DNA from: Planctomycetota bacterium
GTDB lineage: Bacteria; Planctomycetota; GCA-002687715; CAIWVZ01
Length of the DNA: 64,000 nt
NCBI GenBank assembly: GCA_044222185.1
Contig: JBGANV010000001.1
Span: forward strand, 352,001 to 416,000
Direction: 5' to 3'
Shown here: positions 1 to 64,000 of the stretch, piece after piece
How positions within the stretch are numbered: position 1 is the first letter of the stretch
How the letters are laid out: the number at the start of each line of letters is the position of its first letter
Position numbers and translations under genes: made by a program
Notes under the pieces: generated by a model
The model's database searches: none
The model's input: only the letters and a program-made list of their open reading frames with translations
What the model was told of the DNA's origin: nothing

Positions 1-1700
1 CGGGCCTGGCTTTGCCAGATGGGAACTGACGCGAGCGCGTCCCACGCAGTCCCATTCCAGCGGGCAAGCCCCGAGCCGCCGACGGTCACGAACGTGCCCA
101 CGCCATGGAGCGCAGGTCCGGTCCCCGGATCGAACGCGACGATGCGATCGAGGTAGGCGTCACCGGGCGTGCCGGCGGGTGCCCAGGTTCCCCCGTCGAG
201 GGACCACAGCTGCGATTCGACGACGGCGTAATAGCTCGTCGATCCGCCGATCGTCACGGCGGCGACGTCGGACGGAGGGGCCGCCAAACCAGCGCCGAGC
301 GCTGTCCACGCGGAGCCGTTCCACCGCGCGACGAACCGGCAGGGTGTCGTTCCGATCCAGACGAAGTCACCAGTGACGAGAAGCTCCCGGCCCGTGGCTG
401 CCGCGACTTCTCGAACGAGGAGTCTCGGGTTGAGCCCGATCGCTTCCCCCGGCCCGCCCTGCAACCCGCCGCTCATCAAGTTCCACGACCCGCCCTCCCA
501 GCTCGCGATGCTCGAAGCAGCCATCGCTCCAACACGCGAGAAACGCCCACCGATACACAGTGACGACGTGCCGCCGGTCGAAATCGCCGCAAGCGCGTCG
601 ACCTCCGGGAATTTGATCGAGTCGGTGCCGATGCTGCCGCCGATCGCCGTCCAGACGGTGCCGTTCCACCGCGCGATTGCCACCGCATCGGAAGTGCCGG
701 CCAGCGCGATTTGGCCACCTGCGTAGAGCACCGGTCCCGACCCACCGTCGAAACCCGCCAATGCCGCGACGTAGGTCATCCCCTGGCCCGCACCGGTCGT
801 GACCGAATTGGCGAAGCCGGTTCCCACGGCCGACCAACTCGCGCCATCCCATCGCGCGATCCCATTCACGGATAGGCTCCCGGCAGTTCGGAAGTAGCCA
901 CCGGCGAAGAGCGCGCCGCCGGCACTGGCCAGAGCCTTCACGTGGTCAACGGTGCCCGTGAGGCCTGACCCGAGCGCGCCCCACTGACCGTTGCGCCACC
1001 GCGCGACGTTGGCGACCGCCAGCCCACCCGCCAGCTGGAAATTCCCGCCGACGAAGAGCCCGGGACCGCCGCCGTCGTCGTGGACGGCGAGCGACATGGC
1101 GGAGTAGCCCGCGAGTCCGGGCGCGAGGATCGGACCGACGCCGGTCCCGAGAGAGGCCCACGAACTGCCGTCCCACCGCGCGACGTACCCGACGGTCTGG
1201 CTGTCGATCTGGGCGAATTCACCTGCGACGTGGAGTCGCGGACCCGTGCCGTCGTCGAACACCGCCATGGCGTTGATCGCACCGCTGAACGCCCCTGGCA
1301 ACGCCGACCAGCTGGTGCCGTTCCAACGCATCAGGTGATGCGTGCCGGTCAACGGGCCCGTCCCGGCGAAGTCGCCGCCAGCGTAGAGCGCGGGGCCCGT
1401 CCCGTCGTCGAACGTGGCGAGCGCGCGCACCGTCCCGTCGATTGGGGCCGCGGTGCCGGACCATGCCGTTCCGTTCCACCGCGCGACGGCTCCGGTCGCG
1501 ATGCTCATGCCCGATGCATGCGTGACGGCTCCCGCCGCGAACAACGCGGGGCCGGAGCCATCGTCGAATACCGCGATCGCTCGCACCTGGGCCTGAAGCC
1601 CGAGCGGTGGTGAGATTCGCGACCAGGTGGGCGGAACCTGCGCGATCGCGACGCTCAGGGCGGATGAGGCTGCAAGGGCGGTCCAAAGGCTCATGCGCAT
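1..1700 (-). CDS. Exported beta-propeller repeat protein (FDDGxGPALYAGG / ARWxGxxWS repeats), 3' end outside window
   Basis: Absent from the ORF track because it has no stop in the window. ATG at 1700 follows SD GAAGGAGG. Manual translation: MRMSLWTALAASSALSVAIA|QVPPTW..., then repeated AVFDDGSGPALFAAG..ARWNGTAWS, ATFDDGTGPALYAGGDF..RWNGTSWS, ARWDGSSWASLGTG, ARWDGASWSAVGTG. The frame stays open to the window edge. Confidence 0.85.
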   Translation of the reverse strand, partial: MRMSLWTALAASSALSVAIAQVPPTWSRISPPLGLQAQVRAIAVFDDGSGPALFAAGAVTHASGMSIATGAVARWNGTAWSGTAAPIDGTVRALATFDDGTGPALYAGGDFAGTGPLTGTHHLMRWNGTSWSALPGAFSGAINAMAVFDDGTGPRLHVAGEFAQIDSQTVGYVARWDGSSWASLGTGVGPILAPGLAGYSAMSLAVHDDGGGPGLFVGGNFQLAGGLAVANVARWRNGQWGALGSGLTGTVDHVKALASAGGALFAGGYFRTAGSLSVNGIARWDGASWSAVGTGFANSVTTGAGQGMTYVAALAGFDGGSGPVLYAGGQIALAGTSDAVAIARWNGTVWTAIGGSIGTDSIKFPEVDALAAISTGGTSSLCIGGRFSRVGAMAASSIASWEGGSWNLMSGGLQGGPGEAIGLNPRLLVREVAAATGRELLVTGDFVWIGTTPCRFVARWNGSAWTALGAGLAAPPSDVAAVTIGGSTSYYAVVESQLWSLDGGTWAPAGTPGDAYLDRIVAFDPGTGPALHGVGTFVTVGGSGLARWNGTAWDALASVPIWQSQA

Positions 1701-2128
1701 GACGTCCTCCTTCGTTTGCGAGCGGAGATGCGCTCGCGTGGCGGCAGCACGCGTCGAGCGCCGGGAGGGAGCGTCGGGATCCAACGCATCGGCCCCGCAG
1801 GTCGCGAAGCTCGGAATCGTGGACGCCGCCGATCACCCGTGACCTCGCGCGCGTCGTTCGCGAATGAGGTTACTTCGGGTCTGAGCTCGTCAGGATTCGC
1901 CCATGTGGGCAGACCGATCGGCCGCCGTGCGGCCGGGGTCGTCGGCGCGAGCGAGGTGACCGAGCGCAAGGGAGGCTTCTCCGTCGGTGGCGTCGCCGCA
2001 ACCATCCGCGGAAAGGCTCCCGTCACGGGGGGCGCGCTGCATAGAATCCCGCGGTCCGGACCCATCAGGTCTCGCCAGCGTGGCGGCCGCTCGCTCCGGA
2101 CGAGGTCGAACCCCAACTGGAGTGTTTC

Positions 2129-3214
2129 ATGCGGATCGCTCGCCTGTGCGTGTTGTTCATCGTCGTGGCGGGGCTGGCACCCTCCCAGACGGTTCCAGAG
2201 ATTCTCTACTACCGCTTCAACGAAGGCTCGGGGACGACGGCCGTGAACTCGGCATTTCCTGGCGCCGGCCTTCCTACGGGGACTCTCTACGGTTCAGCCG
2301 CGTTCGGCACCGGCCGATTCGGCACCGGCCTGTCCTGCACGGGACAGACGGGCAGCCTCCAGGGAATGACTACGGGCTACACGCTCGGAATGCAGGGACA
2401 GTCCTGGTCGCTCGAGTTCTGGCTCAACCCGAACGCGAGCACGACCTCGATCAAATACATGTTCGGCGTTCCCGTCGGGCTTGCTCTCCGCTGCTTCAAC
2501 GGCGCCGTGCCCGGCAACGGCAACATCACGTTCACGGGCAGCGGTCTCGGCACGGTCAACGCCGTCGGTGCTGCGCCGGCCGCGGGAGTCTGGGTGCACG
2601 TCGCGTTCGTGTTCGACAACTCGACGGCGCCGCCCACCGTCACTCCTTACGTGAACGGCGTGGGACAGTCGCCGGTCGCGCAAACGGGCGCCCTCACCCT
2701 GAACACTGGAACGCTGAACCTCGGAAGCCAGCTGACCGGTTCGGCTGGTCTCGATGGAACGATCGACGAGTTCCGGCTGTGGGGGCACGCACTCACGCCA
2801 GCCGAGATCGTCGCTCGCTACAACATCGAGGTCTATCCGTTCAACATCCTGTCGGCGCAGACGAGCGGAGCGGGGACGGGCGACCTGAATCTCGCCATGA
2901 CCTCGGTCTCTCCGGGCGCGACCGAGGGATACCTCCTCTTGACCACATCCACCGCGGGAGCCGTCGGGACGGGTCCGCTCATGGGCATCGTGCCCGACGC
3001 GTTGACCTGGAGCATCTTCTCGCAACCGCTCGTCGCGGGCAGCCCGCTCCACTATCCGGTCGGAGTCCCGGGCGTGTTCCCGGATCAACCCTTCACGGTC
3101 CCGGCCGGAACACTGGGATTCCTCGCAGGGCAGGTGTGGGACGTCGTCGGCATCGTGCTCGCGCCCGGCTTCGCGTACCTGGGCGCATCGAACGTCCAGC
3201 GCCTCGCCTGGTGA
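2129..3214 (+). CDS. Exported LamG/concanavalin A-like domain protein with conserved C-terminal domain
   Basis: Signal peptide; LamG-like motifs YYRFNEGSG, WSLEFWLNP, WVHVAFVFD, GTIDEFRLWGHALTPAEI; C-terminal ~125 aa homologous to that of 44668..45951. Confidence 0.85.
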   Translation: MRIARLCVLFIVVAGLAPSQTVPEILYYRFNEGSGTTAVNSAFPGAGLPTGTLYGSAAFGTGRFGTGLSCTGQTGSLQGMTTGYTLGMQGQSWSLEFWLNPNASTTSIKYMFGVPVGLALRCFNGAVPGNGNITFTGSGLGTVNAVGAAPAAGVWVHVAFVFDNSTAPPTVTPYVNGVGQSPVAQTGALTLNTGTLNLGSQLTGSAGLDGTIDEFRLWGHALTPAEIVARYNIEVYPFNILSAQTSGAGTGDLNLAMTSVSPGATEGYLLLTTSTAGAVGTGPLMGIVPDALTWSIFSQPLVAGSPLHYPVGVPGVFPDQPFTVPAGTLGFLAGQVWDVVGIVLAPGFAYLGASNVQRLAW

Positions 3215-3300
3215 TTCGACGCGCGCGCGGCGGTGACGGCCGATGGCGTCCGGCGGATGCCGTCGGTCGGTCTGCCGTTCGTGCGGCTGACGGATGACGG

Positions 3301-3341
3301 GAAAAAAGGCGGCGGCCCCGCCGTACTGCCGGAGCCGCCGC
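3301..3341 (-). terminator. Rho-independent terminator of the 3398..4102 gene
   Basis: Minus strand reads CGGCGGCTCCGG...GGGGCCGCCGCC then TTTTTT. A second hairpin (GTGAACCTCCGC...GCGGAGCTTCAC) lies at 3344-3376. Confidence 0.65.
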
Positions 3342-3397
3342 GAGTGAACCTCCGCATGATGCAGGCGGAGCTTCACCGTTGAGTCGAACGGGGGATC

Positions 3398-4102
3398 TCA
3401 GCCCTTGTCGGCCTCGATCTCCTTCTTGAGCGTCTCGAACTCGGCCTTGTAGTTGTCGGCGGTGATCGTCGACATCTCGGCCGCCTTCTTGCTCACCTCG
3501 GCCTTGACGTCCGTCTTCACGTCGCCGTCAGCCTTGACCTTCGGCATCTCCTTCGGCATGTCCTTGGTCACCGGCTCCTTCGCACCACCGACCTCGATCT
3601 TGCCCTTGCCATGCTCGGCGCCGTCCTTGCCGTGCTCGGCGTCCTTGCCCTTGCCGTGGACTTCGCCACCCTTCCCGTGGCCGAGTTCGGCGCCGTCCTT
3701 GCCGTGCTTCCCGGACTGCTTCGCGCCGCCCTTCTCGTCTGAGCCCTTCACGGTCTCATCGGTGCCTTTTTTCGACGCGGCGACGGCGGCCTCGTGGCGT
3801 TTCGTCTCGACCGTACGGAGCTCGCCGACCTGCGTGACGGTCGCGTCGTCCTTTTGAGCCTTCGCGACGGCGGTGATCTGGTCCATCTTGGCGAGACGCG
3901 CCTCGTGCTTGGCGTTCTCGGTCGGCTGCGCTGCGACGACCTTCGCCACTTCCTTGACGGCGTCCTGCTTCGCGGCGTCGACGGCCGGCTTGATCGGCGT
4001 CGCGGGCGTGGCGGGCTCCTGCGCCATCGAGAAGGCCGCGACGGCGGCGGGGACGCAGAGGATGCGGGCGAACTTCACGAGGCTCGACTTACGGTTGATC
4101 AT
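3398..4102 (-). CDS. Exported Lys/Ala/Glu-rich low-complexity protein with HGKxG repeats
   Basis: Start MINRKSS after GGAG; signal peptide ending FSMA|QEP; strong G/C third-position bias; repeats HGKDGAELGHGKGGEVHGKGKDAEHGKDGAEHGKG. Confidence 0.8.
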   Translation of the reverse strand: MINRKSSLVKFARILCVPAAVAAFSMAQEPATPATPIKPAVDAAKQDAVKEVAKVVAAQPTENAKHEARLAKMDQITAVAKAQKDDATVTQVGELRTVETKRHEAAVAASKKGTDETVKGSDEKGGAKQSGKHGKDGAELGHGKGGEVHGKGKDAEHGKDGAEHGKGKIEVGGAKEPVTKDMPKEMPKVKADGDVKTDVKAEVSKKAAEMSTITADNYKAEFETLKKEIEADKG

Positions 4103-4451
4103 GACGTGCAGCTCCACTCCGGCTCATGGCCGGGACAGAAGTCTCCGAGCATTTGCGTGCCGGTCGCGGAGACCCGAACCGGTGCAACCACTGTCGCGTC
4201 GCTCGCCGGGATTCGGCGGCGCCGTCGTTCGTGGCGATGGACGCGGCACCCCAATGCAACCGACGGACCGTTCGAGCGAGCCCGCGTTCGCGCGGCCTGG
4301 ATTCCCTGGTTTTTGCGCCGTTTGCGTGGCACGGCATCGCGGCGGGCGACCTCTTGCGACCTCCCGTGCGAGCCGCCTTCTGTCGCAGGGGGAGGACACT
4401 TCCGCTGCCTCACAGCGACATTTCCCCGGGGCGCAATACCATCCCACACCC

Positions 4452-4940
4452 ATGGCACGAGACTCGGCACCGGTCACGCAGGCGGTTCGTGTGCTGCGCG
4501 CAGCAAAAGTCGTCTTCGGCGAGCACGTCTACCGTTACGAGGAGCGCGGTGGAACGGCGCACTCGGCCCGCGAACTCGACGTCGATGAACATGCCGTCCT
4601 GAAGACCTTGGTGATGGAGACCGAGGCGGCCGCGCCACTCGTCGTCATCATGCATGGCGACTTCGAGGTCTCGACGAAGAGCCTTGCGCGAGCGATCGGG
4701 TGCAAGTCCGTGGCGCCCTGCAAACCTGACGTCGCGAACCGCCACTCCGGGTATCTGGTGGGCGGCACGTCCCCATTCGGTCTGCGGAAGCCCATGCCCA
4801 TCTACCTCGAGCGCTCGGTCCTGGAGCTTCCCCGGATCTTCGTCAACGGCGGTCATCGAGGATTCCTCGTGAGCCTGCCGCCTTCCGAACTGGTGCGCGT
4901 GCTTTCCCCGGTGATGGTCGACGCCGCGGTCAAGCCGTGA
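4452..4940 (+). CDS. ybaK: Cys-tRNA(Pro) deacylase, YbaK/EbsC family
   Basis: Motifs VLKTLVM, GYLVGGTSPFG, IFVNGGHRG; ATG at 4452 inside the longer 3873 ORF. Confidence 0.9.
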   Translation: MARDSAPVTQAVRVLRAAKVVFGEHVYRYEERGGTAHSARELDVDEHAVLKTLVMETEAAAPLVVIMHGDFEVSTKSLARAIGCKSVAPCKPDVANRHSGYLVGGTSPFGLRKPMPIYLERSVLELPRIFVNGGHRGFLVSLPPSELVRVLSPVMVDAAVKP

Positions 4941-6232
4941 TCGAACGGGACGGGCGCCTCGCGGATCCCGCGCGAGAGCCGTTACCATCCGCCATGAACG
5001 ATCGCAGCGAGAGCTCCTCTTCCGCATCCGCATCGCGTCGCAAGCTCGCCTTCTCGACCTGGGGCGGCACGACGGACACGGCCGGAGACCCGGCATGCTC
5101 GGCATTCCTCGCCGAGCTTTGCAACGTGGATCGGGCGGCGGCACGGACGCTCACGCACGGATTCCACCGTTATGCGGGGCGCATGCCCCCGACGGTGGCA
5201 CGCGGAGTCATCGCGCGGTTCAGTGCGCCGGGTGATCTGGTCGTCGATCCGTTCTGCGGCAGCGGCACGGTCATGGTCGAGGCCTACGCGGCGGGGCGGC
5301 AGGCCATCGGCTCGGACGCGTCTCCACTCGCCGTGCTCATCGCGCGCGTGCGATGCACGCTGCTCGACGACGCGATGAGGGACCGCCTGCTCACCGAGGC
5401 CGATAGGATTTCGCGTGAGGCCGTGGGGCTCGCGCGCAAGCGCGTGAAGCCAGACGTCCCCGAGTGGGGGTCGAGCGAGTTCACGCGGTTCCCGCCGCAC
5501 GTGGCGCTGGAGCTGTTCACCCTCCTCGCGTTGCTGCCTCCCGTCGTGGCCGATCCCGTCGATCGCGCGCTGTGGCTGTCGTTCTCGTCGATCCTGGGGA
5601 AATTCAGCGCGAACAAGCGCGAAGTCGACGAGGACGGCGACCCGGTACCGAATCGCTTCGGTCGCGGGATGGCATCCCGGCTGTTCGGAGACCGCGTGCG
5701 TGAGCTCGTCGACGGACTCCGGGCCCTGGGAGCGCTCGTTCCCGCCGGCACGCCACCGCCGAAGATCCGGTTGGCGGACGCGCGCGATCTCGGCCACGTC
5801 GGGACCGCGACGGCTGCACTCGTCGCGTCGTCTCCTCCGTACGCTTCCGTCTACGACTACGCCGAGATGCACGACGTGAGTTTTCGCTGGCTCGACCTGG
5901 ATCGTCGGCCCATCGACCGCTCGCAGATCGGAGCGCGAACGCCGCACGGCTCCAACTCCTCGTCAGCGTGGGAGCCGGCCCGCCGCGCGTGGCTCTCCGA
6001 GGTCGTGCGCGTCCTACGACCGGATGGACACGCCTTTCTCGCCATCGGCGACGGGATCGTCGACGATGCGCCCGAGGACGCCGTCGCGCGCACCGTGGAC
6101 GTGGGCCGCGACGTCGGCCTGTCGTTCGTCGCGGTCGCGGCCCAGTCCCGACCCGTTCACGACCCGTTGCTCCAATACGTGTTCGCGGGGTGCGCGCGTC
6201 GCGAGAGCCTGATCCTCTTGCGGCGCCGCTGA
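4937..6232 (+). CDS. Orphan site-specific DNA methyltransferase (N4-cytosine/N6-adenine class)
   Basis: THGFHRY, motif I DPFCGSGT, motif IV SPPY. Start may be ATG 4994. Confidence 0.75.
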   Translation: MIERDGRLADPAREPLPSAMNDRSESSSSASASRRKLAFSTWGGTTDTAGDPACSAFLAELCNVDRAAARTLTHGFHRYAGRMPPTVARGVIARFSAPGDLVVDPFCGSGTVMVEAYAAGRQAIGSDASPLAVLIARVRCTLLDDAMRDRLLTEADRISREAVGLARKRVKPDVPEWGSSEFTRFPPHVALELFTLLALLPPVVADPVDRALWLSFSSILGKFSANKREVDEDGDPVPNRFGRGMASRLFGDRVRELVDGLRALGALVPAGTPPPKIRLADARDLGHVGTATAALVASSPPYASVYDYAEMHDVSFRWLDLDRRPIDRSQIGARTPHGSNSSSAWEPARRAWLSEVVRVLRPDGHAFLAIGDGIVDDAPEDAVARTVDVGRDVGLSFVAVAAQSRPVHDPLLQYVFAGCARRESLILLRRR

Positions 6233-6284
6233 TCGATGGGCCGGCGACCAGCGATCCCTGCTGGTACGATCGCGTCCCGCAACC

Positions 6285-6662
6285 ATGAAGCGCGCTCACT
6301 TCGAGACTCTCGTCCGCCGCGCCATCGATCGCCTGCCGAAGCAGTTTCGCGATCATCTGGCTAACGTCGAGTTCATCGTCGATGACCGGCCGTCGGCCGA
6401 GGTGCTGGAACTGGCCGGCATCGCACCGGAGGACGATGACCTCCTCGGCTTCTACGACGGAGTGCCGCTCACCGAGCGAAGCGAGTACTCGGACGCGCCG
6501 AGCCCGGTCACCGACACGATCTACCTGTTTCAGAAATCCCTGGAAGAGATGTGCCAGACCGAGGACGAACTGGTCGAGGAGATCCGGATCACGGTGCTTC
6601 ACGAGATCGGTCACCACTTCGGGCTGGACGACGACGAGATCGAGGAACTGGGCTTCGGGTGA
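6285..6662 (+). CDS. Zincin-like metallopeptidase family protein (Zincin_1/DUF1025-like)
   Basis: LLGFYDGVPLTER and TVLHEIGHHFG (HExxH). Confidence 0.85.
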   Translation: MKRAHFETLVRRAIDRLPKQFRDHLANVEFIVDDRPSAEVLELAGIAPEDDDLLGFYDGVPLTERSEYSDAPSPVTDTIYLFQKSLEEMCQTEDELVEEIRITVLHEIGHHFGLDDDEIEELGFG

Positions 6663-6704
6663 CGGACGCCTTGTCGCCGCCTCGGGTCGCCGCGAAACTG
6701 GAGC

Positions 6705-7898
6705 GTGCCAAGAGACTCCCTCGTCGACGAACTCATCGAGCAGGCTCCTGACGGCGGGCCGGTCCGCATCGCGAAGGCTCCATACCGGATCTCGCCGCTT
6801 GGTGCCCACACCGATCACCAGAACGGGCTCGTGCTCGGGTTTTCCCTGAAGGCATGCGTCCGCATCGCGTTCCGCGCGCGTGACGACGGCGTGGTGCAGG
6901 CGACGTCGCGTGATTTCCCCGGGGTCGTGAACTTCGACCTGGCGGCGATCGGGCCTCGGGACGGGACGTTCGGTGACTACCTCCGCGGCATCGCACAGGC
7001 GCTGGTCGGCCGCGGCGGCATCTCGCGGGGGATCGTGGCGCGAATCAGCGGCGAACTCCAACCGGGGGGAGTCTCGAGCAGCGCGGCGTTGCAGATCGCC
7101 TTCATGCTCGCACTTGCCGACGCGAACGGCGTCCGGCTCGACAAGGCGGAAATGGTCCGGCTCGTGGTCGCCGCCGAGCGAAACTATGCGGGTGTGCAGG
7201 TCGGGGTCCTCGATCCGACGATCATCCTCCATGGCGACGACGGCCGGCTCGTGTCGCTCGATTGCGCCGAGGGGACGCCGCGAGCGCAGCGAATTCCCGG
7301 CTCGCTCCCAAGATTCGAGGTCATGCTGGTCGAATCGGGCGTCAAGCGCGATCTTCGCACGGCGCCGTACAACGAACGCGTCGCCGAGTGCCGTGAGGCG
7401 GCGAGGCTGCTCGGGTCGACGAGCGACGTGCCGATGCTCTCCGAGTTCTCCGTCGAGGACGTGCGCCGCAGGCGTGCTTCGCTGCCACCGGTTCTCGCGA
7501 GGCGCGCCGAGCACGTCGTCAGCGAGAACAAACGGGTCCGCAACGGGATGACGCTTCTCCAGCAGGGGGACCTGCGGAACTTCGGGCAGCTCATGACGGC
7601 ATCCGGGCGCAGCATGATCACGCACTTTGGAGCTGGAACGCCGGAGACGACTGCGCTCCTCGATCTGCTCGCCGCCGACCCCTCCGTCTTCGGCGCGTGT
7701 CTCTCCGGCGCCGGGTTCGGTGGCAGCCTCATGGCGTTCATCCAGCCCGGCACCATGGGGGCGATCCGCGATCGCGTCACCGCGGCGCTCGCCGTCACGG
7801 ATCCGGAATGTGCACGGACGGCGACCTTCCGCGTCACGTCCATTGGCGGTGCGTGCAGTGTCGTCGATGCGGGGGCGCCTGATGGCCGCACCGCGTGA
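6705..7898 (+). CDS. GHMP-family sugar kinase, galactokinase/galacturonokinase-like
   Basis: APYRISPLGAHTDHQ, GGVSSSAA, YNERVAEC, SGAGFGG. Confidence 0.85.
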   Translation: MPRDSLVDELIEQAPDGGPVRIAKAPYRISPLGAHTDHQNGLVLGFSLKACVRIAFRARDDGVVQATSRDFPGVVNFDLAAIGPRDGTFGDYLRGIAQALVGRGGISRGIVARISGELQPGGVSSSAALQIAFMLALADANGVRLDKAEMVRLVVAAERNYAGVQVGVLDPTIILHGDDGRLVSLDCAEGTPRAQRIPGSLPRFEVMLVESGVKRDLRTAPYNERVAECREAARLLGSTSDVPMLSEFSVEDVRRRRASLPPVLARRAEHVVSENKRVRNGMTLLQQGDLRNFGQLMTASGRSMITHFGAGTPETTALLDLLAADPSVFGACLSGAGFGGSLMAFIQPGTMGAIRDRVTAALAVTDPECARTATFRVTSIGGACSVVDAGAPDGRTA

Positions 7899-8400
7899 TC
7901 GCTCGCGAGCCGAGATGGTCGAAGCCCTCGCCGCCGCGCTGCAGCTGATCGCGGAGAACGACGGGGCCGCCCTTCACCGCTCGGCGGGTGGGCGCCCGAG
8001 CGCAGGCGAGGTCGTCCTCGCCTGGGCCATCCTGGTCGAGAACGTCACGCTCAGGCTTGCTGACTGCGCGGAGAGAACACCGGAGAGCTCCTGGTTGTCG
8101 CGGGGGGCGCTCTTCGTGGCCCGCACCGCCATCTACTGGATGCCCGACCCGTCCTTGGATTTCGCCGCCGTCGCCCGAGGGACCCTGCTGCCTGCGGATG
8201 CCCTGAAGCGGCGTTGCGCGGACGCCGTGGCGGGATTCCTCGCCCTGTTGGAATCGGTGCCGGACAAAGGAGATGGGGCGCAGGTCTGGGCCTCTCACTC
8301 GGCGTTCGGCCCCGTTCCGGCCCGTTCCTGGGCGAGACTGCTTCTTGCCGCCATTCGGGATTCGGAGCGCCGGCTGCTCCGAGGGCGCGCCTCGAGCTGA
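7882..8400 (+). CDS. Hypothetical protein, possible DinB/DUF1569-like helical fold
   Basis: Follows the kinase in the operon; C-terminal SHSAFGPVPARSWARL resembles the HPxFGxL..W motif. Start uncertain (7882 or 7915). Confidence 0.5.
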   Translation: MAAPRDRSRAEMVEALAAALQLIAENDGAALHRSAGGRPSAGEVVLAWAILVENVTLRLADCAERTPESSWLSRGALFVARTAIYWMPDPSLDFAAVARGTLLPADALKRRCADAVAGFLALLESVPDKGDGAQVWASHSAFGPVPARSWARLLLAAIRDSERRLLRGRASS

Positions 8401-8486
8401 GCCTCGCGATTGCCGCGCGTCGCGGTCGGGAGTAAGCTCGCGCCCACGAAAGCGCCGGGAAAGGGGCCTGGCGCCGAGGGCGAACG

Positions 8487-8882
8487 ATGAACAACCCTTC
8501 AGTGCTCGTGGTCGCCTCGAACGCGTTCCTGCGCTCACTGATGGCGGACCTGCTGCGCGTCAACGACGTCGTGTGCGCGCGCGCCGATGGTCCTCACGAT
8601 GCGCAGGTCGAGATCTCCCGGATCGACCCGCTGATCGTCGTCGTCGACTGGGACATGCCTGACGGAGGCGCCGAGCACGTCATCCGCGCATGTGGTCCCG
8701 AGCGTTTCGTCCTGGTCGCCGCCGATACGCGGCGGGTCGATCCCTCTGCCATCACTCGGTTGCCTGGCGTCGCCGGAGTCGTCCGGACGCCCCTCGAGAC
8801 CGGCTCGTTCGCTCGCGTCGTCACTCGTGAGCTGCGGCGCCTCTCGATTCTCGCGGACGCCACGTCGACTCGCGGGTTTTGA
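8487..8882 (+). CDS. Stand-alone atypical response-regulator receiver domain
   Basis: SVLVV...PLIVVVDWDMPDGG keeps the phosphoacceptor Asp, but the acidic pocket and KP motif are degenerate (VASN, RTP). Confidence 0.65.
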   Translation: MNNPSVLVVASNAFLRSLMADLLRVNDVVCARADGPHDAQVEISRIDPLIVVVDWDMPDGGAEHVIRACGPERFVLVAADTRRVDPSAITRLPGVAGVVRTPLETGSFARVVTRELRRLSILADATSTRGF

Positions 8883-8912
8883 CGGGGTGCCCGTCGTGTC
8901 ATAGTCGCCGCC

Positions 8913-9356
8913 ATGCCCCGTCGCGGATCGACTTTGCGGCCGTTCGTCCTTCTCGCCCTCACACTTTGTGCGTGCTCCGGGCCGTCGGCGCCCGACGAGC
9001 AGGGCGGAGGAGCCGTGCTGATCACGCCTCAGCCGGCCGCCATGCGCGCTGCGGGCTGGCTCGAGTTTCGCGATCTCACGTTCCATCCCGTGTCCGAGAA
9101 GGGACCTCCGCGCGAACCGTTCGTGCGCGGCGAAGCCGTCGGCGCCTACTTCGATCCGACCTCCGAGATCACTGGCCCGTTGGGGGATCCACCAAAGGAC
9201 CGCAACGTCACGAAGGGCTGGCTCGAACTGCGGACGCGCGCCTTCTTCCGATCGGACGACCCGCGCCAGAAGACGCCGCCGTACGTCGAAGGCTCACGCG
9301 ATGACGACACGGGCGGGTTCTTCCCCGCGTCACCCCTCGTCCGCACGCTCCCGTGA
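8913..9356 (+). CDS. Hypothetical lipoprotein with internal duplication
   Basis: Lipobox-like LTLCA|C; two GWLE[FL]R..F......P[FY]V.G units. Confidence 0.7.
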   Translation: MPRRGSTLRPFVLLALTLCACSGPSAPDEQGGGAVLITPQPAAMRAAGWLEFRDLTFHPVSEKGPPREPFVRGEAVGAYFDPTSEITGPLGDPPKDRNVTKGWLELRTRAFFRSDDPRQKTPPYVEGSRDDDTGGFFPASPLVRTLP

Positions 9357-9366
9357 GGCTGGCGGT

Positions 9367-10446
9367 TTGAAGAAGCGGGTGCCCGGTGCTGCTGCCGCGG
9401 AGGCGTTGATCGCCTGGTTTCGGCGACATCAGCGAGACTTGCCGTGGCGACGTGACCGCTCCCCGTACCGGGTCTGGGTTTCGGAGGTGATGCTCCAACA
9501 GACGACCGTCGAGACGGTGAAACCCGCCTTCGAACGCTTCGTCGCGCGCTACCCCACGGTCCAAGCTCTCGCGAAGGCCAGGCCGGAGGACGTGCTCGCG
9601 GCCTGGTCGGGGCTCGGCTACTACCGGCGCGCGCGATTGCTGCACCAGGGCGCACAGGCGTGCGTCGAGCACCATCGGGGAGCCGTTCCCGACGATCCGG
9701 CGCAGATCCGGGAGCTGCCGGGGGTGGGTGACTACACGGCCGGCGCGATCGGGTCGCTCGCCTTCGGACACGCGATGCCCGCGATCGACGGCAACGTGGG
9801 ACGTGTCCTGTCGCGACTCGACGCCGCACGGGTCGACGTGACGAACGCGCGAGACCGTCGTGAGCTCGGCGACGCGCTCCTCGATTGGATGCCGCGCGAT
9901 CGTGCCGGCGAGTTCAACGAGGCGCTCATCGAACTCGGTGCCGTCGTGTGCCGTCCCACCTCGCCGAAGTGCGGCGACTGTCCCGTCTCTCGGTGGTGCG
10001 CCGCGCTAGCCGAAGGGAGTGTCGATCGGTTTCCGGCGAGACGCGCCCGACCGGAGACCGTCGAGGTCGTCTCGGTCCGCGCCCTCGTCGTCGTGAATGG
10101 CCGCGCCCTCGTGACGCGTCGGGCGGAGGCGTCGAAATTGCTCGCGGGTTTCGAGGAGCTGCCCGGCCGCTGGCTGCGAGCAGGCGAAGACCGAAGGGGA
10201 GTGATCGCTGCGGCGCTCGGCGATCTGGGATTCCGCGACGTGAGGCCGGGGCGCCTCGTGGCGGACGCCCGCCACGCCATCACTCGGCATCGCATTCGGA
10301 GTGAGGCCTACGCCGTCGTCGCGCGGGCGCCGAACAGGCTTCCGGACGACGCACGCTTCATCCCGATCGCAGAGCTGTCCGGGCGCGGGGTGACGACGGA
10401 GACCCGCAAGCTCGCGCGCGGTTTCAGCGCGGAGTCGGAGGCCTGA
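9367..10446 (+). CDS. mutY: A/G-specific adenine glycosylase
   Basis: RDLPWR, VWVSEVMLQQT, WSGLGYYRRAR, LPGVGDYTAGAI, DGNVGRVLSR, Fe-S motif CRPTSPKCGDCPVSRWC. Start approximate. Confidence 0.93.
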   Translation: MKKRVPGAAAAEALIAWFRRHQRDLPWRRDRSPYRVWVSEVMLQQTTVETVKPAFERFVARYPTVQALAKARPEDVLAAWSGLGYYRRARLLHQGAQACVEHHRGAVPDDPAQIRELPGVGDYTAGAIGSLAFGHAMPAIDGNVGRVLSRLDAARVDVTNARDRRELGDALLDWMPRDRAGEFNEALIELGAVVCRPTSPKCGDCPVSRWCAALAEGSVDRFPARRARPETVEVVSVRALVVVNGRALVTRRAEASKLLAGFEELPGRWLRAGEDRRGVIAAALGDLGFRDVRPGRLVADARHAITRHRIRSEAYAVVARAPNRLPDDARFIPIAELSGRGVTTETRKLARGFSAESEA

Positions 10447-11498
10447 TGCCCGCGCGCGACGAGAACCGCGGACGCCGGCGCGGCCCCGATCGGGGGCGAC
10501 CGCAACGCTCCGGGGCAGGCCCCGCCGGCGGGCGAGGGCCGCACGGGCGCCGTCAGGATGCCGGAAGCGCACGTCGCACGGGGCCGACGAACGATGCGCC
10601 GTGGCACTTCGTGGAGGCGCGACGCCTCCTGGAGCAGGGCGCCGTCCGCGCGGCGATGGAGCAGGCGGGATTCGGCATCCGCCTCGAGACTGACGACCCG
10701 GAGGGCTTCCTGATCCTCGGCGAGATCAACCTCGCCGACGGCAACCTGGCGGAGGCGCGACGGGACTTCGAGGCGGCGTTGAAGAAAGCCGAGCGGCGTC
10801 GCGCCCTCGACTCCGATGGAGGCGACCCGCGGCTGCGTGCGCTGCTCGGGCTGTCGCAGACGGCGCGTCTCGCGGGCGACCTGGCGACCGTCGTCAAGCA
10901 TCTCGTGGCGGCCATTCGCCTCGACCCGTCGGATCCGTTCGTCCTCGGTCCCATGCTGGCCGAGGCGGCGCTCCTCGTGTCCGATCACGACCTCGCGGCA
11001 CGTCACGTCGGAGCTCCCGACGGGGCGCCACCGGATCAGCACGCGGTCGCGGCGCTGATTCACCTGCGACGCGGCGAGACGGCCGATGCGGTGCTGCGGA
11101 CGCGGCTTGCGTTCTTCGGCAACCTCTACCTCCTGGCCGCATTCATGGGGGAGGAGCCACCGCACCACGGGATCGCGCACGGGTTCGAGGAGGCGACTCC
11201 CGAGTACGCGGCGGAGGTCGCGGATCGACTGGCTGCGTTGTTCGCGGCAGATCCCGAGTTGGTCGACGCCATGGCAGCCGTGGCGGCAACGCGTGTGGTC
11301 CAGGAGGAGATCGCGGAGTTCGTGGAGATCGCGAAGCGGCTCTCGAGGGAGCCCGACGCGGTGCGGCGCGCGGCGCTGATCGCCCGGGCATCCGAGTTGC
11401 GGGACCCGCGCCGGCTGGAGGCGACGACGCCGTCGGTCCTCGCCGAGCTTTCCGAACCGGATGACCCGCACGAGGCGACGCCCCAGTTCGACGTTTGA
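10446..11498 (+). CDS. TPR-repeat protein
   Basis: Helical repeats (PEGFLILGEINLADGNLAEARRDFEAAL; AIRLDP); coupled to the mutY stop. Confidence 0.7.
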   Translation: MPARDENRGRRRGPDRGRPQRSGAGPAGGRGPHGRRQDAGSARRTGPTNDAPWHFVEARRLLEQGAVRAAMEQAGFGIRLETDDPEGFLILGEINLADGNLAEARRDFEAALKKAERRRALDSDGGDPRLRALLGLSQTARLAGDLATVVKHLVAAIRLDPSDPFVLGPMLAEAALLVSDHDLAARHVGAPDGAPPDQHAVAALIHLRRGETADAVLRTRLAFFGNLYLLAAFMGEEPPHHGIAHGFEEATPEYAAEVADRLAALFAADPELVDAMAAVAATRVVQEEIAEFVEIAKRLSREPDAVRRAALIARASELRDPRRLEATTPSVLAELSEPDDPHEATPQFDV

Positions 11499-11504
11499 TC
11501 CGGG

Positions 11505-11759
11505 CTACGACGCCGCGTCGTCGTGGGACTCGGCTTCTGCGGCAGCGGCTGCGGCGGCCGCCAGCTCCTGTTCGCGCCGGGCGATCTCGATCTTCTTCTT
11601 CGCGCGGCGGTAGCTGCCCCACACCAGGTAGACGAACAGCGCCGAGCCGAGGACGAGGGCCACGATCCGGACCGTGTCCGGCTGGGCCCGTTCGAGCAAC
11701 AGCGCACCGATCATCACGGCGAGGATGATCGGCACGAGGAGTGATTCGAGTCGTTGCAT
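11505..11759 (-). CDS. Small two-TM membrane protein
   Basis: MQRLESLLVPIILAVMIGALLL...IVALVLGSALFVYLVW, then a basic/Ala-rich tail; GGAG upstream. Confidence 0.65.
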   Translation of the reverse strand: MQRLESLLVPIILAVMIGALLLERAQPDTVRIVALVLGSALFVYLVWGSYRRAKKKIEIARREQELAAAAAAAAEAESHDDAAS

Positions 11760-11862
11760 GAGGTGGACTCCATCGCTTCCGGACGGAGGCGTGGATGGTA
11801 CCATCGCGGCGATTTTGGCCCGACGGCGACCGAACGTGCGGCCGCGCGTGCCCGACCCGACC

Positions 11863-15854
<3,992 letters not shown>

Positions 15855-15871
15855 CCGCGGCCACTTTTCCC

Positions 15872-15961
15872 GGAGAGGTGCCGGAGTGGTCGAACGGGCC
15901 GGTTTCGAAAACCGGTGTGCGGGCAACCGTACCTAGGGTTCGAATCCCTACCTCTCCGCCA
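15872..15961 (+). tRNA. tRNA-Ser(CGA)
   Basis: Acceptor stem GGAGAGG/CCTCTCC, G73, encoded CCA; anticodon arm CCGGT-TTCGAAA-ACCGG; long variable arm; T-loop TTCGAAT. Confidence 0.95.
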
Positions 15962-16036
15962 TTTTCATCCTGATTCATCGCCCGCGCGCGGGGGCGAGAC
16001 GGCTCGGCCGGGAAGGCCCAGTCGGTTCGAGCGCCT

Positions 16037-16123
16037 GGAGAGGTGTCAGAGTGGCCGAATGAGCGCGCTTGGAAAGCGCGTATACGGGCAACCGTATCGG
16101 GGGTTCGAATCCCCCCCTCTCCG
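16037..16123 (+). tRNA. tRNA-Ser(GGA)
   Basis: Acceptor stem GGAGAGG/CCTCTCC-G; anticodon arm CGCGC-TTGGAAA-GCGCG; long variable arm; CCA not encoded. Confidence 0.95.
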
Positions 16124-16172
16124 TCGTCGCGGGCAGCGTGGTAATCCGCCGCTCGCGGCCTATCATGGACCC

Positions 16173-16329
16173 TCTTCGCGGTCGCGAGACGCGAAGGACT
16201 TCCCGGTTGTGCTCCGTGGAATGGGGACTGCCGAAACAGGTCAGGCCTTGACGGGAGCAGCCTTCACGTAGCTCGCCATGTGCCGCGATCGGCATGGCCG
16301 GGGAGTCCTTGGCGTCTCGCACCGGAAGA
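16173..16329 (+). ncRNA. ffs: Signal recognition particle RNA (4.5S/ffs)
   Basis: Helix-8 core CAGGTCAGG-CCT-TGAC-GGG-AGCAGCC inside a long rod (GCGAGACGC/GCGTCTCGC, AAGGACT/AGTCCTT); conserved position upstream of dnaX; TATCAT -10 at 16161. Confidence 0.85.
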
Positions 16330-16414
16330 CGTCGCGCATGTCACCCGGTAGCCCCATCATGGCGCCGATGAACCCCGCGGTGCCCACTCGGTGCTCTCGT
16401 CGCAAGGCACGTCC

Positions 16415-18145
16415 GTGACCTATCAGCCGTTCACCCTCAAGTATCGCCCCCAGACGTTCTCGGACGTCGTGGGACAGACGCCTGTCGCGACGACGCTGAA
16501 GAATGCCCTTCGGGACGGCCGGGTCGCCAACGCCTATCTCTTCACGGGCAGCCGAGGCGTGGGCAAGACGTCCATGGCGCGGATCCTGGCGAAGGCCCTG
16601 AACTGCCCGTCCGTCGTCGACAACGAGCCGTGCAACGCCTGCGAGATCTGCAACGCCATCTCCGTCGGCGAGGACATCGACGTGATGGAGATCGACGGCG
16701 CGAGCAATCGCGGCGTCGACGAGATCCGGAGCATCCGCGACAACGTGAGCTATCTGCCGGCGCGGGCGGCACACAAGATCTACATCATCGACGAGGTGCA
16801 CATGCTCACCATCCAGGCCTTCAACGCCTTGTTGAAGACGCTGGAAGAGCCACCGGCGCACGTCAAGTTCATCTTCGCGACGACCGAGCTCCAGGACGTC
16901 CCTGAGACCATCGTCTCGCGCTGCCAGCGCTTCGAATTCCGCCGGATCACGGTCAACGACCTGGTGGATCGGCTGCGGCACATCTGCCAACGCGAGGCCA
17001 TCGAAGCGGAGGAGCCGGTGCTCGAGGCCATCGCGCGGAAGGCCGAGGGCGGGCTGCGCGACTCCGTCGGACTCCTGGATCAGGTCGTCTCGTTTGCAGG
17101 CCAGAAACTCGCCATCGAGGACGTGGACCGCGCGCTCGGCAGCGTCGACGTGGAGCGGATCCGTGGCCTGCTCATCGCCTGCGGCGACGGCGATCCAGCG
17201 GGCGTCATGCGTGCTCTCGACGAAGCATTCGAGGCGGGGCGCGATGCGGAAGAACTCCTGAAGCAGATCCTCGAAGTGCTGCGAGACGCCATGTCGTCGA
17301 CGGCCCGGGGTCAGGCCAGCACGGGAGGGGCCCGCCGGGCGCCGCTCGTGGAAGACGTGAAGGCGCGCTTCGACCTGGACCGCCTCTTGTTCTCCATCAG
17401 ACTGCTCCTGAACACCTGGCGCGAGGTGCGGCAGGTCGGCCAGGGGCGACTCCAGCTCGAGATCGCATTCCTGAAGCTCGCGCGGTCCGTGGACCTCGTC
17501 CCGTGGACCGAGATCCTCACGCGACTCGAACGGGGGGAGGCTGTAGGCGGAGGCGCCCCGGCGGCGGCGGCCCCCGCGCCCGCCGGCGGCCCGTTCACGC
17601 GCCCACTGGCGTCTGCGCCGTTCGCCCCGCGGGCGCCGTTCACCCCGGCGAACCGCCCGGCGAATCCCACGCCTTCGCCAGCGCCCGCACAACGACCCCA
17701 GACCGCGCCACCGCAGGCGGCCGCGCCCGCGGAGGTCGTCCCACAGCCCGAGGTCGACGCTCACCTTCCGCCGTTCGAGATCGTGAAGGCCCAATGGCCC
17801 AGGATCGTCGAGGGGTCGCAGAAGCAGAACGCGCGCATCTCCGCCATGCTCGAGCACGTCGAGGTCCTGCGCACTCAGGGGAGCATCCTGATGCTCGGCA
17901 TCCCGGCCAACCGCGCCATCAGCAAGCAGTCCCTCGAGATGCCTGCGAACCGCGAGATCGTCGAGAAGATCATCGCGAGCGCGCTCGGCGTCACACCCCG
18001 TGTGCGTTATGAACTCACCGCTGCCACGGCGCCATCAGCCCCCGCGCCGGGAACGCGCAAGGACGTGTACAGCGATCCGTCGGTCCGCAAGATCGTGGAC
18101 GCGTTGAACGGGGGCGTGATTCACATCGATCAGAGCAAGACATGA
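16415..18145 (+). CDS. dnaX: DNA polymerase III subunit gamma/tau
   Basis: KYRPQTFSDVVGQ, GSRGVGKTS, EIDGASNRGVDEIR, IIDEVHML, SRCQ; GTG start at 16415. Confidence 0.95.
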   Translation: MTYQPFTLKYRPQTFSDVVGQTPVATTLKNALRDGRVANAYLFTGSRGVGKTSMARILAKALNCPSVVDNEPCNACEICNAISVGEDIDVMEIDGASNRGVDEIRSIRDNVSYLPARAAHKIYIIDEVHMLTIQAFNALLKTLEEPPAHVKFIFATTELQDVPETIVSRCQRFEFRRITVNDLVDRLRHICQREAIEAEEPVLEAIARKAEGGLRDSVGLLDQVVSFAGQKLAIEDVDRALGSVDVERIRGLLIACGDGDPAGVMRALDEAFEAGRDAEELLKQILEVLRDAMSSTARGQASTGGARRAPLVEDVKARFDLDRLLFSIRLLLNTWREVRQVGQGRLQLEIAFLKLARSVDLVPWTEILTRLERGEAVGGGAPAAAAPAPAGGPFTRPLASAPFAPRAPFTPANRPANPTPSPAPAQRPQTAPPQAAAPAEVVPQPEVDAHLPPFEIVKAQWPRIVEGSQKQNARISAMLEHVEVLRTQGSILMLGIPANRAISKQSLEMPANREIVEKIIASALGVTPRVRYELTAATAPSAPAPGTRKDVYSDPSVRKIVDALNGGVIHIDQSKT

Positions 18146-18462
18146 CAGGCTTCGACCCTCGGGCGATGATGGCGCAAGCCAAGAAGATGAAGGACGACCT
18201 TGCGCGGATCCAGGAGGATCTCAAGCAGCGGATGGTCGAGGGCGCAGCCGGCGGAGACCTCGTGAAAGTGGTCTGCAACGGTGCCCAGGAGATCCAGGCG
18301 ATCCGGATCAAGAAGGAAGCGATCGACCCCGATGATCCCGAGATGCTCGAGGACCTCGTGACCGTTGCCGTCAAGGCGGCGCTCGAGAAGAGTCGAAAGC
18401 TCCAGGAGCAGGAGACGTCCAAGGTCACCGGCGGCCTCGGCGGCCTCGGCGGTCTGTTCTGA
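18142..18462 (+). CDS. ybaB: YbaB/EbfC nucleoid-associated protein
   Basis: GAAGGDLVKV, DPDDPEMLEDLV; lies between dnaX and recR. Confidence 0.93.
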   Translation: MTGFDPRAMMAQAKKMKDDLARIQEDLKQRMVEGAAGGDLVKVVCNGAQEIQAIRIKKEAIDPDDPEMLEDLVTVAVKAALEKSRKLQEQETSKVTGGLGGLGGLF

Positions 18463-18577
18463 GGGACGCGCTCGTCCCGTCCGCACGCAGTCGACACCGG
18501 CCAACCGACGGACGGTTTCGTATAGAATGCCGCCTCCCTTTCGGGCAGGTTGTTCATCAGCAGGGCCGGTGCGCAGC

Positions 18578-19204
18578 ATGGCAGGGTTCCCGGAGCCACT
18601 TGAACGGTTGATCGCAGAGTTCGGTCGCCTTCCGGGGATCGGAAGCAAGACGGCCGAGCGCCTCGCCTTCTACGTCGTGAAGGCCGATCGCCTCGAAGCG
18701 ATGAAGCTCGCGATGGCGATCCGCGACGTCAAACGGCACCTGCAACCGTGTCGGACGTGTTTCAACTTCTCCAGCGCGGAGCTGTGTGACGTGTGCGCTG
18801 ACGATGGGAGGGATCACGGTCAGGTGATGGTCGTCGAGCATCCTCGAGATCTGGCCGCATTCGAGCGGACGGGACGGTTCAAGGGCGTCTACCACGTGCT
18901 TCTGGGGCGCCTCTCGCCGCACGACGGCACGGGCCCTGAGCACACGTCTGCTGGCGCGCTGAAGAAGCGAGTCGAGGCGGGCGGGGTGCGCGAGCTCATC
19001 GTCGCGACCAACCCGGATGCGGAGGGCGACGCAACGGCGCGGCTGATCGAGCGGCTGCTCGCCCCGACCGGCGTCCCCATGTTTCGGCTCGCGCGGGGCC
19101 TCTCCACCGGCGGGACGATCGAGTACGCGGGGACCGAGGTCCTGGCGGATGCGCTCGAGCATCGGCGATCCCTGCCGTCGCGCCCTGAAGGAGGACGGGG
19201 ATGA
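18578..19204 (+). CDS. recR: Recombination mediator RecR
   Basis: LPGIGSKTAERLAF, C4 zinc finger, YHVLLGRLSP, ATNPDAEGDATA. Confidence 0.95.
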   Translation: MAGFPEPLERLIAEFGRLPGIGSKTAERLAFYVVKADRLEAMKLAMAIRDVKRHLQPCRTCFNFSSAELCDVCADDGRDHGQVMVVEHPRDLAAFERTGRFKGVYHVLLGRLSPHDGTGPEHTSAGALKKRVEAGGVRELIVATNPDAEGDATARLIERLLAPTGVPMFRLARGLSTGGTIEYAGTEVLADALEHRRSLPSRPEGGRG

Positions 19205-20634
19205 GCCTGGACCTCCGGCTGAACCAGCGACTCGACCTGTCGCTCAAGCTCGCTCCGCAGATCATCCAGTCGATCGAGCTCCTGCAGCTCCCCGCCATGG
19301 ATCTGCAGGACGTGATCCAGGCCGAACTCGACACCAACGAGTTCCTCGAGATCGTTCCCCGCGAAGAGCGGCCCGCTCCGCCAGAAGGTGAAACCGCGCC
19401 GAAGGAATCGCCGGCGCCCGACGACGCCGCGCAGGCCACCGAGTGGGGCGGCGGCGATCTCGACGGGTGGGACGACTTCCGTGCGCGCAGGCGTACGTCG
19501 TCCGACGAGGACGCGGGCCAGAACAAGCTCGAGGCGATGAACAACACGGCCTCGTCCGGGCCAACGCTCCAGGAATCGTTGCTCGAGCAGTTCACGCTGC
19601 TCGAGGGGGCGCAGCAGAACCTCCCACTCGCCGAGCAGATCATCTTCAACCTGAACGAGAACGGATACCTCTCGTGCAGCCTGGAGGATGCCGTCGCGCC
19701 GCTGATGGACCGCTTCACGCTCGAGCAGGCAGAGGCCGTCCTGAAACAGATTCAGGGACTCGAGCCCCGTGGGGTCGGCGCGCGGAACATCTCCGAGTGC
19801 CTTCTCCTGCAACTCGACCCGGCGGACCCCGATGCCCCGATCAAGCGTGAGCTCCTCACCACCTACTTCGAGGACCTCTCCCGAAACCGGCTCCCGAAGA
19901 TCGCGAAGGGGCTGGATCTCTCCCTCGATCAACTGAAGGGCGTCCTTCACGATCTGGCCCGGCTCCGCGTGCACCCGGGGCTGTCGCAGTCGGACGACCG
20001 AAACCGTTACATCAACCCCGACATCCTCGTGGAGTGGAACGGCATCGACTACGACGTCCGACTCGCGAACGAGTACGTCCCCGAGCTCCGTCTCGCCCCC
20101 GAGTACAAGATGGCCCTGCAGGCGAAGGCCGCAGGGAAGGACTACCGCGAGTACGTGAAGAAGAAGGTCGATTCCGCGCGGGCGTTCATCATGGCGGTGG
20201 AGAAACGCCAGCGAACGCTGCTCGGCGTCGGCAAGGCCATCGTGGGCTATCAGCGCGAGTTCCTCGATTACGGCCCTCACTATCTCAAGCCGCTGAAGAT
20301 GCAGCAGGTCGCCGAAGACCTGGGCATCCACGTCTCCACCGTGTCGCGGGCGACCTCCGGCAAGTACATGCAGACGCACCGCGGCATCTTCGCGCTGAAG
20401 GACTTCTTCACGGGTGGGACGGCATCCGTCGACGGGAACGTCGAGTCACGCGAGTCGGTGAAACAGAAGGTGAAGGAGATCGTCGAGCGGGAGGACACGG
20501 GTACGCCGCTCTCGGACGACGACATCGTCGATCGCCTCTTCAAGAACTTCGGCATCAAGGTGGCTCGCCGCACCGTGACGAAGTACCGCAAGGCGCTGAA
20601 GATCCCGTCGTCGCGCCAGCGCAAGTCGTTCTGA
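19201..20634 (+). CDS. rpoN: RNA polymerase sigma-54 factor
   Basis: Region I LAPQIIQSIELLQL, HVSTVSRA, RpoN box ARRTVTKYR. Confidence 0.96.
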   Translation: MSLDLRLNQRLDLSLKLAPQIIQSIELLQLPAMDLQDVIQAELDTNEFLEIVPREERPAPPEGETAPKESPAPDDAAQATEWGGGDLDGWDDFRARRRTSSDEDAGQNKLEAMNNTASSGPTLQESLLEQFTLLEGAQQNLPLAEQIIFNLNENGYLSCSLEDAVAPLMDRFTLEQAEAVLKQIQGLEPRGVGARNISECLLLQLDPADPDAPIKRELLTTYFEDLSRNRLPKIAKGLDLSLDQLKGVLHDLARLRVHPGLSQSDDRNRYINPDILVEWNGIDYDVRLANEYVPELRLAPEYKMALQAKAAGKDYREYVKKKVDSARAFIMAVEKRQRTLLGVGKAIVGYQREFLDYGPHYLKPLKMQQVAEDLGIHVSTVSRATSGKYMQTHRGIFALKDFFTGGTASVDGNVESRESVKQKVKEIVEREDTGTPLSDDDIVDRLFKNFGIKVARRTVTKYRKALKIPSSRQRKSF

Positions 20635-20679
20635 GGGGCCTGATCTTCGATCGCGGCTCGTCCCCTCATCAACGCCGCT

Positions 20680-21228
20680 TCAATCCGCTTCCCACACCTC
20701 GCGTAGGTCGATGGGCACGGTCTCGAGCGGCGGCAGGGCGATCATGATGAACCCTTCGACCTTGCGCTCGAGGACGAATGCGCCACCCACCAGGCGGTGA
20801 ACTTCGATACGGCGCGCGTTCGGATCCACGATCCAGTACCAGGGCGTTCCGTGGCGGGCGTAGAGCGTCTTCTTCACACCCAGATCGCGGCGGGACGTGG
20901 ATCGGGAGAGAACCTCGACCGCGAGGGTGGGTGCACCGACCAGGCCGTGCGCTTCGATCCGGCCTGGCGATGAAGGCATCACGACGACGATGTCCGGTTG
21001 GAACACCGTGCTGTCACTGAGCACCACGTCGTACGGCGAGACTCGGACGCGGCCGAGGCCGAGGCGTCTGGTACCTGAGAGCAGGAGCATGTGGAGCATC
21101 CCGAGTACCGCCTGATGTCGATCGTCAGGCGCCGACATCTCGACCAACTCGCCCTCGAAAAGCTCGTACCTCCTGCCGTCCTCCGGCATGGCGGCGTAGT
21201 CCGCATACGTCATGGCGTGCGTCTTCAT
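20680..21228 (-). CDS. Uma2/DUF820 family putative endonuclease
   Basis: RYELFEGEL, FQPDIVV, PTLAVEVLSRST, KKTLYARHG..YWIVDP. Confidence 0.9.
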   Translation of the reverse strand: MKTHAMTYADYAAMPEDGRRYELFEGELVEMSAPDDRHQAVLGMLHMLLLSGTRRLGLGRVRVSPYDVVLSDSTVFQPDIVVVMPSSPGRIEAHGLVGAPTLAVEVLSRSTSRRDLGVKKTLYARHGTPWYWIVDPNARRIEVHRLVGGAFVLERKVEGFIMIALPPLETVPIDLREVWEAD

Positions 21229-21372
21229 GGTTCGGGGCCATTCTATGGCGGGAGACGCGACGGATGACGAGGTTTTCCGTGCCTGACTGCGGGGCGTGTT
21301 CGAACATCTGACGTCGCGTCAGTTTTTCTGCACACGCGGACGTTCGCGGTCGCGACTCCGATGTCGCGATGT

Positions 21373-21401
21373 TTGCCGGCCCTCACCCCAGCCCGTACGA
21401 T
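21373..21401 (+). promoter_or_regulatory. Sigma70-type promoter of the mutase/carboxylase operon (very short leader)
   Basis: TTGCCG-17 nt-TACGAT ending 10 nt before ATG 21412. Confidence 0.5.
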
Positions 21402-21411
21402 CCGGCCCGTC

Positions 21412-23067
21412 ATGACCGCAGACGGCCAGAAAAACGGAAGCCAAACGCCGCACGACGATCCGCGACTCCCGAGCTGGCGGGCGCGGGTCGCTGGCGAGAG
21501 CGCGGCGCGTACGACGATCTCGGGGTTGCCGATCGAGCCGCTCTATGCCGGAGTCGGCGACGTGGACCGGCTTGGCCTGCCTGGCGATTTCCCGTTCCTT
21601 CGTGGCATTCATCCGACGATGTACCTGGGTCGTCCGTGGACCATGCGGCAGTACGCGGGTTTCTCCACGGCTCGCGAAACGAACTCGCGATTCCGGTACC
21701 TGCTCGGTGCGGGACAGACCGGTCTCTCGACGGCCTTCGATCTTCCGACGCAGATCGGATACGACCCCGATCATGCGCTCGCCGATGGCGAAGTGGGGAA
21801 GGTGGGCGTGTCGATCGCGTGCCTGGACGACATGCTCGAGCTTCTGGACCAGATCCCGCTCGGCAAGGTCTCGACGTCCATGACGATCAACGCGACGGCC
21901 ATGGTGCTGCTCGCGCTCTACGTGGCCGTGAGCAAGCGCCAGGGTGTGGCGTCCAAGGACCTGTCGGGGACGATCCAGAACGACATCCTGAAGGAGTACG
22001 CCGCACGCGGGACCTTCCGTTTCCCGCCCAAGCCGTCCCTGCGGATCATCACCGACATCTTCGAGTACGCGTCCGAGCACCTCCCGCAGTTCAACACCGT
22101 CTCGGTTTCGGGTTATCACATCCGCGAAGCCGGGTCGACGGCGCCGCAGGAACTTGCCTTCACCATCGCGAACGGCCTCGAGTACGTGCGCGTGGCGACC
22201 GAGCGCGGGCTCGGCGTCGATACGTTCGCGCCGCGCATCTCGTTCTTCTTCAACGCGCACAGCGACTTCTTCGAGGAGATCGCCAAGTTCCGGGCGGCAC
22301 GGCGGCTGTGGGCGACTCTCTTGCGCGAGCGGTTCGGCGCGAAGGACAAGCGGAGCCTCGCCCTGCGCTTCCACACGCAGACGGCTGGCTCGACGCTCAC
22401 GGCGGACCAGTTCGAGAACAACACCGTGCGTGTGACGCTGCAGGCGCTTTCCGCGGTCCTCGGGGGAACGCAGAGCCTTCACACGAATTCCCGCGACGAG
22501 GCGCTTTCGCTTCCGTCGGAGGCGTCAGCGCTGCTCGCTCTGCGGACTCAGCAGATCATCGCGGACGAGAGTGGCGTGACCAGCGTCGTCGACCCGTTGG
22601 GCGGCGCGCCGTTCATCGAGGCACTGACCGACCAGGTCGAAGCGCGGGCGCGCGAACTCATCGCCGAAATCGATCGACTCGGTGGAGCCGCGGCTGCCAT
22701 CGAGGCCGGTTACTACCAGCGGGAAATCCATCGCGCGGCGTGGCAGATGCAGCGGGCGATCGAGAGCGGCTCGCGCGTCGTCGTCGGCGTGAACAAGTAC
22801 AGGGTCGACGCTCCCGCGGCGGAAGCGACGTTCCGCGTCTCCGATGAAGTTCAGCGCGCGCAGACCGAACGTGTTCGGGCCGTGCGAGCGCGCCGCCAGG
22901 CCGGCGTGGCGACGGATGCCCTGGCATCGCTCGTGAGAGCCGCGAACGGTCGCGAAAACCTGTTCCCCCGCGTCTTGCACTGCGTCGAAAGCGACGTCAC
23001 GCTCGGCGAGATCTGCACCGCCCTCGAGGGCGTTTTCGGACGCTATCGCGAAGTCCCGGTCTTCTGA
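21412..23067 (+). CDS. Methylmalonyl-CoA mutase, substrate-binding (large) subunit, no B12-binding domain
   Basis: WTMRQYAGF (Tyr), [25 protein letters not shown] (Arg), [19 protein letters not shown]; no DxHxxG motif. Confidence 0.92.
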
Positions 23068-23090
23068 CCCGATCATCTGACCCGATCATC
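23063..23090 (+). repeat. 13-bp tandem direct repeat spanning the mutase stop codon
   Basis: TCTGACCCGATCA-TCTGACCCGATCA-TC. Confidence 0.8.
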
Positions 23091-23100
23091 GAGGCGCACC

Positions 23101-23931
23101 ATGAGCGTGAAAGGCATCGAACACGTCGCCGTCGCCGTACCCAGCATCGACGCGGCGTTGAGTGTCTACCGGGATCTGCTTGGCTGGACCGTGGCGGGCA
23201 TCGAGGAGGTCGTGGACCAGCAGGCGCGCGTCGCGCGTCTCACCATGGGGCCGTACACGATCGAACTGGTGGAACCGTTGACGGCGGCATCGCCCGTCGG
23301 GAAGTTCCTCGAGAAGCGCGGTCCGGGACTCCACCACATCTGTCTCGAGGTCGGGGACATCCGACAGATGCTCGATCGGCTCAGTGCCGCTGGGGTCCAG
23401 TTGATCGACCGCCAGCCTCGGGCGGGCGCCCACGATTGCCAGATCGCGTTCGTTCATCCGAAGGCCACGGGCGGTGTCCTCATGGAGCTGTCCGAGCCAC
23501 GCCACGGGTTCGACCCGGAGGCCACCCAGGTCGGATCGGGCGGCGCGCTGACGCAAGCGGGAGTGGAGCGTCTCGTTCGCGCCATGGAGGCCGCCTGGGC
23601 AGCGTCGGACTTCGACGCCCTCTCACGGCACTACCACCCCGAGGTGGAGTTCGCGCACCCATCGGTGGCCCACGGATCGAGGATCCTCGGACGTGAACGG
23701 CTGATGGACGTGCTGCGGACGCTGCGTCCCGTCGCGCAGCACGCCGAGGCCCCCCGCGAGATCGAACGGATCTTCGTCGCGGGGAACCACGCGACGATCG
23801 AGTGGGGGCGGTCCGGGCCGGCCGCCCTCGCCATCACGACGATCGAGGTGTTGCACGGCCAGATCTTCCGCAGCCGGACGTTTTTCGAACGGGCCGCGAT
23901 GCTGAAGGGCGATTTCTCCGTGCCGATCTGA
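23101..23931 (+). CDS. mce: Methylmalonyl-CoA epimerase fused to a SnoaL/NTF2-like domain
   Basis: IEHVAVAV, IELVEP, KFLEKRGPGLHHICLEV, AFVHPKATGGVLMEL; C-terminal AWAASDFDALSRHYHPEVEF...GRER...EVLHGQI. Confidence 0.85.
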   Translation: MSVKGIEHVAVAVPSIDAALSVYRDLLGWTVAGIEEVVDQQARVARLTMGPYTIELVEPLTAASPVGKFLEKRGPGLHHICLEVGDIRQMLDRLSAAGVQLIDRQPRAGAHDCQIAFVHPKATGGVLMELSEPRHGFDPEATQVGSGGALTQAGVERLVRAMEAAWAASDFDALSRHYHPEVEFAHPSVAHGSRILGRERLMDVLRTLRPVAQHAEAPREIERIFVAGNHATIEWGRSGPAALAITTIEVLHGQIFRSRTFFERAAMLKGDFSVPI

Positions 23932-24056
23932 CGGTCCGACCTCGGAACTGCGCCTGTCTGGCGGCGTCCCGGGAACCTTCTTTCGCCTGCGGGCCCGGGT
24001 AGCATTCCCGCCTCGAATGACTCGAGGCCACAGGACGCGAAACTCCCGAGATTGCC

Positions 24057-25600
24057 GTGCCGAAAGACCCACGTGAAGTCCTCGAACAGATGCGCGAAGC
24101 CGCGCGTCTCGGAGGCGGACAGAAACGCATCGAGCAGCAGCACCAGCGCGGGAAGTTGACCGCGCGCGAGCGCATCGATTTGTTTCTCGACCCCGGTTCG
24201 TTCGTCGAGATGGACATGTTCGTCACGCACCGGTGCACGGACTTCGGCATGGAGAAGTCCAAGATCCCCGGCGATGGCGTCGTCACCGGGTACGGCACGG
24301 TCGGGGGGCGCCACGTCTACGTGTTCGCCCAGGACTTCACCGTGTTCGGGGGTTCGCTCAGCGAAACCCACGCCGCCAAGATCTGCAAGATCATGGACAT
24401 GGCGATGAAGACCGGCAAACCGGTCATCGGGCTCAACGACTCCGGCGGCGCGCGCATCCAGGAAGGCGTCGTCAGCATGGGCGGTTACGCGGACATCTTC
24501 CTGCGCAACACGCTCGCGTCGGGAGTTATCCCTCAGATCTCCGTCATCATGGGCCCATGTGCCGGCGGCGCCGTGTACTCGCCGGCGATCACGGACTTCA
24601 TCGTGATGGTCGAGAAGACCTCCTACATGTTCATCACGGGGCCGAACGTGGTGAAGACGGTCACGCACGAAGACGTCACGTCGGAGGAACTCGGCGGCCC
24701 TGCCATCCATGGCGGCAAGTCGGGCGTGTCCCACTTCACGGCGGGGAACGATGCGGAGGCCCTCGCGCTCGTCCGGGACCTCCTGTCCTACATTCCGCTC
24801 AACAACATGGAAGACCCTCCGTACGTCGCACCGACGGACGATCCGCGGAGGATGGACAAGTCCCTCGATTCGCTCGTACCCGAGAACCCCAACAAGCCCT
24901 ACGACATGAAGGAGGTCATCCGCCGCGTGGTGGATGACGGCCGCTTCTTCGAGGTCCACGCCGAATACGCCATGAACATCGTGGTGGGATTCGCGCGGCT
25001 CGACGGTCACACGATCGGAATCGTGGGCAATCAGCCGGCCGTCCTCGCAGGTACCCTCGACATCAACGCGTCCGTGAAGGGCGCGCGCTTCGTCCGATTC
25101 TGCGATTGCTTCAACATCCCGATCGTGGTGTTCGAGGACGTGCCCGGCTTCCTGCCCGGCGTCACGCAGGAGCACAACGGCATCATCCGGCACGGGGCGA
25201 AGCTGCTCTACGCGTTTTGCGAGGCCACGGTGCCACGCGTCACGGTCATCACGCGCAAGGCGTATGGCGGCGCCTACGACGTCCTCAACAGCAAGCACAT
25301 CCGCGGCGACGTCAACCTGGCGTGGCCGAGCGCGGAGATCGCCGTCATGGGCTCCAAGGGCGCCGTCGAGATCATCTTCAAGAGGGAGATCGATCAGGCG
25401 GCCGATCCGCGGGCCGAGGAGGAGCGCCTCACGAACGAGTACCGCGAGAAATTCGCGAGCCCCTTCGTCGCGGCGAGCCGCGGATACATCGACGACATCA
25501 TCGAGCCTCACGAGACGCGTCCCAAGCTGATCCAGGCGCTCGCGCTGCTCGAGAACAAGCGGGACAAGAACCCCGCGAAGAAGCACGGGAACATCCCGCT

Positions 25601-25604
<4 letters not shown>
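24057..25604 (+). CDS. pccB: Acyl-CoA (propionyl-CoA) carboxylase carboxyltransferase subunit
   Basis: [53 protein letters not shown]. Confidence 0.93.
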
Positions 25605-27102
<1,498 letters not shown>

Positions 27103-27106
<4 letters not shown>

Positions 27107-27612
27107 AATACATCGTTCGCATCGGCGGGAAGGACACCCCGGTCAGCGTGGACCTTCGTGACGACGGCCGGTTCGACGTCACGCTCGACGGCGAGTCGAT
27201 GCAGGTCGACATGCGGAGGGCCGGAGGCGACTCGTTGTTCTCGTTGCTCATCGGTGCCCGATCGTGCGAGGTCTCGGCGACGACGAACGACGGAATGTGG
27301 CGACTCGCGCTCCGCGGTGCGACCGTCGACGCTGCCGTCGAATCCGAGCAGGAGCGGAACGCCCGCCTCATCCAGGTGGGCACCGGACCTTCACGTCCGG
27401 CGATCATCAAGGCCAACATGCCCGGCTTCGTCTCGAAGATCCTGGTCAAGCCCGGCGACGCCGTGGCGAAGGGCACGGCCCTCCTCATCATCGAGGCGAT
27501 GAAGATGGAGAACGAGATCCGCGCGGACTCCGCCGGAAGCGTGGCCGAGGTGCTCGTCTCAGAGCGCCAGACTGTGAACAACGGCGACTCGCTCGTGCGC
27601 ATCGCGCACTGA
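27103..27612 (+). CDS. Biotin carboxyl carrier protein
   Basis: EAMKMENEI biotinylation motif; ATGA overlap with the previous gene. Confidence 0.92.
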
Positions 27613-27625
27613 AATCGGAGTATCC

Positions 27626-28243
27626 GTGCCAACGCTGATCAGTCGCCACGTGACCGTGGCCGACTGCGGACCCTACGACGCCCTCCTCTTCGACTGCGAC
27701 GGCACGCTCGCCGACACCATGCCGCTCCACTACACGGCGTGGAAGCGCGTCCTCGAACCGTTCGGTGTCGTCTTCGAGGAGAACCGCTACTTCTCGCTGG
27801 CCGGAATGCCCACGCGCCACATCCTCGCGACGCTGTCGAAGGAGCAGGGCATCCCGCTGAACTTCGACGAGCTCGTGCACGTCAAGGAGCGGTACTTCCT
27901 CGAGATCGTCGATCGCCTCGCGCCGTTCGAGCCCGTCCTCGCGTTGGCACGGGCGTTCCATGGGACCAAGCCCATGGCCGTCGTGTCGGGGGGGATCCGG
28001 CGGGCCGTCGAGCGCACGTTGAACCACTTGGCGATCCGCGCGTGGTTCGGTGCCGTCGTCACGGCCGAGGACACTCCCAGCGGCAAGCCACACCCGGAGC
28101 CGTTCCTGATCGCGGCGCAGCGGCTGAACGTGAATCCCGCTCGCTGCCTCGCGTTCGAGGACGCGCAGCTGGGTTTCGAGTCCGCACTCTCCGCCGGCAT
28201 GGACGTGGTCGATGTGCGCGGTATGGTGGGCGGCAAACACTGA
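27626..28243 (+). CDS. HAD-family phosphatase (YqaB/beta-PGM-like)
   Basis: FDCDGTLADT, KPHPEPF, FED. Confidence 0.9.
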   Translation: MPTLISRHVTVADCGPYDALLFDCDGTLADTMPLHYTAWKRVLEPFGVVFEENRYFSLAGMPTRHILATLSKEQGIPLNFDELVHVKERYFLEIVDRLAPFEPVLALARAFHGTKPMAVVSGGIRRAVERTLNHLAIRAWFGAVVTAEDTPSGKPHPEPFLIAAQRLNVNPARCLAFEDAQLGFESALSAGMDVVDVRGMVGGKH

Positions 28244-28261
28244 GGACCCGGTAGAGAAACC

Positions 28262-29671
28262 ATGGACCAGACCAGCATCAGCCGGTTCGTCGACGGAGTG
28301 TGGGACGCGTCGATCATCCAGGCTCTCGTCGAGTACGTGAAGATCCCGAACCAATCGCCGATGTTCGACACGAACTGGCGCGAGCACGGGCACATGGACC
28401 GCGCCGTCAAGCTCATCGTCGAATGGACGAAGCGCCAGGCCGTTCCCGGGCTCACACTCGAAGTCGTCCAGCTCGAGGGGCGCACGCCGGTGATCCTGAT
28501 GGAGATCCCCGGCAAGAGCCAGGACACCGTGCTGCTCTACGGACACCTGGACAAGCAGCCGCCGATGGAGCCGTGGGCAGCGGGCCTCGGTCCGTGGACG
28601 CCGGTCATCCGTGACGGGAAGCTCTACGGCCGTGGGGCGAGCGACGACGGGTACGCGGCCTTCGCATCCGTCACCGCGCTGGCGGCGCTGGCGAACGGGT
28701 CGATCCCACATGCGCGCTGCGTCGTCATCATCGAGGCCGCGGAGGAAAGCGGCAGCCCGGACCTCCCGTTCTACATCGAGGCGCTGAAGGCGCGGATCGG
28801 GACGCCGAGCCTCGTCGTCTGCCTCGATTCGGGTTGCGGCGACTACGAGCGCCTCTGGAGTACCACGTCGTTGCGCGGGATGGTCGCCGGAAACCTGACC
28901 GTCGAGCTCCTGAAGGAGGGCGTGCATTCCGGCGACGGCAGCGGCGTCGTCGCCTCCAGCTTCCGCGTGATCCGGTCGCTCTTGAGTCGCCTCGAGGACG
29001 AGACGACGGGACACATCAAGCCGTCCGCATTCCACGGGACGATCCCCGAAGAGCGCCGCCGTCAGGCCGGCGCCGTCGCCGAGGTCCTCGGTGACGCCGT
29101 CTGGAACAAGATGCCGCTCCTGCCCGGTGCGCGCCCCATGACGACGGATCGCGTGGAGGTCGTCCTGAATCGGACGTGGCTGCCCATGCTCTCGATCACC
29201 GGCCAGGCCGGCATGCCGCCGCTGGAGTCGGCCGGTAACGTGCTTCGGCCCATGACGGCCTTGAAGCTCTCGCTCCGACTGCCGCCCAACGTGGCCGCGG
29301 AGCCCGCATCGGCAGCCCTGAAGCGCCTCCTCGAGGCGGATCCACCGTACGGGGCTCGCGTCTCGTTCGTGCCGGAGAAGGCCGGATCGGGTTGGGATGC
29401 GCCGCCGCTCGCGCCATGGCTCGAGGCGTCGACCGAGGCGGCCTCGTTGGCGACGTTCGGCAAGTCTGCGTGCTACTTCGGCGAAGGCGGTTCGATCCCA
29501 TTCATGGGGATGCTGGGCCAGCGTTTCCCGAAGGCGCAGTTCCTCATCACGGGCGTCCTGGGTCCGCAGTCGAACGCGCACGGACCCAACGAGTTCCTCG
29601 AGATCAAGACGGCCAAGCGCCTGACGAGCTGCGTGGCCCGGATCCTCGCGGATCACTTCACGCGGAAGTAG
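28262..29671 (+). CDS. M20/M25/M40 family metallopeptidase
   Basis: YGHLDKQP, GRGASDDG, EESGS, AHGPNE. Confidence 0.9.
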   Translation: MDQTSISRFVDGVWDASIIQALVEYVKIPNQSPMFDTNWREHGHMDRAVKLIVEWTKRQAVPGLTLEVVQLEGRTPVILMEIPGKSQDTVLLYGHLDKQPPMEPWAAGLGPWTPVIRDGKLYGRGASDDGYAAFASVTALAALANGSIPHARCVVIIEAAEESGSPDLPFYIEALKARIGTPSLVVCLDSGCGDYERLWSTTSLRGMVAGNLTVELLKEGVHSGDGSGVVASSFRVIRSLLSRLEDETTGHIKPSAFHGTIPEERRRQAGAVAEVLGDAVWNKMPLLPGARPMTTDRVEVVLNRTWLPMLSITGQAGMPPLESAGNVLRPMTALKLSLRLPPNVAAEPASAALKRLLEADPPYGARVSFVPEKAGSGWDAPPLAPWLEASTEAASLATFGKSACYFGEGGSIPFMGMLGQRFPKAQFLITGVLGPQSNAHGPNEFLEIKTAKRLTSCVARILADHFTRK

Positions 29672-29674
29672 AGC

Positions 29675-30283
29675 GTGACGGACGACGCCGGCTCCATCGC
29701 GGATGCGATCAAGGTGTTGCGGCGACGCACCTCGCCGCAGTGGGCAGAGGTCGCCGTCCGCCAGCTCGGGCGCGTACTCTGCGATCACGCGCACTGCGAG
29801 AAGAAGGCCGCCGCCTCCGCACTGGCGGTGGTGAACCGATACGGCGAGCACCCCGACCTGGTCGATGCCATGGTGGCGCTGGCGCGCCAGGAGATGGATC
29901 ACCTCTCACAGGTGTGGGAGTTCATGAAGCGACGCGGCGTGAAGCTCGGGCGCGATCCGGGTGACGACTACGCGCAACAGCTACGCCAGCACGTGCGTCC
30001 GAAGGAGCCGCTTCGACTGCTCGACCTGTTGCTCGTGAGCGCGCTCATCGAGGCTCGCTCGTGCGAGCGCTTCGTCCTGCTTGCCCCCAGCGTCGCCGAC
30101 CCGGAGCTGAAGGCCTTCTACGACGAGCTGGCGCAGTGCGAGGGCGGGCACTTCCGTCTCTTCGTCACGCTGGCCGAGCGGCACTACGACGTCGACGTCG
30201 TCCGTGCGCGGCTGGACGAACTCGCCGAAGTCGAGGGCGCGATCGTTGCGCGCCTCGACTGTGAACCGTCGGTTCACGGTTGA
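29675..30283 (+). CDS. miaE: tRNA-(ms2io6A37) hydroxylase
   Basis: DHAHCEKKAA, EMDH, ALIEARSCERF, EGGH diiron ligands. Confidence 0.9.
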   Translation: MTDDAGSIADAIKVLRRRTSPQWAEVAVRQLGRVLCDHAHCEKKAAASALAVVNRYGEHPDLVDAMVALARQEMDHLSQVWEFMKRRGVKLGRDPGDDYAQQLRQHVRPKEPLRLLDLLLVSALIEARSCERFVLLAPSVADPELKAFYDELAQCEGGHFRLFVTLAERHYDVDVVRARLDELAEVEGAIVARLDCEPSVHG

Positions 30284-30289
30284 GCGAAC

Positions 30290-30316
30290 GACCCGCGCTC
30301 CATCCGAGCGCGGGTC
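30290..30316. terminator. Perfect 11-bp hairpin between convergent genes, likely terminator
   Basis: GACCCGCGCTC-CATCC-GAGCGCGGGTC; no U-tract. Confidence 0.6.
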
Positions 30317-30329
30317 GGAGCGATGACGC

Positions 30330-31709
30330 TCAGAACCCGAGGACGAGGACGCCCGGATTCGCGAGGAACAGGTAGCCAGTCACGTCGTCCGCGGCCTGGA
30401 CGAGGACCGAACCGCCCTCGATGCCGTTGAACTGCGCCGGCAGCGTGAACCCGACCTGGAAGTAGCGGTTCGCGTCCGCCACGCCCGTCGTCAGGAACGC
30501 CGCCGCAGCCGGGTTCCCCGACATGAACTGGAGGGACGGCGCGTAGATCGACAGGCCGAACTCCGTGACGAGCGCGAGTCCGACCGGGTACCCGGCCTGC
30601 GCCGCCAGGTGCGACATGACGAGGACGCCGCCCGGCTGCGTCGAACCGAGCCAGCGGAACGTCGCCGGGGTGTCGACGATCGGGCCGTAGATGCCGCCGC
30701 CGGTCGTGAAGGCCGGCGAACCATTGCTGCCGACCGGTCCTCCGGCCTGGTTCTGCCCGGCCGGGCCAGGGATGAACGGCATGGGCTTCTTGTTCAGCAC
30801 CGTCGAGAAACCCGAGATGTCCGCAGCGTTGCCGCCGTTGCCCGAGGGGATGGTGGTCGAGGAACCGACACCGCGCCGGCCGCCCTGCCCACCGACCACG
30901 TAGCTCGTGTTCGTCGGGTCATCGACGATGGAGACGATGCTGCCGTTCAGCGCTCGGATGGCCGCGCCGCCTGCCGGCGTCGACGCGCTGGTCGTCCACG
31001 GACCACCGCCCGATCCACCGATGAGCTTGGGCCGCGCGAGGCACACGACCGACTGATCGAGGATCAGCATGGCGTCACCCGCGACCGGGAAGAAGTTCGG
31101 TTCGCCGTAGAGGTCGCCGCCCGCGATGTCCAGGTCGTTGCCCTGGATCCGCGAGTTGTAGACCGACATGCCGGGAATCGGCGGCAGTCCGCCCGGTTGG
31201 TGACGGATGCGCATCTCCTCGATGATGACGTTGGCGCAGGCTGCGATGACGGCACCGCCGTTGGCGAGGACCATGCGGTCGAGGACGAGGTTTCCGACGC
31301 AACCCGCAGCGCCAAAGCACAGGTCGCTCGCGGTGCCCGGACGGAGGATGACGAGACCGGAGAGAACTGCGGTCTGTCCGGCCGGCACGTTCTGGACGCT
31401 CACCTGGCCGTGAATGGCCGCGAGTGACGGATTGCTGGGAACGATCATCGGGTACTGGGTTGCGTTCCAGCCCACGATCGTGATTCCCGACGTCACGGCA
31501 ACGTTTTCGAAGTAGTTGCCGGCGCGGACGAGGATGCGGTCCCCCGGTGACGCTGCGGCGACCGCAGCGGAGATGGTCGTGAAATTGGTGCCGGGTCCGT
31601 TGTTGGCATCGACGATCCAGATCGCTGCCGGACACGACACGGCGAGAGCCACCGAGAGGAAGAAAACGATCCCACCGCGACGGGCAGGTTCGAACGTACG
31701 CATCTGCAT
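30330..31709 (-). CDS. Exported protein with pectin-lyase-like/beta-helix N-terminus, Gly-rich region and C-terminal beta domain
   Basis: SD GGAGA; signal peptide; IWIVDANNGPGTNFTTISAAVAAASPGDRILVRAGNY. The real start lies well inside the 716-aa ORF. Confidence 0.8.
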   Translation of the reverse strand: MQMRTFEPARRGGIVFFLSVALAVSCPAAIWIVDANNGPGTNFTTISAAVAAASPGDRILVRAGNYFENVAVTSGITIVGWNATQYPMIVPSNPSLAAIHGQVSVQNVPAGQTAVLSGLVILRPGTASDLCFGAAGCVGNLVLDRMVLANGGAVIAACANVIIEEMRIRHQPGGLPPIPGMSVYNSRIQGNDLDIAGGDLYGEPNFFPVAGDAMLILDQSVVCLARPKLIGGSGGGPWTTSASTPAGGAAIRALNGSIVSIVDDPTNTSYVVGGQGGRRGVGSSTTIPSGNGGNAADISGFSTVLNKKPMPFIPGPAGQNQAGGPVGSNGSPAFTTGGGIYGPIVDTPATFRWLGSTQPGGVLVMSHLAAQAGYPVGLALVTEFGLSIYAPSLQFMSGNPAAAAFLTTGVADANRYFQVGFTLPAQFNGIEGGSVLVQAADDVTGYLFLANPGVLVLGF

Positions 31710-32181
31710 GATCTCCGTGTGACCAGGCCGGGATCCCCGACCGCATGGGCGGGTGAGTCCCGGGCGAGTTGGACTCCACAAGGCTCTCTTGGTGCGACAC
31801 TCGAGGTCGCCGCGCATCCGCAGGAATGCCGTCCCGACGAGGGGCGCACACCAGGCGCGATGTCGAAATCCGAGAGAGTCTATCCCAGGGGCGAGGCGGG
31901 GGCGCTCCGGCGGGAGCGATTCACTCCGGCCCCGTTGTACGGAAGAAAGGCGTTGCTGAGGGAGGTTTTTCAGAAAGTCGCGGTATCGATCGCCGCCGGC
32001 CAGACCGCCCCGTGCGGTGCCGTTCCATCGCCCGCGCGCATCTGCAGGCGGGCGCCGCGGTGGGAGCGCCGCTCGGGCTCCACAACCCTTCGGGCCTGTC
32101 GGTGTCGCCGGCCCACCCTCTTGGGTTTCGTGCGGGGATGGGGAGGATGCCTGCCATGCGCCAACGCGGGGGACCATCCTT

Positions 32182-32475
32182 ATGACGTTCCATCCTGGAC
32201 ACGATGCCTGGCACGGCTTCACGGTGGCGGTGTTCACGAGCGACGGTCGCCTCGTCGTGGGTCGGTGGGATGCGGAGGAGAACGGCGTCGTTCGACTGCT
32301 CGACGCCTCCGAGCACCAGGATTCACCTGCGGCATCGCCGACACGGCAGGAGTTCCTGAACGGACTCATGACCGTCGGCCCCAAGCCCACGCACCGCATG
32401 CTCACCGTGCGGCGCAAGGACGTCGTCATCGTGCAGCAACTCGGTGAGTTCATCCGCGCGATGCGAGAGCCATAG
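32182..32475 (+). CDS. Small hypothetical protein
   Basis: GGGGGA SD-like site, ATG at 32182; beta-rich MTFHPGHDAWHGFTVAVFT...; typical codon bias. Confidence 0.65.
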   Translation: MTFHPGHDAWHGFTVAVFTSDGRLVVGRWDAEENGVVRLLDASEHQDSPAASPTRQEFLNGLMTVGPKPTHRMLTVRRKDVVIVQQLGEFIRAMREP

Positions 32476-32484
32476 CTCACTCGG

Positions 32485-33339
32485 TCAGCGAGGCTCCTGC
32501 AAGAGCAGGGGCGGCGCCGAGAGAGTGCTCGCGAGCGCGGCGAGTTCGGTTTCGGCCTGAAGGTCGCGCCCGCCGTCCCGCACGGCGCGGATCAGCCGGT
32601 TCTTTGCCGTGTGCTCGAGCGGAACGAACTCGATCGTCTCCGTCCGGTAGCCCTTCGTTCGCAGCCAGAGGCTTCGGATGACGTCGGTGAACGTCGCCGA
32701 GAAATCCACGGCCACCACACCGTCGCGCAGGAACGGTGCGAACGTTGCGCCCGGATCCAGGAGCCCTCGCAACTCGCGTTGGCAGCAGGGGACGACCTGT
32801 ATGTCGGAGATCGCATGGATCACGGCGCGTTTCAGGACCTCATCCGTCGCCGTGTCGCACCCGTGGAGTGAGAGCATCAGGTCGACCACGGGGGGCAGCG
32901 CCGCCGTGGCTATCGAACCGCAGAAGAACGTCGTTCCGGTCATACCGAGCGCCTTGGCTCGCCGTCGGCATGCGTCGACGCGCTCTGCGTCGCGGTCGAT
33001 GCCATGAAGCAGCGCCTGGGTCCCGAGCTCGGCCGTGACCGTGTGATGAAGCAGGAACCCCAGGTAGGAGTTCCCGCAGTTCGCGTCGACGATGCTGACG
33101 CTACCGCGGCTCTTCGCAATTCGCTCGAGGGTCGGTCGAAACAACCCGATCAGGTGGACGACCTGGTTGAGCTTCCGCCGCATGTCCGCGGAGACCGAAC
33201 CGTCCGCGTTGACGATGTGGAGGGCGTGGAGGAGCGGGCGGGCGCGATCGAGATCGAACGCGCGCGTGGCGGCAGATGCCGGCAGGGGAGGACTCTCCGC
33301 GGAGTCGCCCCGAGTGCGCGGAGTGCGGCGGGAATTCAC
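32485..33339 (-). CDS. Class I SAM-dependent methyltransferase (Methyltransf_32-like)
   Basis: IVDANCGNSYLGF, SLHGCDTATD, VPCCQ, EHTAKNRLIRA. Confidence 0.85.
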   Translation of the reverse strand: MNSRRTPRTRGDSAESPPLPASAATRAFDLDRARPLLHALHIVNADGSVSADMRRKLNQVVHLIGLFRPTLERIAKSRGSVSIVDANCGNSYLGFLLHHTVTAELGTQALLHGIDRDAERVDACRRRAKALGMTGTTFFCGSIATAALPPVVDLMLSLHGCDTATDEVLKRAVIHAISDIQVVPCCQRELRGLLDPGATFAPFLRDGVVAVDFSATFTDVIRSLWLRTKGYRTETIEFVPLEHTAKNRLIRAVRDGGRDLQAETELAALASTLSAPPLLLQEPR

Positions 33340-33361
33340 GTCCGCACCTGCGGGCCGGGCC

Positions 33362-33637
33362 TCAGCTCGGCTTCTTCTTCATCGCGGCAACGCGCTTTGC
33401 GAGGCGCGACTTGAGACGGGCCGCGGCATTCGGGTGGAGGATGCGGCTCTTTGCCGCCTTGTCCAGCTTCTGCTGCGTCACCTGCAGGTCGGCAGCGAGG
33501 GTCGTCGTGTTGCCGGCCGCGACGGCTGTGCGGACCTTCTTCAGGTGCGTCTTCATCGCCGCACGGTTGGCGCGGTTGGCCTCGCGGATCCGCTCGTTCT
33601 GTCGCGCACGCTTCAGGGCTTGCTTGCTGTGAGCCAT
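33362..33637 (-). CDS. rpsT: 30S ribosomal protein S20
   Basis: MAHSKQALKRARQ, LDKAAKSRILHPNAAARLKSRL. Confidence 0.96.
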   Translation of the reverse strand: MAHSKQALKRARQNERIREANRANRAAMKTHLKKVRTAVAAGNTTTLAADLQVTQQKLDKAAKSRILHPNAAARLKSRLAKRVAAMKKKPS

Positions 33638-33712
33638 GGTTCTCGTTCGTTCGGTATCAGTTCCTGCGTTCTCAGGTCGCGGATGCCCCCGCCTCTCGGG
33701 GGTCCCGTCCGT

Positions 33713-35062
33713 TCAACGCGCCTTCAGGGCGTCGATCTTCTTTCCGACGTCCTTGAACGAAATGTCGTTCTCGAAGATGCGCTTGTAAGTGTCGAGGGCC
33801 TTCTCCTTCTCGCCTTGCCGCTCGTACACGAGCGCCAGATCGTAGAGAAGCTCCTTCTTCTGATCGGTCATGCTCGGGAGCGAGTCGATCGCTTCGAGCA
33901 ACTGCTTGGCGGCCAGGTCCAGGATTCCCTTCTGGGAGAACGCCCGGCCCAGCATGTGCAGCGATGGCAGCTTGTGGCGTGGATCCTTCACGGAGAACTG
34001 CAGCTGCTCGATGGCCGCGTCGACCTCACTGTCCTTCAGCAGCGCTCGCCCCAGCTTGAAGCGAAGCGCCATGTCGGTCGGGTGGGCCTCGACGCGACGG
34101 CGGTACTCGTCCACCTGCAGCGTGAGCAGCTCGGTCTCGAGGCGTTTCGCGCGTTCGCTGGCTCCCGCTTCGTTCGACTTGCGGGCCTCCTCCAGGCGGG
34201 CTTCTGCCCGTGCGAGCCGGACGTCCCCGAGCAGGTCGGCGATCTCGGTCGATCCCGGGATTCGCTTGGACGCGGTGACGAGGCAATCGGCTGCCGCGTC
34301 GTAGTTGCGGCGCTGGATGTGGAGCTTTGCGAGCCGGATCACGAGCGCAGCGTCGTCAGGGTTCTTCTCGAGCTGGTCGGTCGCGTCCTTGACCATGGTC
34401 TCGAGGTCATCGGCTGACTTGACGATGCGCTGGTCGCGCTCGTCCGTTGCGAGGTCCGACTGGCTCTTCGCGAGGTCACGCGCCGACTTTGCGCCCTGGA
34501 ACCCGCCGGCCTGGATCGCCCCTTCGGCGGCCAGGTTCTTGCGCATCTTGCTCGCTTCCTGGTCGCGAGGGTTGATCTTCAGGACGCGCTCGTAGCACTT
34601 CAGGGCTTCCTCGTGCTGCTTGGAGTCGTAGTAGAGCTGGCCAAGGATCTTGAGCGACTCGACGTCCTGTGGGTCGATCTCGGTCACGACCTGGAACGCC
34701 GCCTCGGCGCTCTTCCGATGCCCGAGTCCGAGGAGCGCGTGCCCGAGGCGGAGGTTGTACTTCAGGTTGCGCGGGTCGTTCCGAAGCGCCGCCTCGCAGA
34801 AATTCGCGACGCCCGATTTCGACCGGAACAACCCTGCGAAGAGACTGCCCAGGCCCGGTCCGATGTTCTTCACGCCGCGGACGAGCCCGCTCGGATACGA
34901 CTTCTCGTATTTCTTCAGGGATGCTCGGCGGATCCCGCGCCGGGCTTCGCCGGCATCGGGGTCCAGGCGGAGGATCTCCGAGAACAGGGCGATGGCGCCA
35001 TCGTAGTTCTTGCGTTTGACTTCGGCCTCGGCGCGCTCGAGGTATTTGGTTACGTCGACCAA
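33713..35062 (-). CDS. TPR-repeat protein
   Basis: Multiple TPR helices; C-terminal KELLYDLA...DISFKDV. Confidence 0.85.
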   Translation of the reverse strand: MVDVTKYLERAEAEVKRKNYDGAIALFSEILRLDPDAGEARRGIRRASLKKYEKSYPSGLVRGVKNIGPGLGSLFAGLFRSKSGVANFCEAALRNDPRNLKYNLRLGHALLGLGHRKSAEAAFQVVTEIDPQDVESLKILGQLYYDSKQHEEALKCYERVLKINPRDQEASKMRKNLAAEGAIQAGGFQGAKSARDLAKSQSDLATDERDQRIVKSADDLETMVKDATDQLEKNPDDAALVIRLAKLHIQRRNYDAAADCLVTASKRIPGSTEIADLLGDVRLARAEARLEEARKSNEAGASERAKRLETELLTLQVDEYRRRVEAHPTDMALRFKLGRALLKDSEVDAAIEQLQFSVKDPRHKLPSLHMLGRAFSQKGILDLAAKQLLEAIDSLPSMTDQKKELLYDLALVYERQGEKEKALDTYKRIFENDISFKDVGKKIDALKAR

Positions 35063-35227
35063 GTGTTCACTTCGGGGTCATCGCCCCAGCGCTCATGGAT
35101 GCTTGCTGTGGGTGAAAAGAGGCGAAAACATACCAGCCGTCGGATGGCACGTCAACGCGCGGGCTGCGCGCCGGGCGGCGTCCGCAACGGTGCGTTCCTT
35201 CGCCCCATCGACCACGCGGAGCGTGAT

Positions 35228-35752
35228 GTGCACGTCGTCTACTACCCCGATCCGGTGCTTCTGAAGAAAGCCCTTCCGATCCAGACCGTCGATGACGAGG
35301 TCCGGCGGAAGGTCGCCGAAATGAAGCCGCTGATGCAGATCGAGCGCGGGATCGGTCTCGCTGCACCTCAGGTCGGCTGGGGGGCACGACTGATCCTCGT
35401 GAACCCCACGGAGAAGCCCGAAGGCACGTTCGTGCTCATCAATCCGGAGATCACGAAGAAGGCCGGGAGCGAGTGGGGCGAGGAGGGATGTCTCTCGTTC
35501 CCCGGGATCTGGGGCGACGTGCTGCGGGCGAAGAAGGTCTGGGTCAAGGCGCTCGACGTCGACGGCAAGCCCTTGGAGTTGATGGCCGAGGATCTCTTCG
35601 CACGTGTCCTCCAGCATGAGATCGACCATCTGGACGGCATCTTGTTCGTGAACAAGATGCGCCCCGCGGATCAGGCGGTGAACAAGCGCAAGCTGGAGGA
35701 TCTCCGGCGGCGCTTCGAGGAGGCGCGCATCCTGGGTACGCCTGACCCGTGA
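35228..35752 (+). CDS. def: Peptide deformylase
   Basis: GIGLAAPQVG, EGCLSFP, QHEIDHLDG. Confidence 0.95.
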   Translation: MHVVYYPDPVLLKKALPIQTVDDEVRRKVAEMKPLMQIERGIGLAAPQVGWGARLILVNPTEKPEGTFVLINPEITKKAGSEWGEEGCLSFPGIWGDVLRAKKVWVKALDVDGKPLELMAEDLFARVLQHEIDHLDGILFVNKMRPADQAVNKRKLEDLRRRFEEARILGTPDP

Positions 35753-36720
35753 TGCTTCGCCTGAACTCCATCGATGTCGCGAAGAAGGCGGCGCTCGTCC
35801 GCGCGGTCGTGACCTTGGGCGTGTTCGACGGCGTGCACGTGGGACACCGCTACGTCATCGATCAGGTGATCCGCCTCGCACGCGAGCGTCGCGGCACTGC
35901 CGTCGTCGTGACGTTCGCGGAACATCCCAAGGCGATCATCGACAACCGGCGCCCGCAGCTCATCACCTCGCTGCCGCATCGCATCCGGCTGTTCGAGCAA
36001 CTCGGAGTCGATGCGACGCTCGTCCTCCCGTTCGATGCCAAGCTGCGCGCTACTGAAGCGGACGACTTCGCCCGAGAGGTCTTCCACGATGCACTCCACG
36101 CGGAAGTCGTGCTCCTGGGTTTCAACGGGAGGTTTGGGAAGGGCGGTTCGGGTGATTTCGACGCGTTGAAGCGACTGGGCGCGTCGTTGGGTTTCGATGC
36201 ACGCCAGGCCGACGCGATCACGCTCGGGGGCGATCGGGTCTCGTCGACGGAGATCCGCCGCGCGATCCTCGGGGGTGATCTGGACCGGGCTGCCCGCATG
36301 CTCGGGCGGCCGGTGTCGATCCTCGGCACCGTGATCGCCGGCGACGGGCGCGGCAGGACGCTCGGCTGGCCGACCGCCAACCTGGATCTTCACCACGAGG
36401 TGCGCCCGCCACGTGGCGTCTACGGATGCGAGGTCGACTTCGACGGCAGGCGGATCATGGCGCTCTGCAACGTCGGCGTTCGACCGACGTTCGTCGCCTC
36501 CGAGCGCGCCGCTCCGGATCCGCTCGCATGGGAAGTCCGCGATTCGATGGAGCAGATCGAAGTGCACCTTCTGAACTTCAAGGGCGACCTCTACGGCCAC
36601 GACTTGGAGGTGTTCTTCCTCACGCGCCTGCGCGACGAGAAGAAGTTCTCGGGCAAGGACGAACTCGTCCGCCAGCTCGAGGAGGATCGTCGAACGTTCG
36701 AACGTTCACTCGGGCGTTGA
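35749..36720 (+). CDS. ribF: Bifunctional riboflavin kinase/FAD synthetase
   Basis: GVFDGVHVGH, VSSTEIR, GRTLGWPTAN, NVGVRPTF, LRDEKKF. Confidence 0.95.
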   Translation: MMLRLNSIDVAKKAALVRAVVTLGVFDGVHVGHRYVIDQVIRLARERRGTAVVVTFAEHPKAIIDNRRPQLITSLPHRIRLFEQLGVDATLVLPFDAKLRATEADDFAREVFHDALHAEVVLLGFNGRFGKGGSGDFDALKRLGASLGFDARQADAITLGGDRVSSTEIRRAILGGDLDRAARMLGRPVSILGTVIAGDGRGRTLGWPTANLDLHHEVRPPRGVYGCEVDFDGRRIMALCNVGVRPTFVASERAAPDPLAWEVRDSMEQIEVHLLNFKGDLYGHDLEVFFLTRLRDEKKFSGKDELVRQLEEDRRTFERSLGR

Positions 36721-36745
36721 CGCTCCGGAACCTCGCACGTATGAT
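36717..36745 (+). promoter_or_regulatory. Sigma70 promoter for tRNA-Phe
   Basis: TTGACG-17 nt-TATGAT, close to consensus. Confidence 0.75.
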
Positions 36746-36760
36746 CCCGCCCGCTCGTTC

Positions 36761-36833
36761 GGGAAGGTAGCTCAGTTGGTAGAGCACAGCACTGAAAATG
36801 CTGGGGTCACCAGTTCAACCCTGGTCCTTCCCA
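36761..36833 (+). tRNA. tRNA-Phe(GAA)
   Basis: Acceptor stem GGGAAGG/CCTTCCC-A; D arm GCTC/GAGC; anticodon arm CAGCA-CTGAAAA-TGCTG; T arm ACCAG-TTCAACC-CTGGT; CCA not encoded. Confidence 0.95.
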
Positions 36834-36968
36834 CTTTGCCCGCGCTCCAACGACCGGAGCGCCGGGCGCCGCCCGGCCAGACGGCGGGGCCCCGCCCCGC
36901 CTGAAGTTCGCCGGCCGCATCGCTCGCGCGCGAGGGTGTCGCTCCCGACACCCCAAGACGCCCTCCGC

Positions 36969-38885
36969 TCAGTGCCCCAACACGTCGCGGACCCACCCCG
37001 CCTCGCACGCTCGCGACGCGAACGTCACGCAATCGGCATCGGCCGCGGTCTTCAGCTCGTCCCATGCCGTCGATCCTATCGGAGGCACCTCTCCGACGAT
37101 GCGCGCCCCCGGGCGAGTCTGTCCCAACTCTGCCGCCATCGCCGACGCCGCATCGAAGCTCATCTCGCGGAACGTCGGCACGAGGTCCATCAGCTCGAGG
37201 CCCCAGTCTCTCGGGACCTTCACAGCGCTCTCGAGCACGACCGCGATCCGGCGGAGCCCGTCTTCTCCCCGCAGCGCGAGCGCTCGCGTCAGGTAGGAGC
37301 CCGGCCCCGCACGGAGCGCCTCGCGGACCCAGTCCACGACGTCGAGGGGGAAGGGTGACGTGGGCGAGAGCACGACGTCGAGCTTGCAATGTGGATCGAC
37401 GGCGAGCCGCGCCTCGATCGCTCGGCGGATTGCGCCGATGTTGCGGTGCAGTTCCCGGCCGTGCAACCACAGTGCGGAGTGCTGGGAACCCGGGCGACCG
37501 GCCACACGCCAGTCCGCATCGTCGAGACGATCGAGGTCGAGTCGGAAAACGTCCGGTGGGTCGAGCGCCGGGTCCGCCTCCGAAAGGTGCGGTCGCGGCA
37601 TCTCGTCGAGCCGGCGTTCGAGGCGGTCCTCCGCCTCGAAGAGCGACGATCGCAGCGCGCATTCGTCCATCGTCGCCGTCCGGAGGATGCGGTACGGCGG
37701 TGCAGGATCGAAGATGAGTCCTTCGCGCGCAGCGTCGGTCCGCATGGCCGTGCCCGGAAGAACGGCGAGCGGAAAGACCTGGGCTTCGTCCCCGAGACCG
37801 TGCTTGACGAGGAAGTCGATTCCCCGTGAGACGTCGTCGGGCCCGTCTCCCGGGAGGCCGATGATGAGGTCGACGAGGAGGCGGACGCCGCTCTCGTGCA
37901 ACATCTTCGCCGCGGCAGCAACCTTCGCGGCACTGCCGCCCCGTTTCGTTCGCGCGAGCGTCTCCTGGTTGACGGACTGCAGCCCGATCTCGAGCTTCGT
38001 GAAGTTGGCGCGCGCGAGCTTTCCCGCCTGCTCTGGTGTGAGGCCCTCGGCCCGGATCTCGGCGAAGAAACTCATCGATCGGGCGGCGTTGACGTCGATG
38101 ATGAGGTCCAGCAATTCGTCGAACCCGGGTCGATGGTTGAACGTCGGATCGAGGAACACGACTTCGCGTGCGCCGCCGTCACGCAGGGTTCGGAGCAGAT
38201 CGCCGCAACGGGGGAGGTCCAGCACGCGCAGGACGTTGCTACTCCGCGGGTAGAAGCAGAACGTGCAGTGCGAACGACAACCCCGCACGGTCTCGATGTA
38301 GATCGCCCGGTGCGGATCGATGGGGAGGGCCCCGGCAACGTACGGCGACGGATAGGTGGAGATTGGGAATGCGGCCGTGGGTGCCGGACCGAACGGAGAC
38401 GAGACTCCGTTGGATCGCACGGCAACGCCCGCATGCCCGGTGACGTCGCGTCCCGCGATCAACTCGCGCATGACGGAGACGAACGTGTCCTCCGCCTCAC
38501 CGGTGACGGCCACGTCCCAGCCGTCCTGTGCGAGGACGAATGGGTTGTCGGCGCCCACTTCCGGGCCGCCGACGAGGATTCTCGTGCGCGGCGATCGGCG
38601 ACGGATCTCGCGCGCGAGGTGCAGGCTGCGTTCGGTGTTCCAGAGGTAGAGCGAGAGGCCGACGAACTCGGGCTCGCCGCGGGCGACGACCTCGGCGAGG
38701 CTCGCGTCCCCGTGGCGGTCGGTGAGCTCGGGCGAAACGACGTCGATGTCGAGCTGCGAATCCAGGCCGTGAACGCGCGCGGCCACGCCGAGCGCGCCAG
38801 CGGCGAGTGGCACGTTGCCGGTTGCCGACAGAGCCGCGGGCTGCGGTACGGGAAGTTGGACGAGCCTGATGGTGGGGCGCGACAC
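36969..38885 (-). CDS. Cobalamin-binding radical SAM protein
   Basis: N-terminal B12-binding-like region (VGLSLYLWN...ILVGGPE...GEAE), CRSHCTFC (CxxxCxxC), EIGLQS, DLIIGLPGD. Confidence 0.88.
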   Translation of the reverse strand: MSRPTIRLVQLPVPQPAALSATGNVPLAAGALGVAARVHGLDSQLDIDVVSPELTDRHGDASLAEVVARGEPEFVGLSLYLWNTERSLHLAREIRRRSPRTRILVGGPEVGADNPFVLAQDGWDVAVTGEAEDTFVSVMRELIAGRDVTGHAGVAVRSNGVSSPFGPAPTAAFPISTYPSPYVAGALPIDPHRAIYIETVRGCRSHCTFCFYPRSSNVLRVLDLPRCGDLLRTLRDGGAREVVFLDPTFNHRPGFDELLDLIIDVNAARSMSFFAEIRAEGLTPEQAGKLARANFTKLEIGLQSVNQETLARTKRGGSAAKVAAAAKMLHESGVRLLVDLIIGLPGDGPDDVSRGIDFLVKHGLGDEAQVFPLAVLPGTAMRTDAAREGLIFDPAPPYRILRTATMDECALRSSLFEAEDRLERRLDEMPRPHLSEADPALDPPDVFRLDLDRLDDADWRVAGRPGSQHSALWLHGRELHRNIGAIRRAIEARLAVDPHCKLDVVLSPTSPFPLDVVDWVREALRAGPGSYLTRALALRGEDGLRRIAVVLESAVKVPRDWGLELMDLVPTFREMSFDAASAMAAELGQTRPGARIVGEVPPIGSTAWDELKTAADADCVTFASRACEAGWVRDVLGH

Positions 38886-38926
38886 GCCGCGGATTCTACG
38901 CGGCGGCGACCGGGGTCCAGTCCGTC

Positions 38927-39766
38927 TCAGCGGGGCATCACGTCGCCGGGCAGCATCACGCGGAGCCGGACTTCGGGCGCGCGGTAGAGCGGACGCGTGT
39001 CGACGGGGCGCGACTCGGGCTTCGTGACGACGTCGACGAGCACGGCCTGGCTCAGGCCCATGATTTCGATCCGGTCAGGGAAGATCACGGCGGCCGTCTT
39101 CTCGTCGAGTCCGAGCCCGCGTTCGCCGGGATGATCGAGTACGACCGTGATCAGTCGCTGCAGTCGCGACCGCGCGAGGAAGTGCTGGTCGAGGATGAAC
39201 GGTCCCGAGATTCCCAGTCCCTCGGACGTCGGAACGACTCCGGGCGTGAGCGGTTGGTCCGGCTTGCCGCCCTCGATCATCGTCGCCGAGAGGATGGCAC
39301 ACCCGGCTGACGATCCACCAACCACCGCGCCTACCCGGTGGCGCTCGCGGATCACGCCAAGCGCCTTGGTCCCCGCGAGGAGCTTCATGCCGATCGTCTG
39401 ATCGCCGCCCGAGATGTAGAGGCCGCGCGCGGCGCGAAGGGCGTCCAACGACGAATCCGTGTCGACCGTCTCGCGACTGGGCGCCCAGATGCCGAGGTTC
39501 TTCGCGCCGTTGTCACGGAACACTCCGACCATGCCCTCGCCGGGATGTTCACGCGACGTGTTGATGGCCAGGACGAGGATTCGCGCGTCGGCACCGCCCG
39601 ACAGATCGACGAACTTCTTGACGATCGCCGGCACGTCCTTGCCGCCGCCGATGGCGACGACAGGACCAGGGACTGTCGTCGGACGCGACTCCTGCGCGCG
39701 TGCAATCGCGAGGACGAGCGCGGCCGCGACGACTGCGACCGCTGCACGGCGCGGCGCCGAAATCAC
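38927..39766 (-). CDS. Exported cyanophycinase-like S51 serine peptidase
   Basis: AIGGG, SGGDQ, GGSSAG (Ser), DQHF (His), GLDE (Glu); signal peptide ending ARA|QES; GTG overlaps the OPT stop. Confidence 0.85.
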   Translation of the reverse strand: MISAPRRAAVAVVAAALVLAIARAQESRPTTVPGPVVAIGGGKDVPAIVKKFVDLSGGADARILVLAINTSREHPGEGMVGVFRDNGAKNLGIWAPSRETVDTDSSLDALRAARGLYISGGDQTIGMKLLAGTKALGVIRERHRVGAVVGGSSAGCAILSATMIEGGKPDQPLTPGVVPTSEGLGISGPFILDQHFLARSRLQRLITVVLDHPGERGLGLDEKTAAVIFPDRIEIMGLSQAVLVDVVTKPESRPVDTRPLYRAPEVRLRVMLPGDVMPR

Positions 39767-42090
39767 GCCGCCGACGCCGATTTGCGGGCCGTGAGACCGA
39801 CCACGAAGAGAACGGCACCCATGGCAAGGAACGGGAAGCAGGGGAGCCACCAGCTGTCGGCCATGTCACGGAAGATGTAGGGGCCGATGCTACCCAGCGT
39901 CCCCGCGAGCTTTTCGTTTGCTCCAGTGATGATCGCCTCGGCCAGCCCGGCGATCGATCCGCCGGCGATGAGTCCCGACGCGAAGAGCGTCCCCGGGGAG
40001 AACTCGGCGTCCATCCCCGAGACCTTCGTCTTGCGGTCGACGAGCCACCGGATGCAGCCGCCGATGAAGATCGGCGTCGACGTCGAGATCGGCAGGTACA
40101 CGCCGACCGCGAACGGCAACGCCGAGACGCCGACGAGCTCGAGCATCAGGGCGATGAAGACGCCGATGAGCACCAGCGTCCAGGGCAATTCACCGCCGAT
40201 GATCCCGTCTATGATCAGCGCGAAGAGGTGCGCCTTCGGAGCATCGTACTTGTCGACCTGTTGAGCCGCATACACCACCGTCTTCTTGGTGTCGTCGAGG
40301 AGCCACGATTGGCTGCTCAGTTTGGCCACGCGGTAGGTCGTCCCGTCGACCTCGAACTTCTCCGCCTCCGCCGAGGAGGCCTCGAACTGCGCGTACGCCG
40401 GAGCCGATGCTCCCGCGGGCGTGGCCTTGTACTTCTCGACGCCGCATACGCCCGGGTCGATGACGTAGGCGATCTTGCCCGCATCCGTCACGAGGTACTT
40501 GCCGCGCGGGACGTTGTCTTTCTCCTCGGCGCGGTAGTAGACGCGGTAAGTCTTGCCGTCGTGCTCCATCGTCGCGGTGTCCTTCAGCTCCTCCGCCGGG
40601 ACGGTGATCGCGGCGAACTTGGCGGCCTTGGGCGCGATCGTCTGCTTGGACTGGTTGAGGTAGAGAAGCGTGAACCCGATCGCGATGGCGCTGGTGATGA
40701 CGCCGACGAGGATTGCGATCTGCTGCTTCGACGGGGTGCCGCCGACCAGGAACCCGGTCTTCAGGTCCTGGCTGATCGTCCCACCGTTGCTCGCGGCGAC
40801 GCACACCAGAGCTGCGGTCGTGAGCGCCATGGCCTTGTAGCCCACGCCGACCCAGCCCATGAGGACGAAGAGGAGGCATGTCAGGAGCAGCGTCGCGACC
40901 GTCATGCCGGAGATGGGGTTCGACGAGGATCCGATCTCGCCCGTGATGCGGCTCGACACCGTGACGAAGAAGAAGCCGAACAGCACGATCAGGATCGCCG
41001 ACAGGATGTTGATGTGGAGGATCGGAGCCGCGGCGATGGCAACCACCAGCGCCAGGCTGCCGAAGATCACGACCGACATGGGAAGGTCGCGCTCCGTGCG
41101 CTTGGGCGCTGCGTTGGAGCCCTTGCCGAGGTTCCCGAGCCCACGTTGGAAGGCCTGCCAGATCGTCGGCAGGGATCGCGCGAGCGAGATGAACCCACCC
41201 GTCGCGACGGCGCCCGCGCCGATGTACAGGAGGTAGTTGTTGCGGATCGCCCAGGGTGACATGTCCTTCACGAGCTGGGTGACGCCGGGTCCGAGCGGCG
41301 TCGTGAGCGCCGAACCGAAGTGATTGATGAGCGGAACGAGGATGAGGAACGAAAGGACGCCGCCCGCCATCATCACCGCGGAGGTCTGGTATCCGATGAT
41401 GTAGCCGACCCCGAGCATGGGCGCCGTCAGCTCACCGGCCATGGCTCCCTTCGTGAGCGTCTTGCCGGAGACGACGTACGCGGGTTCGTCCCGCCAGAAC
41501 TTGAAGATCTTCGTCAGGATCATGTGCAGGAACCCGACGCCGAAGCCTTGGAACACCGTCTTCGCGTTCGTGCCGCCCTGCTCGCCGACGATGAGCACCT
41601 GCGCGCACGCCGTGCCTTCGGGGTAGACGAGCTTGCCGTGCTCCTTCACGATGAGTCCGTGACGGAGCGGGATCATCATGAGCACGCCGAGCACGCCGCC
41701 GAGGAGCGCGACGAGGAGGATGCGCCCGAGCTCCATGTCGAAGCCCATCAAGAGAAGTGACGGCAGCGTGAATGCGACGCCCGCGGCGATGGATTCACCG
41801 GCCGACCCCGTCGTCTGCACGATGTTGTTGACGAGGACTCGCGGCTCGTTCGACTTGCTGAAGTGCCGAAGGATCGTGATCGAGAGCACGGCGATCGGAA
41901 TCGATGCCGAGACCGTGAGTCCGACCTTGAGCCCGAGGTACACGGATGACGCCGCGAAGATGACGCCGAGGATCGATCCGAGGATCAGCCCCGGCGCCGT
42001 CATCTCGGGGATGTTTCGTTCATCCGAGATGTAGGGTTTGTGTTCCGTGGCCGTAGATGCTGCGGAGGGTGCCGGTGCGCTGTGCGACAT
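39763..42090 (-). CDS. OPT family oligopeptide transporter
   Basis: YLGLKVGLTVSASIP, YPEGTACA, GSSSNPISGM, QDLKTGFLVGGTP, PFAVGVYLP. Confidence 0.93.
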   Translation of the reverse strand: MSHSAPAPSAASTATEHKPYISDERNIPEMTAPGLILGSILGVIFAASSVYLGLKVGLTVSASIPIAVLSITILRHFSKSNEPRVLVNNIVQTTGSAGESIAAGVAFTLPSLLLMGFDMELGRILLVALLGGVLGVLMMIPLRHGLIVKEHGKLVYPEGTACAQVLIVGEQGGTNAKTVFQGFGVGFLHMILTKIFKFWRDEPAYVVSGKTLTKGAMAGELTAPMLGVGYIIGYQTSAVMMAGGVLSFLILVPLINHFGSALTTPLGPGVTQLVKDMSPWAIRNNYLLYIGAGAVATGGFISLARSLPTIWQAFQRGLGNLGKGSNAAPKRTERDLPMSVVIFGSLALVVAIAAAPILHINILSAILIVLFGFFFVTVSSRITGEIGSSSNPISGMTVATLLLTCLLFVLMGWVGVGYKAMALTTAALVCVAASNGGTISQDLKTGFLVGGTPSKQQIAILVGVITSAIAIGFTLLYLNQSKQTIAPKAAKFAAITVPAEELKDTATMEHDGKTYRVYYRAEEKDNVPRGKYLVTDAGKIAYVIDPGVCGVEKYKATPAGASAPAYAQFEASSAEAEKFEVDGTTYRVAKLSSQSWLLDDTKKTVVYAAQQVDKYDAPKAHLFALIIDGIIGGELPWTLVLIGVFIALMLELVGVSALPFAVGVYLPISTSTPIFIGGCIRWLVDRKTKVSGMDAEFSPGTLFASGLIAGGSIAGLAEAIITGANEKLAGTLGSIGPYIFRDMADSWWLPCFPFLAMGAVLFVVGLTARKSASAA

Positions 42091-42265
42091 GCTGGATCCG
42101 TGCAGAGAGGGTTGGTGTTTCCCGACTTCCGATGGAATGGCGGGAGGCTAAGGCTCTCAGCGGACGCGGTCAACAGCGCTTCGGACGAAAACACGGCGCG
42201 GCGCGCACAGTGGGGCTTCAGCGCCAGCGGCGCCGATGTGTAGAGTGACGCCCGAGGTGACGTCG

Positions 42266-42352
42266 ATGCGCAACCGACCCATGCTCCTCTGCTGGATGTG
42301 CTGGCTTCTGCTCGCCGCGGCTGGCGCGCTCGCCGCGGGCGTCACGGGCTGA
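42266..42352 (+). CDS. Candidate 28-aa single-TM small protein
   Basis: SD GAGGTGA 5 nt before ATG; MRNRPMLLCWMCWLLLAAAGALAAGVTG; below the ORF-track cutoff. Confidence 0.4.
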   Translation: MRNRPMLLCWMCWLLLAAAGALAAGVTG

Positions 42353-42365
42353 GAGAGTCTCCGCG

Positions 42366-43292
42366 CTACTGGAAGGTGACCGAGAGGCGGTTCGAGACCT
42401 CCGTCGCCGTGAAGCTCGCATCGGCGGTGATCGCCGCGAAATGGATCGTCAGTCCCGCGAGCGGGGCGTAGCTGGGGATGGAGATCGTCGCGGTCGCCTG
42501 CCCGGCCGCGTTGAGCACGCTGAAGATGTTGGCGAACACCTGCGGGTTCTGGAGTGCGACGTAGGTCAACCCCGTGTTGATGTCGCACTGCAGGTCGAAT
42601 GACCCGCCGAAGTTCACGGTCTGCGTCGACTCGGAGACGGCGATCAAGTAGAGCTCGCCCGGATGCGTGGGAGCGCTGAGCGAGAGCGTCTGCACGGTGC
42701 CGTTGGGCCACGTCGTCGTCGCACTGGACAGGCTCGCCTGGAACATCTGGGCTCGCGCCGTGTAGATGTAGTCGCCGTCGGGCAGGAAGTTCTGGTTGGC
42801 CTGGTTTCCAGCTGCGTAGAACGTCACCGGACCCGGTGAGAGCGTCCCCGGGGCGACCCACGCCATCTGCCAGTTCGACTGGCTGACCCCCGCGAGCGTG
42901 TGCTCGTGGTGGAAGGTGCTCGCAAAGGAGTCCTGGGTGATCCCGGGCTGGATGACCTGCCAGCTGCCTGCCGGGTTGCCTGCGCCATCACGGGCCGTGA
43001 TCTCGAAGCCGTGACGGGGGCTCGTCGATCCCCCGAATCCGACCGTGATCGTGTTCGTCGAGCCGGGCACGACCGTCGTCGGCGCCCAGACGGAGAACGT
43101 GGCCGTGCCGGTGTTGAGGCCGTAGGTCGTATGGCACGTCGTGCAGTTCCCCTCGCCCGGCGCGTCCGTGAAGTACGCGGGCGGGCCGTTGCTCAACGCG
43201 GCCGAGGGGCGCGCGGTGCTCGCCAGGAAGACGCTGACGGAGCCGATGGCGATGAGGGCTGCGAGTGCCTGGCGGGAAAGCGACGTTTTCAT
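42366..43292 (-). CDS. Exported Reeler-like (choice-of-anchor V-like) protein with a CxxCH motif and a C-terminal domain
   Basis: Signal peptide; SNGPPAYFTDAPGEGNCTTCH, GFEITA, WVAP..GPVTFYAAGNQAN..GDYIY; tail LAGLTIHFAA..VSNRLSVTFQ. Confidence 0.8.
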   Translation of the reverse strand: MKTSLSRQALAALIAIGSVSVFLASTARPSAALSNGPPAYFTDAPGEGNCTTCHTTYGLNTGTATFSVWAPTTVVPGSTNTITVGFGGSTSPRHGFEITARDGAGNPAGSWQVIQPGITQDSFASTFHHEHTLAGVSQSNWQMAWVAPGTLSPGPVTFYAAGNQANQNFLPDGDYIYTARAQMFQASLSSATTTWPNGTVQTLSLSAPTHPGELYLIAVSESTQTVNFGGSFDLQCDINTGLTYVALQNPQVFANIFSVLNAAGQATATISIPSYAPLAGLTIHFAAITADASFTATEVSNRLSVTFQ

Positions 43293-43484
43293 GGGTGTTT
43301 TGAGGGGGGAGGTGAGCTCTCTCGGACGCCGCGGAGTCTATCACCGGTGCCCGGCGGGCCCGGTACCGCTGCAAAACCCCCACGACCGCGGCAGTCCTGA
43401 TACGATCCCGCCGGACCAACGGACGACCGGCGGCGATGGACCCAGGGTGGGTCCGGGCGCCCGTGTCGCCACAAGGAGACCGAG

Positions 43485-44453
43485 ATGCAATTCGCGACCA
43501 GGACGTTTCTTGCCGCGGCGGTGGCCTCGACCCTCGCCGTCGCGCAGATCCAGGTCGGCGCGCGTTGGCCGGCGGCAGAGTTGACGGGATTCACCCAGAC
43601 GGGTGCCACGTCGACCGGAGACCTCGCCGGGCGCACCGTCCTCTACGAGTTCTTCGCCTACTGGTGAGGCCCCTGCGGGTCGGCCGTTCCGCACCTGAAC
43701 GAGCTCCACGAGAAGCTCGCGGCGGAAGGGTTGACAGTCGTTGGCGTGACCAACGAAGCAAAGGGCGTGACGGACAAGTGGGTGGCGGACAAGGGCGCGA
43801 AGTACGCGTATGCGTACGACGCCGGCGGCAAGTTGATGCGCGCGTGCGGCGTGAGGGGCATTCCCCATTCGGTCGTCGTCGACCCGACGGGGAAGGTCGT
43901 CTACTCCGGCAGCCCGGGCGGGCTCAGCGAGGAGATGGTCCGAGGCTTCCTCGGCGGAGCGCTGAAAAAGCCGCTCTGGGAACTCCCCAAGTCGTTCTCC
44001 AAGGTCCGCGCGGCCGTCGTCAAGGGCGACTACGCCGCCGCGATCCGCGAGGGCGAGGCGCTCGCCCAGCAGAAAGACCCACCGGCTGAAGCGGCGGCGA
44101 TCGTCGATTCGCTGAAGAGCATGGTCACCGGCGCGGTCAAGGGTGCCGGCGAGATGGAAGCGGCCGGTGACGTTCTGGGTGCCAAGCGCGAGTACGACCG
44201 GATCCTGAAATCGGCCAAGGGGCTACCCGAGGAGGAAGCGTGCAGGGCCCGCCTCGCTGCGATCGCAGGCGATGCGGCCGTGCAGAAGTCGCTCAAGGCG
44301 CAGCTAGAACTCGAGAAGATCGAGGAGCTTCCGGGGAAGAGCAAGAAGGACGCAGAGGCGCGCAAGGTCGCCCTCGAAGCCTTCTCGAAGAAGCACCCGG
44401 ACGACTTCGCGGGAAAGCGTGCGCGCGAGCTTCTGAACCCAAAGGGCGAGTGA
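43485..44453 (+). CDS. Probable exported TlpA/thioredoxin-like selenoprotein (UxxC; TGA at 43665-43667 read as Sec)
   Basis: SD AAGGAG; signal peptide; ...GRTVLYEFFAYW-TGA-GPCGSAVPHLNELHE...VVGVT...GIPHSVVVDPTGKV in one frame joins track ORFs 43485..43667 and 43731..44453. Confidence 0.82.
43667..43696 (+). promoter_or_regulatory. Candidate bacterial SECIS hairpin
   Basis: UGCGGG(43674-79) pairs with UCCGCA(43688-93); U.U mismatch, C-G pair, then apical loop GGCC starting 15 nt after UGA; possible lower AGG/CCU pairing. Confidence 0.5.
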
Positions 44454-44667
44454 TCACCCTGGGATGACCGTCGAGACGCCCGCGAAGCTCTTCGCGGGCG
44501 TCGTCATTTCGATCGACGTGGCTCGGGCCCGCCGGGCCGAGTCTGCGTGTCGTTCCCGGTGGCGATGGACGCCCGGTTGCGGAACTCGACACGACACCGA
44601 TTCGTCGCTTACGATCGCGGCCAACCGTTCTCCCATCCGTTTCGAAACAGACAGAGGAGGTCCGAGC

Positions 44668-45951
44668 ATGAGAAGGTTCCTTTTCGTCGCGTTCGCCCTT
44701 GGCCTTTCGGTCTCGGTGCCCGCGCAGTTTTCGCAGTCGTTGCCCAACAACCTCCTGACGACTGAAGGCAGTACGTCGAGCGCGTACCCCTGGTCGACGA
44801 CGGCGGCGAACTGCTGGCATTGGAACTACGACACGTCGAACTTCGTCGCCAACTTCCCGATCATCATCACCGGCCTCTACGTTCGCCCGAATGGTGGCGG
44901 GACGAGCGCCGGTGGCACGGATCAGAACGTCGAGGTCCAGTTCGCGTCGTCGCTCGTCGATTGGAGCACGACCGGCAACGGCACCGTGTTCGCCAGCGTC
45001 ATGGATGTCGACGCGACGATCGTCTACTCGGGGAGCGTGACGATCCCCGCGGGCGTTCAGACGACGCCGGCGGCGTGGGTTCCGATCGGCCCCATCACGC
45101 CGTTCCTCTACAATCCGGCCGCGGGGAAGGACTTCATCATCCAAGTCCGCGCGCACGGTCCGAACGTCGTCGGAATGGCTGCGGTCGACCTTCACGCCAA
45201 CGGCAGCGCGCAGCGCTACGGGAGCCAGACCAGCTCGACCGTCACGGCGGCGAACTTCTCCAACGTGAACATCGTGCCCGTCGTGAAGATCGATTACGTA
45301 CCGGCGGCCGGGCTCTACGCCGGTTTCAACGCCTCGCCCGTGTCAGGCCCCGCACCGCTCACCGTGAACTTCACGAACACGAGCTACACGAGCGACCCGG
45401 GCGGATTCACCTCGTACGCGTGGGACCTGGACGGCGACAGCATCATCGACTCCACCATCCCGAACCCGACCTTCACCTACCTGGCGCCGGGCTTGAAGTC
45501 CGTCACCCTCACGGTGACGGATGCCACGAACCCGGCAAGCACCATCACGCGTACCGGGTACATCAACGTGGGGCAGTACGTTTTCAGCGCAGGGTCCAGC
45601 GGCGGAGGCGTCGGTGACCTCACGATCTCTGGAATCCCGATCATCGGCGCTCCAGCCGCGACGCAAGGCTTCACGTTGATTTCGTTCGCGACGACCTCGC
45701 CCGTAGGCACCGGTCCGTTCTTCGGTCTGGTACCGGACGCGACCGTCTTCAGCGTGCTGACGGCGCCCGCGGGAATCGGCAACCCGCTCCACTACTTGAC
45801 GGTCCCGGGGATCTATCCGGATGCGCCGCTCGTCGTCCCGCCGGGATCGCTCACGTTCCTCGCGGGTGTGTCAGCGGACTTCGCGCAGATCGGACTGGAC
45901 GCCGGCTACAACCTGCAGTTCTGGTCGACCGTGTCACGCGTCACGTTCTGA
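44668..45951 (+). CDS. Exported PKD-domain protein with conserved C-terminal domain
   Basis: SD AGGAGG; signal peptide VPA|QF; PKD motif SGPAPLTVNFTNTS..YAWDLDGD..NPTFTY..PG..VTLTV; C-terminus homologous to 2129..3214. Confidence 0.88.
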   Translation: MRRFLFVAFALGLSVSVPAQFSQSLPNNLLTTEGSTSSAYPWSTTAANCWHWNYDTSNFVANFPIIITGLYVRPNGGGTSAGGTDQNVEVQFASSLVDWSTTGNGTVFASVMDVDATIVYSGSVTIPAGVQTTPAAWVPIGPITPFLYNPAAGKDFIIQVRAHGPNVVGMAAVDLHANGSAQRYGSQTSSTVTAANFSNVNIVPVVKIDYVPAAGLYAGFNASPVSGPAPLTVNFTNTSYTSDPGGFTSYAWDLDGDSIIDSTIPNPTFTYLAPGLKSVTLTVTDATNPASTITRTGYINVGQYVFSAGSSGGGVGDLTISGIPIIGAPAATQGFTLISFATTSPVGTGPFFGLVPDATVFSVLTAPAGIGNPLHYLTVPGIYPDAPLVVPPGSLTFLAGVSADFAQIGLDAGYNLQFWSTVSRVTF

Positions 45952-45968
45952 GGCGACGCGCCCGACCG

Positions 45969-46745
45969 TCACGCCGTGAGCCCGCCGTCGAGGACGAGCG
46001 CGTGTCCTGTGATCCAGGACGAAAGGTCGGAGGCCAGGAACGCCGCCGCCTGAGCGAAGTCCTCGACGCGGCCTATGCGGCGGAGCGGAAACCGCTCCGC
46101 CAGCTCGCGCCGTTTCGCTTCCGGATCCGGTGCTCCCGTGATCATGCCGCGGTTCAGCGGCGTCTCGATGAACGCGGGCAGGATCGCATTCACCCGCACT
46201 CCAGCGGGTCCGTACCGAACGGCAAGCGACTTCATCAGTCCGAGCAGAGCCGCCTTCGCTGCGCTGTAGACGGGCATCATCCCCGCGCCGCCTCGGATCG
46301 CGAGGTAGGACGAGGTGAGGATCACGCTTCCTGAACGCGCCGCCTCCATGGGCGCCAGTGCCGAGCGTAGAACGTTGAACGCACCATCCACGGAAGGACC
46401 GATGACGGATGCGATGCTCTCCTGATTCGACGCGGGGATGTCCTCGCGGATCAGTGTCCCCGCCGCATGGATCACGATGGAAGGGGCTCCCTTCGCTGCG
46501 AGAAGTCGCGGAAGGACGGCGGCACACGCGGCAGGATCGCTGACGTCGAGCGCGTGGAATTCGGCCAGCCCCCCGCGCGACCGGAGTTCCTCGGCGGCAC
46601 GTGCGCCGCGCTCCGCGTCCCGCGCGAGGAGCAGGCACTGCGCCCCGAGCTCCGACAGCGAGCGGGCGGACGCGAGCCCCAGGCCCGACGTGCCCCCCGT
46701 GATCCACGCCACCCGCCCGTCGAGTCGGAAAACATCCGTGATCAT
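45969..46745 (-). CDS. SDR family oxidoreductase
   Basis: TGGTSGLG, YSAAK, VRVNAILP, ITG..LDGG. Confidence 0.92.
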   Translation of the reverse strand: MITDVFRLDGRVAWITGGTSGLGLASARSLSELGAQCLLLARDAERGARAAEELRSRGGLAEFHALDVSDPAACAAVLPRLLAAKGAPSIVIHAAGTLIREDIPASNQESIASVIGPSVDGAFNVLRSALAPMEAARSGSVILTSSYLAIRGGAGMMPVYSAAKAALLGLMKSLAVRYGPAGVRVNAILPAFIETPLNRGMITGAPDPEAKRRELAERFPLRRIGRVEDFAQAAAFLASDLSSWITGHALVLDGGLTA

Positions 46746-46879
46746 GTCGGAACTCTACACGCCGCGCCGCCGACGGCCGTGGCTATCCGCGAGAGCCGGG
46801 GTATCTTGTGGCGCGACGTCTGAAGTCTTGTCGCCGTGCGCGCCCGGATGCACCGACACTGCCCACTGGAGATCGACGC

Positions 46880-47242
46880 GTGCCCTGGACCGTTCAACTG
46901 GTCATGGAGAAGTTTGGCGAGGACGTCCTTCGCGACATCACTCGCGACATCAACGACCTCATGTGCGGCAAGGCGGGGCGGGGATGGAAGGTCAACCGAA
47001 CCGCCGTCCCCGAATCCGTGTGGACCAAGCTCCTGACGCAGGGCGGGTACTCGGAGGTTGGCATCGCGAAGGCGCTCTCGGGGGTCGAGCTCCTGCAATC
47101 GGACGCCGTGGGCCCGTTCAACCCCTACACGATCCACACGCTCGTGAACATCACGGCGAACAACGGCGGGCCGCTCACGGCAGACGAGTTGGACGCACTG
47201 CTGCGTTGCGCACTTCGCTACAGGCAGTTGATCAAGGACTGA
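46880..47242 (+). CDS. Hypothetical protein
   Basis: GGAGA upstream of GTG 46880; typical codon usage; no recognisable motif. Confidence 0.6.
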   Translation: MPWTVQLVMEKFGEDVLRDITRDINDLMCGKAGRGWKVNRTAVPESVWTKLLTQGGYSEVGIAKALSGVELLQSDAVGPFNPYTIHTLVNITANNGGPLTADELDALLRCALRYRQLIKD

Positions 47243-47912
47243 CCGCTTCCATGGGACGGCCGCGCAGGACGTCGCGCCCGGCTGCCCCGAGCCAGCGGTC
47301 GATTTCCTCGGCGTCGGGACCGTCGCGAAGGGTCGGCAGAAACACGGCGTAGCCGACGGACGCCGACGACAGCACGGGCTCGGAACCGGAGAGACCCGAC
47401 ACCGGCGAGGCGACGGGTCCATTGCGGTCGACGAGGACCGGGCGCCCGGAGAGATCCTGCTGCGCCGTCCTGGCTGTGGTTCGCGTCAACGTGCCCGGCG
47501 GGGCGAGTCGCAGTTGCAGCGGCGGCGACAACCGCGACGGATCGAGCGCGACCACGGGCACGGCGAATGCGAGCGCGGCGAGGCGCGCCAGGTCGACGGC
47601 GTCGTTCACCACCGGAAACGGATCACCCCGCGACACGACGCGAAAGAGGTCGTCGAGCCAGGGCCGGGATCGGTTGGGGTCTATGCCGCTCTCGCGGAGC
47701 CCCGCATGGAACGCCGCGAGCGTCGGGATCTTCGACGCATCCTTCGCCGCTTCGTGTCGTGACCGGGCTCCCGCGACGACGCGCTTGCGCAACGTTTCGA
47801 GCGCCGGCGTGTTGGTGCCGACGCGGACACGGTCGATCAGGATCCAGCGAACGGTCAGGCGCGCGAACCGCGCGGCAACTTCCGGATCGACTGGGATCGT
47901 CGGAGTGGGCAT
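47232..47912 (-). CDS. B3/B4 domain protein (PheRS beta editing-like)
   Basis: GIDPNRSRP..L...FPVVNDAVD..A...VPVVALD; LVDRNGP. Confidence 0.65.
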   Translation of the reverse strand: MPTPTIPVDPEVAARFARLTVRWILIDRVRVGTNTPALETLRKRVVAGARSRHEAAKDASKIPTLAAFHAGLRESGIDPNRSRPWLDDLFRVVSRGDPFPVVNDAVDLARLAALAFAVPVVALDPSRLSPPLQLRLAPPGTLTRTTARTAQQDLSGRPVLVDRNGPVASPVSGLSGSEPVLSSASVGYAVFLPTLRDGPDAEEIDRWLGAAGRDVLRGRPMEAVSP

Positions 47913-47995
47913 GACGGTCAGTTCTCCGCGCGGCGGGCGGGGAGGCGTCCGCGCGCTGCGATTGGGGATCGGGGCACTCGGACTATCATCGGGCC

Positions 47996-48997
47996 ATGTT
48001 TCCCGTGGTGGACGGTCACGCCGACATTTTCTCGAAGTGCATCGAGGATGGGTTGGATTATCTCGCGGACGCCGCCAGGTTTCAGGCGTCCATCGCCAAC
48101 CTGAATCGCGGCGGAGTCCGCGTTCAATGCGCCTCAGTGTATGTACCCAAGCGGTTTTCGGGGGATGAAGCCACGCACTACGCCCTTCGGATCGTGGGTG
48201 TGGGGCATCGTGTGGCGCGCCTGACGAGCGGCGCGACGTCACTCGTCAATTCCCGGCGATCGCTGGATCGGGTCTGCAACTCGGACACCCCGTCGATGGG
48301 CTTCGTCTTCTCGATGGAAGGCGCGTCGCCCCTGGCCGGGGACGCAAGTCGACTGGACGTGTTCGCGCGCTTGGGTGTGCGGATCCTGGGCCTGACCCAC
48401 AACCACGACAACGAGTGTGGCGATGGCTGCTTTTCGAAGGAGCCGAAGGGCCTCACCGAGGTCGGACGCGACATCGCGAGGGCGGCCGAGGCGCGTGGGA
48501 TCCTCCTCGATGCCGCCCACCTGAATGCTCGGAGCTTCGACCACGTCATGGGCCTGAGAACGCGGCCCGTGGTGTACTCGCACGGCGGCTCGCGCGCTCT
48601 CGTGGATTCGCCGCGCAACCTGACGGACGCCCAGGCTCGCGCCGTGGCGCAGAGCGGGGGAGTGCTCGGCGTCGACTTCTTTCCCGGGCACATCGCGCGC
48701 GACGGGAAGGCTGGCACGCTCTCGGACGTCGCGGATCACGTCGAGCATTGGGTGGCGCTCGTTGGTGCCGACTTCGTGGGGTTCGGCGGCGACATGGATG
48801 GGATCCCGACGACGCTGACGGGAGTCGAGGACGCCGGTGCCTACCCGGCGATCCTCGCGGAACTCGAGCGGCGCGGGATGAAAGCCGCCGACCTCGCGAA
48901 GATTGCCGGCGAGAACTGGATGCGCGTCCTCGGCGACGTGATGTCCGACGGCTTGGGCACGCCGGAGGCGGGTGATAGCCTGTCCGCCCAACCATAG
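47996..48997 (+). CDS. Membrane dipeptidase (M19/renal dipeptidase family)
   Basis: DGHAD, SMEGA, LTHN, DAAH, YSH, RNLTD, GGDMDG, GENWMRV. Confidence 0.9.
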   Translation: MFPVVDGHADIFSKCIEDGLDYLADAARFQASIANLNRGGVRVQCASVYVPKRFSGDEATHYALRIVGVGHRVARLTSGATSLVNSRRSLDRVCNSDTPSMGFVFSMEGASPLAGDASRLDVFARLGVRILGLTHNHDNECGDGCFSKEPKGLTEVGRDIARAAEARGILLDAAHLNARSFDHVMGLRTRPVVYSHGGSRALVDSPRNLTDAQARAVAQSGGVLGVDFFPGHIARDGKAGTLSDVADHVEHWVALVGADFVGFGGDMDGIPTTLTGVEDAGAYPAILAELERRGMKAADLAKIAGENWMRVLGDVMSDGLGTPEAGDSLSAQP

Positions 48998-49054
48998 TGG
49001 AGACGGCTTGTGACGCCCAGATCGGGCTCATCCGTCGCCCGAGCGAGAACGACG

Positions 49055-49276
49055 ATGAAGGACGGCATCCACCCCAAGTACGTGAGCTGCAAGGTGACCT
49101 GCGGCTGCGGAGCGAGCTTCGTGACCCGGTCGACGCGACCGGAGATCAACGTCGAAATCTGCTCGAACTGCCACCCGTTCTACTCGGGCAAGCAGAAGTT
49201 CGTCGACACGGCCGGACGCGTCGAGCGCTTCATGAAGCGGTACGGCACCAAGGCTCCCGCCAAGAGCGGTAGCTGA
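49055..49276 (+). CDS. rpmE: 50S ribosomal protein L31 (Zn-binding type)
   Basis: [37 protein letters not shown]. Confidence 0.96.
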
Positions 49277-49309
49277 TCTTCGGCCTTGGGGCCGGGACAT
49301 TGATGCCCC

Positions 49310-50416
49310 ATGGCCGTCTCCCTCGTCGCCCGACTCGCGCCCAAGCTCGGCGAGATGGCCGGTCGCCTGCTCGAGGTCGACCGGCTGCTGGCTGATCCCA
49401 GCGTGAACATCAACCCGGCGCGCGTCTCCGAGTTGATGCGTGAGCGAGGACCCCTCGAGCAGCGGGTTGCCGTGTTCCGTGAATGGGAGCGGCGGTCCCG
49501 GTCGATCGAGGAGACCCGTCAGGCCGCGGCGAACGAATCGGATCGCGAGATGGTTGCGCTCTTCCAATCCGAGCTCGACTCCGAGGCGGCGCGCCTCGCG
49601 GTCCTCGAGGCCCAGCTCGTCGACTTCTTCCTGCTCGACGATTCGGACCCGGATCGGAACGTGATCGTGGAGATCCGCGCCGGTACCGGCGGTGACGAAG
49701 CGGCGCTCTGGGCCGGGGACCTCATGCGCATGTACACGCGCTACGCCGAGAGCCGGCGGTGGAACGTCGAGATGCTCTCCGAGAGTCCAACCCCGTTGGG
49801 CGGGTTCCGGGAAGTCATCGCGCGCATCACCGGGAGCGGTGTCTTCGGGCGCCTGCAATTCGAGAGCGGTGTCCACCGGGTGCAGCGCGTTCCAGTCACC
49901 GAGAACCAGGGCCGGGTCCACACCTCCACGGCGACCGTGGCCGTCCTGCCGGAGGTGTCGGACGTCGAGGTTCAATTGCGCGATCAGGATCTGAAGATCG
50001 ACGTCTACCGATCGTCGGGCCCCGGTGGGCAGAACGTGAACAAGACCTCGTCCGCCATTCGCGTCACGCATCTCCCATCGGGAATCGTCGTCGCGTGCCA
50101 GGACGAACGGTCTCAACACAAGAACCGCGAACGAGCGCTGGCGATCCTGCGGTCCCGCCTCTTCGACCAGGCGCGCGAGGAGCGCGACAAGAAGCGCGCT
50201 GCGGACCGGCGTCAGCAGGTCGGAACCGGCGATCGCTCGGAGAAGATCCGGACGTACAACTTTCCGCAGTCACGGGTCACCGATCACCGCGTCGAAGGCG
50301 TGAAGACTCACGACCTTCATGCCGTGCTCGACGGGCGCCTGGACGATCTCGTTCAGCCGCTGCTCGACCACGTGCGGGAGCTTCGCCTGCGCGAACTCCT
50401 GGCGAGCTCGGCGTGA
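49310..50416 (+). CDS. prfA: Peptide chain release factor 1
   Basis: EIRAGTGGDEA, PVT anticodon motif, GGQ, RTYNFPQ. Confidence 0.96.
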   Translation: MAVSLVARLAPKLGEMAGRLLEVDRLLADPSVNINPARVSELMRERGPLEQRVAVFREWERRSRSIEETRQAAANESDREMVALFQSELDSEAARLAVLEAQLVDFFLLDDSDPDRNVIVEIRAGTGGDEAALWAGDLMRMYTRYAESRRWNVEMLSESPTPLGGFREVIARITGSGVFGRLQFESGVHRVQRVPVTENQGRVHTSTATVAVLPEVSDVEVQLRDQDLKIDVYRSSGPGGQNVNKTSSAIRVTHLPSGIVVACQDERSQHKNRERALAILRSRLFDQAREERDKKRAADRRQQVGTGDRSEKIRTYNFPQSRVTDHRVEGVKTHDLHAVLDGRLDDLVQPLLDHVRELRLRELLASSA

Positions 50417-50450
50417 GCCGGGTTCGGTCGATCGGATCGGGGCCGTCGCG

Positions 50451-51314
50451 ATGATCTGGACGGTCGTCGACATCCTGCGTGCGTCGACCGAGTTCCTATC
50501 ACGGCAGCGCGTGGATGGGGCCCGGCTCGACGCCGAGGTTCTTTTGGCGCATGTGCTCGGGAAGTCGCGCCTCGATCTGTATCTGATGCACGACATGCCC
50601 GTGGACGAAGGTGTCCGGGCCCGGTATCGGGAGCTCGTGCGCGCCCGTGCCCGCGCGACTCCCGTCGCCTACCTCATCGGCGGGCGGGAGTTCTACGGGA
50701 TCTGGTTCGATGTCGATGCGCGGGTGCTGATTCCACGGCCCGAGACCGAGCACCTCGTCGACGCCGGGCTCGAATGGCTGGCCGAGAACGCGGCCAGCGG
50801 TCGGTTGCCGCTCGTCATCGACGTGTGCACCGGCAGCGGATGTGTCGCGGTGGCGATGGCGTTGCGCCACCCCGGTGCGACGTTCGTGGCGGCGGACGTC
50901 TCGGACGACGCGCTGGCCGTCGCGCGCAAGAACGTGGAGCGCCTGGTGCCCGGGCGCGTCGACCTCGTCCGATCGGATCTCCTGGCTTCGGTGAGGCCCG
51001 GCGAGGCGATCGACCTGCTCGTGGCGAATCCGCCGTACGTCACGCAGTCAGAGTTCGCGGAGGTGTCGGCGGACGTGAAGCAGGAGCCAGAAATGGCCCT
51101 ACTTTGCGGCGATGATCCCCTGTCGTTTCACAAATCCATCCTGCAGCAGGCCTGGCCACGCGTGAGCTCCGGCGGGCGAGTGGCTCTCGAACTCGGCGCC
51201 GGGGCCTCGGATCTCGTGGCGTGGATTCGCGGGGCGTACCCCGACAGCCTCGTGCGCGTGCGCGACGACTACGCGAAGCACCCGCGCGTGGTCATCGCCG
51301 ACAAGGCGCGCTGA
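50451..51314 (+). CDS. prmC: Release factor glutamine methyltransferase
   Basis: VLIPRPETE, DVCTGSG, NPPY. Confidence 0.94.
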   Translation: MIWTVVDILRASTEFLSRQRVDGARLDAEVLLAHVLGKSRLDLYLMHDMPVDEGVRARYRELVRARARATPVAYLIGGREFYGIWFDVDARVLIPRPETEHLVDAGLEWLAENAASGRLPLVIDVCTGSGCVAVAMALRHPGATFVAADVSDDALAVARKNVERLVPGRVDLVRSDLLASVRPGEAIDLLVANPPYVTQSEFAEVSADVKQEPEMALLCGDDPLSFHKSILQQAWPRVSSGGRVALELGAGASDLVAWIRGAYPDSLVRVRDDYAKHPRVVIADKAR

Positions 51315-51320
51315 ACGCCG

Positions 51321-51692
51321 TCAGGCCGTGGGGATTGGCGCGGCGCGCGCCACGAGCTTGTCGATGGCAGCGCGATCCTCCGGCTTGATCGCCGTGAAGA
51401 ACAGGCCCACGTCGTACTCGCCGTCGACTCGACGCTGCGAGCGGACCACCGCTGCCTCGCAGGAGATGCTCCGCGAGCTGCCGTCCGCTTCATCGACCTG
51501 GAAGCGGATCTTCACGTGGGCCATTTCGGGGAAGGCCACGTTGCTCACGGCGCAGGCGCCGATCCGACTCACGTTCGAGATCCGGCACTTGATGTCTTGA
51601 CGGCTCGCGGACGCGACGACGCCCTCGATGTCGGTCTCCGCGCGCGCAGCGCGGCGTTGGTCCGGGCGGTCGGAATTCTGATCGGTTCGCAT
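51321..51692 (-). CDS. Stand-alone PilZ domain protein
   Basis: QRRAAR (RxxxR), NVSRIG ([DN]xSxxG), VGLFF. Confidence 0.85.
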   Translation of the reverse strand: MRTDQNSDRPDQRRAARAETDIEGVVASASRQDIKCRISNVSRIGACAVSNVAFPEMAHVKIRFQVDEADGSSRSISCEAAVVRSQRRVDGEYDVGLFFTAIKPEDRAAIDKLVARAAPIPTA

Positions 51693-51878
51693 GGTATGTC
51701 CTGACGCCGTCGCCCCGTCGATTGCGGGTGTCACCCCCGTCCGTACAATCCGGGGCAGTATCGGGCGATCGTGTCTGATTCTTTCGGCAGAGTGCGCTCT
51801 GCGATTTGACATCCGGTTGCCCCGCTTTTTTGACGGGCCGGCCATCCGCGCTCCGGAGGGCCCGGCCGGGAGACTTCG

Positions 51879-52379
51879 ATGGCGAGCTTCAACAAGGTGA
51901 TTCTGATGGGCAACCTGACCCGCGATCCGGAACTCAAGTTCCTGCCGAGCGGGACGCCCGTGGCCGAGTTCGGGCTCGCCATGAACCGGAAGTGGACCGA
52001 CACCCAGACGAATCAACCCCGCGAGGCGGTGACGTTCGTCGACTGCAAGTCCATGGGGCGACAGGCCGAGGTGCTGAACCAGTACTGCAAGAAGGGGAGC
52101 CCCCTGTTCATCGAGGGACGCCTCGACTACCGCCAATGGGATGCTCAGGACGGCACCAAGCGCAGCAAGCTCGAGGTCTTCGTGGAGAACTTCCAGTTCG
52201 TAGGCGCGCCCCGGGAGCAGGGAGCAGGTGGCGCCGATGGAGCTCCGGCGCCGGGTCGCGGGGCTCCGCGCCCTGCCGGCCGTTCCATGTCCCAGGGGCG
52301 GGCCGCCGAGTCGGCGGGCGACATGGAGGCCCCCGCAGGGTTCTCGGCGCCGACGCCCGACGACGACGTCCCGTTCTGA
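51879..52379 (+). CDS. ssb: Single-stranded DNA-binding protein
   Basis: NKVILMGNLTRDPE, IEGRL, acidic tail DDDVPF. Confidence 0.96.
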   Translation: MASFNKVILMGNLTRDPELKFLPSGTPVAEFGLAMNRKWTDTQTNQPREAVTFVDCKSMGRQAEVLNQYCKKGSPLFIEGRLDYRQWDAQDGTKRSKLEVFVENFQFVGAPREQGAGGADGAPAPGRGAPRPAGRSMSQGRAAESAGDMEAPAGFSAPTPDDDVPF

Positions 52380-52656
52380 GTCCGGTCGCTCGCCGCCACT
52401 GACCTCCCGCGAGCGGCTGCCGCTCGCGCCGCGGCCCCTGCGGGCTCGCCGCCCGCCAAAAACTTGGGCACGTTGCCGCCAACCCCCTGCCTCGAAAGAG
52501 CTTCCGTCCGCTCGCCGGGGGCATTGACCTTTTTTCAAGGTCGTTGCACGCGAAAAAAAATCCGCCATAGAATGGCGACGCCCCCGTTCCCCCACGAAGA
52601 CCACGCTCACATCGAGCAACGGCGAGACTCGCTGCGAAGCGCAGCGACAAACAAAG

Positions 52657-54321
52657 ATGAAACTCGGTCGAGAGAGTTGGCTGCTGGGCGTCGTCCCCGC
52701 AGTCGTTCTCATTGGGGTCATGCTGACCTGGAGTGGGGACGGTCCGCGTCGAGAGGCGAGCGGCGTCATCACGTTCCAGGCGACGACGGACGGTTCGCTT
52801 CGCACGAGCCAGGAGGTCGAACGCGCCGCCGCTGCTTCTGCGCCGCACGATCCGGCGTCCAGCGACGCTGCAGCTGATCCGACCGCGGTCGTCGGACGCG
52901 ACGAACCCGGCGCAGACCGCGCGGACGGCGACGGCATGGTGGTCGGGCCCGAGCTCCCACTCGGTTCGACGTGGACGCGTGTGCTCCGCAACCGCAACGG
53001 CGAGCCCATCAGCGGGGCGACGATCGAGGTGACGATCCATCGCAATCTCAAACTCGGGGACGACGTTCCCGTCGACGCGCCGGGAATGGAGACCCACGTC
53101 ACGCTGAAGACCGGGCCGGACGGGCTGATCTCCCTCGTGCGCATCCCGGGCTACGTGTACACGATCAAGGTGCGTGCAGACGGGTATGGCACGGAGGCGT
53201 TCCCGGTCATCGACGATCGCGAAGACAGCCTCATCCTCGATGCGGCGGCCGTGGTGATGGGGCAGGTTCGCCGACGTGGCTCGGGCGAGATCGTGAGCGG
53301 CGCCTCCGTGACTTTCGACAACGGCACGGAGCGATTCACGCTCACGACCGACAGCGAGGGGCGGTTCCGGATCGACGGCGCCAACGCACGCCGGGCGCAG
53401 ATGTTCGTCTCCGGGAACGACTTCATGGCGATGATGCGCTCGCTCGAGAATCTCCGGGCCGGTGCGGCCAATCCCGTGGAATTCCTCGTGGATGCGGGCT
53501 CGCTGCTCGAAGGCGAGGTCGTCGATGCGACGACGCAGGAGCCGCTGGCGAACGCAGCGATCCTCGTGATGGATCGGTGGACGAAGACGACCGTGTCGAT
53601 CGGCGTCAGTGACGGCCAGGGCCGATTCAGCTTCGCATCCCTCAACGCTGCGCACGACTACTCGATCCTCGCGATGCGCGGCGGGTACTTCGGCAACAGC
53701 CTGGCGCGAGTGGGGCTGTCTTCGCGGCGGACCCACGTCCGGCTGCAGATGGCGCATTCGTGGGCGCTCGGTGTCCAGGTCGGAGATGCTGGCGGTGCGC
53801 CGATCGCAGGCGCTCTCGTCCGGCTCTCGCGGACCGACCAGCTTCCCATCGATGGTGCCTCGAAGACCCGCGACGTCTTCACGGGTGAGAACGGACTGGC
53901 ATCGTTCGGAAACCTCGCGCGCGAGCTCCGGTACAAGGTCACGATCCTGCGCGACGGCTTCGGTGCGGTGGAGCTGTCGCCGATCGACTCCGGTGGCAAC
54001 GATCAGCGCGTGATCAGTGCCGGGCTCGTTCCGACGACTCTCATCTCCGGTCGCGTCGTGGACGATCTCGGCGCGCCGATTCCCTATGCCACGGTTCGCG
54101 CGACGCGCACCGACGGGGTCAGCGCGCCGGCGCTGTTCGTCATCGCCGACGACGATGGCTACTTCTCGTTCACGCAGGTCGCATCGGGCGGAGTGCTGCT
54201 CGTCGCGTTCAAGGGCGGGTTCGACAACGCGCGACTGCCGGTCGCACTGACCGAGGGGAACGACGCGGTCGACCTGACTCTCACGATGCACACGCTCGGC
54301 ACCTCGCCCGTGGGCAAGTGA
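52657..54321 (+). CDS. Membrane-anchored protein with carboxypeptidase-regulatory-like (transthyretin-like) repeats
   Basis: N-terminal TM; about five repeats of G.V.D..G.PI.GA.V...TD..G.F. Confidence 0.8.
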   Translation: MKLGRESWLLGVVPAVVLIGVMLTWSGDGPRREASGVITFQATTDGSLRTSQEVERAAAASAPHDPASSDAAADPTAVVGRDEPGADRADGDGMVVGPELPLGSTWTRVLRNRNGEPISGATIEVTIHRNLKLGDDVPVDAPGMETHVTLKTGPDGLISLVRIPGYVYTIKVRADGYGTEAFPVIDDREDSLILDAAAVVMGQVRRRGSGEIVSGASVTFDNGTERFTLTTDSEGRFRIDGANARRAQMFVSGNDFMAMMRSLENLRAGAANPVEFLVDAGSLLEGEVVDATTQEPLANAAILVMDRWTKTTVSIGVSDGQGRFSFASLNAAHDYSILAMRGGYFGNSLARVGLSSRRTHVRLQMAHSWALGVQVGDAGGAPIAGALVRLSRTDQLPIDGASKTRDVFTGENGLASFGNLARELRYKVTILRDGFGAVELSPIDSGGNDQRVISAGLVPTTLISGRVVDDLGAPIPYATVRATRTDGVSAPALFVIADDDGYFSFTQVASGGVLLVAFKGGFDNARLPVALTEGNDAVDLTLTMHTLGTSPVGK

Positions 54322-54387
54322 AGCGCGCCTTTCCGGGGCGTTACCTCCTGGATTGTGGCCCGTCCTTCGTGACAATCGGCACCATCC

Positions 54388-55179
54388 ATGCAATTCCTCC
54401 TCGCCCTTGGTGTGATCCTCGCCTGCCTTCCCCAGGACTCGAAACCCGAAACCCGTCCGGATGATCCCGCGGAAGCGTTGCTGACGAAGATCGACGGTCG
54501 CCTCTACCTTGCGGAGCAACGGGGGCTGAAATCGGTCGCCTTCACCTACAACGTGCCGATGACTGGCGTGATGACGAACCTCGGATCGGTTCGCATTCGC
54601 GTCTCGTGGCGGGCAGGCGAGAAGCCCGCCGTCGGCTTCGTGGACGAGAAGGACGCCCCGATCGGCGAAGACAAGCTTCCAGAATTCCTCCGCAAGCCGG
54701 CGTCCCGTGAAGGCCAGCGGACCCTTCGGCAGGAGTACGAGCTCGGGGCCATCGGCCTCCTCGACCTCTTTCGTGGCCAGCCCTACGGGGTCCAGTTTCG
54801 CAAGTGGCGCAAGACGGTGGAGACGCGCGAGGTCAATGGCCGCCAGGACCAGATGCTGGTCTTCGAGCCGGTCGCATCCGATTTCTTCCGCCGCGTCGAG
54901 ATGATGCTCGATCGCAGGTCGCTTCCGTGGAAGATCACGACGTTCCTTCGCGACCGGCCGGGCGCCAGCATCGTCAACGAGCCGGTGTTCGAGGAGTTCG
55001 ACGGCCAACTCGTGCAGACGTCCTTCAAGAAGACCGTCGGCGGGTCGGTCGAGCAGTTCGTGATCCACTATCAGCGGATCGAAGGCATCGTCGTCCCAGC
55101 GAGCTACGAGCGAATGGAGCGGCAGCCAGAGGAGACGACGACCAAGATCGTGTTCGAGAACGTCAAGGTCAACGGTTGA
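54388..55179 (+). CDS. Exported hypothetical protein, possibly LolA-like beta fold
   Basis: Short signal peptide; beta-rich C-terminus ending TKIVFENVKVNG. Confidence 0.65.
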   Translation: MQFLLALGVILACLPQDSKPETRPDDPAEALLTKIDGRLYLAEQRGLKSVAFTYNVPMTGVMTNLGSVRIRVSWRAGEKPAVGFVDEKDAPIGEDKLPEFLRKPASREGQRTLRQEYELGAIGLLDLFRGQPYGVQFRKWRKTVETREVNGRQDQMLVFEPVASDFFRRVEMMLDRRSLPWKITTFLRDRPGASIVNEPVFEEFDGQLVQTSFKKTVGGSVEQFVIHYQRIEGIVVPASYERMERQPEETTTKIVFENVKVNG

Positions 55180-55192
55180 GGCTGGCGGGCGC

Positions 55193-57106
55193 TCAGCCCA
55201 GTTTGAGCTGTCGCTCGGCGTCGACCTCGTCGCGATTCAGCTGCGCGAGGGCTGTCATCAGCCGTTCCGAGAGCTCTTTGTACTCGCCGACGGCGTGCGC
55301 GAACTGGCGAAGAACCTGCACGGCCATGCGGAGGTTGCGAACGATGTCGCCCTCCTGACACGACGTGAAGTTGCGAAGGTCGTCGAATCGGCAGCCGCCC
55401 ATCCAGGCCTGTACCGCGGCCGACAGACCGAAATCGGGCACCTTCTGGCTCTCATCGAGACCGAATGCGCGTTCCGTCTTCAGGAACTCGATGATCCGTT
55501 TGGTCGCCCGGTTCTTCAGGGGCGTGATCGCGGCGGATTCGAAGCGCTCGTGCAGATCGCCCCGGCGCGCCTCGAACACGATCGCGACGACGAGGATCGC
55601 CGTCTCGACCGGTCCCAGATTCTCGAAACAGCCCGCCCAGAACAGCTCGGCGATCTGGATTTCGTAGGCATTCAGCTTCGACGCAAGCCGTCCCTTCGGC
55701 GTGAGCACCCCGTCCTGGATGTACCCGCGCTTCTCGAGGACGTCGAGCCGCGCCCGGAGCATGGCTCGCTCCTTCTTCGCCCCACCGCCGCGTTGGAACG
55801 CAGCGAAGGACCGGTCGACGGCACTGAAGATGTTGGAGCCCATGCGCCCCCAGAGTGCGAGCGTCGCCGAGTAGGACAGGTTGAACTTGCTGCGGATCGG
55901 TTCGATGGGACTGAAGATGACCTTCTTGATCCCGCCGGGCGTGTCGTAGTCGGCATCGATCACGGAGTAGACGAGTCCCTCCGTGTCCATTCCCTGACGG
56001 CCGGCGCGGCCCGCCATCTGGTAGTAGTTGAGCGTCGGCAGGTAGTCGAAGGTCACGCCATCGAACTTGCGGAGTGAGGAGAACACGACGACCCTCGCCG
56101 GCATGTTGACCCCGAGCGCGAACGTCTCGGTGGTGAACAGCAGCTTGATGAGGCCCGACGTGAACAGGCGCTCGACGATCTCCTTGTAGATCGGCAGCAT
56201 GCCGGCGTGGTGATAGAGCACCCCGCGGGACGCGAGCTGACGCAACTCGGCGAACCCGCGCTGCTTCGTCGTCTCGTATCGGGTGCCGAGCTCGTCGAAC
56301 TGCCGCGTGATCTGGTCGCTCTCCGATGTGCTGAGGAGACCGCGCCGCTGGTTCGCACGCGCTCGCGCCTCGCACTCGCGGCGCGAGAAGCAGAAGTAGA
56401 GGCATGGCAGCTTCTTCTCCTCCTGGAGCATGTCCAGGATGTCGCCGCGCCGCGCGCGGCGATCGCGCTTCTTCTGCTTCGCGTGGGGGATTTCGCGCTT
56501 GAGCTCGCTGATGCGGCACGGACCGACCTCGGGGACGAACACGCAGTGCCGCAGGGGGACCGGGCGCTCGTCCGTCTTCACGAGCTCGACGGGGTGGTTG
56601 CACACCTTCTCGATCCAGGCCCGGAACTCCTCCAGGTTGCTGATGGTGGCACTGAGGCCCACGAACCGGATGCCCTCCGGCGCGAAGATGATCGATTCCT
56701 CCCACACGGTGCCCCGGTCGTCGTCACCGATGTAGTGGATCTCGTCCATGATGACGAGTTCGATCCCGCGGAGGCGCTCGATGTCCTCGAACATCGTGTT
56801 GCGGAAGATCTCCGTCGTCATGATGAGGACGGGTGCCTCACCGTTCATCGTGACGTCGCCGGTCATGAGACCGATCTTGTCTCCGTACGCCTGGCGAAAA
56901 TCCCTGAACTTCTGGTTGGAGAGCGCCTTGATCGGCGACGTGTAGACGACGCGCACGCCGCGCTCGATGCAGCGCTCGATCGCGTACTCGGCGATCAGGG
57001 TCTTCCCGGCGCCCGTGGGTGCCGAGACGATGACGGAACTTCCGGCGTCGATGGCCTGGATCGCCGCAGCTTGGAAGGGGTAGAGCTCGAAGCCGCGGTA
57101 TTTCAT
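55193..57106 (-). CDS. Ski2/HelY-like DEAD/DEAH-box RNA helicase
   Basis: APTGAGKT, PIKALSNQK, DEIH, LSAT, HHAG, TETFALGVNMPA, QMAGRAGR. Confidence 0.92.
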   Translation of the reverse strand: MKYRGFELYPFQAAAIQAIDAGSSVIVSAPTGAGKTLIAEYAIERCIERGVRVVYTSPIKALSNQKFRDFRQAYGDKIGLMTGDVTMNGEAPVLIMTTEIFRNTMFEDIERLRGIELVIMDEIHYIGDDDRGTVWEESIIFAPEGIRFVGLSATISNLEEFRAWIEKVCNHPVELVKTDERPVPLRHCVFVPEVGPCRISELKREIPHAKQKKRDRRARRGDILDMLQEEKKLPCLYFCFSRRECEARARANQRRGLLSTSESDQITRQFDELGTRYETTKQRGFAELRQLASRGVLYHHAGMLPIYKEIVERLFTSGLIKLLFTTETFALGVNMPARVVVFSSLRKFDGVTFDYLPTLNYYQMAGRAGRQGMDTEGLVYSVIDADYDTPGGIKKVIFSPIEPIRSKFNLSYSATLALWGRMGSNIFSAVDRSFAAFQRGGGAKKERAMLRARLDVLEKRGYIQDGVLTPKGRLASKLNAYEIQIAELFWAGCFENLGPVETAILVVAIVFEARRGDLHERFESAAITPLKNRATKRIIEFLKTERAFGLDESQKVPDFGLSAAVQAWMGGCRFDDLRNFTSCQEGDIVRNLRMAVQVLRQFAHAVGEYKELSERLMTALAQLNRDEVDAERQLKLG

Positions 57107-57259
57107 CCGATGACGGGTCAGCGTGCGAGGAACGGTTCGCCGGCGGGGAGGTTACCAGCTCGCAGGGATGCGCCAAACGCGAACGGCTTGCCGCGGGACG
57201 CAACCACCGATACTCTCCGCGCTGGATTGCGCCAGTCACGAACGAGGTGAACCAGAGTC

Positions 57260-58015
57260 ATGTCGGGTCACAACAAGTGGGCAGGGATCAAGCATCGCAA
57301 AGCGGCCGTCGACAAGAAGAAGGGCGCCGCCTTCTCGAAGGCCGCCAAGGCCATCATCTCCGCCGTCAAGCAGGGCGGACCTGATCCGGAAGCCAACATC
57401 AAGTTGAAGTACGCCATCGAGACCGCTCGCGAGGTGAACATGCCCCGCGACAACATCGAACGGGCGATCAAGCGCGGTGCGGGCGACGGCGAGGGCGACC
57501 ATTACGAGGACCTGGTGTACGAGGGATACGGTCCGGGCAAGGTCGCCGTGTACATCGAGGTTCTCACCGACAACCGCCATCGGACCGCGCCGGAGATGCG
57601 CAAGCTCTTCGATCGGTTCGGCGGCTCGTTGGGGGACAGCGGGTCGGTGCTCTACATGTTCACCCAGCGTGCGGTGATCCGCCTGCCGGCCGCCGGCATG
57701 AACGAGGACCGCGCGATGGAGGTCGCGCTCGATGCGGGCGCGGAGAACTACGAGCTCGAGGGCGACACCTGGGTGCTGACGGCACCTCCGGCCCAGTTTG
57801 CGGGAATGCGGCAGGCGCTCGAGAAGGCGAAGATCACGCCGGCGTCTTCCGCGATCATGATGGTTCCCAACATGAACACGACGCTGAAGGACGTGGACAC
57901 GGCCCAGCGATTCGTCAAGTTCCTGGACGCGCTCGAGGAGAACGATGACGTCCAGAACGTCTATTCGACGGTGCTGATCCCGGACGAGATCGGGGAGAAG
58001 CTCGAGGACACGTAG
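57260..58015 (+). CDS. YebC/PmpR family protein
   Basis: MSGHNKWAGIKHRK, YEGYGPG, TDNRHRT, DDVQNVY; upstream TTGCCG-17-TACTCT at 57188-57216. Confidence 0.95.
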   Translation: MSGHNKWAGIKHRKAAVDKKKGAAFSKAAKAIISAVKQGGPDPEANIKLKYAIETAREVNMPRDNIERAIKRGAGDGEGDHYEDLVYEGYGPGKVAVYIEVLTDNRHRTAPEMRKLFDRFGGSLGDSGSVLYMFTQRAVIRLPAAGMNEDRAMEVALDAGAENYELEGDTWVLTAPPAQFAGMRQALEKAKITPASSAIMMVPNMNTTLKDVDTAQRFVKFLDALEENDDVQNVYSTVLIPDEIGEKLEDT

Positions 58016-58041
58016 CGACGTGGCGGCGTGGCGGCCGCCCG

Positions 58042-58752
58042 TCAGCTCTTCGGCGGAACGGCCTTCGGCTTGCCCGCATCTTTCTGGCGCGTCGCCTTCT
58101 TCTCGTCGACGAGGCGCTCGACCTCGCGCTTGAAGTCCGTGTTCTCGATGCCGAAGAACTTCCACGAGGACTCGAACTCGACGCGGTAGATGTCGTCGAC
58201 GCGGAGCTTGGGCTGGGCGGCGAGGGCTTCCTCGATCGCCAGCGACATCATGAGCTTCGAGTCGGCGATGCGGACGCCGTCCGCCGGGACTTTCATCGAG
58301 CCGTACACCTCGGGGATCGTCCGGTATCGGAAGTACACGTTGTAGACCGTCTCCCGTACGAGGTTGACCTTGGCCTTCTGTGCGCCTGACTTCAGATCGA
58401 GCGTCGCCTCGTTCGGCCCGTTGTAGCTGACACGCTCGATCGAGACGCTCTCCAGGTCCCCGATCCGTTCGCGGAGGAAGCGTTTCACGTCGCTGCGGAC
58501 GAAGAAGTAGTCTTCGCGCGTGATCTTCTTCTCCTCGACGAGCTTCTCGGACAGGCAGCGGAACTCTTCGTGCGCGTAGGCGTCGTCCTTCTCCCCGCGG
58601 ATGACGGCTTCCCGGAGGTACTCGAAAGCGTTTTCCGGCGTCGCGAAGTCCTTTCCCGGGAGCGTGCCCTGGGGCGGGCATGTCGGGCAGGTGCAGCCCC
58701 ATGCGAGGAACGGCAGGAGGAATGGCGCGACGCGGGTGGCGGTGAATCGCAT
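58042..58752 (-). CDS. Hypothetical lipoprotein
   Basis: MRFTATRVAPFLLPFLAWG|CTCPTC lipobox; real start lies inside the 639-aa shadow ORF. Confidence 0.7.
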   Translation of the reverse strand: MRFTATRVAPFLLPFLAWGCTCPTCPPQGTLPGKDFATPENAFEYLREAVIRGEKDDAYAHEEFRCLSEKLVEEKKITREDYFFVRSDVKRFLRERIGDLESVSIERVSYNGPNEATLDLKSGAQKAKVNLVRETVYNVYFRYRTIPEVYGSMKVPADGVRIADSKLMMSLAIEEALAAQPKLRVDDIYRVEFESSWKFFGIENTDFKREVERLVDEKKATRQKDAGKPKAVPPKS

Positions 58753-58881
58753 GGATCGGCTCTCAGCGGGGCGGGAGGTTACCACGGACGGACGATCGTC
58801 GTCCATTCTCGTGAACGCGCGGATCGGATTGCCGAATCGGAACGCAAACGGCATGATGCGGCGCCCAACGCCGGGCCGAAC

Positions 58882-60585
58882 ATGAACCAACCCCCCACAG
58901 CTGGAACCCGCGGTCGAATCGGCGAGATCCTCCAGAAGGCCGGCGTCGTGACGCCCGAACAGCTCGAGGACGCGCTTCGCTATCAGAAGGAGACGGGGCT
59001 CAAGCTGGGCGAATGCCTGACGCGCCTCGGTCACGTTCGCGGAGACGACGTCGCCCGGGCGCTGGCGCGCCAGGCCGGCCTCCCGTTCGTCGACGTGCGC
59101 AAGGGAATCATTCCGCCCAACGTGCTGGAAGCGATCCCGCGCGACATCGCCACGCAGAACAACATCCTCCCGGTGAAGGTCGAGGGGAACACGGTGATCG
59201 TCGCCGTCACCGATCCTCTCGCGGTCTTCAACCTGGAGCACATCCGCTTCATGCTGGGACTCGAGTTCAAGTGCGCCCTCACAACCGAGGACGCAATGCT
59301 CGAGGCGTTCAAGCGCTACTACAACGTCGACAAGCGCGAGGCGAAGACGGTCGGCGAGGTCGCCCGGCGCCCGGCCCAGAAAGAGGATGACGACGCTCCG
59401 ATCATCCGCCTCGTCCAGCAATGCTTCGAGGACGCCGTGCGCGCGCGGGCATCGGACATCCACGTCGAGCCCATGGCCGACCGGATCCGGATCCGGTTTC
59501 GTGTCGACGGCGTCCTGAAGACCGTGGCCGACTACCCCAAACACCTCCAGGGTGCGATCACGTCGCGCATCAAGGTCATCGGCGAGATGGACATCGCCGA
59601 GAAGCGCAAGCCGCAGGACGGGCGCATCATGCTGAAGGCGCTCGCGAAGGAGATCGACGTCCGCGTGTCGCTCCTTCCCGGGACGCACGGTGAGAGCATC
59701 GTCATGCGCCTCCTCGACAAGTCCGTCGGTCTCGTCAGCCTCGAGCGGCTCGGCCTCGGGGGAGACGACGCCAAGCGCTTCCGCAAGATCATCAAGCGCC
59801 CGAACGGGATCTTCCTCGTCACCGGCCCGACGGGATCGGGAAAGACGACGTCGCTGTATGCGGCGCTCCAGGAGCTGAACAAGCCCAGCGTCAAGATCAT
59901 CACGGCGGAAAACCCGGTCGAGTACCACTTGGCGGGAATCAACCAGTGCCAGGTGCGGCACAACATCGGTCTAGACTTCGTGCGCATCCTTCGCGCCATG
60001 TTGCGCCAGGCTCCGAACATCATCCTCGTCGGTGAAATTCGCGACCGCGAGACGGCGTCCATCGCGATCCAGGCAGCGCTCACCGGTCACCTCGTGTTCT
60101 CGACCTTGCACACCAACGATGCTCCGTCGGCGTTGACGCGACTCATCGACATGGGCGTGGCGCCATTCCTGGTGTCGTCCGCCGTATGTGCGGTCCTCGC
60201 TCAGCGACTGCTCCGCCAGCTCTGCCCGCGCTGCAAGACGCCGTACAACCCCGATCCGCAGGAGCTGGCCGACGCGGGCCTCTCCGTGGCGTCGATCACG
60301 GGCAAGACTCTCTACCGCGCCAAGGGCTGCGATGATTGCGGCGGCTCGGGGTACCGGGGCCGATTCGGCGTATTCGAGTGTTTCGAAATGGTGCCGGAGC
60401 TGCGGGAGGCCGTCTTCCGCAAGGAACCCACCTACAGATTGCGCGAGCTGGCGAGGACGTCGGGCGGCATGGCGTCGCTGCGCGAGGACGGGATCCGCAA
60501 GGCTCTCCTTGGGCAGACCTCCCTGGAAGAAGTCCTGCGCGTGCTTTCCAAGGAAAGCGTCGGAACGGAGAGCGTCGAAGCATGA
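58882..60585 (+). CDS. GspE/PilB family assembly ATPase with N-terminal MshEN domain
   Basis: RIGEILQKAG..., ASDIHVEP, PQDGR, GPTGSGKT, GEIRD, STLHTNDA, Cys4; upstream TTGCCG-17-CATGAT at 58829-58857. Confidence 0.92.
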   Translation: MNQPPTAGTRGRIGEILQKAGVVTPEQLEDALRYQKETGLKLGECLTRLGHVRGDDVARALARQAGLPFVDVRKGIIPPNVLEAIPRDIATQNNILPVKVEGNTVIVAVTDPLAVFNLEHIRFMLGLEFKCALTTEDAMLEAFKRYYNVDKREAKTVGEVARRPAQKEDDDAPIIRLVQQCFEDAVRARASDIHVEPMADRIRIRFRVDGVLKTVADYPKHLQGAITSRIKVIGEMDIAEKRKPQDGRIMLKALAKEIDVRVSLLPGTHGESIVMRLLDKSVGLVSLERLGLGGDDAKRFRKIIKRPNGIFLVTGPTGSGKTTSLYAALQELNKPSVKIITAENPVEYHLAGINQCQVRHNIGLDFVRILRAMLRQAPNIILVGEIRDRETASIAIQAALTGHLVFSTLHTNDAPSALTRLIDMGVAPFLVSSAVCAVLAQRLLRQLCPRCKTPYNPDPQELADAGLSVASITGKTLYRAKGCDDCGGSGYRGRFGVFECFEMVPELREAVFRKEPTYRLRELARTSGGMASLREDGIRKALLGQTSLEEVLRVLSKESVGTESVEA

Positions 60586-61634
60586 AGATCGACACGTTGA
60601 TGAAGAGCTGTATCGAGCACAACGCGAGCGACATCCACGTCTCGGTGGGACGCCGTCCGTGCCTTCGCGTCCACGGTTCGATCAGGGATCTGGACGCGGC
60701 CGTGATGACGCCCGAGCTCAGCGAGGCGCTGGTGAAGGAGATCGTGCCGCAGCGCCTGCTTCACGAGTTGGAGACGCTGGGCACGGCCGACTTCGGGTAT
60801 GCCTACGGCACGGTCGCGCGCTTTCGCTGCTCGGCGTTTCGCCAACGCGGTCACTACAGCCTGTCGTTGCGACTCATCCCGCGGACGATCCTCTCCTTCG
60901 AGCAGATCGGCCTGCCGGAGATCGTGAAGGACCTGCTTCATCGTCCCCGTGGTCTGATCCTCGTCACGGGCCCGACGGGCTCCGGCAAGACGACCACGCT
61001 CGCCACGATGATCAACGAGATCAATCAGACGCAGAGCTGCCACATCGTCACGATCGAAGATCCGGTCGAGTACTACCACGAACACAAGAAGTCGATCATC
61101 AACCAGCGTGAGATCGGACCGGACGTGACGACGTTCGCCGAAGCCATGCGCCGCGTCCTCCGGCAGGACCCGGACGTGATCCTCCTGGGGGAAATGCGCG
61201 ATCTCGAGACCATCTCGACGGCGATCACGGCGGCCGAGACCGGCCACCTCGTGTTCGGCACGCTGCACACGACGGGGTCGGCGCGAACGGTCGACCGTCT
61301 CATCGACGCGTTCCCGAAGGAACAGCAGGAGCAGATCCGCGCGCAGCTCGCCCTCTCCATCGTCGCCGTCATCAGCCAGGTGCTGGTGCCGCGTGCCGAT
61401 GGCCACGGCGTCGTCGCAGGTTTCGAGCTGATGCTCAACACCCCGGCGATCGAGAACTACATCCGCAAAGGCGAGACGTTCAAGATCACGAGCGACATCC
61501 AGACGGGGAAGAAGCGCGGCATGGTTCTTCTCGACGACCACCTGTTGCAGCTCGTCCGCGAGGGCAAGGTCAAGGCCGAGACGGCGCTCGAGTACGCACA
61601 GGATCCGAACGAACTCCGGATGAGGCTCGCCTGA
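60582..61634 (+). CDS. pilT: Type IV pilus retraction ATPase
   Basis: ASDIH, GPTGSGKTTTLA, TIEDPVEY, QREIG, LRQDPDVILLGEMRD, AAETGHLVFGTLHT, AIENYIR. Confidence 0.9.
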   Translation: MKIDTLMKSCIEHNASDIHVSVGRRPCLRVHGSIRDLDAAVMTPELSEALVKEIVPQRLLHELETLGTADFGYAYGTVARFRCSAFRQRGHYSLSLRLIPRTILSFEQIGLPEIVKDLLHRPRGLILVTGPTGSGKTTTLATMINEINQTQSCHIVTIEDPVEYYHEHKKSIINQREIGPDVTTFAEAMRRVLRQDPDVILLGEMRDLETISTAITAAETGHLVFGTLHTTGSARTVDRLIDAFPKEQQEQIRAQLALSIVAVISQVLVPRADGHGVVAGFELMLNTPAIENYIRKGETFKITSDIQTGKKRGMVLLDDHLLQLVREGKVKAETALEYAQDPNELRMRLA

Positions 61635-61635
61635 C

Positions 61636-63327
61636 GTGCAACCGGCCAACAAACGGCGAAAGCTCCTGGGGGAGATCCTCAAGGAGATGAAGAAGGTGAA
61701 CCAGGGCCAGATCCAGGAGGGGCTGGCGGTTCAGCGTGAGAAGGGCGGCCAGCTCGGCGGCATCCTCGTGGGGCTGGGGTTCATCACGCACGCGGACCTG
61801 GTGAAGGCGCTGGCCGTCCAGTCTGAGATGGAGATCGTCGACCTCTCGCAGCTCGCGATCCCGCCGCAGGTCCTCGCACGTGTCGATGCTCAGACGGCAC
61901 AGGCTTTCCGAGTGGTGCCGTTCAAGGAAGAGGGCGGCGTACTCCACGTTGCGCTCGCGGATCCCATGAACACGGCCGTGCTCGACGACATCGGCTTCAT
62001 GACGGGGATGAAGGTCAAGGCTGCCGTCGCCACCGACCAGGCGATCGACGCCGTCATCAAGAAGTCGTACGCGAAGGAAGAGGATCTCGACAGCCTGATC
62101 GACGAGCTGGAGCAGGATGCGAAGAAGGGCTCCATCGACGATCCTGAACAGCTCGCGCGTTCGGCGCCCGTCGTGCGCCTGCTCAACTACATCCTCTTCA
62201 CGGCCATTCGTGACCGGTCGAGCGACATCCATTTCGAGCCCTTCGAGGAGGAGTTCCGCATCCGTTACCGTGTCGACGGAACGCTCTTCGAACTCCGCTC
62301 GCCGCCGCGCCATCTGGCCGTGGCGTTGATCTCGCGCATCAAGGTTCTCGCCAACCTGGACATCGCCGAGACGCGGCTGCCCCAGGACGGCCGCATCGAC
62401 CTGAAGGTCGGCGGGCGCAACGTCGACATCCGCGTTTCGACACTCCCGACGATGTTCGGCGAGTCCTGCGTGCTTCGCGTCCTCGACCGGTCGGTCGTGA
62501 GCCTGGACATCAAGAACCTGGGTCTCCGCCCGTCCGAGATGAAGCTCATCCTCGACCTCATCGATCGGCCTCACGGGATCATCCTCGTCACCGGGCCGAC
62601 GGGTTCGGGCAAGACGACGACGCTCTACTCGGCGCTGAATGCCTGCAACCAGGAAGGCATCAAGATCGTCACGACCGAGGATCCGGTCGAGTACGACCTC
62701 GATGGCGTGATCCAGGTCCAGGTGAACGACGAGATCGGCGTGAACTACGCCGCCTGTCTCCGATCGATCCTGCGTCACGATCCGGACAAGATCCTCGTCG
62801 GAGAGATCCGCGACCGGGAGACGGCGCAGATTGCCGTCGAGGCCGCGCTCACGGGTCACCTCGTGTTCTCCACGTTGCACACGAACGACGCACCGAGCGC
62901 CGTTTCCCGCATGTCGGACGTGGGAGTCGAGCCCTACCTGCTCGCGGCGACGCTCGAAGCCGTCGTCGGCCAGCGATTGGTGAGGCGTGTCTGCGAGGCC
63001 TGCCGCCAGTGGTATGACCCGCCCGACGAGGTCTTGTTCGAGCTGAATCTCACGCGGCGCGAGGCCGGTGATCGGAAGTTCGCCCAAGGCAAGGGCTGCG
63101 AGCTGTGCCACGGAACCGGGTATCGCGGCCGCATGGCGCTCTTCGAGTTCCTCGTGATGAACGAGGCCATGACGCGGGCGATCGTCGAGGGGTGGTCCGT
63201 GGGACGGCTCCGTGAGATCGCGCTCGAATCAGGCATGCAGACGCTGCGCCAGTCGGGCCTGCTCGCCGTATTCGACGGCCTCACCACACCCGAAGAGGTC
63301 ATCCGCGAGACGCTGGCGTCGATCTGA
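61636..63327 (+). CDS. Second GspE/PilB family assembly ATPase
   Basis: SDIHFEP, PQDGRI, GPTGSGKT, EDPVEY, GEIRD, Cys4, GYRGR. Confidence 0.92.
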   Translation: MQPANKRRKLLGEILKEMKKVNQGQIQEGLAVQREKGGQLGGILVGLGFITHADLVKALAVQSEMEIVDLSQLAIPPQVLARVDAQTAQAFRVVPFKEEGGVLHVALADPMNTAVLDDIGFMTGMKVKAAVATDQAIDAVIKKSYAKEEDLDSLIDELEQDAKKGSIDDPEQLARSAPVVRLLNYILFTAIRDRSSDIHFEPFEEEFRIRYRVDGTLFELRSPPRHLAVALISRIKVLANLDIAETRLPQDGRIDLKVGGRNVDIRVSTLPTMFGESCVLRVLDRSVVSLDIKNLGLRPSEMKLILDLIDRPHGIILVTGPTGSGKTTTLYSALNACNQEGIKIVTTEDPVEYDLDGVIQVQVNDEIGVNYAACLRSILRHDPDKILVGEIRDRETAQIAVEAALTGHLVFSTLHTNDAPSAVSRMSDVGVEPYLLAATLEAVVGQRLVRRVCEACRQWYDPPDEVLFELNLTRREAGDRKFAQGKGCELCHGTGYRGRMALFEFLVMNEAMTRAIVEGWSVGRLREIALESGMQTLRQSGLLAVFDGLTTPEEVIRETLASI

Positions 63328-63383
63328 CGGCGTTCGAGGTGCGGCGCACCCGGCCGAACGTCCGGGTTCGCCGCCAGGGTGGC

Positions 63384-64000
63384 TCAGCGTGCGCAGGTTT
63401 CCGCGCGACCGCCATCGACGGCGAGCGTCACTCCGGTGATGAACGACGAAGCCTCCGTCGCGAGGAAGAAGATCGCCTCGGCGACTTCGGACGCCTGGCC
63501 GGGGCGTCCCAGCGGGTGAGTCGTCTTCGATTTCTCGAGGAACGCGGCGTAGGCCGCTTCGTCCATCCCGCCCCGGCGGTGGAGGTTCGTCACGATCACG
63601 CCCGGATTCACGGCGTTCACCCGGATGCCGCGCGGGGCGAGTTCGAGGGCGGCGCAGCGCGTCGCCTGATCCAGAGCGGCTTTCGAGACGCAGTAGGAGA
63701 AGACGCCCGGGAACGCGCGCGTGCCCGTGACGGACGACAGGTTCACCACGGCGCCTTTCGATCGTTCGAGCCAGGGGATCAGCGCCTGCGTGATCAGAAC
63801 GGGAGCCGTCACGTTGAGGGCGAGCATGCGGTCGAGGAGATCCCGCCTCACTCCAGCGTTGGTGTCGTTGGCGATCACGCCCGCCGCGTTCACCAGGGCG
63901 TCCACGCGGTCCTCGTTCGAGGCGATTCCGCGGGCGATCCGCGAAATCGTCTCGTCGGCAACCAGATCGCCGGGTTCGGCGCGGACCCGCTCCGGGGCCG
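63384..64000 (-). CDS. SDR family oxidoreductase, 5' end outside window
   Basis: LVNAAG, NLSS, YCVSK, IRVNAVNPG, ITG..VDGG; frame open to the window edge. Confidence 0.88.
   Translation of the reverse strand, partial: APERVRAEPGDLVADETISRIARGIASNEDRVDALVNAAGVIANDTNAGVRRDLLDRMLALNVTAPVLITQALIPWLERSKGAVVNLSSVTGTRAFPGVFSYCVSKAALDQATRCAALELAPRGIRVNAVNPGVIVTNLHRRGGMDEAAYAAFLEKSKTTHPLGRPGQASEVAEAIFFLATEASSFITGVTLAVDGGRAETCAR

Follow-up and report, generated by a model that had tools for sequence, protein, structure and literature searches.

The DNA analysed (hereafter the window) comprises 64,000 nt of a planctomycete genome, positions 352001-416000 of contig C1, and the completeness of the genome is 93.8 %. 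On the forward strand of the window, one frame opens with the ATG at 43485 and has a single internal stop, a TGA at residue 61 (designated U61), ahead of its terminal TGA (Table 1). Alignments showed the orthologues to be colinear with the protein encoded by 43485-44453 along its entire length. An earlier note on this DNA had described a 322-aa frame broken by one TGA and led by a strong Shine-Dalgarno sequence; translation gave just these two stops, and AAGGAG precedes the ATG by 6 nt. The context of U61 reads FFAYW-U-GPC, and the same frame continues past the TGA through GSAVPHLNEL and GIPH, as the note had read it.

By inspection, the N-terminus is composed of one Arg, FLAAAVASTLAVA and AVA-Q, which resembles a Sec-type signal peptide; the earlier note had read a signal peptide here. 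A hydrophobic N-terminal segment with an AxA-like site was seen in all 18 aligned homologues, and residues 1-18 have a pLDDT below 50 in the AF2 model. The protein is accordingly predicted from its sequence to be exported via this segment.

Table 1. Positions in the window of the predicted selenoprotein gene and of the features discussed.
Feature	Position	Strand	Basis
Shine-Dalgarno-like AAGGAG	43473-43478	+	Sequence reading; 6-nt spacer to ATG
Whole predicted selenoprotein gene	43485-44453	+	Translation: 322 sense codons including U61, then terminal TGA
Putative Sec-type signal peptide, residues 1-20, probable cleavage after AVA	43485-43544	+	Inspection, homologue alignment
DsbE/ResA/TlpA-like thioredoxin-fold domain, about residues 23-157	43551-43955	+	Pfam, Foldseek, VIA
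U61 codon TGA, opening the U-G-P-C redox motif (43665-43676)	43665-43667	+	TGA column conservation, Cys orthologues, independent contig
Best SECIS candidate hairpin	43687-43727	+	Folding, synonymous-site bias, pair counts
SECIS candidate, lower stem	43687-43692/43722-43727	+	Predicted fold
SECIS candidate, upper stem	43700-43705/43714-43719	+	Predicted fold
SECIS candidate, loop CCACGAGA	43706-43713	+	Predicted fold
Pro of the GIPH loop (P127), presumed cis-Pro opposite the active site	43863-43865	+	Invariant in A1 (18 sequences)
Conserved C-terminal helical domain, residues 160-322 (about 165), 8 helices, TPR-like	43962-44450	+	AF2, homologues
Terminal TGA stop	44451-44453	+	Frame translation

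At the column of U61, 18 of the 20 related genomic loci carried TGA, as did 75 of 80 metagenome loci, these 80 having been fetched out of 118 pattern matches. For 54 of these 75 metagenome loci the frame remained open for 251-273 codons beyond the TGA, and the other 21 ended with their contig. The TGA had been said to fall where the attacking Cys belongs, and U61 indeed opens the CxxC motif, aligned with Cys in three loci (WCQPC in L042, WCGPC in L043 and L044). Among 13 full-length library representatives, nine also carried Cys at this column, eight as CxxC and one as CxxS. TGA is the majority state of the family, with Cys orthologues in the same column. The residues flanking the TGA include some that are invariant in the 18-sequence alignment A1, both upstream (G49, E55) and downstream (C64, P127). 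Of 24 planctomycete genomes holding the C-terminal domain, 20 had an open frame of only 259-269 aa, which puts a stop where the Sec column lies. A scan of genome contigs used a pattern back-translated from C, which was able to detect the Cys and Asp forms only.

The possibilities that the TGA was unique to this assembly or a sequencing error had been raised in the earlier note. The first is contradicted by the loci above and the second by an activated-sludge metagenome contig from an independent study, which matched 43512-43856 with 0 differences, the TGA included. An RNA contig of run X8 matched 43662-43932 and 44136-44310; since it starts 3 nt ahead of the TGA it does not bridge it, and RNA libraries may hold DNA too. 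Stretches left uncovered in X3, X4 and X7 carry no information.

All 21 database matches were 'hypothetical' or unnamed. Mis-splitting or truncation by annotation pipelines had been foreseen, and 20 of the 21 matches were 199-268 aa long and covered 59-79 % of the query. Similarly, of the 150 best representatives in the library, 137 (some nine in ten) fell short of 300 residues and seem to have been cut at the Sec codon. The planctomycete family is large, and public databases hold it almost only as truncated hypothetical proteins. A tblastn search with four neighbouring genes against the orthologous loci (L021-L044 and L103-L182) gave 0 matches in flanks of only about 1-3 kb, so that within these flanks no conserved neighbour hinted at a substrate.

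The earlier note had found no sel gene in the window and had suggested searching the genome. Profile searches, with all scores above cut-off, located the complete machinery outside the window: selA (487.3 bits, C1:1631186), selB (330.4 bits, C1:529551), selD (370.6 bits, C14:427704; itself Sec-containing with one in-frame TGA) and, adjoining selA, tRNA-Sec (74.7 bits, C1:1632625), which ARAGORN identified as tRNA-SeC with the anticodon TCA. The genome also contains nine TlpA-like genes with an active-site TGA, and a DsbD_TM/CcdA-type gene (93.1 bits) as a possible electron donor. TGA is the main stop codon, ending 2,865 of the 3,474 open frames of at least 500 codons. As it is an ordinary stop in this genome, and one that also ends the studied gene, the internal TGA requires local recoding.

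The best SECIS candidate was a hairpin lying approximately 22-62 nt past the UGA, with its apex about 38 nt after it. The minimum free energy structure was identical to the centroid (-15.2 kcal/mol, z -1.72), with 14 of 200 shuffles as stable, and the gene's own synonymous z at the hairpin was -1.14, with 18 % of shuffles equally good. The studied gene alone thus provides modest support. When synonymous codons were shuffled in 68 orthologues, the windows at +24 and +27 were the strongest in the gene, with mean z values of -1.43 and -1.38 and with 63 % and 57 % of the genes below -1, respectively; every other window had a mean z between +0.40 and -0.89. Across 81 sequences, 67.1 % of the hairpin was paired compared to 36-48 % in slid registers, and its covariation of 0.174 (shuffle mean 0.152) was reached by 0 of 500 shuffles, a comparison in which related sequences may beat shuffles without any structure. 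The helix pair between A37 and position 52 was kept in just 34 of the 81 sequences, and the six-pair helix from +36 to +55 taken alone showed mixed pairing in 76 sequences, one pair being kept in 34. No consensus structure was returned by RNAalifold over all orthologues, and Rfam at E ≤10 gave no SECIS family and only a spurious snoRNA match. At this site the z values of orthologues of the Cys or degenerate form were mixed (0.59 to -1.61), which made this control (n = 5) uninformative. Hairpins lie in the same zone elsewhere in the genome: one spans +29 to +47 in selD, and a 7-bp stem capped by a GGUC loop spans +27 to +44 in four small Sec paralogues and in 0 of 10 Cys-form paralogues.

A 61-nt fold directly after the UGA was no better than shuffles (z +0.85) and was rejected. 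The hairpin with a G-first loop that the earlier note had placed after the UGA was the single weak point of that reading. A proximal stem can be drawn (UGCGGG/UCCGCA, 43674-43693, with the loop UCGGCCGU containing an inner GGCC), but across 80 orthologues its pairing did not exceed that of column shuffles. For a proximal hairpin with the UGA in the lower stem, 79 % of the cells were paired compared to 35-51 % in slid registers, and the window starting at -3 was the most stable within the coding body. However, 321 of 500 column shuffles reached this pairing and the synonymous z was about 0, and it was rejected as the SECIS. The hairpin at 43687-43727, not the G-first loop, is the likelier SECIS candidate. 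Like the SECIS of E. coli fdhF, it is located inside the coding region, 3' of its UGA, and is presumably bound by SelB. The apex of the fdhF element lies about 20 nt after the UGA and its loop is of the GGUC type with G/U features, whereas the candidate has its apex at about 38 nt, the far edge of the distance range in bacterial SECIS models, and a loop, CCACGAGA, without those G/U features.

The domain carrying U61 was matched by Pfam Redoxin (4.3e-18, 66 bits, cut-off 26.6) and AhpC-TSA (2.1e-17, 63.6 bits, cut-off 26), both over residues 23-143 and hence spanning the TGA. The AF2 model (pLDDT 91.8, pTM 0.85) consists of a thioredoxin fold and then eight helices. Its best Foldseek matches were 4nmu, ResA (1st9) and DsbE (3gl3) with a target TM of about 0.8, and the VIA Z scores were 19.0 for DsbE (3gl3), 17.8 for ResA, 15.0 for CcmG and 14.4 for TlpA, in agreement with the TlpA-like fold originally recognized. 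The CxxC-type motif (U61-G-P-C64) and the conserved proline loop are both present, C64 being invariant in A1; by analogy with the thioredoxin fold, P127 would adopt the cis conformation. The scores against the NCBIfam models for ResA (NF002854, 60.3), DsbE (TIGR00385, 44) and TlpA (NF047696, 35) were under their cut-offs of 170, 123.15 and 230, respectively. The protein resembles these three families yet belongs to none of them.

The helical C-terminal extension mentioned in the earlier note corresponds to the eight helices of the model and is conserved in the family. Modelled alone, this domain reached a pLDDT of 95.4. It had no Pfam match and no Foldseek match in the PDB at E ≤0.001, the best being BamD at E 0.19. 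Against TPR proteins the best VIA Z was 6.2 over 46-50 residues, which is below the level deemed meaningful for helical repeats. Sequence searches with the domain found 1,931 library representatives at E ≤0.001. Ten of 67 C-terminal domains matched the C-terminal part of NCBIfam NF041382 (best E 1.7e-6), the studied protein doing so at E 7.4e-4. In some orthologues the redox motif is gone and the helical domain persists, suggesting that the function of the family may not be purely redox.

The explanation that fits these data best, and which is considered highly probable, is that the locus encodes one exported oxidoreductase of the TlpA/ResA/DsbE type, 322 residues long, with Sec at position 61 and SECIS-dependent decoding. 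The ribosome would insert selenocysteine at the UGA of 43665-43667 by means of the SelA, SelB, SelD and tRNA-Sec that the genome encodes, with SelB probably recruited by the mRNA hairpin at 43687-43727; the second UGA (44451), which is without such a context, would terminate translation. The product, exported by its N-terminal signal peptide, would serve in the periplasm as a thiol-disulfide oxidoreductase, presumably in the reducing direction. The target of the U61 selenolate may be a disulfide of the substrate or an oxidised Cys, the mixed selenenyl-sulfide would be resolved by C64, and re-reduction would most likely proceed via a membrane electron carrier of the CcdA/DsbD type. The TPR-like domain most likely recruits a substrate or partner protein. 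The Sec-dependent reading of the earlier note is supported, and none of the contrary findings named there was encountered.

Were the TGA a true stop, whether through nonsense mutation, pseudogene formation or misassembly, the locus would yield a 60-residue stub and no more than a separate C-terminal fragment besides. Gene callers do take it as a stop, as the short database matches (20 of 21) and best representatives (137 of 150) attest, and TGA ordinarily ends genes in this genome. A stop would, however, sever the thioredoxin fold right at the catalytic residue, and the same TGA recurs in the great majority of the genomic and metagenome loci, flanked on either side by conserved sequence. Together with the identical base in an independent assembly and the complete Sec machinery, this leaves a true stop with hardly any probability. 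Slightly more credible, and still very improbable, is that the UGA is read through mainly by other means, such as a near-cognate Cys or Trp tRNA or a suppressor, giving an active site that is not a selenolate. Low-level read-through of UGA by Trp or Cys occurs in bacteria, and the modest SECIS support from the studied gene alone would be compatible with it. Against this stand the dedicated tRNA-Sec, selA, selB and selD of the genome, the alignment of the UGA with the catalytic Cys, which is the classic Sec position, the family-wide structure bias of synonymous sites 3' of the UGA, and the terminal UGA of the same gene, which is not read through.

The protein could also be a true selenoprotein with a different chemistry, namely a peroxidase resembling peroxiredoxins or a holdase under redox control, in which a thioredoxin domain is joined to a TPR-like one as in the cytoplasmic CnoX/YbbN. 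The AhpC-TSA score nearly equals that of Redoxin, peroxiredoxins were among the structural matches (Z 13-15), and a review (PMC13188914) includes, under PF00578 and with UxxC, a Sec family named 'Prx-like thiol:disulfide oxidoreductase'; the TPR-like domain suits client binding, and its retention in redox-dead orthologues points the same way. W-U-G-P-C is, however, a thioredoxin-type dithiol motif rather than a peroxidatic TxxC or PxxxTxxC, and the best structural matches were all reductases of the DsbE/ResA/TlpA type. CnoX was not among the structural matches listed, which is not evidence of its absence. A different chemistry is thus regarded as unlikely, and the thiol-disulfide oxidoreductase is retained as the preferred assignment.

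In view of the nine TlpA-like genes with an active-site TGA, the envelope redox enzymes of this organism may depend on selenium, and the same may hold for relatives in activated sludge, soil and sea water. A bolder proposal, offered tentatively and thought rather doubtful, is that in several planctomycete lineages the family supplies the principal periplasmic reductase, selenium-dependent by default, possibly an extracytoplasmic 'chaperedoxin' in which a thioredoxin-type selenolate is coupled to a dedicated TPR-like client-binding domain, and decoded through an unusually distant SECIS (apex about 38 nt). If true, wastewater and soil planctomycetes would rely on selenium supply for some of their envelope redox biology, in a manner invisible to current annotation. 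The family is a clean, well-controlled selenoprotein example that curated naming models miss, and its 80-plus orthologues are ready data for defining the planctomycete SECIS and for a family model to correct annotation.

Two NCBIfam models describe related proteins. The C-terminal ~120 positions of NF041382 (VPGUxxT thioredoxin-like (seleno)protein type 1) resemble the helical domain, whereas the whole protein scored 17.8-18.9 bits (cut-off 350) and the active-site motif differs, being W-U-G-P-C here; a search of the genome with this model found no match, but the control genomes gave none either. NF041054 (ResA-like WAxxUGC) is of similar length (354 positions) and its thioredoxin domain aligns, but the score of 45 bits is far under the cut-off of 300 and its Sec motif is WAxxUGC as opposed to W-U-GPC. 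The studied protein agrees with ResA, DsbE(CcmG) and TlpA (1st9, 3gl3, 1kng, 1jfu) in its fold (Z 14.4-19.0, rmsd 2.0-2.6 Å over 128-135 residues), in where its dithiol motif sits and in its proline loop, and its N-terminus likewise resembles a segment for export or anchoring. It differs from them in having Sec for Cys and an extra helical domain of about 165 residues, and its gene is not beside cytochrome-maturation or Sco/Cox genes. The motif is also distinct: WUGPC is thioredoxin-like, whereas ResA has CEPC, TlpA CVPC and CcmG CPTC.

A literature search on selenocysteine or selenoprotein thioredoxins in Planctomycetota found nothing related, and PMC12013277, PMC13326102 and PMC5029168 held nothing relevant on TlpA, thiol/disulfide or Planctomyc. 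The closest precedents are the TlpA-like (cd02966) UxxC selenoproteins, reported as a 'thiol-disulfide isomerase-like protein' in the Sargasso Sea survey (PMC1088965) and entered in Table 1 of a 2026 review (PMC13188914). They share with the studied protein a thioredoxin-fold oxidoreductase domain and Sec in place of the first Cys of CxxC, and they too were predicted from a conserved in-frame TGA and Cys homologues. The passages describing them in these two sources speak of neither a C-terminal helical domain nor planctomycetes. The surveys of 2005-2016 had already predicted selenoproteins of the TlpA-like UxxC kind, which makes the studied gene less novel as a kind. It leaves selenoprotein biology unchanged, UxxC selenoproteins of the thioredoxin fold, the exported type included, having been predicted since 2005.

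Translation of window positions 43485-44453 (+) gave a single frame of 322 sense codons, with AAGGAG six bases upstream of the ATG start. The sole internal stop was TGA 43665-43667, at the first position of a W-x-G-P-C motif, and the frame was closed by TGA 44451-44453. In the table 11 ORF list the gene appeared as two ORFs, one of 60 residues with ...FFAYW at its end and one of 240 residues. The Pfam alignments to Redoxin (4.3e-18) and AhpC-TSA (2.1e-17) bridged the TGA over residues 23-143. The split thioredoxin-fold ORF with a putative export signal proposed in the earlier note, with TGA at the attacking-Cys position of WCxxC, was borne out. The gene is judged to be a genuine, intact selenoprotein gene, and the assignment of the internal TGA as a selenocysteine (Sec) codon is strongly supported by three independent lines: the Sec machinery, conservation of the codon and its alternation with Cys.

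The source genome (G000; 7.08 Mb, 16 contigs, 93.8 % complete) was searched for the machinery, and selA (487.3 bits), selB (330.4 bits), selD (370.6 bits) and, directly after selA, a tRNA-Sec with anticodon TCA (74.7 bits) were all found, each above its curated cut-off. All lie elsewhere in the genome; as had been noted from the sequence, no sel gene is present in the window, nor is any tRNA-Sec above the cut-off. The tRNA-Sec model (gathering score 47) also gave two matches below threshold, at window 15872-15957 (C1:367872-367957; 41.2 bits) and 16037-16122 (C1:368037-368122; 34.9 bits), which are probably ordinary long-arm tRNAs.

To assess conservation, the 20 best loci from a protein search over 60 related genomes were examined. 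A single TGA was present in the same column in 18 of these, in the context F-[FI]-x-x-[WG]-U-[GPT]-P-C, and the remaining two (same taxonomic family) showed YFTTGDQQC at the Sec column. A degenerate DNA pattern over the F-A-[YF]-W-TGA-G-P-C codons matched public metagenome contigs 118 times; 80 loci were fetched, of which 75 were orthologues, so that the TGA is not unique to this assembly. Beyond the TGA, 54 of the 75 frames reached a stop after 251-273 codons (TGA in 41) and 21 left the contig. The five dropped loci were L139, without similarity, and L130, L131, L133 and L173, which are other short thioredoxin-like genes. These four carry the exact codon pattern with only 104-124 codons after the TGA, and probably represent separate single-domain Sec families.

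Full-length orthologues with Cys at the Sec column were L042 (WCQPC), L043 and L044 (both WCGPC). A profile search against 1.84 billion representatives was also performed and the best 150 matches inspected; the 13 full-length proteins among them exhibited CxxC (8), CxxS (1) or a degenerate motif (4). The TGA/Cys alternation that the earlier note had suggested looking for was thus observed in both sets. Some orthologues lacked the motif and kept the two-domain architecture (loci L027, L028, L040, L041 and L045; library proteins P0047, P0115, P0122 and P0141), for example with the Asp of YFTTGDQQC at the Sec column. These may be redox-dead members with another role.

A sequencing error at the TGA was excluded, because an activated-sludge contig obtained in an independent study spans 43512-43856 with 0 differences. 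General reassignment of TGA was likewise excluded, since 2,865 of 3,474 open frames with at least 500 codons in the genome end in TGA, as does the gene itself. A metatranscriptome contig matched 43662-43932 without differences; it starts three bases before the TGA, which it does not bridge, and is a mere hint of expression, as RNA libraries can contain DNA.

The protein was modelled with AlphaFold2 using 18 homologues (pLDDT 91.8, pTM 0.85). Residues 1-18 were disordered in the model, and all 18 aligned sequences showed the pattern of Arg, hydrophobic stretch and AVA-Q, which together suggest a putative cleaved signal peptide. Residues ~23-157 were modelled as a thioredoxin fold. Its best structural relatives were reductases that act outside the cytoplasm: DsbE (3gl3; Z 19.0 over 135 residues, rmsd 2.0 A), ResA (Z 17.8), CcmG (15.0) and TlpA (14.4). 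The protein scored below the NCBIfam cut-offs of ResA, DsbE and TlpA, and below those of the selenoprotein models WAxxUGC (ResA-like) and VPGUxxT (thioredoxin-like). Such reductases usually receive their electrons from DsbD/CcdA-type membrane proteins, and a gene for one is present elsewhere in the genome.

Residues 160-322 formed eight helices; a separate model of this region, built with 67 sequences, reached pLDDT 95.4. No match to this region was found in Pfam, or in the PDB with Foldseek (best E 0.19). The best structural Z was 6.2 over 46-50 residues, to TPR-type helix pairs, and from the model the domain can only be called TPR-like. The C-terminal part of NF041382 was matched by 10 of the 67 domains (best E 1.7e-6); the module is therefore common to another curated selenoprotein family. 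In a long planctomycete protein (L099:1939-4080), helical repeats lie N-terminal to a WCKPC thioredoxin domain, the reverse of the order found here.

The neighbouring genes encode a Reeler-domain protein, a PKD-domain protein, an OPT transporter and an SDR; none was conserved beside the orthologues (0 tblastn matches). The Reeler-domain protein is exported-looking and carries CTTCH, a CxxCH-like motif, close to its N-terminus.

For the SECIS element, the 61 nt after the UGA folded no better than shuffles (z +0.85) and an Rfam search found nothing. Comparison of the orthologues yielded a proximal and a distal candidate. The proximal stem-loop, with the UGA within its lower stem and its apex at ~ +16 to +23, was the most stable 36-nt window in the coding body across 68 genes, and paired in 79 % of cells compared to 35-51 % in slid registers. 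However, column shuffles reached this in 321 of 500 trials, all pairs joining conserved codons. In a synonymous-codon test, 40 variants of each 36-nt window were generated in each of the 68 genes by drawing on that gene's own synonymous codons; mean z was near 0 in the proximal windows, and this stem-loop was rejected.

For the whole gene, the synonymous test peaked in the windows that begin at +24 (mean z -1.43; z < -1 in 63 % of genes) and +27 (mean z -1.38; 57 %), compared to +0.40 to -0.89 for all remaining windows tested. In most orthologues this zone formed one long hairpin (~ +21 to +66). Across 81 distinct sequences its 17 pairs formed in 67.1 % of cells (36-48 % when slid), and two-sided changes occurred in 50 cells (36.5 on average in shuffles). 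Covariation scored 0.174 (shuffle mean 0.152; slid registers 0.07-0.10), a value attained by 0 of 500 shuffles; relatedness by itself can beat such shuffles. In the window gene the hairpin was both the MFE and the centroid structure of 43686-43728 (-15.2 kcal/mol, z -1.72). Based on these comparisons, the distal hairpin (43687-43727) would be the best SECIS candidate. It is ranked as a candidate only, because of that relatedness, an upper-stem pair kept in just 34 of 81 sequences, a loop unlike the E. coli fdhF type, the gene's own synonymous z of only -1.14, and mixed z values in the Cys/degenerate orthologue controls (n = 5). The hairpin with a G-first loop proposed earlier was a vague element: a proximal stem can indeed be drawn, but the favoured element is the distal one.

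Clear hairpins were seen in the same zone of other Sec genes of the genome, namely selD and one two-domain paralogue (+30 to +47). Four of the five shorter Sec paralogues shared a stem of 7 bp closed by a GGUC loop (+27 to +44), where they are near-identical and not independent; it looks like a textbook bacterial SECIS. No comparable hairpin was found in the ten Cys-form paralogues.

Judging by record titles, the relatives belong to Planctomycetota. When the C-terminal domain served as the sole query, matches (E <= 1e-5) came from 24 of the 301 Planctomycetota genomes sampled, 20 of them with an open frame of 259-269 aa, which therefore places a stop at the Sec-column position. Used as a profile, this domain matched 1,931 representatives (E <= 0.001), of which 576 had E <= 1e-10 and 95 had E <= 1e-30. 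Among the best 150, 137 were shorter than 300 residues and started beyond the active site; some of these may instead be cut by contig ends. A word-indexed search gave 21 matches, all named 'hypothetical protein' or unnamed: 20 of 199-268 aa, covering 59-79 % of the query, and one 321-aa relative (29 % identity). Annotation as fragments, as predicted in the earlier note, was thus widespread.

Nine TlpA-like genes in the genome carry TGA at the first active-site position and ten carry TGC/TGT. Four of the nine have the two-domain architecture; the three such paralogues in the table combine signal-peptide-like N-termini with the thioredoxin and the same helical domain. With the five shorter genes and selD, the genome looks selenoprotein-rich.

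Coordinates of the upstream neighbour, the distal hairpin and further Sec genes of the genome (G000; offsets in nt downstream of the UGA)
Feature	Location	Strand	Details
Divergent upstream neighbour	window 42366-43292	-	308 residues, Reeler domain E 1.8e-5
Distal hairpin (SECIS candidate)	window 43687-43692/43722-43727 + 43700-43705/43714-43719	+	loop CCACGAGA
selD (locus L001)	C14:427704-428624		one in-frame TGA, SPGGG-U-ACK; 8-bp hairpin at +29 to +47
Two-domain paralogue	C4:240557-241558	+	YFAYW-U-GPC, one in-frame TGA; outside window
Two-domain paralogue	C1:1681889-1682881	-	FFMYW-U-PPC, one in-frame TGA; outside window
Two-domain paralogue	C1:644396-645373	+	WWGNH-U-GPC, one in-frame TGA; outside window
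Shorter TlpA-like gene	C12:29206-29622	-	TGA at first active-site position
Shorter TlpA-like gene	C14:22003-22263	-	TGA at first active-site position
Shorter TlpA-like gene	C7:47156-47578	+	TGA at first active-site position
Shorter TlpA-like gene	C5:71112-71366	+	TGA at first active-site position
Shorter TlpA-like gene	C8:166997-167440	+	TGA at first active-site position

No mention of the two-domain planctomycete family or its SECIS was found in the literature searched, the main texts of which were available in part. In the available part of a review of the prokaryotic selenoproteome (2026), Table 1 includes four relevant families, among them 'Prx-like thiol:disulfide oxidoreductase, PF00578, UxxC' and 'Thiol:disulfide interchange protein, UxxC' (PMC13188914). 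The first of the four originated in a 2005 survey of the Sargasso Sea (PMC1088965, also available in part), and this kind of selenoprotein was therefore already known. The family may already be within the published reference lists, and is set apart from the available accounts by description, not by reference sequences. The gene product adds a new member to this known selenoprotein kind, one that is uncurated and is systematically truncated in annotation.
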